This document shows positions 1 to 64,000 of a DNA stretch of 64,000 nt, in pieces. Positions within the stretch are counted from its first letter, which is position 1. Every line of letters begins with the position of its first letter. The stretch is taken from the NCBI GenBank assembly GCA_047967505.1, contig CM106538.1. One strand, 5' to 3'. The notes below the pieces were generated by a model, which was given only the letters and a program-made list of their open reading frames with translations, did no database searches and was not told the origin of the DNA. Origin of the DNA: Dipteris shenzhenensis. Its lineage: Eukaryota. The position numbers and the translations under genes were made by a program.

Positions 1-3000
1 CAATCAAGAGACTTCAGAAAAAGAAAGAAAAGAAGAGCCTAACAAATTAATAAATGCAACTATGCCACCCAGTACACATGACACATGTCAGGCTAGTTCA
101 ACCCCATCAGAGGCCGATCTTCGAGAAGTGCCAGAATACTTCAAGAATTATACTAGTGGTAGTGCACCAATAGCAATGCTAAGAGCACTTAGAGAATTTA
201 AAGTTCAAGAAACCGATAGCATCGGAGAAACTACAATCTATGAGGGACCGACAAAAACACGCACAATAAACCTCCCCTTGAAAGGGGACGAAGAAAAATT
301 GGTTTTCATTGGGAAATAGCTTTGTCACGAAGATGAAACCAAACTCAAAGAACTCCTAATGGAATACCGTGACTGCCTAGCATGGTCATACAAAGAGATA
401 AAAGGAATTTCACCAGAAGTGGTAGTACACACGATACCTATAAGGGAAGGTGCTCACCCTAAGGTATGTTGACCTTATTGCACAAATCCTTAATATGGCA
501 CCATGGTTTTTGATGAGCTGGAAAAACTCCTAGATGCCGGATTCATCTACGAGATAGAGCACACTGATTGGGTTTCACCCATTGTCATTGTACCTAAATG
601 CAACAAGAAGCTCAGAATATGCGTAAACTTAAAAAATGTGAATGCCGCCACAATTAGGGATCACTATCCCCTACCCTTAACAAAAACAATGTTGGAAAAG
701 GTGGCAGGATCCAAAATATATAGCTTCTTGGATGGCTTCAATGGCTATAACCAAGTGCAAATTGCTCCTCAAGACCAATCAAAAATAGCATTTGCTACAG
801 AATGGGGTATTTTTTGCATATAGAGTCATGCCATTCGGCCTTTGTAATGCCCTAGCCACATTCTAGCGAGTCATGTATTCTAGCGAGTCATGTTCACAGC
901 TTTCAAGTCATTTTTGAATAAGTTTTTACAGGTGTTCTTGGATGATTTGTGCATCCATTCAAACAAACAAGACCACTTTAAATGTCTTGAAGAAGTACTA
1001 ATCAAATGCAGGGAGTATGGCATCTCCCTAAATCCAACAAAATGCCAGTTCATGGTCACCCACGGAGTTGTTTTGGGACACATCGTCTCTCAACATGGGA
1101 TTGCAACTGACATGGAAAAAATCAAAATCATCATGGAATTGCCTCCTCCTACAAATTCCAAAGGTGTACAGGCCTTTATGGGACATGCCGGCTATTATAG
1201 AAGATTTATATTGTGGTATGCCATGATAGCTTGACCACTTTACAAATTATTAGTGGAGTTCTTATGGACCGAAGAGTGTGACCAAGCCTTTGAGCTTTTA
1301 AAGTGGTGCCTAATCACAGTACCCATCCTTATATCTCCCAATTGGGATATTGATTTTCATGTTCATACTGATGGATCCAAGTATGCAATTGGGAGTGTGC
1401 TTTGTCAACCTGGTAAACATAAGAAAAACTACCCCTTCTACTTCGCCAATCGACAACTCAATGATGCAGAGATCAACTATACAACCATAGGAAGAGAAGC
1501 CCTAGCAATGGTGTATAGTGTAAAGAAATTTTGGCACTATCTACTAGTAAATGATTTTGTCTTCTACACTGACCATCAAGCATTGCTTTATCTTGTGAAC
1601 TGTCCATGTACCACAGGAAGAATAACCAAATGGCTCCTCTTGCTTCAAGAATTCAACTCCAAAATAGTGGTCCGCAAAGGTGCCCAACACTACATTGCCG
1701 ATCACATGTCTCGAGTCAAGTCGGGAGAAGAAGCCACTAGAGTAGAAGACGACTTACTAGATGCCACACTATTTCAAATAGATGTTGTTCCAGAATGGTG
1801 CGGGGATATCATTGGGTACTTGATGGTAGGAAGACCACCCCCTGACATGAAAGCAGTAGATGCCAAAAAATTGATTCTAAAGGATGCACCCTATCAACTC
1901 ATTACAGGACAACTGTACAAGATGGGCAAGGACCAGATCTTAAGAAGATTTGTAATGCCTCATGAGATCATGCCAATCCTGAGTGAAGTCCATGAAGGCA
2001 TTACAGGAGGACACTTCCAAGGGGAAGCCACAATAAGAAAAGTTCTCCTTATAGGCTACTAGTAGCCAACACTGTGGGCAGATGCCTATGAATATATAAA
2101 AGGCTGTGATATATGCCAACGGACTATTAAGCCACAACACAAAGACTTCAATCCCCTAACACCAATTGTTGCATAAAAACCATTTGAAAAATGGGGGATT
2201 GACTATGTGGGTCCCATACATCCAATAGCAAAAGGAACACAGGCATGCTACATCATTGTGGCCACTGATTACTTTACAAAATGGGCTGAAGCTAAAGCAG
2301 TCAAAAAGGCAGATGCCAGAAGCACAGCAAGATTCTTATATGAAAATGTGATCACCCGATTCAGATGCACCATTGAAATTGTGTCAGATAGAGGCCCTCA
2401 TTTTGTCAATGAGGTAATCCAAGAACTCTTGTCTGGCTTCATGGTAATCCATAGAAAAAGCACACCCTACTACCCCCAATGGAATGGACTAGCAGAATCC
2501 ACCAACAAAATAATATGCATTATCCTCACCAAGGTAGTAGAACCACATCGTTCTGATTGGGCAGAGAAACTGAATGCTACCTTATGGGCATATAGAAGCA
2601 CATTCAAGGTTAGTACAGGGAACACATCTTTTCAATTGGTGTACGGCCTTGAAGCTATGGTCCCACTCGAATTTGTAATACTAAGTCTACGCATTGCAAT
2701 ACAGGAATGCATGGGTGACCATGAATCCTTGAAAGAAAGGCTCTATCAGTTGGAGAAGCATACAGAGACAAGACTAGTCGCCTACCATGCCATGACAATA
2801 GAAAAACGTAGAAGAAAGGCATGGTTTGATAGAAATCTGAAAACTAAAGACATCAAGGAAGGTGACTTAGTCCTGTTATACAATGCCAAAGTACACAAGG
2901 GAAAACTGAAGTATCTAGGTCAAGGACCCTATCGAGTACAAAAGATGAATCTCATTGGAGCTATGTTGCTAAAGCGCTTTAGTCAACACAATAGTAAACG

Positions 3001-3055
3001 GGAGCCAACTAAAGCGCTACTACATCAACATGCAAGCCATCCCGGACAAAAATGA
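1..3055 (+). mobile_element. Decayed Ty3/gypsy pol (RT-RNaseH-integrase), runs off the left edge
   Basis: Successive ORF pieces carry RT motifs (WVSPIVIVPK, LRICV, FLDGFNGYNQ, VFLDDL), RNase H (HTDGSKYAIGSVL, NYTTIGREALA) and integrase (GGHF, IVATDYFTKWAEA, IVSDRG, GLAESTNK). Domain order is gypsy-type; several stops and frameshifts. Confidence 0.95.
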
Positions 3056-3421
3056 AGATTTGGGAAACCAAGTCTTCCTTAGTTAGGATTAGATTGTATC
3101 ACGAGCACTCACTAGCATATGCACGTTTTTGCACATATAATTTGCACTAGATTGTTACATGCACACTCACTGGCATATGCACGTTTTTATCATTTAGGAA
3201 GACCTAATCAATTTCGTATTAGGGATGTTTGAGTCTTAGTTTCCCTATTAAATCCCACAAATAAGCATATAGTTAGACACATCACATGCACTCACATGAT
3301 TTTGCATAGGCACATAATAGATTGCATCAATAATAGTATCACACACTTTCATTCCATACTCTCAAAGCATGCAATGAATTCACAAGCAGTACAAGAAGCT
3401 ATGCTAAAAATTAAGATGAAT

Positions 3422-3682
3422 TGGCAAAAGAGTCTACAGCCTCCGCAACGAGACCCCCGCCAAACATCACAGCCGTCTCCTATATGCAAAAATATCAGAC
3501 TTGCATACTAATTATCTACAAGCTCAATGATACGGTTGCAATCGCATCCAATATGTATGCAAGATAGCAAGAAATGCCAACCTCAACAACGAGACCCCCG
3601 CTAAACCTCTTCCCAAGAAGATTAGATGGCAGAGTCTACAACCTCAGCAATAAGATCCCCTTTGAAATTCACAGCCGTCTAC
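3422..3682 (+). repeat. Three imperfect copies of a motif (AGAGTCTACA-CCTC-GCAACGAGACCCCC...CACAGCCGTCT) in the post-pol region
   Basis: Copies near 3422-3478, 3581-3607 (partial) and 3627-3680. Confidence 0.7.
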
Positions 3683-3894
3683 CCCTCTTTATGAGAAGAT
3701 AAGCTTCTTGACTACAGACTACAAATTGTATGATGCAAAAGCATTACAGCAGGAACGACTCGCATGCCACAAGCTAAACAGCCACTGGATTACGCACATG
3801 GCATCCCAACTCTGAAATCAAAATAAGCCATAACCCGAGGATAAGTAATAAAATGGGATCTAGGACTATGTTGACTCTGTGCCAACATGAACTT

Positions 3895-4126
3895 ATGTAG
3901 AAAGAGAATGTGATACAACTTTGTGTTACAACTTTGTGATACAACTTTGTGATACAACTTTGTGTTACAACTTCGTGTTACAACATTGTGTTACAACTTC
4001 TACATGTAGAAAGAGAATGTGTTACAACTTTGTGTTACAACTTTGTGATACAACTTTGTGTTACAACTTTGTGATATAACTTTGTGTTACAACTTTGTGT
4101 TACGATTCCTGCATGCAGAGAGAGAA
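3895..4126 (+). repeat. 13-bp minisatellite (TGTG[T/A]TACAACTT) organised in a 109-bp higher-order unit
   Basis: 7 monomers at 3909-3999, an 18-bp spacer at 4000-4017, 7 monomers at 4018-4108, and a spacer variant at 4109-4126. Confidence 0.95.
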
Positions 4127-4139
4127 GCTCTCCAACTTG

Positions 4140-4470
4140 TATAAATACCCCATAATGGAATGAAGCCTATACTCTTTGGGGCATTGTGTTGAGTCTACTT
4201 TGGTATTCCAAGCATTTGTCTCAAGTGTCCATGCTTCCTTGCACTCCACATCCAAAAGCATGTCTTAACCTTGCAACTCCTCCTCCCTTCTCCTCCAACC
4301 TTGCAACCCACCCTCTCCCTCTCCTCCTCCCTCCTCCTCCTTCCTCCTCCTCCTCCTCCCTCCTCCTCCTCCTCCTCTCTCGTCCTCCTCCTTGCTCCTC
4401 CTCTCTCCTCTCTCTCCTTTCCCCCATGCTCTTACACCTTCTTTCTCTCCCACTCCTATGCTTCCCCTAA
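4140..4470 (+). promoter_or_regulatory. TATAAATA followed by a (CCT)-rich pyrimidine tract, probably the promoter/R region of the gypsy 3' LTR
   Basis: TATAAATA at 4140-4147, directly after the minisatellite and downstream of pol; CT-rich run at ~4275-4470. LTR ends not located. Confidence 0.4.
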
Positions 4471-5500
4471 ACCCTTTGTTCCTCATCCCTTAAACTCCAT
4501 GATCTATGAGGGAGATGAGTTCTCCACCATGTACTCTACCTTGAACCTTGGGACCTCCTTCTCACCTTGGACTCCTAAACCCTACAACTCCCAATGAAGG
4601 CGAAAGCCTTCATTACCTCAATCATGATGATACACGTTCCTTTTACACATGCATGCACTTTGTTTGCTTACCCCACTTAAGCCTACGTCTCTCACTGAAA
4701 CACGACTCGAGGTCCTAAGCTACATGTATACTACAATCGACAACTCTAATATATTTGTAATTGACAAAAAGCCTCGGAACCCTGTATACTGAGAAAACCC
4801 AACTCTTCCTACGAAAGCAGTAGGAAAGAGCTAACAAGCTATCACCCAAGAAGTTACACTTACTATCCACCACAAATTATGACAACTCTGCAGCAGTAGC
4901 AAATTCACACTTGAAAGCCTACCACGAATCATGACATCTTTGCAACACACACAACTCCTAAAATAATCACCGCCATTGCCACATGTCATGCACGTGATAG
5001 AATGCATTAAAAAACCAAATTTGATACCATGTAGACATGCAAACCTTGCCACATGTTCTCTAGAAAATGTTTTGGGTGTGATGTCCCTAGGCCCCACCCC
5101 ATAGCAGCCCACGTAGCTCTAGAGTCTCTAAAAATTTCCTTGAGAGGGGATGACTTTACAGGGATCAAGAAGTCAACATATCCAAGGTTCTTCGTAGGGT
5201 AGGAATGATTATGGGATGCACCCTTCTCTATACACATGATGTTAATAGTGCACGGCCTCCTTTATTTTCCTTTATATTCAATGGACCACTCCACATACAC
5301 AAGGGTTGAAGGCCACCACCTCCAACACCCCTGCCTTTTTTATGTTCAATGAGGTTTACTCCAGTTGGATTTTGACTCTTTTAAAGCCACAAGAATAGTA
5401 CTTAAGGCTAGCCCCTTGGTGCTTGGGTCTAGGGAAATATTTTTCAAACCCTTCTCTTTAGGTTTTGACCCTATAGAGGAGGACAAGTAGTTAACCTCTT

Positions 5501-6124
5501 CATGAAATATCTGTCAATTGACTTCTAGCCATGATTAGAGAATCTTTTGAAATGGTTATAGAGATCCCTTCCTCCATTGTTTACCCTCTTCCACAATAGA
5601 GGTGATTAGATTGGATGGTATTCCAAAAGTTGGTGTCATTGTGTCTGACCTTGACATTATTCTCTAGCATCCTCATGTCTCACTTTTTTGACAAAGAGCT
5701 AAGATTATGCTGTAGCATCCTCATGGCATGCTTGTTTTATAGAGAGTTGAGATTGTAGGTAGGTAGGATCTTTGGGTATGCGAGACTCTTGAGCATTTTA
5801 CTAGAGATTGTCCAAGTAAGAGTATCATGAGATATATATGTCAATCTACTTCTAGCCATGATTTGAGAATCTTTTGGAATGGTGACAGCATTCCCTTCCT
5901 CCATTGTGTACCCTCTTCCACAATAGAGGTAATAGATTGAATGGGCTTCCCAAAGTTGGGGTCATTGTGTCTGACCTTGACATTATGCTCTAGCATTCTC
6001 TCGCTTTTCTAACAAATAGTTGAGATTATGCTCTAGCATCGTCATGGCATGCCTGTTTGACAGAGAGTTGTAAAATCACTATCGAATAAGACTTGAGCAT
6101 TTGACTAGAGATTTTCCAAATAAG
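5501..6124. repeat. Diverged tandem duplication, period ~325 bp
   Basis: 5501-5821 vs 5826-6124 share blocks such as ACTTCTAGCCATGATT, TACCCTCTTCCACAATAGAGGT and GTCATTGTGTCTGACCTTGACATTAT. Confidence 0.9.
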
Positions 6125-6788
6125 AAGAAAAGGCCCAAGAACTCTTCTAGGTGTGGTACATCCTCGTCCTTGTCAGAGGGTTCCATCATTGAGACCTCCT
6201 ACACATCTAGCATACTCTACACATTCCACACCTACTATCCCACATTGGGTTGTAGTTAGAGTTGTGCACCTCCACCACTTGCTAATCAAAAGTCCCCTTC
6301 TCTTGTCTTGAACCCAACTCTAGTTGCAACCAATGACATCCCATTTTTGGTGGCCAACAATGATTTGCATGACCCAATTCAAGTCACAGCTAGTGATGCC
6401 TCCAACCCAATTTTAGTAAAGGCCAATTATGATGTTCTTTTACACTGTTTTCCAGGTCTTGTCCTCCTATTTGAGAAGCCCCCTTTTTATTTGTGTTATA
6501 CACACCCTTTGTTGATTGAGGGAGGAGTGGCTCCTACCTCCTCAACTCTTTTTTAGGTAGGGATCCTATGGACTTCGGCATCGTGCTTGGTTCAAAGGAG
6601 CTATTTCTCTCCTCTGGCTGATTTTGGAAAATAGTTTCTCATTTGTTATGATGCATTGTGGCTAAGAAACTATGTATGCATTGTTGCTAAGAAACTATGT
6701 ATTAGTGTGATTATAGCATACCACTATTTTATAAAGATTATGTATCAATTGTTTTAGTCTCATAGGCCATTTGGCCTTTTAGAGACGT

Positions 6789-6791
<3 letters not shown>

Positions 6792-6835
<44 letters not shown>
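6792..6835. repeat. (TC)n microsatellite
   Basis: Pure dinucleotide run. Confidence 0.98.
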
Positions 6836-6838
<3 letters not shown>

Positions 6839-7070
6839 TCCTCATCATTTTTCTCTCTTACACCTCACCTCCTTTTTCTCTCGTATCCATTCTGTCATCT
6901 CTCGCCCCCCTTCAATTGATGGAACCTACCCTTTTGATAGATCTCAGGTGGGTGTAGAAAAATGTAAATACTGTGAGTAGTGCCTTGTCAGAAGACCTTG
7001 TATATAAGAGAGTAGATGTGAGGTGTTAAGCTCATCATGTTGCATATGTAACAATTGTGTGTGTAGAATC

Positions 7071-7365
7071 AGCTGAAGAGACATTTGTATCTTTATTTTC
7101 CCAAGGGGCCTAGTAATGAAAGGACATCTTCCATCAATTATTTGAGTAATTTATTCTTTCTTTTGTGTTCTTCATTTTCTAAGTAACACTTTTACTCTCA
7201 CATGTTCTCTGTAACTAGTGTGTGGGTGGAAAATAGCTAAAGAGCCATTTGTATCTTCGTTTGCCTAAGGGGTTGAGTAATGACACACCATCTTCAATCA
7301 TTGATTTGAGTGCATTACCCTTTCTTTTCTTTCCTTCCATTTCTAAGTAACACTTTTACTCTCAC
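7071..7365. repeat. Direct repeat of ~130 bp, period ~163 bp
   Basis: Both copies contain CATTTGTATCTT and end in TTTCTAAGTAACACTTTTACTCTCAC. Confidence 0.85.
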
Positions 7366-7969
7366 TCGTGATGTTTCATCCATTCATTGCATATGCCTAG
7401 CACTTGTTTCGGACAACACACATCTTGGCAATCTACCTCCCTTACTTATAAAAAATGCAAAGAAATCTAGACAATCCAAATCAAGTGCATGCCACCACCA
7501 TTCAGGCATAATATTTGGTGATTGTGTTGGTGAAGGAAGTGTGGTTTGCACTAGATAACCTAGTGATGGGAACAATGTGAATTAGCTCACTGTGAACGTT
7601 GGAGAGAACAATACAAAAACTTGTTTGTAGACAAAGATATCAACAACAAACAGACAAGTGTTTAGTGAGAATGGAAGCCCAATTGAATTGACTCTTGATG
7701 GTGAATGAAGAAGAGACCAAACCAAGAAGAAAAGTGAGTGGACCAAGCAAGTCACTAGATATGACGCTGAATGAAGAGAGGAAGAAGGGGAACACCAAAA
7801 GAGTCAAGACCCCACACCTCAAGGAGATTCATGAGAATTCTAGCAAGAACCAAGAAGCGGACCTCACAAACCCCACAAGGGCAAAGTTTGAGTTCAATAG
7901 TACGAGTCATTATGGAGATGTTTGGTGGAAGGCCACTTCCAAGTCCCCATAAAGATACAAAAGCAACAA

Positions 7970-8310
7970 GGGGACAAAAGATAAGGATAAACTTCTAAAC
8001 ATACATGGGACGAGAGGGAGAGAATCCTAGATCCCATGTGCATTTTTTTTGGCTAATAGTAGCAATTTTGAAAGCCAATGTAGAGGAAGAATACTTGAAG
8101 TACTTCCCCACCACATTCATAGACAAAGCCATTGACTAGTTTGATCGATACCTTAATAACAAGATAATCACTTTGCCACATGGACAAATTGAAGGAGGCC
8201 TTCTTGAGCAGGTATCAACACGAGCTTAGCAACAAAAAAGTCCTGCTGAAACTCAACAGAATCAAACAAAAGGTGAGTGTATCAGTGCACGACTTTGTGA
8301 TGTGATTGAA
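7970..8310 (+). mobile_element. Ty3/gypsy gag remnant
   Basis: Frameshifted translation YLKYFPTTFIDKAID*FDRY ... ATWT-LKEAFLSRYQHELSNKKVLLKLNRIKQKVSVSVHDF matches the retrotransposon gag pattern W..LK..FL.R......L..IKQ...SV.DF. Confidence 0.7.
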
Positions 8311-9719
8311 AGTGCTGAACGATGTGCAAGAAGAAACAACATTGTGATCCTAGTTGTTGAGTGGTCTCATCAACAATGTAGAGTTGTGCAACATTTAGAT
8401 CACGTCATCGTCACCAAGGTGAAACATTTAAGCAACCGCCTATGCCCACCACCTCGAGAAGATGTAGGAGTGGAAAGCAATTCTCACATTTGCTTAGGTG
8501 AAGAAGAATTCTTGTTCATGGAGTTTGATGGAGGTTTTCATTTCCATTAGGAGTTGTACGGTTCAAAAAGGGTTGAAAGATTAAAGCATGCTATCACACA
8601 TTGATAGTATTTATGGAGCATGGACACTAAGAGTGAGAGAACCCAAAGATTTGGGTGTCTTTTCATTATGGGAATTTGTACATTCCTTGGCCTTGCCATA
8701 ACATGTGGTAAGGATTTTCTCTCTCTGTGACATATGTTGAGCATGTGCTAAGGAATTCTTCTCGCTAGACCACTTTTCCATATCTGTTTAAGAAGTATTT
8801 TGGCTATACCTATCCTATTAGATCTATTGACTATGCTTGCGAACACATTGATCAATATGCTTGTGACCCTTGATGACATAGAATTGACGCTCTCCAAGTC
8901 CAACATTAAGAAAGGCATAGAACCACCAGAAATAAGCCCCATGGGACTAGGCGCCACAACTCTCAAACCAAAACTAGCACGTGTAGTTGACTTAATTGCA
9001 TCAAAAATAGTTGAAACGACACACACACAATCACCCAAGCCAATCTCATAAAGGAATATCCAATTAGAACCGTCCCTAATATCATCAAGTGCCTTGCAAT
9101 ACCATCTTCATTATAGACCACATCCATAGAATAAAGGTTGGATTGAAAAATCTTTAACAGACATAGTGGAACTCCATCTAGAATAATAGATGACAACAGG
9201 ACCATCTCGATGAAAAGACGACCTCTTAAAAAATACACATAATAGATGCAAAGGCAACGCCTGAAGGTTAGAAACATCACTCAAAGATATAGAATGTGTT
9301 TCTGTAACCTAAGAAACAACAAAAGAGAGCAATCAACCCTTGGCATCCATAACGGATACAACATGACTTAGAAAACCAAACAACACAGGAGGTGAAAAAT
9401 CAATCCACACCATTATATGGGAACAAGACATCAGCGTGCAACTCCATAGCTACGTTTGCAAAGCATGTCTTCTTGCTTGTAGAATTGAGCAAAATGAAAC
9501 TCAAACATGCAAACAAGACTCCCCCTCCCCAAAGCGTCCGAGCCGTGTGAGAGATCCAGATGGTTCAAAATGTTTATGTGCCATGGGTATTGCACATACA
9601 CAAGAAAACACACGTCTCACACAACCCAACTCACCTTGCGGATGATCGACAAATGATGCATTGCCGCTTGTTATCCACTTCCTAACAACCCGGTCGTTGA
9701 TGAAAAACCTAGACAAGAC

Positions 9720-10025
9720 AAGTCACAGGGAAACCAAGGCAACCCAGTTCCTCACTAGCCAAATGGGGCTTAGCCAAATAGGAGATGGCGCATAGTGGAT
9801 AGATGATGTCCTTCTAGATGGCGACAAGATAGTGCCATCCCATGAGCGGCGGGCAACCCAGATGTTCCAAGCAGTGATGCTGGACACTCACTCCCATGCA
9901 TTGTCCTAGCTCGCAGATGTTCCAAGCAGTGATGCTAGAGACTCACTCCCATGCATTGTCTTGTCTCAAGGGCAACCCAGATGTTCCAAGCAGTGATGCT
10001 GGACACTCACTTCCCATGCATTGTT
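9720..10025 (-). mobile_element. LINE ORF2 C-terminal fragment with a triplicated ~55-bp segment
   Basis: Reverse complement reads AWE*VSSITAWNIWVA, homologous to VWERVSSISAWNIWVA at 18551. 9785-9830 also aligns to 18647-18691. Confidence 0.75.
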
Positions 10026-10280
10026 GGGCCTCGCGAGGACATAGTCACTTTTAACATCTAGGTGAAGAATTAAGCAGTTGCTTGTCTAACAGGAGAGTCC
10101 AACTTCCAGCCATGTGTGGCTGATCCCCTCATCATCTGTGCCTTCCTATTCACCCACACAAGCCTTGGTTGCAGAGCTAGATTTTGATGCAAACAGGGAG
10201 TGGATCACGACTTTGTCAGCTGGTGAGTTTTGTGATTCTGAAACGGTTGATTGGCGACAAAAAAGTGAAGACCTGCAGTG

Positions 10281-11910
10281 TTTTTTTTTCAAAGAAAAAG
10301 ACTTCTATTAAGTAAGAGCAAAAACCTGCGAGAGCAAGCTCAAAGCAGAATACATCATGAAATCATAAGCATAAATTTAAAAAACCCCCTCAGAGTGAGG
10401 TGGAAAACAACCAAGGCTAAGGCTGAAAGTGCCACCTCAACCCTGTAGTGGTCTCGGAGAAGAAAGGAGAATCCTTCCATTCCCTGAAGAAAGAAGCCCT
10501 CCTAGTTGAGGTTGCATGGGAGTCTCCCTGCATACCCGTCCATACGGCCATCAAAGTATGTACGGTGTCTATCCAGATGTCTATCCAGATACTAGCCAAT
10601 GTGTGCGAGGGATGAACTTGAGTACCCTCCAAAGCCTCTGTGCATCTGACTCTCCAGATATGCTAGGATGCTATGCTCGCTAGAATCTCCCAAGAAGTAT
10701 CCACAGAGGCATGTACAGCTGTAAAAGGAAGGTGTGGTACCACATCCAACGAACAGGACTCAGTTCGATGACGTCAAACCAAAATGGCCCAAGAGGAGTC
10801 AACTCTCTCATAGAAAACCTGAGGTCTTGTAAGAGAAAGCCAAGCCATTGAGCCCCATGTCATAAAAAATGGGGAATGGGCAAAGTGACTGAAAATCCTG
10901 GCTACCCCCATCCAAATCATCCTCGCCTATCTGCAATCCCATAAGCAATGCTGAATAGTCTCCGAAGTAGAAAGGCATCGAGGGCAAGTAGGGTCGGCTC
11001 TGAACCTGGACCTCCAAAGGTTCATTGCAATCCCACCATGGATAGAAAGCCAAAAGAAGATAGTGATCTTTCTATTCCTGTGGGATTTCCAGAGTCTCCT
11101 CCAAAAGCACCTCTGCAGATCTGCAGTGATATCAAAAGTCTCCCAATGAGGAACTCTGGAAGGTCTCCAACCTCTACTACTGAGCTGATATCTCCTGGCA
11201 TTACTGACCATGTAATGAAAGAAGGGGATGCTCTTCTCTCAATGCCCTGCGTCAATCCACTCCCACTCTCCGGGGTCCCACTGCAAATACCTGATGGGAA
11301 CTCCCCCATAGAGCCAGAGCCTCCAAGACCCGGTGGAGAGTAGCCGGGGGTCCGGGTCTAGGAACCACTCTGAATCTGATCCCTGCACCAAAAGACCTAC
11401 AACCCTGATAGGCTGAAAAGTAGACTCAAGCAAGATGTCCTCTGTGGACCTGAGCAATCTGCCACCATCCTGGACACTAAAAACTAAAGCATCCTCCTGT
11501 GCATCTCGAAAGGCCAAAACCTGAAGCGGAACACCGCCTCTCGAAAAAGTACCTGCCCAAGTGGAGGAAGTGAGTGGCATATCATCTGTGTCTACCCAAA
11601 CCTTTGGAAGGGCTGGCTCTATCTGCAAGATCCTGCCTACACTCCCTCTGAGATGTCCTGTCAACCTTGATTTGGTCTCCTCTGGAAGCCTGTGGAAAGC
11701 TTTCCAAGACCCCATAGAAGATGCAGGTCCCCTCTCCCACCTGGACCACTACATGTAGAGTGAGGCACCCAGTGGTCTGTCATGATCATCTAAAATACTA
11801 TCATTCCACATAATGGGTTGCCTATCAATCTCTTCCCGAGAGGAAGGAGGAATCCTCCGAAGAGTGCTTCTGAAACTAGCCCAAGCTTTCAGAATGGCAA
11901 CCATGATGCC
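10281..11910 (-). pseudogene. LINE ORF2 3' half (zf-RVT region) with a short A-tail
   Basis: WRRLWKS..KITIFFWLSIHGGI..CPRCLSTSETIQHCLWDC; A9 on the minus strand at 10281-10289. Confidence 0.9.
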
Positions 11911-13961
11911 TTTTACATAGAGGAGGACCTTACAGAGGCAGCCCTGCAGATATGGGTTTCTCATGTCCAGGGTGGGCAGCCATTTCCATCACGTGTAGCC
12001 GCTGCCCTTTCTGGTATTAGCGACTTCTACCACTCAGTTACTTGTACCAAGAGACGAGATATTCTCAGACGTGAGATTGGTGTTCGCCAGCAGTTGGCAG
12101 CTTTGTAGAGGGAAGAGCAAAAACGGCCTTTAGATGCTTGGATTCAGGAGCGCCTTGCTGCAGCAAGGGCTCATTAGCAGTTATTGCTTGATCAGATGCT
12201 TGATCAGAGAGCAGAGTATGCCTTTCATGCACGGGAGTCCTTCTGGATTCAGATGGGTGGTAGAGTCAATAAACATTTTTTCTCTACTCTTGGCCCTAGA
12301 CATAGTAAAGAGAGTGTATCCCAGCTTATTGACTCACATGGGGTTTTACAGACAGAGCCTGATGATGTCTTACGCATAGCTTCAGATTTCTATGCCACCC
12401 TTCTTACTCCTGATCCTGAGACCCATTATAGAGAGGATGCTAGACAGGCTATTTGGTAGAGCATCCCTGTGTTGGTGAATCCGGGTATGCATGTTCTACT
12501 CGATGCACCTTTCACCAACACAGAGTTCAGGACTGCACTTTTAGCCCTTCACAAGGGCAAGTGCCCAGGTTCGGATGGCCTCACCCCATCTTTTTTCATT
12601 GCATTTTGGGATATGATTGGAGACTATATTACTTCAGCGCTGCAGGCCATTTGGGACTCTGGCGAGATGCCTGGGTTGCTTACAGAGGGTCTCATCCACC
12701 TTATCCCAAAAGGAGATTGCAGAAATTTAGTGTCCCAGTGGAGGCCTATCACACTTCTGGGGACTTGTTACAAGATTCTGGCCAAGGCTATCAGCCTCTG
12801 ATTGCAGCCACTTCTCCCTGATCTTATTCATGATACTCAAACGGGATTTGTGCATGGCAGAAGCATTTTTTATAACATTTTTTCTTTCTGGGAAGCTTCA
12901 GAGTGGGCAATGCAGAGTGGCCAGAATCTTGCCATTCTACTTTTGGATTTTGAGAAAGCTTATGACAGAGTAGATTGGGGTTTTTTGGAGGGCACCCTTC
13001 TGATGCTTGGATCAGAGGTGTTTCCTCTTTGTACAGATCAACCCACAGCCAGGTACTTATTGGTGGGGTAAGGGGTGAGAGATTTCAGATTTCGAGATCA
13101 GTTCGTCAGGGATGCCCCCTTGCTCCTTTCCTTTTTTTGTTCATGGCCGAAGCTATGAGTATCTATGTTAGATCTCAGGCTGACATCTTTGTGCTGAGAC
13201 TTCCCATCAGAAGGGAAGAGGAGCTACTTGACAGTGAGTTGGCAGATGACACAGCAGTTTACTTGGATGCCACTCCACAGACGCTCACTTCTTTCAGGAC
13301 AGCATTGGATTTATTTTGCTTGGCGGCAGGGACGCAGATAAATTGGCATAAATCCAATGGCTTTTGGATCAGTGATGAGGACACTCCAGTGGGGGCTTGA
13401 CATAGGATTCACTTGGGTTCAGAGGGTTGAGCCTATCAGGTATTTGGGCTGCCAGGTCGGCTTGGATATTTCTACCACGCAGCAATTTGCTCCCGTTTTA
13501 GAGAGCATCAGAAGGAAGCTTCTTTTTTGGAGCTCAGCCAAGCTAGATCTTGCCTCTAGAGTTGTGGTGGTCAACTAGGTTCTCTTGGCCACGGCCTGGT
13601 TTGTTTGTTCATGCTGGTGCCGTTCTAGGGACTACATCATTTAGCTCAGAAGACTGATCAGAAACTTTCTCTAGAGTGGGCTTGATGGCACAGCAGATGC
13701 CTTAGCCAGGGTGGCTTGGGAGACCCTCATCCTCCCTACATAGGAAGGGGGTCTCAATATTATTGATCCAGATTTACAGTGCAGAGCTTTACTTTGCAAG
13801 ATGGTGGTGGTGGTGCGGGGACTTATGCCAAGGCAGGAACCGTGGAAGGACTTTCTTATCAGCAGCATACAAAGGTGCACACCTTCTTTAGGAGGAGACT
13901 GGATGAGCAGTGTTAGGTGGATCTTCACCACAGCAGACCTCAAATCACCTTCGTCCCCTGG
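11911..13961 (+). pseudogene. LINE ORF2 reverse transcriptase (inverted 5' part), several nonsense codons
   Basis: KCPGSDGL, WRPITLL, QTGFVHGRSI, LDFEKAYDRVDW, VRQGCPLAPFLF, LADD, RYLG. Confidence 0.95.
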
Positions 13962-14195
13962 AGTGTTTTTTGACCGAACCCACCTTGAGAACTGCGAAAC
14001 CTGCTGTGTTTTCCGTCATCAAATGTGAGTCGATGCTTGTCTCCGATTTGTTCCTGAGGTCTCCAAGGTCAGCGAGCCCATGGGAGGGGCACTTAACGGA
14101 TCTGTCTTAGTGGTGCGACAACATCGTCCTGTGGTTGGGAAAATCACAGCTGAAGCTAGACAGGCAATCGGTGCTAGTACAACCCCGTTGAAGAC

Positions 14196-17100
14196 ATGCT
14201 TGGCGAAAACGAGGTTCAGAAGGGGGGAAGCCAGGGAATCAACAGGTGCAAAGTATCTGGTCTGCATGCAAAGAAACAATTGACGTGCTCAAGTTCTGAA
14301 GACCTTAGCTTGGCAGCGGAGCTAGAACTATCTGGCCACATGCGCAAGGCTAGCTGTAGGTCTGGACTACAACTTGATGTACAGCCACCGCAACGGGGCA
14401 GTGGTTGGGACATGCTGACCTTAGCACAAACACTCAGTATTTTGGATCGGATGGCTGAGCTACCTCCAATCGATACCTTTATCTGCATCTTGCAGAAGTG
14501 CAGGGTAAAAAACAACCTAGCGTACGCCAAGCGTGTACATGCACACATTTACCATAATGGAGTGGAAGCTCAAGGATATGTTGGGAACAACATTGTGCTA
14601 ATGTATGTGGGATGTGGAAGTGTGCCAGATGCTCGACAGGTTTTCAACAGGTTGGCTCGTCAGAATGAGCGGTTATGGACTTCTATCATGTTAGCGTATA
14701 TCCACTGTGGGCAAACGCCCCATGCTCTCTACCTTTACAAGGAAATGCAAAAGGATATGGTATATCCTAGCAGGTATACGCTTATAGCCTTATTAAAAGC
14801 TTGTGCTAAGCTGAAAAATGTGGAAAGAGGTAGAGAGATTCACGTTGAGATCTCACAAAAAGGATTTGAAAAGAATTTATTAGTTGGCAGCGCTTTGATT
14901 GACATGTATGCGAAATGTGGCTCACTTGCAGAGGCACATCAAGTCTTTGACAAGCTGCCAGTTCAAGATGTTGTGTCATGGGCTTCACTGATCGCAGGCT
15001 ATGCTGAACACGGACGTGGGGAACAAGCACTTGATTGTTTTGAACAGATGCAACTGGAGGGCATCTCTCCAGATGCTGTCACATTTCTTTGTGCGTTGAA
15101 AGCCTGTAGCAGCGTAGGAGCCTTAGACAAGGGTCGAGAAATACATGCTGATGTCACTCAAAAGGGCTTTGAAGGAGATCTTTTTGTCGGTAACACGCTG
15201 GTTGACATGTATGCCAAATGTGGCTCACTTTCAGAGGCATGTGAAGCCTTTGGCAAGCTGCCAGTTCGAGATGTTGTGTCTTGGGCAGCACTGATTGCAG
15301 GATATGCCGAGCATGGACCTGGACAGAAAGCACTTAAATGTTTTGAACAAATGCAAATGGAGGGTGTCGCCCCAAATGTTGTCACATATGCTTCTGTCTT
15401 GAAAGCTTGTAGCTGTACAGGAGCCATTAGCAAGGGCCGAGGAATGCATGCTGAAATCACACACAAGGGATTTGAAAGAGAGATTTTTGTTGTCAACACT
15501 TTGGTCGACATGTATGCCAAATGTGGTGGGCTTTCAGAGGCGCAGGCAGTCTTTGACAAGCTGGCTGTACGAGACGTTGTTTCCTGGACTGCACTAATTG
15601 CGGGATATGCTGAACATGGACCTGGCCAGGAAGCACTGAAATGTTTTGAACAGATGATACTGGAGGGCATCTCTCCGAGTGCTGTTACGCTTGTTTGTGC
15701 TTTGAAAGCTTGTGGCAGTGTAGAAGCCATAGTTAAGGGCAGAGAAATACATGCTGAGGTCACTCGGAAGGGACTTGACAGAGAACTTTTCCTCGGCAAT
15801 GCATTGGTCGACATGTATGCTAAATGTGATTCACTTCTAGAGGCGCAGAAAACCTTTGAGAAGCTCCCAGTTCGGGATGTTATTTCCTGGGCTGCCCTTA
15901 TTTCAGGATATGCTGATAATGGGGCTGGTCAGGAGGCTCTGAAATGTTTTGAGAAGATGCAAGCGGAGGGCGTCTCTCCAAACGCTGTTACGTTTGCTTG
16001 TGTCTTCAAAGCATGTGGGAGCATAGGGGCCATAGAAAAGGGTAGACAAATATATATGGAGATCACAAAAATGGGATTTGAAAGAGATCTTGTTGTAGCG
16101 GGCACTTTGGTTGATATGTATGTCAAATGTGGATCACTTTCTGAGGCACGGGAAGTCTTTGACAAGCTACCATCTCGAGATGTTGTGTCCTGGACTGCAA
16201 TAATTGCAGGATATGTTGAACTTGGACCTGCTGAGGAAGCACTGAAATGCTTTGAACATATGCAAATGGAGGGCATCTCTCCAGACAATATTACTTTTAT
16301 TTGTATTTTGAAAGCTTGTGGCATCATAAGAGCCCTATACAAGGGGCGAGAGATACATGCTGAGATTGCCGGCAAGGAATTTGAAAGCAATCTTGTTGGC
16401 AGTGCATTGGTCAACATGTATGCAAAATGTGGCTCACTTTCAGAGGCATGCGAAGTCTTTTATAAGCTGCCAGTACGAGATGTGCTGTCATGGGCTGCAC
16501 TAATCGTGGGACATGCTGAATATGGACCTTGTCAGGAAGCAATGAACTGTTTTGAACAAATGCAACTGGAGGGCATCCCGCTGGATGCTGTTACATTGGT
16601 TTGTGTCCTGAAAGCATGTGGCAGCAGTGGAGCCATAGACCAGGGGCGCAAATTGCATGCTGAGGCTACACAAAAGGGATTTGAAGGAGATCTTTTTGTG
16701 GGTAACAGTTTGATCGACATGTATTCAAAAAATGGCTCACTTTCAGAGGCACGCGAAGTCTTTGACAACCTCCCAGTCCAAGATGATGTATCTTGGGCTG
16801 CACTAATTGCAGGATATGCTGAACATGGACCGGGGCAGGATGCGCTGAAATATTTTGAGCAAATGCAATTGAAAGGTGTCTTGCCGACTCCAATTACATA
16901 TGTTTCGGTCTTGAAAGCTTGTGGCAGCATAGGAGCCATAGGCAAGGCCCAATACATACATGCTGAGCTTGCACAAAGGGGCCTTGAAGGAGACCTTTTT
17001 GTTGGCAACACATTGATTGACATTTATTGCAAATTTGGCTCAATTTCTGAGGCAAGGAGAGTCTTTGAGAAGCTACCACTTCGAGATGTTGTGTCATGGA

Positions 17101-17795
17101 GTACAATGATAAAAGGATATGGCTTGAACCATGAGGGTGAAATGGCTGTACAATGTTTTAATGAGATGCATAACCAGGGTGTGATGCCAAATGCTGTTAC
17201 ATTCAATTGTCTTCTTACTGCATGCAGCCATACCAACCTTCTCTTTGAGGGTCAGGAGTATTTCAAAGTGATGAGACAAAAATATGGAGTTCCACCAACG
17301 ATAGATCACTATACTTGCATTGTGGACCTTCTTGCACGAACAGGGCATTTGCATGAGGCAGAGAAGATGCTTGAAACTATGAGCTTTCATGCATCTGAAG
17401 GAGCATGGACAGCTTTACTTAGCGCTTGCAAAACATATGGGAAAGCAGAACTTGGACAGAGGTGCTTTCAACAGCTTGTCCAGATGGCTCCAGAATCAGC
17501 CACGTCGTATGTGCTCATGGCGAACATCTATTCACTTGCTGACAAGTGGGATGATGCATATAGAATAGACGACCTGAGGAAACATGTAGGGGTAAAGAAA
17601 AAGCCTGCAAGTGCTGTGGTAGAGGTGGACAATAAGGTGCATGAGTTTGTGGTGGGTAGCAATCACAGTAACGAAATTTCTATAATGCTAGAGAGCTTGA
17701 ATTCACGCTCAAAGGTGGAAGGGCATGTGCCATACGTAGATATGGTCTTAAAAACCATTCCTCATGAGGAGAATGAAGCTGTATACAGAAATTAG
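14196..17795 (+). CDS. PLS-class pentatricopeptide repeat protein, L-S-(P-L-S)x8-P2-L2-S2-E1-E2 plus truncated DYW:KP domain; putative organellar RNA-editing factor
   Basis: Uninterrupted 1199-aa ORF with ~101-aa triplets (VVSWxALIAGY / TFxCxLKAC / LVDMYAKCGS), E1 (AWTALLSAC), E2 (SYVLMANIYS), then KPASAVVEVDNKVHEFVVG..GHVP. The true start codon is uncertain. Confidence 0.96.
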   Translation: MLGENEVQKGGSQGINRCKVSGLHAKKQLTCSSSEDLSLAAELELSGHMRKASCRSGLQLDVQPPQRGSGWDMLTLAQTLSILDRMAELPPIDTFICILQKCRVKNNLAYAKRVHAHIYHNGVEAQGYVGNNIVLMYVGCGSVPDARQVFNRLARQNERLWTSIMLAYIHCGQTPHALYLYKEMQKDMVYPSRYTLIALLKACAKLKNVERGREIHVEISQKGFEKNLLVGSALIDMYAKCGSLAEAHQVFDKLPVQDVVSWASLIAGYAEHGRGEQALDCFEQMQLEGISPDAVTFLCALKACSSVGALDKGREIHADVTQKGFEGDLFVGNTLVDMYAKCGSLSEACEAFGKLPVRDVVSWAALIAGYAEHGPGQKALKCFEQMQMEGVAPNVVTYASVLKACSCTGAISKGRGMHAEITHKGFEREIFVVNTLVDMYAKCGGLSEAQAVFDKLAVRDVVSWTALIAGYAEHGPGQEALKCFEQMILEGISPSAVTLVCALKACGSVEAIVKGREIHAEVTRKGLDRELFLGNALVDMYAKCDSLLEAQKTFEKLPVRDVISWAALISGYADNGAGQEALKCFEKMQAEGVSPNAVTFACVFKACGSIGAIEKGRQIYMEITKMGFERDLVVAGTLVDMYVKCGSLSEAREVFDKLPSRDVVSWTAIIAGYVELGPAEEALKCFEHMQMEGISPDNITFICILKACGIIRALYKGREIHAEIAGKEFESNLVGSALVNMYAKCGSLSEACEVFYKLPVRDVLSWAALIVGHAEYGPCQEAMNCFEQMQLEGIPLDAVTLVCVLKACGSSGAIDQGRKLHAEATQKGFEGDLFVGNSLIDMYSKNGSLSEAREVFDNLPVQDDVSWAALIAGYAEHGPGQDALKYFEQMQLKGVLPTPITYVSVLKACGSIGAIGKAQYIHAELAQRGLEGDLFVGNTLIDIYCKFGSISEARRVFEKLPLRDVVSWSTMIKGYGLNHEGEMAVQCFNEMHNQGVMPNAVTFNCLLTACSHTNLLFEGQEYFKVMRQKYGVPPTIDHYTCIVDLLARTGHLHEAEKMLETMSFHASEGAWTALLSACKTYGKAELGQRCFQQLVQMAPESATSYVLMANIYSLADKWDDAYRIDDLRKHVGVKKKPASAVVEVDNKVHEFVVGSNHSNEISIMLESLNSRSKVEGHVPYVDMVLKTIPHEENEAVYRN

Positions 17796-17827
17796 TCATA
17801 GTCGTGGGGTTTTGCAATATGCCACAG
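17786..17827 (+). pseudogene. Out-of-frame remnant of the DYW deaminase core
   Basis: A shifted frame reads QKLVIVVGFCNMPQ, aligning with the DYW segment EKLAIAFGLLNTPx that normally follows the HxE motif. Confidence 0.7.
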
Positions 17828-17914
17828 GAAATGTTTGCCATGCTGAAAGAGAAGCTACTTCTGATCCAGTGTAGATCTTACCAAATCTCCAAAAAGCTTT
17901 TCATCTCCAATGTA

Positions 17915-18958
17915 ATGCTCGTGGGAAGAACGGCCTTGGAGAAGTTCTAATGTAGGTGCAACATTCAGTGGGATCTAAGAGTGTGGTTCTGGCCCGTTTG
18001 CATAGGGCATTCAGACCAGGTGGAGGAGGTCTCCTTTTCTTACACTAGCATCGGACACCGTTAACAGCTCGAGGGAGCAGCATGGTCTCCCTTGAGGGAA
18101 CGCCATTGGTTAGAGCAGGATGTTCCGAGAGAGGTCATAGCCTGTTTCTGGCCTCGTCTTTGGGCGATCTTGCGCCCACTTAAGATTCCTACTTTTTCTA
18201 GCTGATGGCTCATGGGGATCTGCCCATCGGCCCCTGGCTGGAGCAGATACGGGTAGACGGTAGATGCACTGGCTGTGCAGATGGAGTTTTGGAGACAATC
18301 CCTCACTGCCTATGGGGTTGTTCTACAGCGGATATGGCTAGTGTTCTTTTGGATTGTGGCTAGTACACGGAGGATGAGCAAGGATTTCACTTGGGGGATG
18401 GCGACCTAGCTCACGGAGGGAGGACACACCTTCGCGATTGACCCTGTCTCTCCGGCTTACAGGATACATGGAAAGCAGGTCTTCCAGATTTAGATTCATG
18501 ATGTAGTTCGACCCTCCTGCTGAGGCCCACCATCTCTACCGGAGGACAGTGTGTGGGAGAGAGTTTCTAGCATAAGTGCTTGGAACATCTGGGTCGCTCG
18601 ATGCAATCGAATGATGGGAGGCCAGTTGATTTCTTCGACAGCTATTCTAGTAGCCATCTGGCAGGATATCATCTTCCCGCTGTGCGCCATTTGCGAGCGT
18701 GGTACCCCAGGCTCGAGAGCGACTGCCGAAAGGCGGGAGTGTTTCTGCCAAGCATGGCTGGCAGAAATCTTCTGCGAAGGGTATTCGTTGGATGTATAGG
18801 CCACCACCTTGGTTGCTAGCTCCTGTTTGGGCGGTGAGCCAAGAGATCCGAAAACAGGTGGCTTTCTTACAGTTGGCAACCTGCTTCTCTTTTGTATTTG
18901 CATCGGCAACTCCTTTTCAAAGCATTAATATAATCTTCATTTTTTTGGAAGAAAAAAG
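17915..18958 (+). mobile_element. 5'-truncated L1-like LINE (zf-RVT and 3' end)
   Basis: FWPRLWAILRPLKIPTFF*LMAHG..CTGCADGVLETIPHCLWGC and WNIWVARC. Ends TTAATATAATCTTCATTTTTTTGGAAGAAAAAAG, resembling the 3' end of the 10281 element. The 5' boundary is approximate. Confidence 0.85.
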
Positions 18959-19099
18959 GATGAGAAATTTGTAAGAATCTGACCAACTTTTCTATTGACC
19001 AGCTTTGAGATGGGATGTGGATGCCTTTGTTAGAACATGCATGATCTATCAGAAGGTCAAGTTTGACTGATAGAAGGCACCTAGGTGTTGCATCATCCA

Positions 19100-20190
19100 T
19101 TGCCTATTCTAGATAGATCGTGGGAGAGCATTGCCTTGGATTTTTATTTTGATCTTCCTTAGACACCTATGGCGAATGATGGCCTTTGGACTATCGTAGG
19201 CTAGTTCAACAACATGCATATTTCATTCCAGTGAGGAAGAAAATCACAACGGATCACATGGCAAGAAGGATATCTTTAAATATCATGGGATGCCTCAGTG
19301 TATCATTAGTGAGAGAGATCCGTGCATGACGAGTTTGTTTTGGAGAGGGATCTTTGAAATTAGGGCACTACTTTGAAGTTTTCATCCTCTTTTCTTCATC
19401 AGATAGATGGGTAACCCGAAGAGGCTAATTCCACTATACTTGATTTCTTGAAATGTTGTGTCTGAGCATAAGACACAATGGGAGAAATATTTGCCATTAG
19501 TGGAGTTTACTTATAATAGTATTGTGTATACATCTTCTTGTAAGGCTCTATTTTACATAGTGGAAGAGGGGAGGAAAGTGCCGCCTATCTTGCATATGTT
19601 GAGAATATGGATGTGGCATATCAGAAAGTTAAACAAGCTCTCCAAAAGACTCAAGGCAAAGTAAAAGAAAGCAACTGATCGCCACCGTCGTGCATTAGAG
19701 TCTGCAGAGGGTGATTGGGTTCTTTTGCAATTTCAAAAGGCCAAGCTGAAAATCGAAGGGGCAAAGATAGATATTACCCCAGTTAAGCACGAGGTACTAT
19801 GGACCTTTTCAAGTTTAGAAAAGATCAATGATTAGCTTACAGGTTGAAGCTACCAGGTCATCGGAGAATTGACAATGCTTTCCATGTGAGTCTTCTTAAA
19901 CCTTTCTAGGGAATGTGCTAGAGGATATGCATTTTGAGAAGCAGTCATAGGTTGAGGAGCTAGATGAGATCCTAGTTTTAGGGTAGATTTAGGCACATAA
20001 GGAAAGAAAGGTCAAAGGTAGAGTTTCCCGTAGCTACTTGGTGAAATTTCGGAAGAGGGTGATTTGGCAGATACACCTCAGCTGGTACCATTTACCTGGA
20101 AGCTTTTCAACTTGAGCCAACTTTGGTTGTGGCTTCTTCAGGCTCAACAGAGCATAGGTCTAGAGCATTTCTTGATGCTCAAGAGAGGAG
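19100..20190 (+). mobile_element. Chromovirus-type Ty3/gypsy integrase and chromodomain remnant ending in a polypurine tract
   Basis: WESIALDFIFDLP, KYHGMPQCIISERDP, WEKYLPLVEFTYN, RYYGPF, AYRLKLP..NAFHVSLLKPF, chromo-like AHKERKVKGRVSRSYLVKF; PPT-like AAGAGAGGAG at 20181-20190. Confidence 0.85.
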
Positions 20191-20193
20191 TAG

Positions 20194-21410
20194 TGCTTCC
20201 GTTGCTTTGTACAAACATGCTCAAATATCTAGAGGTCACTTGGTGAGATGGTATGTTCACCCGAGGTATTGATTGCTGACAGTATATCTGCCTTGAGACT
20301 TCTATGATCAGCCTACTAGTCACTATGAGATAGTTTGTTGCAATGAAAATCCTAGGCTCTGAGAATCATATATGCAGCATTGGTTGGCAATGCATGTTGG
20401 GATATGCTTATGCTGGCACTGACATGCGTTTGAGTTTATGGATGACCTTGTCACACTCGATGCAATCGCAGTCGCTTGCCATTTTTCAAGAGAGAGGTAT
20501 GTTATGAGGGCATGAGTTTTTGAGCTTGCCTGTGGACAGGACCCTGGGAAAATGAAGGCCATGGGTTGCTAGGTGTGTAAGGGCCCCTAGGAGTTATTGC
20601 CTTAGGGGTGAATTTGTTAATTGGTCCAAAGAGGGGGCAAAGGGCCTTAAGGTTCTAAGGTTGGACAATTGGTTTGGTCCTAAAAAAGTGCCCCACTACA
20701 GGGGGCATGGGGGCAAATGAAACGTAGGTGTCACGTGGTATCTACTGAAAACTACAAAGGCTACGTGCATGGTTTGATGGGCTTTTAAAGCACTCGTAGA
20801 AATTGCGTGGTGCTGATGGGAGGAAGAAAAGCTAGTTGTATGGTGAATCGTCGAGGCACGGGGGGAGGATGGATGATTTTATGTATTGGATCTAGATCGA
20901 GGTTCGTACGTTGCACTTTGGGATGTGCGGTTCATTTTTAGTGTCTATATGAGTGGCCTTGAGTACTAAAGAGGCTTGTGGGATGATAGCTCCATCCATA
21001 GAGGGCCTGGTTGCTTATAGGGCCAAGCCTATTGACACAGAACTGATCTGGAAGGGGCGATTGCATTCAATTGTGTGTGTGTGTGTGTGATTGTTGGTGT
21101 ATAGGCAGGGTATGTTGATGTACAGGCAGGATAATGCACCATTGAGAATGGGTTGCACAAGCTCGTGTATGCGCTTAGTTGGATGCCACCAGGTTGCTTC
21201 CGCTTGATTCTGCTACTTTGTTGTGAGCTGTCTTGTAGAGACTTTGTTGGCAGGGTGGTTTAGAGTGGATGCTTCCAGATCGAGTGCAAAGTTCCCAAGA
21301 TTGCAAGCTGATCATTTATGCTTTCACCCATTGCTTGGGCATCCTAGTGGTCTAGTGAACACTTGAGGTAGCCCAAGGAGTTGTGGCCCCCACACGGGTT
21401 GCTAATAACA
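20194..21410 (+). mobile_element. Probable 3' LTR of the chromovirus remnant
   Basis: TG follows the PPT and a candidate ...TAACA end lies at 21410. No partner LTR in the window to confirm. Confidence 0.35.
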
Positions 21411-24173
21411 ATTTCCAAGTTTCATGCAAGCATTTAGAATAGTGTTGATTGCCTATTGCTTTGTGAGGTGGGAGCAGAGCCTAGCTTGTGTCATTGCTTG
21501 TGGTATTGATACCCTTTGGAAGTGAGATATGCAAATAATGCAAGGAAAGTTTGAATCTATCGTGTATCCCATTTGTAGGGTTCTCCAATTAATAAAGGGG
21601 CACCAAGGTTTAAGGCCAATCTGTGACATTGTCTTGAGTAAGAGCATTCTAGCTCCCATTCAAATGGTTGTTATTTACTAAATTGTTTGAGTTAGAGCAT
21701 TGGCTGGTTAATTTTCTATTATCGGCCTCTTGTTTGCCTTGAGGTCAGTTTCATACACATTTTGCGCTTGCGCACCTCAGTGTAGCTCAAGATGGAAGCA
21801 GTGGTTGCCAAATAGTAACGAATGCCTTAAAAAACTTTCTTGTGTATCGCATGTTCTGGTTGTCATCTACATCAAAGAAGGAATGTATGAGAAAACCGTG
21901 AACCTATAGAAGAATTGATGTTTCTGGGTGCTGCCATCGGGTACACGATCATAACAGGAGCCCAAAATAATGTCAAATAGTTGTGATGTTTTTGAAATCC
22001 TCACCTTAGAGTCAATGGTAGTCATTACTTTTGTGGGGGGGATACAATGATTACTTTTGGGCAAGGGACCAGCCAAGACACGCATATTTTTCCATGGCTA
22101 CTCCTCTGTTTATTACATGTAAGAATGTGTGATTGATTTTGGCTTGCACATTTATGTTTCATGAATTTGCTTCAGATTAATCATGCTCATCAAGGCTATG
22201 AAACCGAATTAAGTGAAGCAAATTCGGCAATCCAGTGCAAAAGGATCAAGCCACATAGTTTCTGACCATCATATTTGTTTCGTTCAGTGGGGTGCAATGG
22301 GATTTCGGTGGCCAATGCCATAATGAGACCCAGCCCATCTTCAACGAACCTTACCTTTCTCCCTATCCTTACAAAATGCAAGTGGTGGAGGAGATCGTTC
22401 AATGAACAAAGAGTTTTTGTCCAGATTCTCAACCTCACAAGACTTTTAGATTTACAAAAAGATTCCCGTCTTGCACTTTTTGTTCATCCGATTGAGGAGG
22501 TCAAATATTATAGTCATTGGTGCTTTCCTGGACTACCGAATACTTGGACCGAGCTGCTCTATTTTTCTTTGTTTATAACAGGTAACTGATACCAATGGCA
22601 TTCAAATTTTCATCTAGCCTGCTAATGGGTCTACTTAAATAAAAAATTCATTATCTATACATTCTAGCATCGGATTTCCGTGGGAATTGCATTTGATCTG
22701 CAAAACTCCATGAATTTGCAAGATTCACTGGGAAAAATTAATTGGTGATAGTTCATTAGGCTAACTTAATTAATTAACCCCCTAACGTAATTTATTAAAT
22801 TTAATTAATCCTCCCTCCCTAATCCTTCCCTCCCGTCCACCTTACCAACCTCTGCTTCTCTACGCTTCACCTCACCAGTTGTATCTCTCTGCCTATGCTC
22901 TACTCGCCGATTACAACCGCCCCCCCCCCAAACACACATTTGCAGTCTGCCGCCTTCCATCTATTCGAGCTACTCCCCTCCAGCAAGCTCTCAATCAAGC
23001 TCCACCCCTTTGCCAAGTCCTCCGATCCAGAACAGATTCGTGCTTGTCTTGCAATGGAATGGTTCAAGACAACAGAGTTAGAATGGTAGTGAAATAAACA
23101 CGGTTTCCATTGTTCCGATCCAATAGATAGGAGTGCAGAAGCAAGGCAAGATGGAGACAACAACAACGCAGAGCAGGGCGGTTTGGAAAAATCAAGAAGT
23201 CGAGACACGTGGTGAACATTTGTAATCCCCCATTATCCCCCTTCACCCCCTTTAATTGGCTAATTGAATTTTTTCTCTCATAACCCCCCTATTGGCATTC
23301 AAACTTTTCAAAGCTATCAATCAAGACATTGGTTGGTGCAAAATATATTCCCACACATGATCGAAAGCCATGAAACATCAATTGGTCTCACGAATATTCC
23401 TTTCAATTTCTTTCACTAGCTAACCTCACAGGTTGACTCACTCTAAAGAGTTTTGTGTAGTGCATTTCAAGGTGAGCAGACCTTCTTTTATATGACCTAA
23501 TCATCCTTTAGCTATTTTTTCAATATCATGAATGATTTGCTACTATTTCCCCGCTTCTAATCTAGATGTTTGGTTTTCCATTGGATGTGCGAGAACATCC
23601 ACCATGGATTCCTTCAAATATAGTCTCATAGCTTTTGTCCATGGGTTTTGCACTAGTACTATCTTAATTAGTAGTTTGCTATATCCTTCACAAGAGCGCA
23701 CCTCGCTTTGAGGCCAGGGATTTCCCTTTGGTTTACCTATGGGTGGCTCATGCCATTTGAAGCATGCTTTTTATTGTATACATTGGCTCCTTTTAGTGGT
23801 TATTGTGTGAACGAGTGTGGAGCTAACAAGTCTATTATATGCTGCTAAGTGGGCAATCGTATGCTTTAGACATAAGGTCATGGGATTGCCCTTTGGTACA
23901 ACCCCTGTGTGGGTTGTACCCTTATGTGGCCCATACTATCCAATGCTCTCTATGTACTTTTTGGCCCCTTGTAGAGGTTATGGAATGTTGTATCCTTTTG
24001 ATTGAATATAAGATCCATGGATCTTTCTATCAAAATACCATAGCCTTTTTTAAACAAGTGGGATTTTTTGGATTTATCCCCACTTCATTTTTAAACCTTT
24101 TTATTTGTAAAGCTTGTTGCTTATCATTTTAAAGTATGTTAATGTGTACAATTTATTGCCATGTGGTTCATGC

Positions 24174-24758
24174 ATAGTCTAGATAGGGTTGCACAATTCC
24201 AATGTAGTCTAGATTTTGTTCCATGTATGTTGCAAGCTCCTTTCCTGATATGTGATAATTTGGGTATTTGTGCTTTTTGTGGATAAAGTATCTTTATGTC
24301 CGTAGCTTTTGGTGAAGATAAGATTTGTGAGTATTTGTGATTTTTATCTTTATGTCTGTAACTTTTAGTGAAGAAAAGATACTTGGTCTGTTAATAGTTT
24401 TTCTTCTTGTTGACTCCTAGTTGACACAAGAATTAGACCCGGTGTCAGGTCTAATTCTTGTGTATAGTCTAGATAGGGTTACACAATTCAGAGGTACAAC
24501 CAATGTAGTCTAGGTTTTGTTCCATGTATGTTGCAAGCTCCTTTCCTGATATGTGATATTTTGGGTATTTGTGCTTTTTGTGGATATAGTATCTTTATGT
24601 CCGTAGCTTTTAGTGAAGAAAAGATTTGTGAGTATTTGTGATTTTCATGGATATAGTATCTTTATGTCTTTAGCTTTTAGTGAAGAAAAGATACTTGGTC
24701 TGTTTATAGTTTTTCTTCTTGTTGACTCCTGGTTGACACAAGAATTAGACTTGGTGTC
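24174..24758. repeat. Tandem duplication (~290-bp period) with a hairpin at the junction
   Basis: 24174-24446 vs 24464-24758 are near-identical; perfect 16-bp inverted repeat at 24424-24439/24448-24463. Confidence 0.95.
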
Positions 24759-25209
24759 GAGAAACTAGACACCCTGTTGCGGCAAAGTGCTAAACGGTGG
24801 AGTTTCAGGTGGCAAGAACAAGTAGCACATCGTCATTGAAGCAGCCCAATGATAGTCACTAATCAAGTAAGGTTCTTGGATAGGAATTTAGTAGGTCAAT
24901 TGTTGCTAGAACCATATGGTAGACAGGAACTGGTCTATAAGAGTCTTATTGTAATGGTGAAATCAGTTTTTGGCTCATAGTGTCTTGTACCAGATGCAAG
25001 TTCAAGCGAGTCTAGAGTCCTGTTGCAAGAGTGAGTGGTTTACCTTGAGTTGAGGCTTGAGTCTATTTAACCCCCGGCTCTTTGTATTGGCCGAGGGCCT
25101 CTTGATTAATACATGTAATGCATTTAGTTGTTTATTCATTGCACTTGTGTACTTGTGTTGCTTCTCATTCCACCCATCTTCATATAGTTTTTTTCCACAC
25201 AACACAGAC

Positions 25210-28200
25210 CCCGTTAGTGCACGATGCGATGGATGGAAGTTGTCTACAATGACCTAAAGTATTCAACCAAGAAGCAACCTTCACGCATTTGGATGGAGGA
25301 TTATGAGCAGTCATCCACAAAAAGTTTTCATGATGAAGAACTTGAAGAGCCCCTACTAAAGCGAAGTCAACGGCCTGCGACTGGGTCCATGGATGTTTTT
25401 ATCGAAGCTATACTTTTATATTAATATAAAATCTTGGCAAAAGTTTACCAAGTTGTTTTTTTTACTTTCACCATGTTGACAAAACATAGTATGATTTTAT
25501 ATATTTTCTTTTGAATTTCTATGTAAAATATGAATTTTGGCAAAGTATTTGAATTTTTTGCATAAAGTTTCAAATCTTGGCAAATGTTTCAAAATTTTAT
25601 TTTTATTAGGCCATATAAACTTTCAATGCCAATATAAAATTTTCACTTTTTAATGAAACTAACATGAAAAAATCATCCATGACTAGGTCTATATGGGGAG
25701 CATCTACACTAGAGCCAAGACAAGCTTCCAATCAAGAAGGACAACAAGATTCTGTTCATGAGCCAGAGAGAACAAGAGTGTGGTCATGCCAATAGGTGGG
25801 TTTCTAACCAAGAAATGAGCCATGCTCGAGTCTGAGCAAGCAGAGAACCATCCTAGGTTCCAGTATCCAGGCCAAGTTTTCCAAGCCTGGCCTTCCCAGG
25901 AAATCCAACCATGTCTAAGCAAAAGTACTCCAAGAACTACTATGCCAAGTCCTCAACATTGAGCAAAGTATGATACCCTATCAAGCGTATGTATGAGTTG
26001 GGAGACCAACACAGGGGCCAAGCCTAGTCGCATCTAAAATGCCAGTATGTGGAAGACCGATACCAATTGCATCAAAAGTAATTGGTATCCAAATTAGAAT
26101 GGGAATTATAGGATAAAGAACTAGCTATTGATTAGTGACCTGAGCCAAGTATGCCAATACAGGCAACAAAACTTGGTGAAGCTTCCTGGAGCAAAAAAAA
26201 AGAAGTATTGGATAATGCCCATCAGCAAATGTGGCTAAGGCATGGGAAATGTTCCAAGATATGGTTAGTCAAAGCATTGCAAATTGCTACATATTGCCAT
26301 AAATTCTTTTTCCAATACCTCCGAGCTAAAGATAAACCACCCAAGTATGTGGAATACTTGGTGACCATACCAATCATTGATAACCTGATGGTGTCATTAT
26401 TGATGGAGGATATGGAGTTACCATCCTTTCAAAGGATCTTGCCAATCAAATCAAGTTCAAGTGCCTTAAGGCGTCATCATTCAGGATGTGGATGGCAGAT
26501 CAATAACGAGTAGAAACAAAAGGTAAGTTACAAGATGTTGCCATTACAATTGGTGGAATTCATTATATAGTAAGTCTGTTAGTCATACATATGGATGAGA
26601 ATGGGTACCCAATCCTATCGGCTCTACCTTGGCTTGAAAGTGTAAAGATGATGCATGACTAGGGTTTTGACTTGATGACTATCAAAACGGGTGACACTGA
26701 AATTGAAATTCCTACAAACACTAGTATACCAAGTACTTGTTGCCCAAAAAACTTGGAAGTATCAGATCACTTTCCAAAAGATATTGAAACTCGGTTGATG
26801 GAGATGCAAATATTACTAGTGGGCGAGATTGATGCGACTGAGCTCAAGGAAAAGATAAAAGCTGAGAAACTAGTCAAGCAACAACATTATTACCCAAGCA
26901 ACTTTATAGAGGATGTGGTTGGTGAGTTGAGAACTCTATTGAGAAATAGTTACTATTACTCGTCTTGGATCAGAACATTTAATCCCAGAACCAACACAGA
27001 ACTCAACTTGGGAAGTGAGGAGGATCCTTAGATAGTGATTGTTAGTGCACACTTACCTGGTGGTCAACTTCAAGCACTTAAGGATTTATTTCTACAATAA
27101 AAGGATGTGTTTGCATGGATTTATATAGATATGCACAGAGTGCTACCAAAGATTTGTCAGCACCAAATACCCCTGGTTCTAGATGCTAAACCCATTTGGC
27201 AAAAACAGTACCGCATGAATTCAAATTATGCCAAGCAAGTCAAAGAAGAATTGGATAAATTGGTTTAGGCAGGGTTTATTTATGCCATTTATAAGAGTGA
27301 TTGGTTATTCTTAATAGTCACGGTACCAAAGAAGAATGGAAATCTTCGAGTCTATGTGGACTACTGGAAGCTTGATGTTGAAATAGTACCAGATCCATAA
27401 TTCCTTTCACAAATGGGAATTTGGACAAAGTTGCAAGACATGATATGCACTCATTTATGGATGGTTACAGTGGTTCAACCAGATATTAGTTGCACCTAAA
27501 GACCAATCCAAGACAACATTTATTATAGAATGGGGTGCTTATGCCACAAAAGTGAACCGTTGGGTTACGAAATACAGCTTCTACTTTTCAAACATTCATG
27601 GTGGATACATTTTGGGACTACCTCACCGAGTTCATCACTTATTATTCGTGTGTGTACTAAGAATTTATTTGGATGATTTTTGTGTGTACTAAGAAACTAA
27701 TCAACACCTTATGTACCTGGGTAGGGTTTTTGCCAGGTGCAAACAAGAGGGTATATCACTTAATCTATCCAAAAGTGTCTTTTGCGTTCATGTTAGCATA
27801 CTTCTTGGACATGATTTCTAAAGATGGTGTTTGCACTAAGCTAGGTAGGATCAAGTACATTGAGAAAATTTCTAAGTCATAGAACGTTAAATTAGATAAT
27901 CAGCTTTTATAAAGGATTTTGCAAAAATTTCTAGCCCTTTATATGAAATGACCAAGCAAAATACCAAGTTCCAGTGACCAAGGAGTTAGCTATAGCTTTC
28001 CATGATCTAAAGAAATGGGCCACTAAAACACCCATCTTGTGGCAACCAAGGTGGGATGTCATATGTAGATGTGTCTGGTTATGCCATTAGATTTATCTTG
28101 TCCTAGTGAGAAGGTAAATTGGACTACCTAGTCTACTATGCAAGTAGACTTATGACCCAAGATGAGTGCAATTATAGTACCACTGAACGAGAGGCGCTTG

Positions 28201-29700
28201 TATGGCTTATAGTGTCCAAAAATTTTGACACTATCTACTTGGTAATCAATTCATCTTCTAAGTCGATCACTAAGCTTTATTACACTTGATCAACAAAATA
28301 GTGTGATTAAGGTCGCTTGGTTCGATGGATTCTTATGTTACAAGAGTTTAATTTTTAGATTGTTCATAAACCTAAGAAAATCTATGTAGGAGTAGAATAC
28401 TTGTCTCAGTTACCTGCTTTGAAAGAAACTCAAGGTGCTTGAACCGAATTACCTGATGCACAATTGTTTGCTATTGGTTTTGTGGACACTGAATATGATA
28501 ACAATTGATGTAGTGTCTCTCTCAAGAAACATTTTTGAAGCATATGACCAAGGACAAAGTGTAGATAGTTAGCTTTAAAATTCTTGTGTCATGCTCTCAT
28601 TGGTGGTCATTTGTATTGCTAAGGAGTTGATGGCGTATTGTGTAGGTGGGTTTTACCACATGAATGCGAAGTGGTCCTCACTGAGGCTCACATTGAGCCT
28701 ACCAGTGGTCATTATGGTGGAGATTTAACAACTCGAAAAGTACTCCAAGCCAGGCTATGGTGGGAACCCTTATTTAAAGATGCTTATGCTTTAAAGGTCA
28801 TGTGCCTCTTCAACCAAGTCATCCTTGGGAATCTTTTCAAAGATGGGGATTGGATTTCATGGATCAATTGAAGACTACTCAATACACACAGAACAACTAT
28901 GTCTTGGTAGCCATAGATTATGCCACTAGTGGGTTGAGGCTAAAGCAATGAGAGATGATTCGCCTAAAGTATGGCCAAAATCCTATTTGAAAATATCATA
29001 TGAAGATTTCGATGTCCCATTGAATTTGTCAGTCACTAAGGAACTCACTTCATGAATGAAGTATTATCCCTAACCAAAGATTTCTTGTAATGCATTGAGT
29101 TGCTACAACTTATTACCTACATTGTGGCGGCCCAGCCGAGTCTTCTAATAAACTTATTAAGCTTATTGTCACCAAGACAGGAATCACTCATTGGTGAGAT
29201 TGGGGCACCAAGCTTCATGCGGCCTTATGGGCTTACGGTATTGCTTACAAGATAACAACAAACCTTACTCCCTTCTGAATGTATTTTGGATTGGAAGCAG
29301 TAGTTCCTTAAGAATTTTTAGTATCAAGTCTACGAGTTGTTGTCGAGAGACAATTGCATCAACTGGAAGAGATAGATGAATTATGACTCCGAGCAGCTTG
29401 GTCACAGCAAGTCATTTGTCGATGAAAATCTAGGCATGACAGGAACATTATGCCCAAGCACCTTAAAAAAGAGATGTTGGTTCTTCTCTACAAATGCCAA
29501 GCTTGGCCCCTTGAAGCCTAATTTAAGGATGGAATATACCAGTTAATTGAAGTATATGATAATGGGATAGTGCAATTGGCCGATATCCAGGGACCAGTAA
29601 TTCTTGAACAAATCATTGGGAGTCGAGTCGAGCCTTACCAAGCACAAGTGTACCTAGTGCCCTGGTCCAACATACAAGCTATTCAACAGACACATTAGTG
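25210..29700 (+). mobile_element. Heavily decayed Ty3/gypsy gag-pol
   Basis: Protease-like VIIDGGYGVTIL (~26390), RT (VTVPKKNGNLRVYVDY, FMDGYSG), RNase H (NYSTTEREAL), integrase (EAHIEPTSGHYGGDLTTRKVLQARLWW, AESSNK). The 5' boundary is uncertain. Confidence 0.88.
25379..25689. mobile_element. Possible MITE: AT-rich insert with imperfect terminal inverted repeats
   Basis: GACTGGGTCCATGGATGTTTTT at left vs AAAAAATCATCCATGACTAGGTC at right; abrupt AT-rich interior; no TSD seen. Confidence 0.35.
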
Positions 29701-30226
29701 TAGAGGGTTAATTGAGTAATTTATTTTGGGAAATTATAGGATCAACATGGGGTTCATAGAGTCCAAGACTGCTATTATGTGCCACTTAATGATGGCGTGG
29801 GAATCTAAACTACTCCTATATTTGTCATTGACTTTTTTTGTAATGCAATAAAATATTTAAATGCAAGCAACACACTCAAACCAAAAATTTCTTTATAGTA
29901 GAGTACTTTAAAACATGACATCCGAAAGTGGAGTCACATGTCCAAACATGCAATATCTATATCCAAGCACCGAGTTGATATGTTTAGATACACATCCACG
30001 AACAAAGTCATAACTAAACATACAAAATCTACATTAGAGATGCAAGACAAAAACATCCATAAGGGAAAAGCCTATGGTCATGTGCTTTCTGTCCATCACA
30101 GCGACTGTATCGGTGATGAATGAATCATGGAATACGAACAATCCGATCTGTACCCACATCAGACAAAAAGACAATTTACTAGGAACTATAATTATTGAGC
30201 CACAAAATTTTTATGACGATATGTTG

Positions 30227-31650
30227 ATAAAACGGTATAACAGTTTCATTCCATTCTGGCTCATGTGTCCCAACCGGCAATGCCACAAAGAAGTACTTGG
30301 CTGCTTTGTTATTGCAACAATGTGATCAGACACCCCTGATACATGTAAGGGATACAATGTCCTATGCTTGGCACCCCTTGCCAAAACCATAGAGCCCTTC
30401 TAAATTTTCCAACTCTGATACATGTAAGGGATACAATGTCCTACGCTTGGCACCCCTTGCCAAAACCATAGAGCCCTTCTGAAATTTCCAACTCTGATAC
30501 ATGTAAGGGATACAATGTCCTACACTTGTCACCCCTTGCCAAAACCATAGAGCCCTTCTGAATTTTCCAATTTTGGCTCATGTGTCCCAACCGGCAATGC
30601 CACAAAGAAGTACTTGGCTGCTTTGTTATTGCAACAACGTGATCAGACACCCCTGATACATGTAAGGGATACAATGTCCTATGCTTGTCACTCCTTGCCA
30701 AAACCATAGAGCCCTTCTAAATTTTCTAACTCTGAAAGCCAAAGTTGATTTGAAAACCAACATCTTCTAGCTAACCTACTAAAATGAGACTCTTGTTCAG
30801 CTTAGGCACATGTCTCACATTTTTTAAAACAAATACAGAACCATTTGCAAAAGAAAACTTTAAGTCAATTGCTCCCACTATGTCACATGCATAATTATTT
30901 CCAAGATGCACACGTCTGCCCACTGTTATAAGTGGAGAACCTTTCTCTATAGGGTGTGACATGGAATGAAGCACTAGAATCCAAAATCCCATATTGGGAA
31001 TATGCATCATCTGAAGTGGTAAGCTAAACAGATAGACTAGACATTAAGAGAATGTCATTATCACTATCATCAGTGGCTACATTAATCTCCTCGATCTTTA
31101 CTTTTCCTTTGTCCTCCCTTGGACTCTCTTCCTTCTTATTTGCACCCCAATTTGCATTCTTTTTCTTAACTTCCTTCTTATTTGCACCCCAATTTGCATT
31201 CTTTTTCTTATCCGTTTGCTCTCTTTTTCAGCTTGTAGCAATCCTTTTTCATGTGGCCCTTCTTGCCACAATGGTAACACTCAATATTTCGTGCCCTAGA
31301 TTTACTATGAGACTTCCCCCCGAACTATGATTTTCCCCTTTGCACCTTTATGGCTGCATCCTACTTATTGCCATCCATAGACTTCCATCTAATCTCCTCG
31401 GCCAAGAAGCTACCCACAACATCATCAAACTTTAGTACTCCACCATGTGCAAAGTTACTGATAGTTGTATAAAAGGTATCCCATGAGGATGGCAATGAAC
31501 ACAAGAGGAATATTGCCTTCATCTCCGCATCAAATTTTAGCTTCTGAGCCTGAAGCTGGCTGAAAATAATATTGAATTCATTCAAGTGAGAAGCAATGGA
31601 CACCCCTTCCTTCATGTACAACTCAAACAACCTCTTCATGAGGTGTATTA
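30227..31650 (-). mobile_element. Ty1/copia gag-protease-GAG-pre-integrase segment, inverted relative to the adjacent INT-RT
   Basis: LMKRLFELYMKEG..HLNEFN..FLLCSLPSSWDTF; WILDSSASFHV; LKNVRHVPKLNKSLI; LWHCRLGHMSQNGMKLL. Confidence 0.9.
30258..30733. repeat. Complex tandem amplification A-B-B-B-A-B (units ~79 bp)
   Basis: B (CTGATACATGTAAGGG..) starts at 30336, 30415, 30494 and 30653; A (GGCTCATGTGTCCC..) at 30258 and 30575. Confidence 0.92.
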
Positions 31651-31679
31651 GAGGCAGTTTCCTTCTCATAAGTGGCACA

Positions 31680-33550
31680 TAAATGTATCACATTCGAGTT
31701 TTTATGATTTTGAATTTTGTGCGCACTGTCTCTATGGGAAACATACTAAATCAGTCCATAAAAGAACGGGAAAGAAAGAGCTTGAAAAGCTTAATTTGGT
31801 GCATTCAGATGTATGTGGTCCCATGCCTACATGGTCATTAGGCGAGGCTTAATACTATGTGACTTTTATTGATGATGCAACTAGGAAGGTGTGGGCTTAT
31901 GCTATGGCTTGGAAGAGCAATGTATTTCAGGTATTTCAGAAATGGCTGGCTTTGGTTGAACATCAATCAAGTAGAATGCTTCAATGCCTACAAATTGACA
32001 ATGATGGAGAGTCTCTCTCATGACTTTTAACATTTATGTGATACACGAGAGGGAGCTCACGCCCCCTCATACTCCAAAGAAAAAAGATGAGCCGCACCAT
32101 TTAGGAAAGGTTGCTGTGTATGCATTCCAATGCAATTCTTTCTGGTGGTTTTTGGGCTGAGACAATGCAGACTGCAGTGCATGTGATCAATAGATCACCT
32201 AGTAAGAGTTTGGTGGTGGTATTCCTTAAGAGGCATGGAGTGGGAAGAAGCCCTCTTACTCTCATTTGCGTATATTTGGGTGTGAGGCATATGCACATGT
32301 GACAAAAGAGCTTTGGAAGAAGCTAGATCCTAAGTCTAGGAAATGCATCTTTCTAGGTTATGGTGAAAGTGGAGAGATGGGCTATCGGCTCTGAGATCCC
32401 AAAGCAAAGAAGATCATACGAAGTGGTGATGTGGTATTCAACGAGAAGAAGATGCATAAGACATCCATGAGGGACGTGGAAATGAGGAGAATCACTTTCC
32501 AATATCTGAATCCACTTGTAAATGTTAATAGGCAGTAAGTTGTCCATGCACCGATGGTGTCACCAGGTACTCGGACAGGTACACAATCAAGGGCAGATGA
32601 TGAATCATCTATTAATTGGTGGAAATGAATGTTTATGATATGCAGGCAGGACAGCAAGCTGAAATGCCCTTGAGAAGATCAATTGACCGCCTACTGATAG
32701 ATTTGTTCCAGGGGCAGAGTATGTGATGCTTACTAATTGCGGGGAGCCTTCTTGCTATAGGGAGGTTGTAATGCGTGAGGATCAGCGCAAGTGGGAGTAT
32801 GCTATGTAATAAGAGATGAATTCACTCATGAAAAATAAGAGTTGGGACTTGGTTTCTTTGCCACATGGAAAGAAAGCATTGCCATGTAAATGGGTCTATA
32901 AGATGAAGGTCGCAGGCGTTGATGTGCCTAAGTACAAGACCCGTTTGGTTGCTAAAGGGTTCAAGTAAGAGAAGGGAGTGGACTTTGATGAGATATTCTT
33001 TCTGATTGTGAAGATGACCACACTTAGATGCGTACTTGGACTTGTGGCAGCAGAGGATATGGAGCTTATGCATATGGATGTCAAGACTACTTTCTTACTA
33101 GGCATCTTCATGAGGAAATTTACATGGTACAGCCAAAAGGCTTTGAAGAAAAGGGCAAAAAGTATTTGGTTTGCAAGCTGAAAAAGAGTCTCTATAGCCT
33201 TAAGTAAGCGCCCATAGAATGGTATATGAAGTGAGATTGATCACTACCTCTTTAATAGAAGAGCTAAGGATAATAGCCTCATACTCTTGGCACTTTATGT
33301 GGATGATATGCTATTGGCTAGCAAGAATACTTATGAGCTAGATGCATTGAAAGCCAAGTTGCATGAGGCCTTTGACATGAAAGATTTGAGACCTGTAGGT
33401 CACATTCTTAGTATGCGCATCACACGCGGGAGTAGGAAACTCCTTTGGCTTTCACAAAAGGAGTATGTTACAAAAGCATTGTAGTGTTTTAATATGGAGG
33501 GGGGGGGAAGGTAGTAAGTACTCCATTACCTCCATATGTGAAACTGAGTC
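31680..33550 (+). mobile_element. Decayed Ty1/copia integrase-RT, same family as 61367-64000, truncated within RT
   Basis: FEFCAHCLYGK, VHSDVCGP, FWAETMQTAVHVINRSP, ALPCKWVYK, ALYVDDMLLASKNTYELDALKAKLHEAFDMKDL (identical in the right-edge copy). Confidence 0.95.
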
Positions 33551-34388
33551 GGGGACATTCACGTTTAACTTTTTATTACTGTGAATAATGACTTTGACTT
33601 ATTAGTACTTGATTTATCATGTTGGCTAGAGATATAACATTGATAGAATTTTTAATGGTTGTTTGGAGAGATTTTTTTTAAACTCCCTATCGACATTTCG
33701 ATTATTATGATTCTCTAGACTAGAAAATATCAAAGCAAGCTTGTATCATCATTTTAAACATTTTGTATACCTTGTTAACTCAACACAAGACTAGCATTAA
33801 GAAATCAACATATAAGCTCCTTTATTGAGAAATATCCTATTTCATCACCTCTTTGAATGTACATGTGAATGAGATCATAGAGGGTCGTGGATCTAATCCA
33901 AACTAAGATTCTCAAATCTTTTAAAACTTGCATTGAATAACTTAATATATATTTAATTGATGTCATAAAATTTGTTAATCCAAGTGTGCTTTCTCTCCTT
34001 GATTGAGGATCCAAGTACTTTCTCCTTTTCTTCGGTTTGAAAGTGAACTTTTTCTTGTTTGAAAGATTTAAGCCTTGCATCAATGTGTTTGGAATCAAAC
34101 CTTTCAATGTCCAAGACTTTTAGGAATTTGCAAAGTGCAAATGTATCAATCAATGATAAAAATAGCATTCAAAACTCACTAATAACTTTCTTCATTGTGA
34201 CATTATGTTCATACAAATATTATTTTCCTCTACTTCACCATATGCATCCTATAAAGAGTGCAGCATCCTATAGAGAGTGCAGACAAAAAGGAAGAGCTGC
34301 GTGCATGAATGTGCATGATGCATCCTATAGAGTGCATCCTATAGAGAGTGCAAACGAAAAGGAAGAGATGCATGAATGTGTATGTGCA

Positions 34389-34407
34389 TGTGCATGCATG
34401 TATACAT

Positions 34408-34455
<48 letters not shown>

Positions 34456-34533
34456 CAAATCAAGTCAAGGCCGACTTTGCAGTTGCATGCATCAATGTGT
34501 TAGTGCTGCGTGCATACAGCATGCATGTGTGTG

Positions 34534-34578
<45 letters not shown>
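34389..34578. repeat. Two (AG)n microsatellites
   Basis: Runs at ~34409-34451 and ~34538-34578, each preceded by TG/CA-rich sequence. Confidence 0.95.
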
Positions 34579-34580
<2 letters not shown>

Positions 34581-35191
34581 CAAATCCATTTCCATAATAT
34601 TCTTTTTTTAGAATAATACATCAATAAAAAAACTCCATCAAGCACTCTTCGAGCACAAACGGTTTACGGAACCCATCAGCCAAAATGCTTGACTTAATCT
34701 GGTAGCGGGAATGAGTGATTCCATAATACAATAAGCAAAAGAAACGTAGATCTAGCAAGTATACTATTCATTCACAATACCTGCAGCAATGAGACCAACA
34801 AGATGCATCTGCAGACCATTTCGAAGCCAATATGCGGCTTTTTAAAGAGAGGGACTACTATTAACACAGTCAACTTTGTTCACATCCAATGTCAAAATTC
34901 ACAGGCACATGTATCATGTGACTATCAAATTAACAAAACAATAGCCATTCATATTGTAACTAAAGAGATGCATCGGGGTTTGTGTAAAATGTATAAACCC
35001 GGAGAACTCAATGTAACACAACGATGCAAGTAACAAGAGAGTATATATATTAGCTATACATGTAAAAAAGTTTTACACCTGCAGAAAGTATCTCGGAAAC
35101 ATGATGCCCTTTACAGCGATGTATGTATTGAAGTCCCTCAGCTACAATAAATCAATGAATAATCCGGCTCTCATCAGATTCAAACAAATGT

Positions 35192-35398
35192 TTAGCATAA
35201 TACTGCACCCGCAACGAGAGAAAGGAGACTCAGCACAGCCACAAAGATTGGGGCCGTTGCTGTATTCCAGTCTGCTCCAGACATTGGTGACGGAGCAGGG
35301 CTCTCTTGGCCCATCACGGTCGCGCTGCACAGCAGCAGAAAAGCGCTGATTGCAGCAGCCAAAACTGTGAAGAAGAAGGATTCAGATCGCAGAGCCAT
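35192..35398 (-). CDS. Arabinogalactan peptide (AG-peptide) precursor, 68 aa, predicted GPI-anchored
   Basis: MALRSESFFFTVLAAAISAFLLLCSATVMG (signal peptide), QESPAPSPMS (short SP/AP glycomodule starting with Gln), GA..APIFVAVLSLLSLVAGAVLC (omega site and hydrophobic tail). Confidence 0.88.
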   Translation of the reverse strand: MALRSESFFFTVLAAAISAFLLLCSATVMGQESPAPSPMSGADWNTATAPIFVAVLSLLSLVAGAVLC

Positions 35399-35449
35399 TT
35401 TCTCGAAGCAAAGTCTGTCAACTACTGTGCCTTTGTCTGCAACTGTCAC

Positions 35450-35967
35450 CTGTACAGTGACAAACAAACGAGAAGTCATGACATAACCGTCAAACACAAA
35501 CAATACATATACGCATCAGTAGTCATTTCAAGTCCTGATTCAAGATTCTGGACAGCTCCCCCGCTCATATGCTACCCAAGAAGTCCCAAAAACCACTGAA
35601 AAACTGGACCTCCGCTAAAATTCTTTCATAGCTGTTCCCGATCAAGACTTGCCGTGTCATTCTGCGAGCATCGCTTGGAAACAGAAAAAGGCAAGCGTTC
35701 TCTTTCGCTGTTGCGGATCGAAAGCAAAGCCCTCCTGCCCTGCTTTTCGCTACCCGTCTCCTCCTTCCTACATCGCCCACTACTCGAGTTTCCCCGGAGA
35801 GATTTTTTTCCAAAATAGCGACATCCTAACGCTACAGATTCTCCATCCTCGGTGTTGATTCAAGCTCCCCGCAACACATCCGAGGAACCCAAAAGAGAGG
35901 AAACCAGAGAGAGAAACGAGAGAGCGATGGGTCGAATCAAAATTCAGAGGAGAGGCTAATATGTTAC
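35450..35967 (-). other. Predicted 518-nt 5'-UTR intron of the AG-peptide gene
   Basis: Donor CAG|GTAACAT at 35967; acceptor ..TTTGTTTGTCACTGTACAG|GT at 35450, 51 nt of exon before the ATG. Confidence 0.65.
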
Positions 35968-36114
35968 CTGGAGCGAGAGAGCAAGCAAGCAGCAGGGGCG
36001 ATCGATCGATCGATCGGGGGGTGAACTGAATGGAGGAAAGAAAGAAAGAACTTCGAAGGCAGAGAGCAAGGCGGTGAGTGATCTGAGGGTGCCAGGAAGA
36101 GGGAACTGCATACG

Positions 36115-36410
36115 AATATATATACAACAGAGACGAGCTGGCAACGTGGAGCTTTGCTGGCCGTCGGCTGGAAGATCCGACGGCCAGCGAGGCTTGTCAG
36201 CGTAGCCTGCACGCCGTAGAACCTGCCTGCCGTTGCGGCCCCGAAACCGCTGATGACGCCAGCAGCGCACGGCTTTTCTGCCCGCAAAACCGCTGATGAC
36301 GCCATCCTTTTTCGTCCCAAAACCAGGATCCGCCCTCGCCATACCGCGTTGTTTCCCAAACCGCTGTTTTCTTTGGTCCTGGAATGCTTTCCAGCCTTTT
36401 GCCACGTGTT
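36115..36410 (-). promoter_or_regulatory. Promoter of the AG-peptide gene: TATA box, ACGT cores, duplicated TGACG-containing 18-mer
   Basis: TATATATATT at 36124-36115 followed by a CT-rich leader; CAACGTGG at 36142-36149; CACGTG at 36403-36408; AAACCGCTGATGACGCCA at 36244 and 36287; CpG-rich. Confidence 0.7.
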
Positions 36411-39400
36411 GCCATTCAGTTGGCCCTTCACTTTCCTTTCCACCCTTTCCACAACACCTACCTTGTATCTTGGCGTAGGGGGGAAAAAAAAACCAAAAAA
36501 AAAAGCAACCTTTCTCATTTGCTCCCTACGCCATTTTTTGCATCAATCTTCAACCCTAGCAACCTTTCTCATCGCTCCTATTTTGCATCAACCTTCAGCA
36601 CGTTATTGTATTGTCCTTAAAAGTCTCTTCCTCGTTCACTTCTTTTCATTGATTATTGGCCCTACTAGGGAACTCTTGGGAGATTGTTGGTATTTTGGGT
36701 CCCAGATGGAAGTCAAGTTGACCAATTACAGATGTCAATAGTTTTTGTTACGTGCAATAGTTTGTTAATGTATGGTTACCTTTCCTCATGTGACTCTTCC
36801 TTTCATTAAAGCAAGGCCATAGTGGTTTTGCCACCTTGTTAAATATCTCCTAGGTCTATGTCTCTTCCCTTCTTCCATGTGCCACATTTTTAGACTGACT
36901 TATTCTTTACGTAGGGAGCCTGGTGAAGTATTGTACTCCTTTGACTCCACTTGTTTGTATATTAACTCGTAGGTTGAAAGGGTTCACATTTGCTTGCTTT
37001 TTAAAAGTTTGTAAAGCTCTTTTTAAAATATTTTAAAGCTATTGTTGCCTTTTCTTATAAAGAAAGTGGACTTCCTGATCACCACTACGCATCCCACCTT
37101 CCTAAATCCTCTCTTGAATCTAGTCCCTCGCTTCCAAAAGTATGTATCAACTAAAAGCAACTATTTGGCTGAAAACAAGTGCATTGGAGTGGAACTTGAG
37201 CCGATGGTGTGATCAGTAAACATCATAACTTTATTTATTCAATAAAATAACTATTCGTACAAAATAAACTTTGTTGATATTAATAGCTAGTAAGAACAAC
37301 CTACTATATATATCTTGTGACCTTGCCCATGTTGCCATTATCTCCTAGGTTGATATGTGCACTTGTGTGTTTCTTAATAATTAGAATGCTATGATTTTGA
37401 CATTGCGTGTTTTTATATAACTACAAAATGAGTCAGTATTGTGGATATCTTTCACAATAGAAATGCAAACTTTTTTTATGAATGAGTGTGTAGAAGAAGT
37501 TTTATTACTTGTTATTTTATTTTGTTTGTAATGTTCATCCCTACACTTGTCCTTGTGAATGACTGAATGATTTTAGAAAAATTATTCTTATGCTTGTTCT
37601 TGTTGAATGAAGTTAGCATTCTTTCACTTGTGATTTTAGGAGGACTATCCAAGGCAGAGGACCTTTATTGACTCAACACACATAATTTATTTGCATTCAT
37701 TTTGGGGGACATCCTAGGGCAGAGTACCCTTAGACACACACACAAAATAAAAAATGTAGATCTCTCAGAATGAGAGATGCTCCCCGAGTAGCTGCTTGCA
37801 CACAAGTGTGTACATCCCTCCAAGTTGATGATGTGTCGATGAAGATCATGGCAAGAATGGCCCAAATATATGTCAATGAAGGCCATGGGAGCAACTACCA
37901 AGGGCAATTACTACATGACTCTCAAAGTGTTGCAATGTGAGTCACCAAGGTCGGAGCAAAGCCTAAATTCTAAGCAATTATGTCCAAGGGGGCAAATTTC
38001 CCAAATGGATGCCCAAAATAATAATGAAATTATACAATGTTGAGAGGAAAGCCCTAAATTTTTACATGCAGGAGGCTTCAATATAGCTCAAAGAATACAA
38101 AAATCAGGAAAGCCCTAAAATCTAAAAATTAGGGTTTAGCAAAAAATTAGGGTTTCTAAAAAATTGGGGCTTTGCAAATTTTCTTGTATGGAAGGATGCC
38201 TATAGCTCTTAGGAGGCCTCATATCATGAAAACCACATTTTTTATTTTTTATTTTGCTCAAAGATTGAGTAAACTAGAGATGGTGACTTTTAGGGTTTTG
38301 GGGCAACCAAGATATTCAGATAGGTCCCAAATCTGCAAGGCGGCTCATTCAGTGCACTAGAGCAATCTACAAGGCAACTCATTCAGTGCACTAGAGTAGA
38401 AAGTAGATCTTATGCTCGAGCAGAGGTGATGAAGACGCACGTCAGGGGATAGAGATTGTATAAGTATTGCTTCAAGTCGGCGTAGAGCAATAGTACGACG
38501 AGCTAGTGCACCTTCAAATGATTGTTGATTAGTAGGATACACAGATCACGAGCAGTTGACAGAGCCTACATTGTCAATCTTCTATGCACACCTGTGACGC
38601 TCTACATGAACTGCTAATGGATGAGGCTGATACTTGTGAGCACATGAAGGTGGATGACACATAAGCAATAGGTTGGTTGCTGCTTTTTGGTTGGAAGAAC
38701 TCAGTAATCATGCTATGAGTGGAGTCTGGATGTATCATGATCTCCCCTCCATGCCGTGAGCAATTGCTCCCTATGTCATATGGCCTCATGAATTTTCCCT
38801 CAAGAACATGGACAAATGTCCTCTAGATTTGCATATGATCAGCCTTGAGCTTGCCAAAAGGAAATATGCAAGCTGAATACAGTCAAACAGCAGTCTAACT
38901 ATTACATATCAAGAATTGTTACAAAGAAGACCCCAAAAGGAGTTATAACTACCCACTATGGTTCTTTGTAACTTCCATTCATGTATATGACTTGTGACCT
39001 TCCAACTTCCACATGACTTTGACTTAGCCTAGGTGCCCAAATACCCCTCAACACCTGGCACACCTGGTGGTATAACTTTTTGCAAAAAAGTGGAAGACTC
39101 GAACCCTTCCTAACCTTGATGGTGTAGGTTTTACTGATTGCAATTGTACCGTTTCATGGCTACATGCCAATGTTGGGAACCCATGAAATAGAGTAGAATC
39201 CATGCATGTTCATATAAAATGAATAAGTAGAACCATGCATGAATCAACATGTTCACATTCCACTGGCACGGAATGGACAGATTGCTCTGATCAAGCAAAA
39301 AGGAATAGGTCGATGAAGCTCCAACATCTGCAACATATGTTGGTGTAGAGTCCTCAAAGAAATCATTGATTTGTCTTTGAACCATCTGCATTTGACCTTG

Positions 39401-40041
39401 ATAAATCCATTGAAATAATGAATTCTAAATCAGCTTTAACTCCTTGATTAAATTCTGATTTCTATCTTGAATCTGACATAGTAGGACTGAGATCAGATTA
39501 TTGTCGAAATCCAATTTGACTATCAAAATCTTTCCAATTAAAGAATTTGAAAACATTCCTGTAAAGCTCATATATAGCAGAAACTTGCTATCAAGTTGAA
39601 TTTTGAAAAATAAATCAGAAATAGGAGAATAGATAGTCAGACTAGTAGGCTACAGTATCAGATTGTCATCAAACTCAAACTGCAGTCGAACTGTTGGACT
39701 GTTTGTCCCCATTATGCCAATTGTTTGGTCATTATTTAATGAACTAAAGATCACAAAAAGTACTGTCAGACCTTCAAAACTTTGTTCTACTGGGATGAAA
39801 TTGAAAATCCATCTTTTGAACTATTTCCAACCTTCAAAATGCATCCAACTGCTGTCAGACTGCCTAGAATTGTTGGACTGCTATGGAACACCATTTTCTA
39901 TCATAAAGAGCATAAAAATAGATAATGTCAATCCATCCATGTTTTTTGCACTTGCTTTTACTGATATTAAACCTTCAAGGCTTCGTTTGAAGTGCTTCTG
40001 ACCTTCAGACTGCTGCATCCAGATTACCTTAAACTATCAAA

Positions 40042-41682
40042 TTATAGTCTGATCACTTGCTCAATATCTGATTTTTGTTTTTCTTTATTGCAAACCTGAA
40101 TGTGCTGACCTTGATCATGTTTGTAGTGTCGAAATTTTTTTGGTATGAAGTAGAGGTGATTAGGGAACTCCTCCAGGCTCTTTTGGCTCCATTTTGGGCT
40201 CTCTTGGATCCAGGTTAAGTTCCTCCTTTTCCCTTCATCTTTCATCCTTTGAATTTCATTATCATCAGCATCAACATCATCATTATCATTTTTTGATTTT
40301 GTTTTGGTTGTATTTGAATTTGAATTTTGTATTTGTGCATCTTCCCAAACTATTGGAACTTTGCCACAGCAAGGATCTGACTTGGAATCTCCATCTGACG
40401 TCTTTTCTTTGCTTGCTTCTTCTTCAACATTCTGAATATGTGCCATCTTTGTAGCATCTTTTTTACATCTGTGGTTATCAACTTGAATAGCATCATTAGA
40501 AACATCATGATCTGAAATATTATCTTCAACATTGACATCAAACCATTCGTTTATTTCTGGCTTTGATTGTTGATTCATTTGTTTATCCCTCAATAGGAAA
40601 AAGATGAAAACATGAGCATACTGCATAATCGTCAATATCTTCTTCATCTCATCATCACACATGAAATTTGCAATCTTTGCATAATCAATATCATAACCAT
40701 CAGAAACAACATCAGCTTCATTGCTTTGACATACTTTAACATGATTGGTTGGAATTGAATTAGGAATGTAGTCCAAACCTTCCTTGTTTGTAAGGGCTTC
40801 TGTATTCAAGCTCCACAAAGATTGCATGAGGATTGATCTTCTCTTGCTTCCACATCACATCAATGGCAAAAGATGGTGCAAAGGTATAGCATGCACACTC
40901 CTCATATGTCTCCTCTAAGTTTTGATCGTCTTTGGTCAAAAAGCAAATCTCTTTATCATCATTTGTTGATCCAAGTTCTTCTTGCTCTATTTGTTGATGA
41001 AAAGTTACTGAACTTATAGGCATTGGATAATCTTCATAGACATCTACCATGCTTAGAAACTTTTAAAAACTTATTTCCAATTGGTCAGACTTGCTATCCG
41101 CCTATTTGGGCTGCTTATTGTCAGACTGCTTGATGTCGAACTCTAGTCAGACTGCTGTCGGACTCCAGTCTAACTATTTGTATTGAATGTGATCTGAAAC
41201 ATTTGCATCCATTTGATTATGAACAAAAATCACTGAATTATCATTGCAATTCTCACCGAGTTCTCACCAATATCTTTGAAATTTGAGTCGAAATCGGAAT
41301 TATTGTCCTCTTCATGCCCATATTCAGACTGTAGAATCTGAACTCTTTGTTGAAGCTCAGCAATCTCATTAATATGCTTATTCAATCTCCAATTACCTTT
41401 GTGAAATTTGATATGCCAAGATTTTGCCTTCTCAAGTAAAACTAAATATTTGGAAAATTTATCCAAGAGCTTTCTGGCCTTCCGATCAGACTTTGCCTCA
41501 CATAAAGTAGGAAAGATTTCATAGAACTTGTCATCCAAAAGTGAAGAACAATATTTCCTCTGATGACTGGATTGTTGGCAATGCTTACAAAAATTGAGAT
41601 AACAATCCTTTTCCACATAATCAGAATTTGAAGACATCACACAATGCATCCTCTGACACTTCTTTTTCTTTGACTTTCCCAT
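40042..41682 (-). mobile_element. Decayed gag-like ORF with a CCHC zinc knuckle followed by acidic low-complexity sequence; probable non-autonomous retroelement interior
   Basis: CKHCQQSSHQRKYC (Cx2Cx4Hx4C) at 41548-41589, followed by co-oriented ORF pieces; no pol motifs recognised. Confidence 0.5.
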
Positions 41683-42474
41683 GATAGGATCAGTAAATGA
41701 GAAAAGTAGAGATAATTGTACCTTTGATGATGCTTCAGACTGATCAGGCTTTAGAACTTGTCCATTGAAACTATGTCGGACAGTCTTCCTACAACTGAAC
41801 ACAAGTCAGAGCTCAATCCAACAAGAAAATCTTTTCCATTTCAGAATCTAAAAACATATACGAAAAGCTGATACAATTTAGAATCATGTCATCAAGTCGA
41901 ATTTGAAAGAGCCACTTAGAAATAGGAGAACAATGATTAGACTTCTGTCGGACCACACAGTCGGATTGTTTCCTGTCAGAGCAAGTTGGACTTTTGTCGA
42001 ACTGTGGTCGGACTATCTCCCTACAACCCAAAGATCAAAAACTGCATCCACTTGTCTGACATACATTCCCTTTGCTTCGGATTTGATGTTGAAAACTCAA
42101 GTTGCACTTTGAATCATCTAATAAACCTTTAATCTTTATCTTCAAGCTACCCTTTTTAGGATCATGTTTTGCTTCAAAATTTTACACTCAGATATTTGTG
42201 TACCTAGATAGCATGCTTCACTAAGTGCCTCACTTGTGGCGCACCATCAAATTGCCTCATTATTCCAAGCTCTATTGCGTCCATCTCTGGTACTCTAATG
42301 GATTCTAATCCAAAGTCTACTAGGACCACCTATTTTCTCTTTGTACTTCATTGGAGTTTCCTAAGAGGAGAGTCTTCCCTTATCTACAAAACCATGATAT
42401 CATCATCTAAGGTCTCACATGTGCTATGGGCCACTATGGCGACATCATGTGCATAGGATGATATATCTGGGAAA

Positions 42475-42480
<6 letters not shown>

Positions 42481-42545
<65 letters not shown>
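42481..42545. repeat. (AG)n microsatellite
   Basis: Pure dinucleotide run. Confidence 0.98.
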
Positions 42546-42548
<3 letters not shown>

Positions 42549-43259
42549 AGAGATTATTCAAATGATTATCAAAGGTATTTTTAAAATGGATCCACCAAAA
42601 ATGGAGAAGTTAATACATGACATCACACATGGATCCTACAATAAATGAATATCTAGATACATAAGCGATTACAATGTTAAAGTGATCCATGCCTTAGGAA
42701 CATCTAAATCAAGTATTCATTGTTGCATCAATACATGGTATCAAACAAATGTTGATATTTGTACCTTCACTTTTGGTAAGCTTTTAATGGGGAGAGTGTA
42801 CCCATCTTCCAAGAATGGCCTTAAAGTTCATCACACCCTTATGTGTATACCAATTCTCATCCATCTAGAGAAAATAAAACCATCACATGGTTTTCCTTGT
42901 GAGGAGACTTTTGATTAACTAATTTAATGAGAATTGGGAAACAATATTACTCTAAATTATGAGAATATGTAAAAATGTATAGTTAATAGAAGTGGAGAAC
43001 CATGAAGTTAAGAAAAGCTTACCTTTATCATGTCTTGCATCTCATTTTGTATCTCTTGTACCATTATGAGACCAATATATGAGTTATATTTATCAATAAC
43101 AACCACAATTACTATGATTTACTTGTTACGGAAGTGATTCTATCATTTAGAGAATATATTCAACATTATACAATGAGTATAATGTTGAGGATTCATCTCA
43201 ACATCATGTGTTCATAATGTGCATAGCACTAACACAAAGAGAGCTTAAGCCACAACGAT

Positions 43260-46200
43260 TGGAAACCCGAACCCTAACACGGCAGAGTATGCCTCGGGCC
43301 ATTTCAGGGTCGCTTTTTTGCGGTGGTTTCCTAAGGAGAAAACCATTCCACAAATGCTAGAGGGGCTGAGGATCTTGAGACAAGGTGATCAGGATGTGGA
43401 AGACTACGCAGCTCAGTACCGCCAACTTTTGCAAAGGGTTCCAGTGACTCAACGACCTACAGTGGAGGTGTTGAGAGGTGTTGAATGATAATTTCATCAG
43501 TGGTCTAGCCAAGGATGTGCGGCGGATTACAGTGGCAACAATGGACAAAGTCATGTTACCCTTGAACGACCTAATCCATCAGGCAATCTGGGCGGGTGAA
43601 GCCCTACAAGGGGGAATGGCAAAGCAAGACGATCATCCAAGAGTAAGGGCAAATCCAAAAAGCTGTCTTCAAGGAAAAAACGAAGGGATAGTGATGAAGA
43701 GTCAGACGAGGATAGTTCGGTAGAAAGTTCATTGGAAGAAAGAAGTGATGAGTCGGAGGAGGAGGAGGTTAAGAAGCCCAAAAATACATCAAAAGGAGGG
43801 AAGGGGAACTTTGCAACATCTGCAAGTCACTTAGAGGGGTGTCTGAATGCGGATCTTTGGTGTGTACACTACAAGAATCTAGGGCATTTCGAAATGGAGT
43901 GTGCGATGAATCAACAGTGGTGTGCGATTTTCCAAACTAATACACACATAACGGAGTAGTGCAGCTCCAATGGACGTGGCCCATGCACATTGGGACAACC
44001 TCAATGGACACAACCACCAACTATGGAGCCTGTAGTGGCCTATGCATAGCAAGCTCGTACTGTGAAAGTTCAGGAATCAACCTCTAGCCCGAGAAGGTGG
44101 TGGAGGGGGCCGCAGTCATGGACGAGGTGGTGGAGGATGAGTTGGTCCGTGGGTGAAGGCGTGCTTCTTCTACCTAGGTGAAGGTCACTAGCAAAATGAG
44201 TTCCCTAAGGCTCAATAATGGGATTGCCAGAACCAGGAACATCAAAAGATGGCAGGGAAGATGCCTAGCACATCTATGGTACAAATCGTGGAGGACATCC
44301 AACCTTTGCACCAAAGGTGAATGTGGTAACTTGATCAGGCAGAGTGATGCAGACCAAAGTCAAGAAGCTCGCATTACTTTAGTGGCCTATGCAAGAGGCG
44401 GTGCATCAATAGGTGCTCGAGTGAGTCCAAGAAGTGGCCTTAATGGAAGATAAGCAAGCAGCTACTTCGAGAGCAAGGAAAGTCTGCCAACTCCAGTTTG
44501 AAGAGGTGTTGCATCCGGCCATCATGCAGGAAGTAGGCCACTTAAGAGGTCGTACCAAGAGTTCCAAAGCGATTCCAAAAACAAGCTCCAAAGGAACGAT
44601 GGAGGCGCACACATAGCCAGATGAACAAAGATGTTGTGGAAGACCTTCTGGAGACACCCATTTAGATCTCGTTGGGACGATTGCTATAGTTGGTGTCACA
44701 ATTTCATAAGAGGCTCCTGCAAATGTTGACCAGAGTGTCACTGGTACCGGAGGTGGATATCTTTCATACCGCATCACTGCCAGTTGTGGTCATACCCCTC
44801 ACTGACATGTGGATACCAATTATCTCCATGAGCATCAATGGACGAAGCTTTTCACAAAAATTGGTCGATGGTGGATCTGGAGTGAACATCATTACCTTGT
44901 GGACATACAAAGAATCGGGCTGGAATAACTGGGAGCCAGCACCATTTTTGGTTTGAATGGTTGATCAACGGAGAGTACGTCCTTTGGGCATGCTGCGGAT
45001 GTGTGCATGGAGGTTGTCGGAATCGACTTGATAGTTTCATTCATCGTGCTTAGGATGGAGGCACCATGGACAGAGTATAGTTTCCTCTTGGGCCTGGTTA
45101 CAGCAGGCAAAGGTGAAGCAGAATTGGGCCCTTAATATGCTATCAGTGTGATGGGGTAGACACAAGGTCTGCATGCCGATGGGGGTGGTCAATTCACTCG
45201 ACGGGGGAAGTGCGACAAATCATGGCTGAGACAATGAACATGGCAGATGGTCTTGAGGACGATGAAGAAGAGGAGTTTCTACGCAACAACCCCGACTTGG
45301 TGCCACTATTTATAGTCGATGTCATGGAAATTTTGGCACAATAATGCTAGCCAAAACCAAGGGCTGGTCTGGTATCACTGCAACCACAGCTACAACCTAT
45401 GGAGGACTTTTTGTCTATGGATCTGGATATGAAAGATATCCTCGAACAGGAGCAGAAATTTGAGGAGCAAATGATGCACGTAATGCACATGTAGGAAGAT
45501 GCCGTGGAGATGGTGTTCCTAGTCATCGATAGGAAGATGCCGTGGAAAGTGTATTCCTAGATCAACACACTTCTAGAAGATGAATTTAGGAAGGAATTGG
45601 TGTGACTGCTGACCAATTTGTGGACATGTTTGCGTGGGACTATTCTATGCGAGGGCTAGGACCAAAGTCTTAGCAGCACTGGGTTCACCTGAAGAAGGAC
45701 ATCGTGCCCACCAAAATGCACCATCACCGCATGAATCTGCATGTGGCTAAGCAGGTTAAGATGGAACTAGAGAGGCTACTACAGGTGGGATTCATTGCAC
45801 AAATGAAGAATCCAGAGTGGATTTCTCCGATTATGATTATGCCCAAGAAAAACAAGAAGTTGCGGATTTGTGTGGATTACTATAAACTAAATGTAGCTAT
45901 AGTACCAGACCCATTTCCACTTCCATATATGGACTCTATGCTCATTCATGCTAGATGAAGTGGCTGGGCATGAGGTCTACTAATTTCTAGATGGGTACAG
46001 TGGATACAATCAAATTCCAATGGCGCTAGAGGACAACAAGCCAAAGACCACTTTCATTACGGCCTAGGGGGTATATGTGTGCCATCATGTGGTTCAGATT
46101 TCAGCATGCACCATCGACGTTCCAATGCACTATGTAGATCTTCGGGGAATATTAACAGATTTCATGAGAATCTTCCTAGATGACCTCAACGTGCTTGGAA

Positions 46201-46740
46201 CCAAATCCAATCACTTGGATCACTTGCGGCTATGCTTTCAATGCTGCAAAGAAGTGTCTTTCAGCCTGAATCCAATGAAGTGTGCATTTGCATTCTGAAG
46301 TGGCCATCTGTTGGGGCATGTAATCAACACTGAAGGAATAGCAGTGGACCTGGATAAAGTGGCAGCAATCATGCAAGCACCAGCACCAACAAATCCAAAA
46401 GAATGCTTCTGGTTTCTGAGACAGATACGATGGCATGGTTGTCACCTCCGATTGTTGGTTCACATGGCCATACCCTTGAATGCCTTGGTGATGTGGAGCC
46501 CAAAACGTTTGTATGGTCTACAGAATGTGAGAAGGCGCATCGACAATTGAAGGTGCAACTTTTCAGAGCCCCTATCTTGATCCCTCCAGATTGGGAGAAG
46601 ACATTCCATGTGTTGGTAGATGCCTCGGATTGAGAGCAGCTGGAAGTGTCTTGATGCAGTAGGATGAGGCAGGGTGGTTCTGACCAGTCTATTATGCACG
46701 TAGCAGACTATCACCGGCAGATCGAAATTACTCAGTGAGC
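43260..46740 (+). mobile_element. Decayed Ty3/gypsy gag-PR-RT-RNaseH, integrase absent
   Basis: Degenerate knuckles (CVHYKNLGHFEMEC, CAIFQTNTHITE*C), LVDGGSGVNI, WISPIMIMPKKNKKLRICVDY, IFLDDL, PDWEKTFHVLVDASD. Confidence 0.92.
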
Positions 46741-48179
46741 GAATCTTGAATATCTTAGTGCTGCAAGCCAATGTGGTCTTTATGCCAGTGAAAGAGATGA
46801 CTGCAGTGTTGACATAGGTGGCGTGCTCTTTTCCATTACAACAAGCACTATTCATCACTGTGGGTGTCTAGCCATGGATAACCTCTCCATGGACCTCACA
46901 ACTAGCATCACTGCCTACCTAGTTGGAGGCATGTGGGTGCTATCTGATTTAGTTATCATGGAAATGGACAACTTAACAGGCAGAAGCAGCATGCACAGTG
47001 AGCGGCGACCTCACTACAGACAAAGGAAAGGCAGTAGCAGAGGAGTATGCACAGTCATAGGAAGCCCGCTATAATTCCCTTGTGGAGTTAAGAGCCCATG
47101 CGCGGACAACCCAAGTCACGTGCCTTAAGGAGAAAATGAGCCGACTTTACTTCTGTGGTTGGAGTGCACCACACACTCCTCACTTACCCTTCCAGTTCAA
47201 CCTCCATGGTGGAAGGTGGCTGAGTATTTTTTGGATGTGCATTATGCAAAGAGACACACACCTTTTACTGCACTTCCAGATGCACTCTCTCTCCGGCCAC
47301 ACGAGTTCGAGCACCCAGCATTGTTCCAGGAGAGGTAGGCTCTCAATCTACTACTCGGAGTGGTCATTCAAGAGCAGCTTTGGCATGAGTAGTGGGTGGT
47401 TCTAGCACATAGGAACCAAATGCAATGGTTGGTGGACATGGAAGAGACACGCCTGAGGGAGAAACACCACCAATGATGCACTCGATGAGTAGGTGTGCGG
47501 GTTTTTGTTAGTGCGAAATCGAGCGAGACCGGTGGTGTTTCTTTGAGCCAATGACAACTACATCGTTGAGCAATGATGAAGATGCAGATGAAGAAGAAGA
47601 AGAAGCCCAAAGGTCAAGCCTACAAAATGAGCCTATGAGTGGAGACAGTACAACTGTCATTTTATTGGTTGCGGTGGGGGTATCGGAACCAGAGAGTGCT
47701 GACCTGATGCAATCATCAAATGAACGCACTTTCTTATTTGGGATGGATCAATTGTGGTCTATGGATTTAACGGATGTCTACTTGCATGGGTTCTCTACCC
47801 AGCTTAGCTCGAAATGATTGCTATGCACTATTGCACCACACTAATATGACTTCTAGCAGGCATAGTTGTTAGAATGGATTCGCATAGTCCACTGTGAGTG
47901 CCATGTATTAAGGCATTGGCAGCTTGTCGGGTTAGCACAGATCCCAAGGGATGCAAGTGGTCGTAACCCTTCAGTCAGCAATTGGAATTGCATATGTTGA
48001 ATATCCTCAGGACCAAGTGTCTCTTGATCATTATGCATTTCATAGATTCGGATACACTGTGTCCTCATTTTTATTTTCCACATACTCTATGTTGCATGTG
48101 TGTGTGAGTATGAACATTATCTACTTTCCGTAGCACCTGTGGATTATAGACATCATAAGAGCATTAGAGTAGTACATAG

Positions 48180-49200
48180 ACAACAAATATAAACTATAAA
48201 TTCCCACACACACATCCACAAATGACGTGCATACTCCTCTCTTCCTACTATAGACATGAGTGGTAACAAGTGTGTTTTGAAAAGACAGCCATGCCTCCAA
48301 GGCCTTGTACCCCACTATCTCTCCTCAATTCTCTCCTATGAGTTGAATCAAGTCCAGAATAGGAGAGCCTAGGACATTGAGGGCATATAGACAAAGCACT
48401 TTGCACATGGATAGGAGGTCTTGGCCCCCCAATCCTAGCATAATTGTTCAACCATACTATATGCTAAGGCTTTCCTTCTACTTGGAGTACCACCATCATA
48501 GTACCAATACACAAAATAGGGTATCCCATGGATATTGGATACTAGAGCACTCTCATGATTGGCCACACACTTGTGAATATTATTGGTCTATACTCAAGAG
48601 AGATCGGTACTTTCAACAAGGCGGCATTGGCACAAGCTAAATTTTGGAGGCAATACTCTACTCTAGACCACATCTTCACTCTATATGCCATCATCAAGGA
48701 GGTGAGAACAAGATACTAGAAATTCTAGGCTTGTTTTGTAGACTTCTAGAAGGCTTTTGACACAAGTCCATGATCTTGTATGATTAGGAGACTTTAGGAG
48801 ATGTAGATCCTAGGAATCATGATCTGGGGGGTGATGAGTTTATGTGAATTAGTAAAAGGGAGAAAATGTGCCTCAAGAGACCTATTGTATTAGATTAATA
48901 GAACAATCAAAGAAAAGCAAGGATACCCCCTCTTAGTGATAATTTTTAGGCTCTACATTGAGGACATCTTGACCTTCATTGACCACCTGAGATGTGAAAG
49001 TCACTCAATTGCTAACTTGATGATATAGATACTGTTATACATAGATGATATAGTCCTCAAATCCACCTACCTAGCTTTAGGTTTGTGGAGACATCTAGAA
49101 TCCCTAAAGGTGCTTTGCAAGGAGAGAGACTTAATATAGTCAACCTTTGTAAGATCAAGGTCATAATTTTCAACACCTCATGAGTGTTATTGAATCGACA
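48180..49200 (+). mobile_element. Decayed RT of a second LINE lineage (RTE/L2-like)
   Basis: YSTLDHIFTLYAII..ACFVDF*KAFD, KQGYPLL..IFRLYI, ILLYIDDIVL. Confidence 0.8.
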
Positions 49201-50499
49201 TAACATATAGGTGTAAACTTGCTTTTGATGGTTTCCATAGTAGGAAAATAGACCCTTGATGAACTAAATGTGCATTATATTAAAGGAAAGAATGTTTCTA
49301 CAGAGTATTGATTCTTCTCTCTAATAGGAAAATTTTGCCTTATATACAAACCTATTATAGAGAAAAAGGTTGGTGGACGTGACAAAATTTGCTCAACATT
49401 GCATTGTATTATGATTTTACAAATGCAGATAAGAATTCTCAAGTAGGAAATACAAATGTTTACAATAGCTATAAATTGGTGTATATTTAGCATGCATGCA
49501 CCTCTCTACTACTAGCTTACATTTTTTTAGATATATGATGATCAATCACCAATTAAAAAGATTAGATTAAGAGAATATTTATCAAAATACAAACAATTAT
49601 TTTATTTTTAATCTTTTTGTGTGATTCCTTATAGTAGCCACCCTTGTAATAAGAGCCAAGTTTTAAGGGAGACTTTGTCCCTTCCTTTTCTTAGAAATTG
49701 TATCTCCTCATGGGTTTTATATGAGTCCATATTTTGGATAATGAACCTTGACAAGCATAAACAATAATTATATCCATGCTTAGTTGGTTCCTTGTGGCAA
49801 CTTGTTGTAGGATCTATATTACCCAAGACAACAATAATTTTCTTCAAAAATAGAAAAAATTTGACCTTGTCATTCATTTTAAACTTTTCCCATAAATTGT
49901 TTTTCACAAGACAAATGGACAAGCCATTATTTATTTTATACACATGTCAAATAATTCATCCTATGTATATACTTGCGAGGAAAAAAAGTAATCAATCATT
50001 AATAGTTCTCTAACATAACAAATTTGATAAACAACATGTATTTTCTAACCTTTTTTGCTGGTATAATGTCTTCATTCAAGAATCTTTTGGGCATTCGTCC
50101 CAAATCATTGTGTTGTAAGACCTTATGCTAGCCATTGTAGGAAAGTGCAAACATACATTTGTTATGATAGGTAAAAATATATTTACTTAGAGAACTCAAT
50201 CAAAATTTCTTGCACCAATATTTTAGCATAATGTTAATTGTTATATGGCTAATCCCATGATCCTCATGATCATTATCTTTTGAGATTACATAGTTGCCTT
50301 GTCTTCCCTATTTTGTTTGTACAAATGAATAAATTTATTTTTCCATAGTTTAGTAATTATCTATGCACATTAATAAATTTCAAACTTGAATAAGAATTGT
50401 GTGTATGTGTGTGCATACATGCTTGTGCATCCATGCATGCATGCATGTGTGCTTGCGTGCGTGCGTGCATGCGTGCATGCGTGCGTGCATGTGTGCATG

Positions 50500-50532
<33 letters not shown>

Positions 50533-50534
<2 letters not shown>

Positions 50535-51095
50535 AAATGTCCCACAAATAATTGAGCCATACGATTAATTCCATCAATTGGATAAAAAGTAGAAAAAGGG
50601 AAACATGTAAGGAAAAAATACTTGAGACATCTAAGTTGAAAAATGCAACAACTAGAGTTTGCAAAAAAATCGACCAAAATTAAGAAATTTTAATAATATT
50701 GAGTTTGACAAACACAATATTGAAAAAAGATGTCAAATCCTCAGGCAATCCAGGTTTCAAGGTCAGGGTCCACTTACTTGCCACCATCCAAACAAACTAC
50801 ATTTTAGAACATCATAGTTACATATGGGTAGATAGGTAATGCATGTTTTCCCCGACTTGTTATTGCTTTACCTAGGAATATAGACAACCATATGGATTCT
50901 TAGACAATTTAAAAAAGTTTAAGTCAAGTGGAGTAAGGAGTGAATGAGTGCAAGGGTTGAGAAGGGATTAGAGGAGGTATGGGATTAGTGGACTTGGTGT
51001 GTGGGGTGGTTAGAAAAAGAGTGTAAATGGGAGATTTCATGGGGGGTACATAATAGATAATTCATAGTTGGGAAAGTATACATGTGTGTGTGTGT
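50533..51095. repeat. ~560-bp direct repeat, copy 1, flanked by (GT)n-rich tracts on both sides
   Basis: Colinear with 54393-54960, e.g. GAGACATCTAAGTTGAAAAATGCAACAACTAGAGTTTGCAAAAA and ACTTGTTATTGCTTTACCTAGGAATATAGACAACCATATG. Confidence 0.95.
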
Positions 51096-52541
51096 GGAAG
51101 ACAAGCCAACAACCCCTTTAGCATAGATAAAAGACAAAAGAGTCAGGGAAAAGGATAGAAAGAGAACATGATAGAATTAAGAAAGAGTTTGAGTATGTAG
51201 GTAAAGCACCTACAAAATTGCATAAGAAGTATATGAGTTTTGATAAGAAGTGCCAATAATGTTTTTGCAAAAAATTAGAGCTTGGTGAAGTCCTAACAAG
51301 CATCTCGTTTATTGAAGAGGAGAGTCTACATACCTGCTACCATCCAACAAGGAAACGTGGTAAGAACTAGCTTAACTTAGGTTGGGAAGATAGGTGTCAT
51401 AAACACCCCTCCCTTGTTATCGGGGTCACAATAAGATAGGAGCTTAACCAAAAACTTAAACAGCTCGATGTAGCATTATAAGTGCAAAAGAGATGGGTTT
51501 TCTAAATGGTGGAATGGAGTAAACCAAGTATTTTTTTATTTGGAGGGAAAGGGAAGGTGTAAAAAAATTAATCTAAGTATTAAGCACATGGAGGGTGGGA
51601 GACTAATATGAGTGATAGGAAAAATAAATCTTTATTTTAATTAGGAGAGGAAAACATTTAGATAACTATGAGTGGGGAAAGAAAATGAGAGATAGAAGTC
51701 GTGTATTAAGATAAAAGAAAAAAGAAAAAATGAACAAAAGGGAAAGAGACTATAGTCATACATGAATAAGATAAGGGTGGGAAGAAAGTCTAATTAGTGC
51801 TAGGGTGGAAAGGTAATGCATTTTTAAGGGTTTTTAATTTTTTAGTTAAAAAAGGAAGTGGTGAAAAAGAAAGTTTTAACAAGATCGGTAATGAAATGTG
51901 AAAATAGCGATGGTTTTTTAAGGGAATTTTTTTGAAAAGACATGATAAGGGGATATTTTAAAGGGAATTAATAAGAGGGGTGAGAGAGTTTTTAAAAACC
52001 AAGATAGAGATGGACATGTAATAAAGGAAAGGGGAAGAAAGATGTTAGAGGTTTGAATGAACTTAGCATTAGAAAAAACTTGGAGAAGGGGTATTTTAAG
52101 AGGAGGGGGAAAATTAGAGAAGGCAGAGGGAAAAAATGGGAATAAGGAAATAAGGGAAAAAGGAAGAAAAGGAAATAAATAATTAGAAAAGGAAGAGAGG
52201 ATACATAGAGAGAGAAGAGGGTGAGGTAGGGACAAAATGTATGTAAAGAGAGGGGGTTTGGGGGGGGGTGCTGGGGGTAAATATAAAATAATTAAGGGGG
52301 GCATTGAAGGGGGTATTAGAAATAAGTATAAGGGAGGGAGAAATTAGATATAAAAATTAAGAAGGGGGAGGGGGGGAATTTGATGTAACATTTGAGAAGG
52401 GAAAGGGTAATTATAAAGGAGAAAATGAGAGGTAGAGAGTAAGGAGAAGAGGAAAGAGAATTAAAAAAAGGGGAGGAAATTTTAATTAATAAGGGTGCTT
52501 CAAAAGGGAAAAGGGGGGGTTTAAATGTAATGCTAGAGGAA

Positions 52542-52898
52542 CTAAGGGACCTGTGAGTCCATAGGTGGAGTGTGAGGGTTGAACACCACGTCAAAGTAAA
52601 CTACCATGGACCTGGAGAGTAGGGGGAGAATAGTCTCGTAGACACTGCAATGTAAAATGATGGCAACGTAGTGAGAGACGACTTCCATAGCACAAGAGGC
52701 AGGCTGCTTGGTGGCGCAAGCCGCGAAGAGACAAAAGCGATTGATGGCACTGCCTTGAAGGTCACAACTCACGAACTCCAAGCAAATATGAGAAATGGGC
52801 ATGCGGGTATGCACTAGGGGCCGCCAGAGGTGGACGAAGGGAGTAAAGAGGGGGAAGCATCACTGAGCTCATTGCTACTAAACAGTGGTGAGAGGCAT
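52542..52898 (-). pseudogene. Decayed small ORF (~118 aa) of unknown function with an upstream TATA
   Basis: ATG at 52898 is in frame with ORF 52542-52814. Four early stops (TAG, TAG, TGA, TGA) are each one C>T from CAG/CGA; TATTTAAA at 52992-52985. Confidence 0.5.
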
Positions 52899-54392
52899 AG
52901 AGGGTCTAGAGGAGCAGATGTAGGAGCAAATGAGGGTGAGGTGCAAGGGCTTTGGAGGTGGGAAGGACGGGTTTGAGGTGAGGGTTTAAATAGGTGAGGG
53001 GAAAAGTCAGGGGGTCGAGGAAACCAGTCGATCAGGGAGTTTGAAAGTTGGGGCGTTTTGGGGGGCTAGAGTAGTGAGGTAAGGTTAGGGAGTGGTTTAA
53101 GAGTGTGGAAAAGGCTAGGAATAGTTCAAAATAGGGAGGAAGGAATAGGGAAGTAGGAAAACATTAGGAAAAGGTAGGAAGATAAGGGAAAATTAGAAAA
53201 AAAAGGGGGGGGTTAGCATAAAAGTTAAAAAGGAAAAATTTGGCAAATAAGAGTAGAGAAAAAATTAATGGGAAGTAGGAAAAAGTCTTTAAGTAGATTC
53301 AAGAAAAATAATGAAAATAAGACATTTAGAAGAAAAGAAATAACCAAAAAATACATGGGAAAATCTAAGGAAAACAAGAAAAGAAAAGTAATGAAGGAAA
53401 TTAAGAAAAATTAATATAGGAAATAAAAATTAGGAGATAAGGACAATAAGTAAAATTAAAAATTAGATAAAATACAATAAAATTAGAAGAGAGAAAAATT
53501 ACAATAAAATTTTATGGAGTTAAAGAGAAAATTTAGAAAAAATTATTAATAAAAAAGGAAAAAAGGAGGGGTTTTAATAAAGGATAAAAAGGGAAAGGAG
53601 TAAGAGATGGGAAAAATAAGGAAAAGGAGATAAGAAAAATTAAAGCAAAACAAAAACAAAGGAAAACTTTAAGGTAGGTAAAAAAATTAAGGAAACAATG
53701 AAAAAATACATTTAATTAATAAGAAAACTAGGGAGAAGAGAAAAGGAAAGGAAAATGAGTAACAATTAAGCAAAACACAAAATAAATAGGGAAAATAATG
53801 GAAATTAAAAGGGATTAACGAACAAAGGTCATAGGATAAATAATTAAATTTTAGAAAAAGGAAAATTAGGGAAGAATTTATTAATTTTCTTTTATAAAAA
53901 AGGAAATTAGGGACAAATTGGGAGAAAGTATTAGAAAAAGGGAGAATAAATAAGAAAAAAAAGGGATAATTAAGGAAAGTAGGGGTGAATAGGGATAAAA
54001 GGGGGGGGAGATAAGGTGGGAATACAAAGGAACAAGGGTTTAAACAAAAGGGGGAAGGGGTAGGGAGTGTGTATGTGTGGCCCACCCCCAACCCAGAGGG
54101 TAAGACCACATGGTGGGGAGTAAGCTCACCATGTGGAACTTACTCCCCACCTACTAATAATACTTGAATAAAATTGGATATGTATGATAAGTGTCAAAAT
54201 GAAAAAATGATGCCAATAGTAAATGTGTAAACCACTTCTGCAAAATAGATATAAAAGTTAGTTAAAAATAAGGCGGATCATAAAATGACTAGGGATTATC
54301 CATGCTAAAGAATTATCCAATGGATGTGAACTAACTGAATGGCACTAGCCCAACCAAAGGTTAGTTCACAAATCAAAGTGTGTTTTTATAAT

Positions 54393-54960
54393 AAAAAGTC
54401 CCATCAATAATTGAGCCATACAATTAATTCCATCAATTGAATAAAAAGTAAAAAAAGGGAAACATATAAGAGGAAAAAATGTTTGAGACATCTAAGTTGA
54501 AAAATGCAACAACTAGAGTTTGCAAAAATTTAGACCAAAATTAAGAAATTTTAATAATATTGAGTTTCACAAACACAACATTGGAAAAAGATGTTGAATC
54601 CTCAGGCAATCCAAGTTTCGAGGTCGGGGTCCACTTACCTACCACCATCCAAACAAATTAGGTGTTATAACATCATAGTTACGTTTGGGTAGACATGTAA
54701 TGCATGTTTTCCGTAACTTGTTATTGCTTTACCTAGGAATATAGACAACCATATGAATTCTTAGATAATTAAAAAAAAATCAAGTCACACATGGAGTAAG
54801 GAGTGAATGACTACATGGGTTGAGAAGGTATTAGAGGAGGTATGGGAGGATTAGTGGACTTGGTGTGTGGGGTGGTTAAAAAGAGAGTGTAAATGGGAGA
54901 TTTCACGGGGGGTACATAAAATAATAATTCATAGTAGGGAAAGTATACGTGTGTGTGTGT
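54393..54960. repeat. ~560-bp direct repeat, copy 2, running into a compound (GT)n/(GA)n tract to ~55280
   Basis: Colinear with 50533-51095. Confidence 0.95.
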
Positions 54961-55003
54961 GTGCATGTATGTGCACATGCATGTGTGTGTGCATGTGCAT
55001 GTG

Positions 55004-55058
<55 letters not shown>

Positions 55059-55223
55059 ACACATGCATGTGCATGTGTGCACACATGCGCACATGTGTGT
55101 GTGTACAGAAATAAGTGTCTCTGTGTGCGAGATACATTTACTATTGTGTGTGTGTGTGTGTGTTGGGGGGGGGGGGGAGTGGGTGTGTATACACATGGAC
55201 ACATGCGTGTGTGTGTGTGTGTG

Positions 55224-55275
<52 letters not shown>

Positions 55276-55983
55276 CAGAGAGCAAAACCTAATAATTTTT
55301 ATCACATTCATTCTTGAACTTACAATTGGATGACTATGTTGATTTCTACAGATTAGAGAAGGATTTGAGGTGTACCGATGAGAGTGCTAGAAGGTGTGGA
55401 GCAATGGTCTATTAAGGTGGAGGGTGGGAAGGCCTACAGAGAGCCCCTATTGGCTAGTCCCCTTACACTAGGGACCACCCAAACCATCCCCGCCCCTCCC
55501 CCTTAACCCATGTTTGACCCTCCTACCAGGTGCACCTCCCCCACATGAGCCCAAATCTGCCTTCAATGAGATGGTAGGCCCCTTGTCGTAGATTTTTCTT
55601 CTCCCCTCGTCTAGGACCTCTACCCTCCACTATTCTGGTCCAGCCTGCCATTCCCTCCATTTTTGAATTGTGAGGCTGCCCTCCCTTACATTTTCCCTCT
55701 TCCCCCTCTTTCTCTACTCCGTCCGGCTCTAGCCTGCTTGTTGCAGCTCCTCTCTCTCTCTCTCTCTCTCTCCCTCTCCCCTCTCTCTCTCCTGTGCCTT
55801 TGTTGGTGTTGCTCTGTCCTTCTCCATCTCCCTCTTTTGTGCCTCTATTGGAGCTGCTCTGTCCCTCTCCTATGCCTCTATTGCTACTACTCTATCCCTC
55901 TTATTCTCCCTCTTTTGTGCCTCTATTGGAGCTACATTGTCCTGTGTAGGAGTCCCATTCTCGTTGTTGCAACCTCTGCAAGC

Positions 55984-56493
55984 ATGGTGAGGAGCAAGGC
56001 TACAAGATCATCCAATTTTATAACCTCTTATGTCTTCCACAACACCATAAATGCATTGGATGTATGGATCCCTTGCACCTACAACTTAAATGATTGGATA
56101 GTGATGAAAGGATCGGCCAAAGGTCCACATAAGCTTCCCAAGAGCAAGAGAGGTGATATCTTGCATGAGTGGAAGGGACACATCTTGAAGTTCAAGTTTG
56201 GGAAGAAAGGATGGCTCACAAAAGTGAAACATGTCTACATGGAAAAAGATATGCGGCTTCCTCCATCATTCAATCAATCTAGAATACCATCACATTGTGA
56301 GCCTTTCTATCTATGTACCTTTTTCACATGTAAGTGTACCGATCCATATGGAAATTTTGTGTTTAGTTTCTAAGATCTCTTATTCATGGTGGCAGATGTT
56401 TTCCCTTCAGACTTCAAGGAGTGGGAACTAGTTGAATTATTCATAGGCAAGTTCATTGCAATTCATGAGGATATTGTTGCAAGAGGCATTTGA
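55984..56493 (+). pseudogene. Two-exon ORF encoding a BAH-like domain (exons 55984-56329 or 55984-56314, and 56396-~56493)
   Basis: TYNLNDWIVMK..EWKGHILKF..VKHVYMEKDM..|YVFPSDFKEWELVELFIGKFIAIH follows the BAH motif order. A phase-1 GT..AG intron (GTAAGT at 56330, GGCAG ending 56395) restores the frame. Confidence 0.55.
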
Positions 56494-56506
56494 GCTTGAT
56501 GAATTC

Positions 56507-56878
56507 TCATCTCAACAGGGTAATGTTTGCAGCGCATTTGGGTGAGACCATTCTTTGTCCCATTACATCGGTGAAGTCATAGAGCATCTCGTGGTCTTCC
56601 ATAATAAATTTTCTCCTCAAGGGCCTGCAGAGCTGCTGAAGTGCAAGGCATTGTCGCATGCTATCGGATTCTCCAACATTACTTAGAATGCCAACAAAGT
56701 GATTTTGGTACACCGCCTAGCTACTATCAATGCTTTTGGAGGGCTCATGAGAGTTTGATGAGGTGCCACCAAACTTGGATAGGTTCGTGTGCACAGATGC
56801 CATGGAGGTGGTGGAGCTAGAGGAGGAAGGGTGGAGGCGATGGCCTGTGGGTCTAGCAGTGTTCTTCACTCATGCCAT
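56507..56878 (-). pseudogene. Decayed ~123-aa ORF starting with a histone-H3-tail-like sequence MA(R)VKNTARPTG
   Basis: ATG at 56878 is in frame with ORF 56507-56713. Two internal stops (TGA at 56870-56872, TAG at 56717-56719) are each revertible by one transition. Confidence 0.55.
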
Positions 56879-56891
56879 TGAATAATGAGAG

Positions 56892-56918
56892 TTAGGGTTT
56901 TTAAAAGCATTTTATATA
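56892..56918 (-). promoter_or_regulatory. TATA box plus telo-box upstream of the H3-tail-like ORF
   Basis: Minus strand reads TATATAAA (56918-56911), AAACCCTAA (56900-56892), then ATG at 56878. Confidence 0.6.
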
Positions 56919-57869
56919 GGCTCATCATCTTTTGACACCCCTTTTAATTATGTTTAGGGTGTCATTGTGCCCCTTGCCCCCACCCTAACCCCTCCAAACC
57001 CCCCACCCTCGTCGCCCTCCCCCCTATTATTCTCCCCCACCCACACCCATCACCCTCTCCCATACCCCCATCCCACCGTCACACCCCTCCCCCCTCCCTC
57101 CCCCCACCCTTGCTACCACTCCACCCCCCCCCCCTTTCCCTAGCCTGCCCTATGCCCCTCCTTTCTCTTCCCCCTCCTCCAACCTCTCCCCACCTTCCCC
57201 AACCTCATTACCTCACATGGACCCTGGACTCCAAGAGTCAGTACAAAACTTATGGTCAAGATAAGCAAGATATTCAAGAGTGAGTACACAAATTGTGATC
57301 AAAATAAGCAAGATATTCATTTCATAACTATATACAATTACACCATAGCTTCTATTACTGGTTGGACCCATTTGCTCCCTTCTCTCACTCTTCTTGCAAC
57401 CAATGTGTGACTCATTGACTCCCTATGGATGCTTTCCAAGCACTATGCCTTCTATTCTTTGATACAATTTGAACTGCTTTTGCAAGTTCTGATGCCTTTG
57501 CCTTTTCAGACTTCAAAGTCCTTCCTCAGTGTATAAATTCCTAGATCAAATATTGCTATCACCCAGTAGAGCAAAGAAGCTAAGAAAATCCAAAGATATA
57601 GAAAAATTCTAACTTTCAACATATATCTAGATCTATTTGAGTAAATCCAAATAATAAGGAATAAAAAGATCTACATGTAAAAACATATAAGTAATGTTTT
57701 TTCCAAAAAGACTTTTTTGAGATAATTACATCTATGAAAAAAGTAAGAGAAGGATAAACCAAAATAAGGAAATTATTATAAAACAATAAATCACACCAAA
57801 TATGTAAATAAGAGTACCTTTACAAATATGAATAGATAGCCATATGAATCAATAAAAGTATATATATCT

Positions 57870-57907
57870 TCTATGTATATGTGTATGTATGTATGTATAA
57901 ATATACA

Positions 57908-57955
<48 letters not shown>

Positions 57956-58054
57956 CAAAATTTATTAGCACTGTCTTCCAGGCAACGCTATACTAACAGT
58001 TTTGTCAAAAAGTGTCCCACACAGTTTGTTGCCAAGTGGCCCCCTTTTATTTTG

Positions 58055-58126
<72 letters not shown>
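57870..58126. repeat. (TATG)/(TACA)n/(TA)n and (TC)n microsatellites
   Basis: Runs at ~57870-57955 and ~58057-58126. Confidence 0.95.
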
Positions 58127-58129
<3 letters not shown>

Positions 58130-59690
58130 CTCCACATAGTACCTTCCAAGAAGGATGACTCCACCCTATCGTAGGCCTTCTTGAAATCCAAGAGGAGGAT
58201 GGCCAATGGCTGTGACTCCTCCTTGGACCAATCCACTGCCTCCCAGAATGTGAAGATGTTGTCTAGGATGATGCGTTCCTAGACGATGAACGCAATCTAT
58301 GTGTCGTGAATAATGTCAGTAAGATGGGGCCGTAATTGCAAACTCAAGACCCTGGCGATGATCTTGTATGCAGTATCAAGCAAAGTGATTGGTCTCCACT
58401 ACCGGTGGATATCTAACCTATCTCCCCCTTTTGGGATCAAACAAATCCACCCCCTGCTCAAGGAATGAGGGAGGGAGCCCGTGTCAACTGAAGTCATCCT
58501 CTCTATCTAAAAGAGCTGACTGTAAAAACCTGTGGTCAAGTCTAAAATCTCCTGCGGGTCAGTGTGCATGATGCTATGTGGATCTTGAAGATGCTTCAGC
58601 TGCGTGCTTGCTGATCGAGGCCCAATGGTCTAAAAACTTTACTTCATCATCTTGTCCCCTTGCTGTATCCACCGAGCCCAGGAAAAGTGATAGGAGAACT
58701 CAGACTGCCAAATCTCCATGTCCTGAAGCTCAAGGCAAGTGCTCTCAAACCTATCCCTAAGCCACTAAGATCTTGGGCCCTACTCCCTAAGATGCTCTAT
58801 GGAGGTGAGGTCTCTCCTTAGTGCTCCCTCATGCTCTTAAAGAGTCCTCCCCTCTGCCTAAGGGCATAAGCTTGCAACTCCTTACTACTCCTCAGGATCA
58901 CATCGGCCACCCATGAAGCCTAGCCCTTGCACGGTGCAATCTCTGACTACTGCCCAATCCCTACCATGACCTACTGAATCTCCTCGTCTTGCAAGAGGTC
59001 CTATGGAATGCGGACCCACTTTTGGGGAAGACCTCTATAGAGCTGCTCTAAGTGAACTACTATTGGAGAGTGGTCTGACATCGTGGTACCTACCACAATC
59101 CCGATAGAGCCACCTCTATGTAGTGCCCAGTCGCCAATGTAGAAGCGGTCTACCCTCCCAAGTAGTCCATCATGTCTCCTCTATCCAAAAGAAAAGTTGA
59201 GGCTACCAGGTATCCTGATGAAATCGGGCTCTCACCACATGGGTCTCTGCCACTGATCATGAAAACGAATTGCTCCCACATGCTCCGCTTTGCTACTATT
59301 GGCATATTAGAGAAGGAGGTGCCACCCTGCTTGTGCTCCCCAATCTCCATGTTGTTGAAGTCCCCTCCAAAATTCCAAGAATCTACAACTGGAAGACACT
59401 CTGAAAGCCTCCTTCAAAAGGATTGGATGGTGCTGTCTACACATTGGGTCATACACATTTAGGATCCCAATCTTGGACTCTCCCATCCAAACTGGCCATC
59501 ATGGGATAAGCTCGCCCTGCTCATAGACCTCTGGAGCCACTATCAGTGAGACCGAGATGCAGACCCCTCCGCTCCATCCTACTATAGGGGACCACACCTC
59601 CGAACCTCTCCCTGGGAGGAGGTGGTGTCACCGTCTAAGGATGTCCACTATCTGCCTTACCCAGTGCCCTCTGCAACTCCTACTGAAAGA
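58127..59690 (-). mobile_element. Decayed L1-like LINE (endonuclease to mid-RT), bounded by (TC)n tracts
   Basis: WNFGGDFNNME (APE endonuclease); NIFTFWEAVDWSKEESQPLAILLLDFKKAYDRV, same family as the RT near 12900. Confidence 0.85.
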
Positions 59691-59710
59691 TTAGTTGCTC
59701 CAATTGACTA

Positions 59711-59750
<40 letters not shown>

Positions 59751-60577
59751 TGGGGATGGGGTGGGGCGAGGTCATAAGGTAAGTGGGATTTGGGGGGGTT
59801 TTGCTAACGTAGTTAGTATATAAAGGGAGTTTTAAGAGAAAGTATTAAGTGTGTGTGTGTGTGTGTGGTCCTATCAACTACTCTACTGCACTTATTCTCA
59901 ATGAACTAGTAAACCAAATACAACCATTTACCATTGCCCTTAACATTGCATAAGTGAAAATAATCCACTACCATACCATCCCTTCCAATAAATTGTCAAT
60001 GTGGAAGTCAACTTATATACTCACATTCATGTCAGTAAATTACAAAAAGTCCAACAATAATCCTGATTAGTCTCCAATAGAAAGTCCAATCTTCATTTAT
60101 CTTAGTAGTTGGAGATAATCCACCATAGAGTACTCCTCGAAGTTGCCAACAACGTATCTTCATGCCTTATATTTTTCACTAAACTAGATGGAGAGGTATG
60201 CTGACTCACCTAGCACCATCACAACCAAATGAAAGTTAGAAAAATTCATTCAAGTTGTGGTAGCCAGGCTTCAATGTTGGCACACAGTTGTCATCCATGT
60301 CGCTCTATCTAGATTAGCATAATCAAATCATGGCATTCCAGTATTCATCAATCATCACAATTGGAATTTAGACCGTTAATGAAATGATTATAAAATGTTA
60401 AAGTAATTTCCAAGGGAATATTTGGATTAATCAGAGGCCCTGTCGTCCTTTTATAGTTCCTAACCAATCATGATGTTGAATCATGTTTAGCCTACAAACA
60501 AGAACCATTAGGTATGTCTGACTAGTCAATGTGTAGCGTGATAAGTTCAAGCTCTTATGAAAAGAAGAATTTCAACA

Positions 60578-60923
60578 AAAAACTTTTTAAATATGTAGAA
60601 TTTTAACACTATAACATAAGAAATGGATGTGTTCATATCACACCGATCGTTTTGACTACAAATATGACCATGCTTGGAGTCATATTGACCAAGTTATGGC
60701 CAAAATAAGATTCGTTGCCCAAGCTCCTCAAGTACGGCCAGGGGCTGCACTAGCGTAGCCCCTCAAGTGCTCGGGGGACTTGGACAGCCAGTCTTATTTT
60801 GGCCATAACTTGGTAAATATGACTCCAAACATGGTCATGTTTGTAGTCAAAATGATTGGTGTGATATGACCAAAGCCATTTCTTGTGTTAGAGTGTCCAA
60901 ATTCTATATAATTAAAAGTTTTG
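60578..60923. repeat. ~345-bp spacerless foldback palindrome (MITE-like)
   Basis: Arms pair around CTAG at 60750-60753, e.g. ACCAAGTTATGGCCAAAATAAGA vs TCTTATTTTGGCCATAACTTGGT. Confidence 0.92.
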
Positions 60924-61093
60924 GCTTAATTTTTTTATTGAATACTTAGAATTGCCAGTTTTTAACTAGAACTAGGAGGCCTTATTGGCATAAACGTTAG
61001 GTTCTTATTCATAGAGACCTCAAAGAGTATCTTTAAAATTGTCTTGTGAAATGATTTAGAGAGCCCAAAGAGCTAGGTGGGGCTAGAACACAT

Positions 61094-61324
61094 TGTTGTT
61101 GGCATAATGGCTTTCATCGGCATTAAGACACCCAAATGAGAGTGCTCTCAACGGAAGCAAGAACGGAAGAGGGAGAGAGAGAAATAGAGACAGAGAGACA
61201 CACAAGTTTTGGTGGGTGCAGAACCACCCTAATCTTCTTTTTCATTCATTTATATATGTGTTTGAGTATTGTACATAACCGGGGTAAAGGCACAGTGACC
61301 TTTAACCCCCACAACCTCCCACTT
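61094..61324 (-). mobile_element. 3' LTR (~220 bp) and PPT of the right-edge copia
   Basis: Minus-strand PPT AAGTGGGAG (61324-61316), TGT at 61313, internal TATATAAA, candidate ..AACA end at 61094 or 61097. Confidence 0.7.
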
Positions 61325-61366
61325 AAAGGACAATGTGCCTTTAAGGGAGAACAACCAGTGAGCATA

Positions 61367-64000
61367 CTATCCAATGCCCATCAATACACGACAATACTCA
61401 AACCACTGACTAGGTAGACTCTTCGTCAGCATATCTGCAGGGTTATCATCTGTATGAACCTTGACAAGCTCTATGCACTTGTCCTCAAGTATGATGAAAT
61501 GGTACCTGACCTCAATGTGTTTGGTCTTTGCATGAAAGACTGGATTCCGTGCTAGCTGAATAGCACTCATGGAATCACTATGCAATGTCGGTACACCTGT
61601 ATGAATCCCCAAATCTCCCACTAGCCGATCAAGCCATATAGCCTCCTTGTAACCCTCTGTGGCTGCAACATACTCAGCCTCTGTGGTAGACAAAGCAATG
61701 CACTTCTGTGCGTGAGACATCCACGACACTGCACCACCTGCAAAGGTGAACACATAACCAGAAGTGGATCTCCTACTATCCACATGCCCTGCATAGTCTG
61801 AATCTGTGTACCCAAGTACACGCATGTCTCCTTTACCAAAGCAGATGCACATCTCCTTGGTACCCTTCATGTACCTCATGATGCACTTAACTGCCTCCCA
61901 ATGCCTCTTTCCTGGATTAGCCATATACCGGCTAACAACTCCCACTGCAAATGCAATGTCTGGTCTAGTAGCTATCATAGCATACATAAGACTCCCAACT
62001 GCTGATGCATAAGGAACCTTGGCCATCATGGCCCTTTCCTCATCTGATTTGGGACTATCTGTATGACTCAGTTTCACATATGGAGGCAATGGAGTACTCA
62101 CTGCCTTCCCCCCCTCCATATTGAAACGTTGTAATACTTTTGTAACATACTCTTTTTGTGAAAGCTAAAGGAGTTTCCTACTCTGATCACGCGTGATGCG
62201 CATACCAAGAATATGACCTGCAAGTCCCAAATCCTTCATATCAAAGGCCTCATGCAACTTGGCCTTTAATGCATCTAGCTCATAAGTATTCTTACTAGCC
62301 AATAGCATATCATCCACATATAGTGCTAGGATTATCAGGCTATTATCCTTAGCCCTTTTAGTGTAGAGGCAGTGATCAATTTCACTCCTTCTAAAACCCT
62401 GGGACCGAATGAAAGCATCAAACTTCTGATACCATTCTCTAGGTGCTTGCTTAAGATCATAGAGACTCTTCTTCAGCTTGCAAACTAAATGCTCTTTTCC
62501 CTTTTCTTCAAAGCCTTCCGGCTGCACCATGTAAATTTCCTCATGCAAATCCCCATGCAAGAAAGCTGTCTTGACATCCATTTGCATAAGCTCCATATCC
62601 TCTACTGCCACTAGTCCAAGCATGCATCTAAGTGTGGTCATCTTCACAACTGGAGAGAATATCTCATCAAAGTCCACACCCTTCTCTTGCTTGAACCCTT
62701 TAGCAACCAAACGGGCCTTGTACCTAGGCACATCATCACCTGTGACCTTCATTTTGTAGACCCATTTACATGGCAATGCTTTCTTTCCATGTGGCAAAGA
62801 AACCAAGTCCCAAGTCTTATTCTTCATAAGTGAACTCATCTCTGATTGCATAGCATACTCCCACTTGCATTGATCCTCATGCATCATAGCCTCTCTGTAG
62901 CAAGAAGGCTCCCCGCAATCAGTAAGCATCACATAGTCTACCCCTGGAACAAACCTATCAGGTGGTCTAGACACTCTAGATGATCTTCTCAAGGGCATTT
63001 CAGCTTGCTGTCCCACTTGCATATCAGCCACATTTGGCTCATCATTTCCACCAATAGATGATCCATCATCTACCCTTGATTGTATACCTGTGGGAGTACT
63101 TGGTGGCACCATTTCTTGCACATTTGGTACATGGACAACTTGCTGTCTATCAACATATGCAGGTGGATTCACATCCTGGAAAGTGATTCTCCTCATTTCC
63201 ACGTCCCTCATGGGTGCCTTATGCATCTTCTTCTCATTGAAGACCACATCATGGCTGCGTATGATCTTCTTTGCTTCTGGATCCCAGAGACGATAGCCCA
63301 TCTCTCCACTTTCACCATAACCCAGAAAGATGCATTTCCTAGACTTAGGATCTAGCTTCTTTCGAAGCTCTTTTGGCACATGTGCATATGCCTCACACCC
63401 AAATATACGCAAATGAGAGTAAGAGGGCTTCTTGCCACTCCATGCCTCTTCAGGAATACCACCATCCAAACTCTTACTAGGTGATCTATTGATCACATGC
63501 ACTGCAGTCTTCATTGCCTCAGCCCAAAAACCACTAGAAAGACTTGCATTGGAAAGCATGCATTGCAACCTTTCTTGAATGGTACGGTTCATCTTTTCTG
63601 TAACTAGATTTTGCTCTAGAGTACGAGGGGATGTAAGCTCCCTCTTAATCCCACGAGTATCACAGAAATGCTGAAAGTCATGAGAGAGATACTCTCCACC
63701 ATTGTCAGTCCGTAGGCATTTAAGCATTCTACCTGACTGATTCTCAACCAAGGCCAGCCATTTCTGAAATACCTGGAACACATCACTCTTCCGAGCTATA
63801 GTATAAGCCCACACTTTCCTAGTTGCATCATCAATGAATGTCACATAGTATTCAGCCCTGCCTAATGACCGCGTAGGCGTGGGACCACATACGTCTGAAT
63901 GCACCAAATCAAGCATTTCAAACTCTTTCTTTCCCCTTCTTTTATGGGCTGATTTAGTCTGCTTCCCATAGAGACAGTGCTCACAAAATTCAAAATTAGA
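61367..64000 (-). mobile_element. Near-intact Ty1/copia pol (INT-RT-RNaseH), runs off the right edge
   Basis: ORFs 62165-63916 and 61367-62119 are in the same frame, split by one TAG. Motifs VHSDVCGP, LRTDNGGEY, YKARLVAKGF, QMDVKTAFLHG, YVDDML, YTDSDYAG, TKHIEVRYHF. Confidence 0.97.

Follow-up and report, generated by a model that had tools for sequence, protein, structure and literature searches.

A truncated PLS-class PPR gene of a fern-like genome and its possible place among E+:KP-type RNA-editing factors

The stretch of DNA analysed here (64 kb, hereafter the window) holds a PLS-class PPR gene whose C-terminal DYW:KP domain is cut off ahead of its catalytic centre, and on balance the sequence favours reading this gene of a fern-like genome as an 'E+:KP'-type specificity factor for organellar RNA editing, for which the KP catalysis would be provided in trans. 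Angiosperm E+ PPR proteins use DYW1 or DYW2 in trans, as CRR4 does with DYW1, and ferns have thousands of organellar editing sites and few complete editing enzymes. An earlier note on the same DNA had coined the label E+:KP for the gene, and a class of that name is indeed in print (PMC13263110, Table 1); in that paper the class is defined on transcriptomes and counted in four Schizaeales ferns, at 16, 16, 34 and 214 members. DYW:KP domains have been proposed as donors for E+:KP proteins in Schizaeales (PMC13263110, Plant J 2026), and PMC12548569 makes the same proposal for Salviniales. Both the class and trans-acting DYW:KP donors have been published before (Plant J 2026; MBE 2025), and the present locus stands out mainly in that the conversion has left a scar that can still be seen; otherwise it would be one more E+:KP-type gene.

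Results

The gene and its PPR array

The coding features of the gene are as follows.

14196..17795, plus strand: intronless PLS-class PPR ORF, 1199 aa and then TAG (ORF listing and Pfam)
14457..17396, plus strand: PPR array, consisting of an L-S pair, eight P1-L1-S1 triplets and P2-L2-S2 (segmentation, borders approximate)
17397..17591, plus strand: E1-E2 motifs (Pfam E_motif and segmentation, borders approximate)
17592..17792, plus strand: N-terminal half of a DYW:KP domain, with KKKPASAVVEV, HEFVVG and EGHVP (gapless KP HMM alignment)
17793..17795, plus strand: TAG stop, four model positions ahead of the HAE zinc-binding motif

No other ORF in the window exceeds 600 aa. On the 1199-aa protein, Pfam reports PPR_2 at 443.6 bits, PPR at 380 bits and, over aa 1081-1143, E_motif at 47.1 bits (cut-off 27.3). 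The array was segmented by motif length, which gives 29 PPR-like motifs with approximate borders, and it has the tandem P, L and S motifs of the PLS class, with eight triplets in register (101, 101, 101, 101, 101, 100, 101 and 101 aa in order) and E1-E2 downstream. Position 5 of the P motif is Ala in six of the nine regex matches of the ORF protein and in none of the regex matches in the 17 relatives checked, where T, N and S prevail, and this could weaken base recognition. A recent internal duplication was considered as the source of the Ala-5 pattern and is unsupported, as triplets 2-8 share only 73-78% DNA identity with one another. The gene lies in transposable-element-rich surroundings of decayed retroelements, among them, 600 nt upstream of the ORF and on its strand, a LINE reverse transcriptase with a broken frame. 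The flanks themselves were also considered as repeats, and this was dropped: 17796-19000 and 13500-14195 are unique in the window save one match of ~50 nt.

The retained half-domain

The last 67 residues of the protein (VKKKPASAVVEVDNKVHEFVVGSNHSNEISIMLESLNSRSKVEGHVPYVDMVLKTIPHEENEAVYRN, then TAG) correspond to positions 1-65 of a 136-position KP HMM, made from the C-termini of eight full-length fern relatives, plus two extra residues, and the alignment is gapless (64.6 bits, E 5e-22). DYW:KP is marked by an N-terminal box with Lys-Pro instead of Pro-Gly (PMC11845758), and such a pair is found here in KKKPASAVVEV; the Pro-Gly box of DYW:PG and classical E+ proteins, with its GDxSHP spacing after HxF, is not found, PA replacing PG. 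When the last 119 aa served as query, proteins with a KP-type box held ranks 1-11 and 16 of the 18 top ranks among the best 150 representatives, of which the 32 KP-box proteins had a median rank of 21; the medians of the 91 PG-box and the 25 WW-like proteins were 85 and 77, respectively. The PG-type PPR-DYW structure 9kfx aligns with the tail at 32.6 bits and with two gaps (3 residues in total) past HEFVVG. The KP-box top ranks, the gapless fit to the KP HMM and the gapped fit to 9kfx together make the tail KP-type and not PG-type, as the earlier note had called it. About 22 of the 93 positions of Pfam DYW_deaminase (PF14432) are kept, and the tail gives no match to this family at E<=10; the domain of a relative scores 120.4 bits against it over domain positions 44-135. 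Identity of the half-domain to the eight relatives is 37-57%, against a mean of 52% among the relatives over the same stretch, and it is conserved as much as in intact relatives.

The stop, the frameshift and the remnant

Beyond the half-domain, two further stretches could be delimited.

17786..17827, plus strand: domain remnant in the -1 frame, QKLVIVVGFCNMPQ against the family block EKLAIAFGLLNTPQ (collinear, weak HMM match)
17828..17990, plus strand: place of the expected CxxC and C-terminal part of the domain (no similarity in any frame)

The claim that the HxE motif has been removed, with the ORF stopping where this motif is due, is borne out: the ORF ends at model position 65-67, HAE falls at 67-69, and in no frame can HxE or CxxC of the HAE(x)nCxxC signature be recognised at the collinear place. 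HAE is present in all eight full-length near relatives and, in PMC9478123, is described as DYW:KP-specific. The protein ends about 20 positions before the lysine of the active site (Lys88 of KP6, numbered as in PMC11845758) and is without any DYW:KP catalytic residue. Mutation of HAE or CxxC (PMC9478123), or of Lys88 (PMC11845758), abolishes U-to-C editing. Having neither HAE, CxxC nor Lys88, the protein of the window is therefore not a catalytic member of DYW:KP.

A shifted frame had been said to continue the domain, and the -1 frame relative to the ORF, from 17597, does read ..SCIQKLVIVVGFCNMPQEMFAM.. as claimed. Its remnant directly adjoins the in-frame part and matches KP HMM positions 70-89 weakly (-2.0 bits); a C-half HMM gives it 2.8 bits, a score that 42 of 1000 dinucleotide shuffles of 17775-18000 reach (best of three frames). 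Homology of the remnant is probable, aided by exact collinearity, and not strong (p about 0.04). Model positions 66-69 (C-E-H-A) have no counterpart, and by letter count 2 nt are present from the V codon to the Q codon where 15 are expected, a net loss of 13 nt. The deletion of ~10 nt previously proposed is close to this figure; as a single deletion it is insufficient, since of the domain beyond the stop only 14 remnant codons are recognisable and the remaining ~53 are not detectable, which calls for a second lesion or long decay in addition. The 3.6-kb ORF had further been described as intact while the remnant has drifted, and so it stands: the frame is open, without internal stop or frameshift and with one whole codon as its sole length change, while the 14-codon remnant has at least 9 changes in 42 nt from the consensus block and is 10-15% identical to relatives that share 72% there. 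Past ..NMPQ (17827) no domain similarity was found, 77 of 500 residue shuffles reaching an equal score, and Pfam returned no family on the three downstream frames read through stops. As candidates for a longer remnant, 'RKCLPC' (ORF frame), 'CHAE' (third frame) and 'CRCNIQW' (-1 frame) were dropped, their scores being no better than those of shuffles. Rescue through a downstream exon or a second copy was likewise pursued over the 64 kb with a six-frame KP HMM scan and tblastn with P0008, both of which returned this gene only; no other DYW or KP piece, a short DYW:KP donor included, was found in the six frames of the window.

Independent runs and divergence

Contigs of three public runs, from three studies and under two organism labels, were compared with the window. 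They differ from it by 1 letter over 17210-17884, by 3 over 17210-17956 and by none over 17696-17864, with no gap in any; since the same stop recurs in all three with zero indels, stop and frame are real and not an assembly error. One structural difference was noted further downstream.

17956..17957, no strand: structural-difference junction, with extra sequence in the contigs of all three runs that the window does not have

This extra sequence comprises 492 letters in run X1, and from the alignment records we infer an indel at this point in all three runs. Contigs of X1 and X3 cover both flanks at similar depth, and these two runs are for that reason treated as DNA. Against X1, there are 14 differences in 2001 nt of ORF-side contig pieces, as compared with 16 in 536 nt of the downstream flank (Fisher p=9e-5), a divergence four times lower in the ORF, with the proviso that contigs inside the PPR array may mix paralogues, depths there reaching about 35,000. 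The contrast holds for the downstream flank only: with 5 differences in 559 nt, the piece 14000-14558, of which 196 nt lie upstream of the ORF, is no more diverged than the ORF. Among the 11 ORF differences listed, in a list from which 26 further differences are absent, 5 are synonymous and 6 nonsynonymous (omega about 0.34, one-sided p=0.075, not significant). In a simulation of 2000 trials, 0.05% kept a 3.6-kb frame unbroken at K=0.05, and not one did so at K>=0.1. Should a single recent event have replaced the 3' part, little could be read from the open frame, and the argument from decay depends on the 14-codon remnant, for whose homology the support is no more than moderate (p about 0.04).

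Relatives and the point of truncation

The best match to the ORF protein has 56% identity over the last 160 aa, and no closer orthologue over that stretch was found either at 'near' or 'shorter' lengths or among 50% representatives, nor any orthologue with the same end in the protein collections searched. Among the 150 representatives, 54 stop short of HxE (projected model position 58.5 as the median, IQR 54-65), and 22 of these 54 are 500 aa or longer; the protein of the window ends at about model position 67, and its truncation point is the usual one. P0029, P0035, P0039, P0003 and P0006 are examples of KP-box proteins that end before HxE. Five matches from different sources have like-looking ends past the G[HY].. 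block: P0003, P0006 and P0170 (Adiantum nelumboides) end after GHVPD, P0035 after GHIPD and P0030 after GYLLD. Short KP ORFs are known in other ferns (P0171, P0172, P0168), P0171 (286 aa) and P0172 (274 aa) being complete-ORF proteins in another transcriptome.

Discussion

These data allow a model to be proposed in which the 29-motif array, together with E1-E2, would bind one or few organellar RNA sites, and in which its own DYW:KP (U-to-C, 'reverse editing') domain would have been cut ahead of its HAE..CxxC zinc centre by the net loss of 13 nt, the rest of the domain having then been lost or having decayed. With its catalytic centre cut off, the protein cannot itself catalyse editing, and the catalytic step would fall to a separate DYW:KP protein acting in trans, much as DYW1 or DYW2 serve angiosperm E+ proteins; the 65-residue half-domain with its KP box is a likely docking or complementing piece. 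The gene would then be maintained by selection, and its site or sites edited from U to C with the help of such a donor. By anatomy and KP affinity the protein falls within the E+:KP class of PMC13263110, the affinity being judged with our own KP HMM and not with the HMMs of Gutmann et al. 2020. More tentatively, the locus may be a datable snapshot of the passage from DYW:KP to E+:KP, in which selection would have preserved the 29-motif array and, of the KP domain, exactly its first half. If so, the N-terminal 65 residues, from the KP box to GHVP, could be a self-standing module that docks to a catalytic KP donor or completes its structure, yielding a reverse-editing enzyme split in two, in the manner of CRR4 with DYW1, and a defined interface at which the proposed trans U-to-C editing in ferns could be tested.

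It is also conceivable, if unlikely, that the gene is a pseudogene, one among thousands of PLS-PPR copies in ferns, which lost its catalytic end and is now decaying, its frame still being open either on account of a recent loss or through a single swap of the 3' end. Its transposable-element-rich setting, with the broken LINE reverse transcriptase upstream on the same strand, would suit such an origin, as would the Ala at P-motif position 5 seen in none of the 17 relatives checked, the want of a same-end orthologue in the collections searched, and the fact that a frameshift and not a clean conserved stop ended catalysis; the synonymous and nonsynonymous counts among the 11 differences listed do not reach significance. 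However, a decaying copy would hardly be expected to keep 3.6 kb free of stops and frameshifts, with one whole-codon change in length, while its remnant changed at 9 or more of 42 nt, as so long a frame seldom survives K=0.05. Nor would it be expected to retain a half-domain as conserved as that of intact relatives, an ORF four times less diverged from X1 than the downstream flank, or a truncated form common to runs under two organism labels.

Less probable still is that the protein is functional without any part in editing, binding organellar RNA for stabilisation, processing or translation, the KP stub being a functionless leftover. An intact RNA-binding array beside a lost catalytic centre would accord with a pure binder, as would the fact that no data point demands a donor and that ferns have many more PLS proteins devoid of editing domains than they have editing domains (PMC12548569; PMC13263110, Table 1). 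Such a binder would, however, need neither E1-E2 nor the KP half-domain, which are conserved as in intact editing factors; its end point agrees with the common E+-type end, and the view expressed in PMC13263110 and PMC12548569 is that such fern proteins act in editing with trans donors. That the true gene has a full DYW:KP domain, to be recovered once an indel is corrected or a downstream exon is spliced on, is barely credible: it draws on the general error rate of assemblies and nothing more, and against it stand the identical frame and stop, with no gaps, in three independent contig sets, a -1 frame that has its own stop and neither HxE nor CxxC, and the lack of any further DYW:KP piece in six frames of the 64 kb.

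For the E+:KP-type reading, the locus adds to two recent papers (PMC13263110, PMC12548569) in which PLS proteins and DYW or DYW:KP domains are proposed to assemble in trans. It is one concrete genomic case of a truncated factor whose KP origin can still be read, from the scar of a frameshift and a remnant of 14 codons, and whose end falls at the common E+-type end point. The truncated factor, with or without a KP donor, may offer a test substrate, and it could mark the part of the KP domain that is kept once catalysis is outsourced. Taken alone, the locus leaves the overall picture unchanged, and expression and function are putative.

Comparison with known systems

The closest published counterpart is the Schizaeales E+:KP class (PMC13263110), with which the gene shares PLS triplets and a truncated C-terminus that ends in an E-type motif bearing U-to-C (KP) signatures, and whose members are presumed to depend on DYW:KP donor domains. 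Unlike that class, counted in transcriptomes, the present gene is known from genomic DNA, where the scar of its truncation, a frameshift and a 14-codon remnant, is visible; and its membership derives from our own KP HMM and from motif reading, whereas PPR HMMs were used for the published class. With full-length PPR-DYW:KP factors of U-to-C editing, both natural fern proteins (P0001, P0002, P0004, P0005, P0007-P0010) and the designer KP proteins of PMC9478123 and PMC11845758, the window protein has in common PLS-E1-E2, the same first 65 domain positions and the KP pair with its spacing, without the 3-residue insertion of the PG type. It differs from the full-length proteins in having no HAE, CxxC, Lys88 or C-terminal end. 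Among truncated relatives, P0003, P0006, P0170, P0035 and P0030 also have a KP-type box (KKPAVALLEL-like) and end past the GHVP block and before HxE, P0003 and P0006 sharing only 49% identity with the window protein across its last 160 aa; these five end about 8-12 residues earlier and their tails are mutually alike, which points to a truncation event separate from that of the window. Finally, the gene resembles angiosperm E+ proteins, such as CRR4 with DYW1, in carrying a DYW stub after E2 from which the catalytic centre is missing. In angiosperms catalysis comes from another protein and the partners are known, whereas the KP donor here is a predicted partner; and the angiosperm proteins are PG-type and serve C-to-U editing, while the stub of the window is KP-type.

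Structure of the gene and its surroundings

The window consists mostly of retroelement sequence with one gene in it, and its features are as follows.

Features of the window (coordinates, strand, description)
1253-3055, +, gypsy-type RNase H and integrase, decayed
12802-13578, +, LINE reverse transcriptase split among three frames (Pfam RVT_1)
14196..17795, +, PLS-class PPR ORF of 1199 aa, the single long ORF of the window
61367-64000, -, copia-type polyprotein (integrase, RVT_2), decayed, running off the window end

The LINE remnant precedes the PPR start by ~600 nt on the same strand; PPR expansion in early land plants has been tied to retroposition (PMC13386178). Pfam PPR families cover the whole protein (PPR_2, 443.6 bits; PPR, 380 bits) and an E motif is found at aa 1081-1143 (47.1 bits, cut-off 27.3), while DYW_deaminase gives no Pfam match in the 1199 aa even at E<=1. 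By our own segmentation, which uses the motif lengths of the usual PLS nomenclature, ~86 N-terminal residues are followed by an L-S pair, eight P1-L1-S1 triplets (101, 101, 101, 101, 101, 100, 101 and 101 aa), P2-L2-S2, E1-E2 and a 65-residue tail. Length within the array varies by one whole codon and in no other way. The tail reads KKPASAVVEVDNKVHEFVVGSNHSNEISIMLESLNSRSKVEGHVPYVDMVLKTIPHEENEAVYRN and ends in TAG at 17793-17795.

KP-type affinity of the tail

Searching a word index with the C-terminal 160 aa yielded, from 168 candidates, 14 proteins with E<=0.001. The ten best (47-56% identical) come from ferns (Adiantum capillus-veneris, A. nelumboides) or are translations of transcripts or contigs. 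Eight of these ten have complete C-termini, whose common pattern we summarize as KKKPASA.IEV..HEFVVG..GHVPN..LCEHAEKLAIAFGLLNTPQG..KNLRMC.DCH..ISK.E.REII.RD...HHFKDG.C.CGDMF, with HAE instead of HSE and a C-terminus other than DYW. In the portions drawn on here, PMC9478123 describes the HAE alanine as KP-specific and reports loss of U-to-C editing in HAA and AxxA mutants, and PMC11845758 assigns the DYW subclass by the N-terminal pair, PG or KP, and finds Lys88 indispensable for U-to-C editing.

An HMM of 136 positions built from the eight complete C-termini aligns with the tail gaplessly over positions 1-65 (64.6 bits, E 5e-22). Among solved structures at E<=10 the sole match is 9kfx, a PG-type synthetic PPR-DYW protein (32.6 bits), and here two gaps, three residues in all, are needed after HEFVVG; a full KP relative shows this three-residue difference from 9kfx as well. 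Of the 1606 proteins that phmmer, run without filters on 1.84 billion representatives with the C-terminal 119 aa as query, found at E<=0.001, the best 150 were classified by a simple rule of our own on the box residues. Within these 150, KP-box proteins occupy ranks 1-11 and 16 of the 18 top ranks (n=32, median rank 21), followed by a 'W.KPGKAW'-like box (n=25, median rank 77) and the PG-box (n=91, median rank 85); of the remaining two, one has no HMM match and one falls outside all classes. The gapless fit, the gaps against 9kfx and the KP-box ranks together show that the tail is of KP type, as the earlier note had proposed. The Pfam DYW_deaminase model spans positions 44-135 of one relative's domain (120.4 bits), so the window keeps just ~22 of the model's 93 positions and lacks every zinc ligand.

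The break and its confirmation in public runs

The in-frame HMM alignment stops at model position 65 (..EAVY). Directly adjoining it in the DNA, the -1 frame at 17786-17827 reads QKLVIVVGFCNMPQ and aligns to model positions 70-83 (EKLAIAFGLLNTPQ). From the V codon to the Q codon the window has 2 nt, compared with 15 nt in relatives (L-C-E-H-A), a net loss of 13 nt by our letter count, which may have occurred in one step or in two, as an A-run could have shed 2 nt separately. The remnant scores 2.8 bits against an HMM of the C-terminal half, a value attained in one frame or another by 42 of 1000 dinucleotide shuffles; homology to the domain is moderately supported by this likeness, to which collinearity adds weight. 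Beyond ..NMPQ no domain similarity is found, 77 of 500 shuffles reaching the global score of the 53 codons that follow, and the whole 67-codon stretch has 10-15% ungapped identity to relatives that share 72% on average. Neither a further DYW:KP piece nor a second PPR gene occurs within the 64 kb. The small deletion of the earlier note thus fits loss of the HxE site but leaves the loss of the rest unexplained, and its interpretation holds in part.

Three public sequencing runs (X1, X2 and X3; three studies, two organism labels) contain 37-51% of sampled words of 16500-18100. Their contigs, placed on 14000-18400 at 90% likeness, are taken as DNA because both flanks are covered at similar depth.

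Contigs across the stop (window coordinates)
X1, 17210-17884, 1 other letter, 0 gaps
X2, 17210-17956, 3 other letters, 0 gaps
X3, 17696-17864, 0 other letters, 0 gaps

The indels listed in these 4.4 kb, at 14126 and 18155, are both outside the ORF, an absent row being no proof of identity. At 17956/17957, ~160 nt downstream of the stop, all three runs, on our reading of the alignment records, carry extra sequence missing from the window (492 record letters between the two matching pieces of X1; X2 and X3 unlike the window from there on). This is a structural polymorphism or a species difference, and it shows that the runs do not just repeat the assembly of the window. With gapless contigs crossing the stop in each run, the stop and its frame are borne out, and an assembly artefact is extremely improbable. 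Summed contig depth in the small runs reaches ~35,000 over the central array (14882-17086), compared with ~10 on the flanks, and these genomes therefore hold very many near-identical paralogue PLS motifs.

Truncated and short KP proteins in other ferns

Truncation at the end point of the KP stub is common. In the best 150 of 1606, 54 representatives end before HxE (22 of them >=500 aa), their projected end points having a median of model position 58.5 (IQR 54-65), whereas the window protein ends at ~67; among the 32 KP-box representatives there are seven, e.g., P0029, P0035 and P0039 (641-1107 aa). Some KP-box proteins from different sources look alike at their ends, which lie shortly past GHVPD for P0003, P0006 and P0170 (Adiantum nelumboides), GHIPD for P0035 and GYLLD for P0030; the likeness points to conservation, between species, of one or more truncated KP lineages. 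Truncated forms seem to predominate for the W..PGKAW box (AWKKPGKAWIEV), with 20 of 25 in the best 150 of 1606 ending before HxE and just four complete. Three short proteins (P0171, P0172 and P0168; 243-286 aa) carry no more than L2-S2-E1-E2 plus a complete DYW:KP domain; the transcriptome annotation gives P0171 (286 aa) and P0172 (274 aa) as complete ORFs. All three could be trans-acting KP donors of the sort that published work proposes.

Constraint or decay

Identity of the retained half-domain to the eight relatives is 37-57%, and these average 52% (minimum 37%) among themselves over the same stretch. The remnant block, which hardly varies among relatives, requires at least 9 changes in 42 nt. 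When random substitutions were simulated in the 3597-nt frame (2000 trials), it stayed open in 17.8% at K=0.01, 4.3% at 0.02, 0.05% at 0.05 and in no trial at 0.1 or 0.2. Against X1, 14 of 2001 nt differ in ORF-side pieces and 16 of 536 in downstream pieces (Fisher p=9e-5). Distinct low-depth ORF differences among those listed (n=11) are 5 synonymous and 6 nonsynonymous, giving omega ~0.34 (22% synonymous sites; one-sided binomial p=0.075), an estimate that has 26 other differences beyond it and array contigs in which paralogues may be mixed. The gene would be kept by selection as a candidate E+:KP-type specificity factor that would rely on a KP donor, a reading that we favor by a modest measure.

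Several points weaken the case for constraint: the piece 14000-14558, which includes 196 nt upstream of the ORF, is no more diverged than the ORF (5 of 559 nt); the decay argument hangs on a 14-codon remnant; the differences are incompletely listed and array contigs may mix paralogues; and the gene, without a close orthologue in the last-160-aa search (best relative 56% identical), sits between decayed retroelements. In addition, Ala stands at position 5 in six of nine P-motif regex matches of 14196-17792 (VVSWA..), compared with none in the matches of 17 relatives, which mostly have T, N or S. With Ala the usual base contact is impossible, so that the RNA code of the protein is odd and base recognition could be weakened. 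Decay into a pseudogene is rather unlikely, and a role of the protein as an RNA binder outside editing is less probable still.

Comparison with published E+:KP factors

The truncated KP-type gene is as first described, and both its class and the donor mechanism that the earlier note proposed are already in print. In the parts of the papers cited here, they stand as proposals for U-to-C editing. The locus adds modestly to this a still visible scar of DYW:KP to E+:KP conversion, and the defined 65-residue stub is a possible test piece for the donor interface. Four Schizaeales ferns have 16, 16, 34 and 214 'E+:KP' proteins beside 4-16 full DYW:KP proteins (PMC13263110, Plant J 2026), and the same trans-donor proposal is made for Salviniales, where short DYW:KP sequences are noted and Arabidopsis DYW1 and DYW2 are cited as precedents (PMC12548569, MBE 2025).

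Follow-up and report, generated by a model that had tools for sequence, protein, structure and literature searches.

The window, by which we mean the whole 64,000-nucleotide stretch of DNA analysed here, is plant nuclear DNA with many decayed repeats. At 55984 on its plus strand, a start codon opens a two-exon reading frame behind a CT-rich leader (55460..55983, +), which is common to sister copies as traced by the read-through alignment of a relative, P0008, and by the contigs of four DNA runs. Exon 1 (55984..56296, +) comprises 104 open codons plus 1 base and is assigned to a family of genes with a predicted BAH fold. It is followed by an intron of 99 nt (56297..56395, +) of the GT..AG type, in which the donor GTGAG starts at 56297, the acceptor AG ends at 56395, an in-frame TAA occupies 56371-56373 and the length keeps the frame. 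Exon 2 is still family-like over 56396..56472 (+), as indicated by an exon-2 HMM and by tblastn. The rest of the frame, 56473..56493 (+), is off-family and closes with a premature TGA at 56491-56493; sister contigs differ here from 56453 onwards. The spliced product predicted between the ATG at 55984 and this TGA has 136 residues. Contig breakpoints and loose ends place at 56453..56473 (no strand assigned) a junction where the BAH-fold gene copy meets an unrelated repeat. Beyond this junction, on the minus strand, lies an interrupted frame (56507..56878, -), read earlier as an "H3-tail mimic" and here found to have no gene support, with AAACCCTA at 56893-56900 and a TATA-like CTATATAAAA at ~56912-56921 upstream of its ATG (together 56893..56921, -). 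The stop codon of the minus frame (56507-56509) is 13 nt from the plus-strand stop, and therefore the two 3' ends abut. All of the literal features given in the preliminary description are present: the spliceable plus-strand ORF, the TATA-like CTATATAAAA, AAACCCTA and the minus-strand reading MA-stop-VKNTARPTG, and the abutting 3' ends.

Other elements were recorded along the window. Frames of Ty3/gypsy-type RNase H and integrase were recognised by eye at 1.2-3.1 kb of the window, and remnants of Gag, RT and RNase H lie at 43.2-46.6 kb. A copia element at 61370-64000(-) has Pfam matches to integrase, SH3-like and RVT_2 domains. Two direct repeats of ~0.6-0.7 kb (50393-51096 and 54378-54963) are 85-96% identical and ~3.86 kb apart in an LTR-like layout; the DNA between them is purine-rich and of low complexity, and no coding remnant was seen inside. 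An inverted repeat at 60580-60922, with 156-nt arms that are 84% complementary and 31 nt apart, resembles a MITE-like hairpin. On inspection by eye, a 1205-codon open frame at 14178-17795 (+) with many PPR-like repeats appears to be an intact gene amid the repeats. Two further open frames, 40045-40854 (-) and 41233-41805 (-), of 270 and 191 codons, matched no Pfam families at E<=0.01; the first weakly matches residues 328-385 of P0050, a protein described below (tblastn, E 0.044), probably by chance. A search of the window against Rfam found no families.

Family and exon structure of the plus-strand gene

A word-based search identified P0004 as a close relative, with 72% identity over 97 aa. 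A profile built from exon 1 and P0004 and run against 1.84 billion representatives matched 57 proteins at E<=1e-3, a count that includes the repetitive protein P0059, left out as a likely false hit. Of the 57, 19 passed the stricter cut-off of E<=1e-10, and two passed E<=1e-30. Most of the profile matches are short ORFs on short contigs. The named members are a hypothetical protein of Ceratodon purpureus (KAG0573080.1; P0057) and a transcript of Psilotum nudum from EukProt (P0014), so that the family is present in at least one moss and one fern. The word-based search from P0012 returned itself alone, metagenome scans with the profile A1 and with P0067 gave no confirmed loci, and a search of the ESM Atlas with P0012 gave no usable match.

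The similarity extends across the intron. P0012 matched the window over 56050-56466 in tblastn (E 2.4e-24), and the matches of P0012 and P0030 reach 56466/56475, following exon 2 nearly motif for motif. When all six-frame ORFs of the window were searched with an HMM of the relatives' sequence from exon 2 onward, the ORF at 56374-56490 was matched at profile positions 1-26 (E 5.4e-5). The short ORFs of the relatives stop a few residues past C-K, C-E or C-M, which is the point of the GTGAG donor in the window. These endings are probably produced by read-through of a T/GTAAG-type donor, which would make the intron position, as judged from the protein sequences, common to the family. The intron proposed in the preliminary description thus coincides with the exon boundary of the family, as seen both in tblastn and in the ends of the relatives' ORFs. 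The window ORF is placed in the family of KAG0573080.1 and P0012 by its similarity over exon 1 and exon 2 and by the same exon boundary. Of 34 conserved columns, 24 carry the consensus residue in the window ORF, among them K64 and H83, which are nearly invariant in the family.

Full-length members have ~410 residues; P0012, in which the intron is retained, has 412 aa. Intact members consist of an N-terminal BAH-fold domain of ~165 residues, followed by ~250 residues for which no fold match was found. P0050, together with P0062-P0075, stands for a cluster whose 29 sequences are 593-594 aa long and come from ~2.2-kb contigs. In P0050, an N-terminal zinc-ribbon segment (PF18073, E 2.6e-5) precedes the BAH-fold domain. 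Since this cluster joins the ribbon to the BAH-fold domain, some species appear to express a fused form. The scan of 36 relatives revealed no Pfam families at E<=0.01 other than the P0050 ribbon and, in P0030, a thyroglobulin repeat matched by chance. We found no description of the family in the literature, as judged from the titles and abstract beginnings of part of the matching papers.

Predicted fold of the plus-strand product

We modelled the window ORF using AlphaFold2 from 59 aligned sequences, with the intron read through and X placed at the TAA. The model has an overall pLDDT of 74.4 and a pTM of 0.60, with residues 10-90 at pLDDT 86-94; few sequences stand behind the second half of the domain. 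Comparison of the model with 48,161 chains using VIA-align placed BAH proteins at all of ranks 1-12 (Z 10.0-8.0, 94-110 residues aligned). The BAH domain is named in the titles of nine of these twelve entries, and the remaining three are ZMET2, EBS and DNMT1. DNMT1 BAH1 ranks highest (Z 10.0, RMSD 3.2 Å over 94 residues), followed by AIPP3 (Z 9.8), ORC1b (Z 9.3), ZMET2 (Z 9.1), EBS (Z 9.1), Rsc2 (Z 8.9), ORC1 (Z 8.7), ASI1 (Z 8.5), PBRM1 (Z 8.2), DNMT1 (Z 8.1), Ash1L (Z 8.0) and TNRC18 (Z 8.0). Ranks 13-17 are MTA1, MET1, DNMT1 and DIM2 entries, and the first plainly non-BAH fold is a chromodomain at Z 6.4. These scores are moderate; even unrelated models usually have a top match at Z 7-8 in VIA-align. 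Foldseek listed 33 matches to the same model, every one a BAH-containing protein, with PtSHL the best (E 7.2e-3, probability 1.00); none of the matches listed reached E<=0.001.

The model of P0012, built from the family alignment, has a lower overall pLDDT (55.7), with residues 10-90 at pLDDT 87-95. Its best Foldseek matches are the BAH domains of EBS, SHL and AIPP3 (E ~0.3, probability 0.96-0.97), interspersed with unrelated entries. VIA-align, which is independent of Foldseek, gave BAH proteins in 12 of the top 14 positions for this model (Z 6.5-4.1). A search of the BFVD viral structures returned nothing at E<=0.001.

Sequence comparison gave a different picture from the structural one. None of the window ORFs matched any Pfam family at E<=10, so that PF01426 is unmatched. 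When 59 family members were scanned singly against PF01426, one touched it (E 0.017, below the gathering cutoff), and none of 36 relatives matched it at E<=0.01. The 59-sequence family profile (A3) found no BAH chains among the PDB sequences at E<=10, its sole match being PrsA (E 9.3). Among the PDB sequences, profile A1 also matched Tako8, a designed WD40 protein (E 3.1e-8). This match was rejected; we judged it an artefact because it is the sum of eight identical weak repeats, each of which has an E of ~400 as a single stretch.

The uniform list of structural matches, the agreement of two programs and the match over both exons lead us to take the BAH fold of the plus-strand product as supported and, on these models, as very probable. 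The earlier proposal of a BAH-like ORF therefore stands as regards the fold, by VIA-align and by Foldseek on the AlphaFold2 model, and falls as regards a PF01426 sequence match, which is what assignment to the BAH family at the sequence level would call for. The conserved residues W63, H83 and Y85 are, by position only, candidates for a methyl-lysine cage, on a placement of the cage that we assume to hold for this family.

The junction, the minus-strand frame and copies elsewhere

Similarity to the family ceases at the junction. In tblastn with eight relatives against the window, no similarity was found past 56475, and beyond its first 26 positions the exon-2-onward HMM has no match in the window. 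We considered whether later, decayed plus-strand exons follow 56493 (for example at 56546-56686), in which case the minus-strand ORF would be mere antisense; these were rejected by the HMM of the relatives and by Smith-Waterman alignment. Four downstream plus-strand frames were aligned with four relatives, with 300 shuffles per pair, and 15 of the 16 pairs gave z between -0.7 and 1.3. The remaining pair, the frame 56608-56820 and P0012, gave a z of 2.4, a score that was equalled or exceeded in 7 of 300 shuffles.

Copies elsewhere were studied via protein databases and the contigs of the four DNA runs. A sister copy (X5 piece 28) aligns up to 56472, where its contig runs on with 52 unlike letters. 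Conversely, pieces 7, 14 and 29 begin at 56473, with 16-34 unlike letters beside them, on contigs covering 56473-56656. Three runs (X1, X2 and X5) have loose contig ends "behind 56453", and X4 has them "before 56473". The contig breakpoints at 56472/56473 thus indicate that the gene copy ends at a junction with another repeat. A 30-letter consensus of the sister loose ends, when translated by eye, appears to retain the conserved Gly that follows the His in the family, which the window frame does not have. Relative to its relatives, the window copy is without ~270 of ~410 residues: the BAH domain is incomplete, with the relatives going on for ~30 more domain residues and then ~250 further residues.

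These observations bear on whether a short BAH-like protein of 136 residues, ending at 56493, is still encoded here by a live gene. Once spliced, the frame has no stop between its ATG and its TGA, the splice sites follow the GT..AG consensus and most of the conserved residues are kept, as counted above. Such a product would, however, be missing the strands by which the domain is closed at its C-terminal end, as well as the ~250-residue C-terminal part of the relatives, and its last 5 codons are off-family, differ from the sister contigs and sit at a repeat junction. We regard a live gene as very unlikely.

The preliminary description had also proposed that the minus strand encodes a mimic of the histone H3 tail, in which reversion of a stop codon gives ARVKNTAR, matching ARTKQTAR at 6 of 8 positions. 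The minus frame begins with an ATG at 56876-56878 and reads MA-stop-VKNTARPTG. Its actual agreement with ARTKQTAR is 5/8, the sixth claimed position being the stop codon itself, at the position of Arg2. This stop (codon 3, TGA, 56870-56872) is joined by a second at codon 54 (TAG, 56714-56716). The window contains four sites with 5-of-8 agreement, compared to 1.53 +/- 1.09 (maximum 4) in 100 first-order Markov random windows. A 5-of-8 site preceded by Met occurred in just 1 of the 100 random windows, a criterion that is post hoc and belongs to a scan of very many windows. AAACCCTA occurs seven times in the window versus 2.55 expected, a number reached in 1 of 100 shuffles; three of the seven sites lie within 170 nt at 38130-38298 (-).

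No homologues or histone matches were found for the minus frame. Its ORFs matched no Pfam families at E<=10, the 121-residue read-through had no homologues among proteins of 66-210 aa, and the 69-aa ORF returned unrelated hypothetical clusters only from the ESM Atlas. Against 177,635 PDB sequences, including many H3 chains, phmmer at E<=10 returned a dynein chain alone (E 1.5). With no histone match at E<=10 in Pfam or the PDB, we also rejected the idea that the minus strand carries a pseudogene of H3 or a CENH3-like gene. In the listed contig pieces, the minus frame is split over repeat pieces (56473-56656, 56549-56740, 56777-56973), and contigs show loose ends at 56740. In other contigs the piece 56777-56973, which holds CTATATAAAA and AAACCCTA, is joined directly to 57147-57326 (pieces 15, 22 and 30). 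Since the sister contigs break at 56472/56473, 56656 and 56740, the listed copies contain neither the pair of frames nor the minus frame alone as one unbroken stretch. With its two internal stops, the H3-tail-mimic gene does not survive this comparison: the minus-strand "H3 mimic" looks like a chance reading of an unrelated repeat, and not a gene.

Loss of the link between the two ORFs in sister copies had been named beforehand as a result that would refute the pairing. None of the 32 contig pieces listed, of 318, bridges both ORFs across 56472/56473, where loose ends occur on both sides, and to the extent of these pieces the pairing is refuted. The whole region 55300-57500 is multi-copy, with 71-86 contig pieces per run, mostly <95% alike and with transitions predominating; the leader is covered by contigs of the four runs at 80-95% likeness. 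P0008 matches 55819-56175 (E 7.5e-32), and its N-terminal read-through extension matches 55460-55912, with an E of 5.8e-6 that was obtained with composition correction off and is subject to a low-complexity caveat. Within the window there is no second copy of the stretch. At 56188-56261, the summed word depth reaches 7245, 2415 and 4936 in X1, X2 and X4, compared to tens to hundreds alongside, and an A>C change is seen at 56227 within it; the segment, a small part of exon 1, is similar to a sequence that is highly abundant in the organism from which the runs come.

We looked for the boundaries of a mobile element around the gene copy. A flank-to-flank local alignment for a terminal direct repeat scored 33, where shuffled sequences averaged 24.4 and reached at most 42. 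No inverted repeats of >=11 nt with non-simple sequence were found between 54900-55990 and 56470-58300, and the inverted repeats that the repeat search returned around the stretch are microsatellites. No transposase was found beside the BAH-fold copy within the window. Of the coding remnants, two come closest: a fragment at 57991-58278(-) that looks LINE-like on inspection by eye and has no Pfam RT match, and the copia element described above. Nothing was found that ties either to the BAH-fold stretch.

In the preliminary description, the reader gene and the H3-tail-mimic gene were the convergent cargo of an undescribed mobile element that manipulates chromatin. The support for the BAH fold, the multi-copy repeat DNA of the locus and the reading M-A-stop-V-K-N-T-A-R behind CTATATAAAA and AAACCCTA, a Met-plus-5-of-8 combination that arose in just 1 of 100 random windows, all speak for this explanation. 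Weighing on the other side are the two stops and the want of relatives or family matches for the minus frame, an agreement of 5/8 for which ~1.5 sites are expected per window, the breaking up of both pair and minus frame in the listed copies, and the searches for terminal direct repeats, for inverted repeats of >=11 nt outside low-complexity DNA and for a transposase, all of which came back empty. The cargo pair on a mobile element is left as an extremely improbable reading of the locus.

A different use of mobile DNA would be for a repeat, such as a DNA transposon, to capture and spread the gene fragment alone, in the manner of transduplication by Pack-MULEs, Helitrons or CACTA elements. This would account for the multi-copy state of leader, exon, intron and exon. 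The intron is retained, and therefore the copy was made from genomic DNA and not from mRNA, as transduplication would have it. The upstream 0.5 kb shared with the sister copy P0008, the dozens of diverged contig pieces with mostly transitions and the Ty3/gypsy, LINE and copia fragments all around are likewise in keeping with it. However, TIRs, terminal repeats and a transposase were not found around the copy, and the intron lies at the same position in the relatives from moss and fern, in keeping with an old gene family of the host. We consider transduplication rather unlikely.

Interpretation and comparison with known systems

Taken together, these results suggest that the locus is probably a pseudogene fragment, the 5' portion of a gene belonging to an undescribed BAH-fold family of plants and cut at a repeat junction, and that the minus-strand "mimic" is a product of chance. 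The interval from 55984 to ~56472 (+) contains the start codon, exon 1, the 99-nt intron and most of exon 2. Past ~56472 an unrelated repeat abuts, and the frame continues for 5 more codons to the TGA, so that the window copy has neither the closing strands of its BAH-like domain nor any of the C-terminal part. The DNA of the source organism contains many such copies, diverged to 80-95% likeness. Intact members, by analogy with other BAH proteins, may use the BAH-like domain on chromatin, at a histone tail or nucleosome surface, or on a protein partner.

The family occurs in a moss and a fern, has a predicted BAH fold without a significant Pfam BAH match, and has as its sole named member a protein annotated "hypothetical". 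On the strength of the models, it is a candidate for a lineage-specific chromatin-binding module of seed-free plants. The window locus, as a dead and truncated copy, says nothing on function. A broader proposal is that seed-free land plants have an unrecognised BAH-fold family with near-invariant His and Lys at cage positions, whose copies in the source genome were amplified as dispersed repeats, possibly driven by transposons. If so, a repeat-borne chromatin-binding protein might target or shield its own copies. We regard this proposal, including its last step, as speculative and quite unlikely. A reader and a histone mimic carried together on a mobile element would be striking; the evidence does not carry that idea.

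The analogy drawn in the preliminary description was to VANC of VANDAL transposons, a transposon-borne protein that counteracts silencing (PMC10398659). At the window locus, in contrast, no element, ends or transposase were found. Histone mimicry provides the second analogy (PMC11738798). Like the H3 tail and viral mimics, the minus frame begins M-A-x-x-K-x-T-A-R, with five of eight positions identical to ARTKQTAR. Unlike H3 and the viral histone mimics, it has a stop at Arg2, a second at codon 54 and no histone fold.

A third comparison is with BAH proteins themselves. DNMT1 BAH1 (7lmk), ZMET2 (4fsx), ORC1b (5hh7) and ORC1 (4dov) are top structural matches, a likeness by structure only. Unlike DNMT1, ZMET2 and ORC1, the window family has no methyltransferase, AAA+ or other catalytic domain. 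EBS, SHL and AIPP3 (PDB 5z8n, 5znp/5znr and 7cce) are also among the best structural matches of the window model, with an RMSD of 2.8 Å over 96 residues for AIPP3 and of 5.2 Å over 103 residues for EBS at the Z-scores given above. Identity to EBS, SHL and AIPP3 in the aligned parts is 8-16%. In contrast to these three proteins, the window family has no attached PHD finger, and its C-terminal half is without a known fold. The order of the strands and the division of the domain over exons 1 and 2 in the window family fit the BAH barrel.
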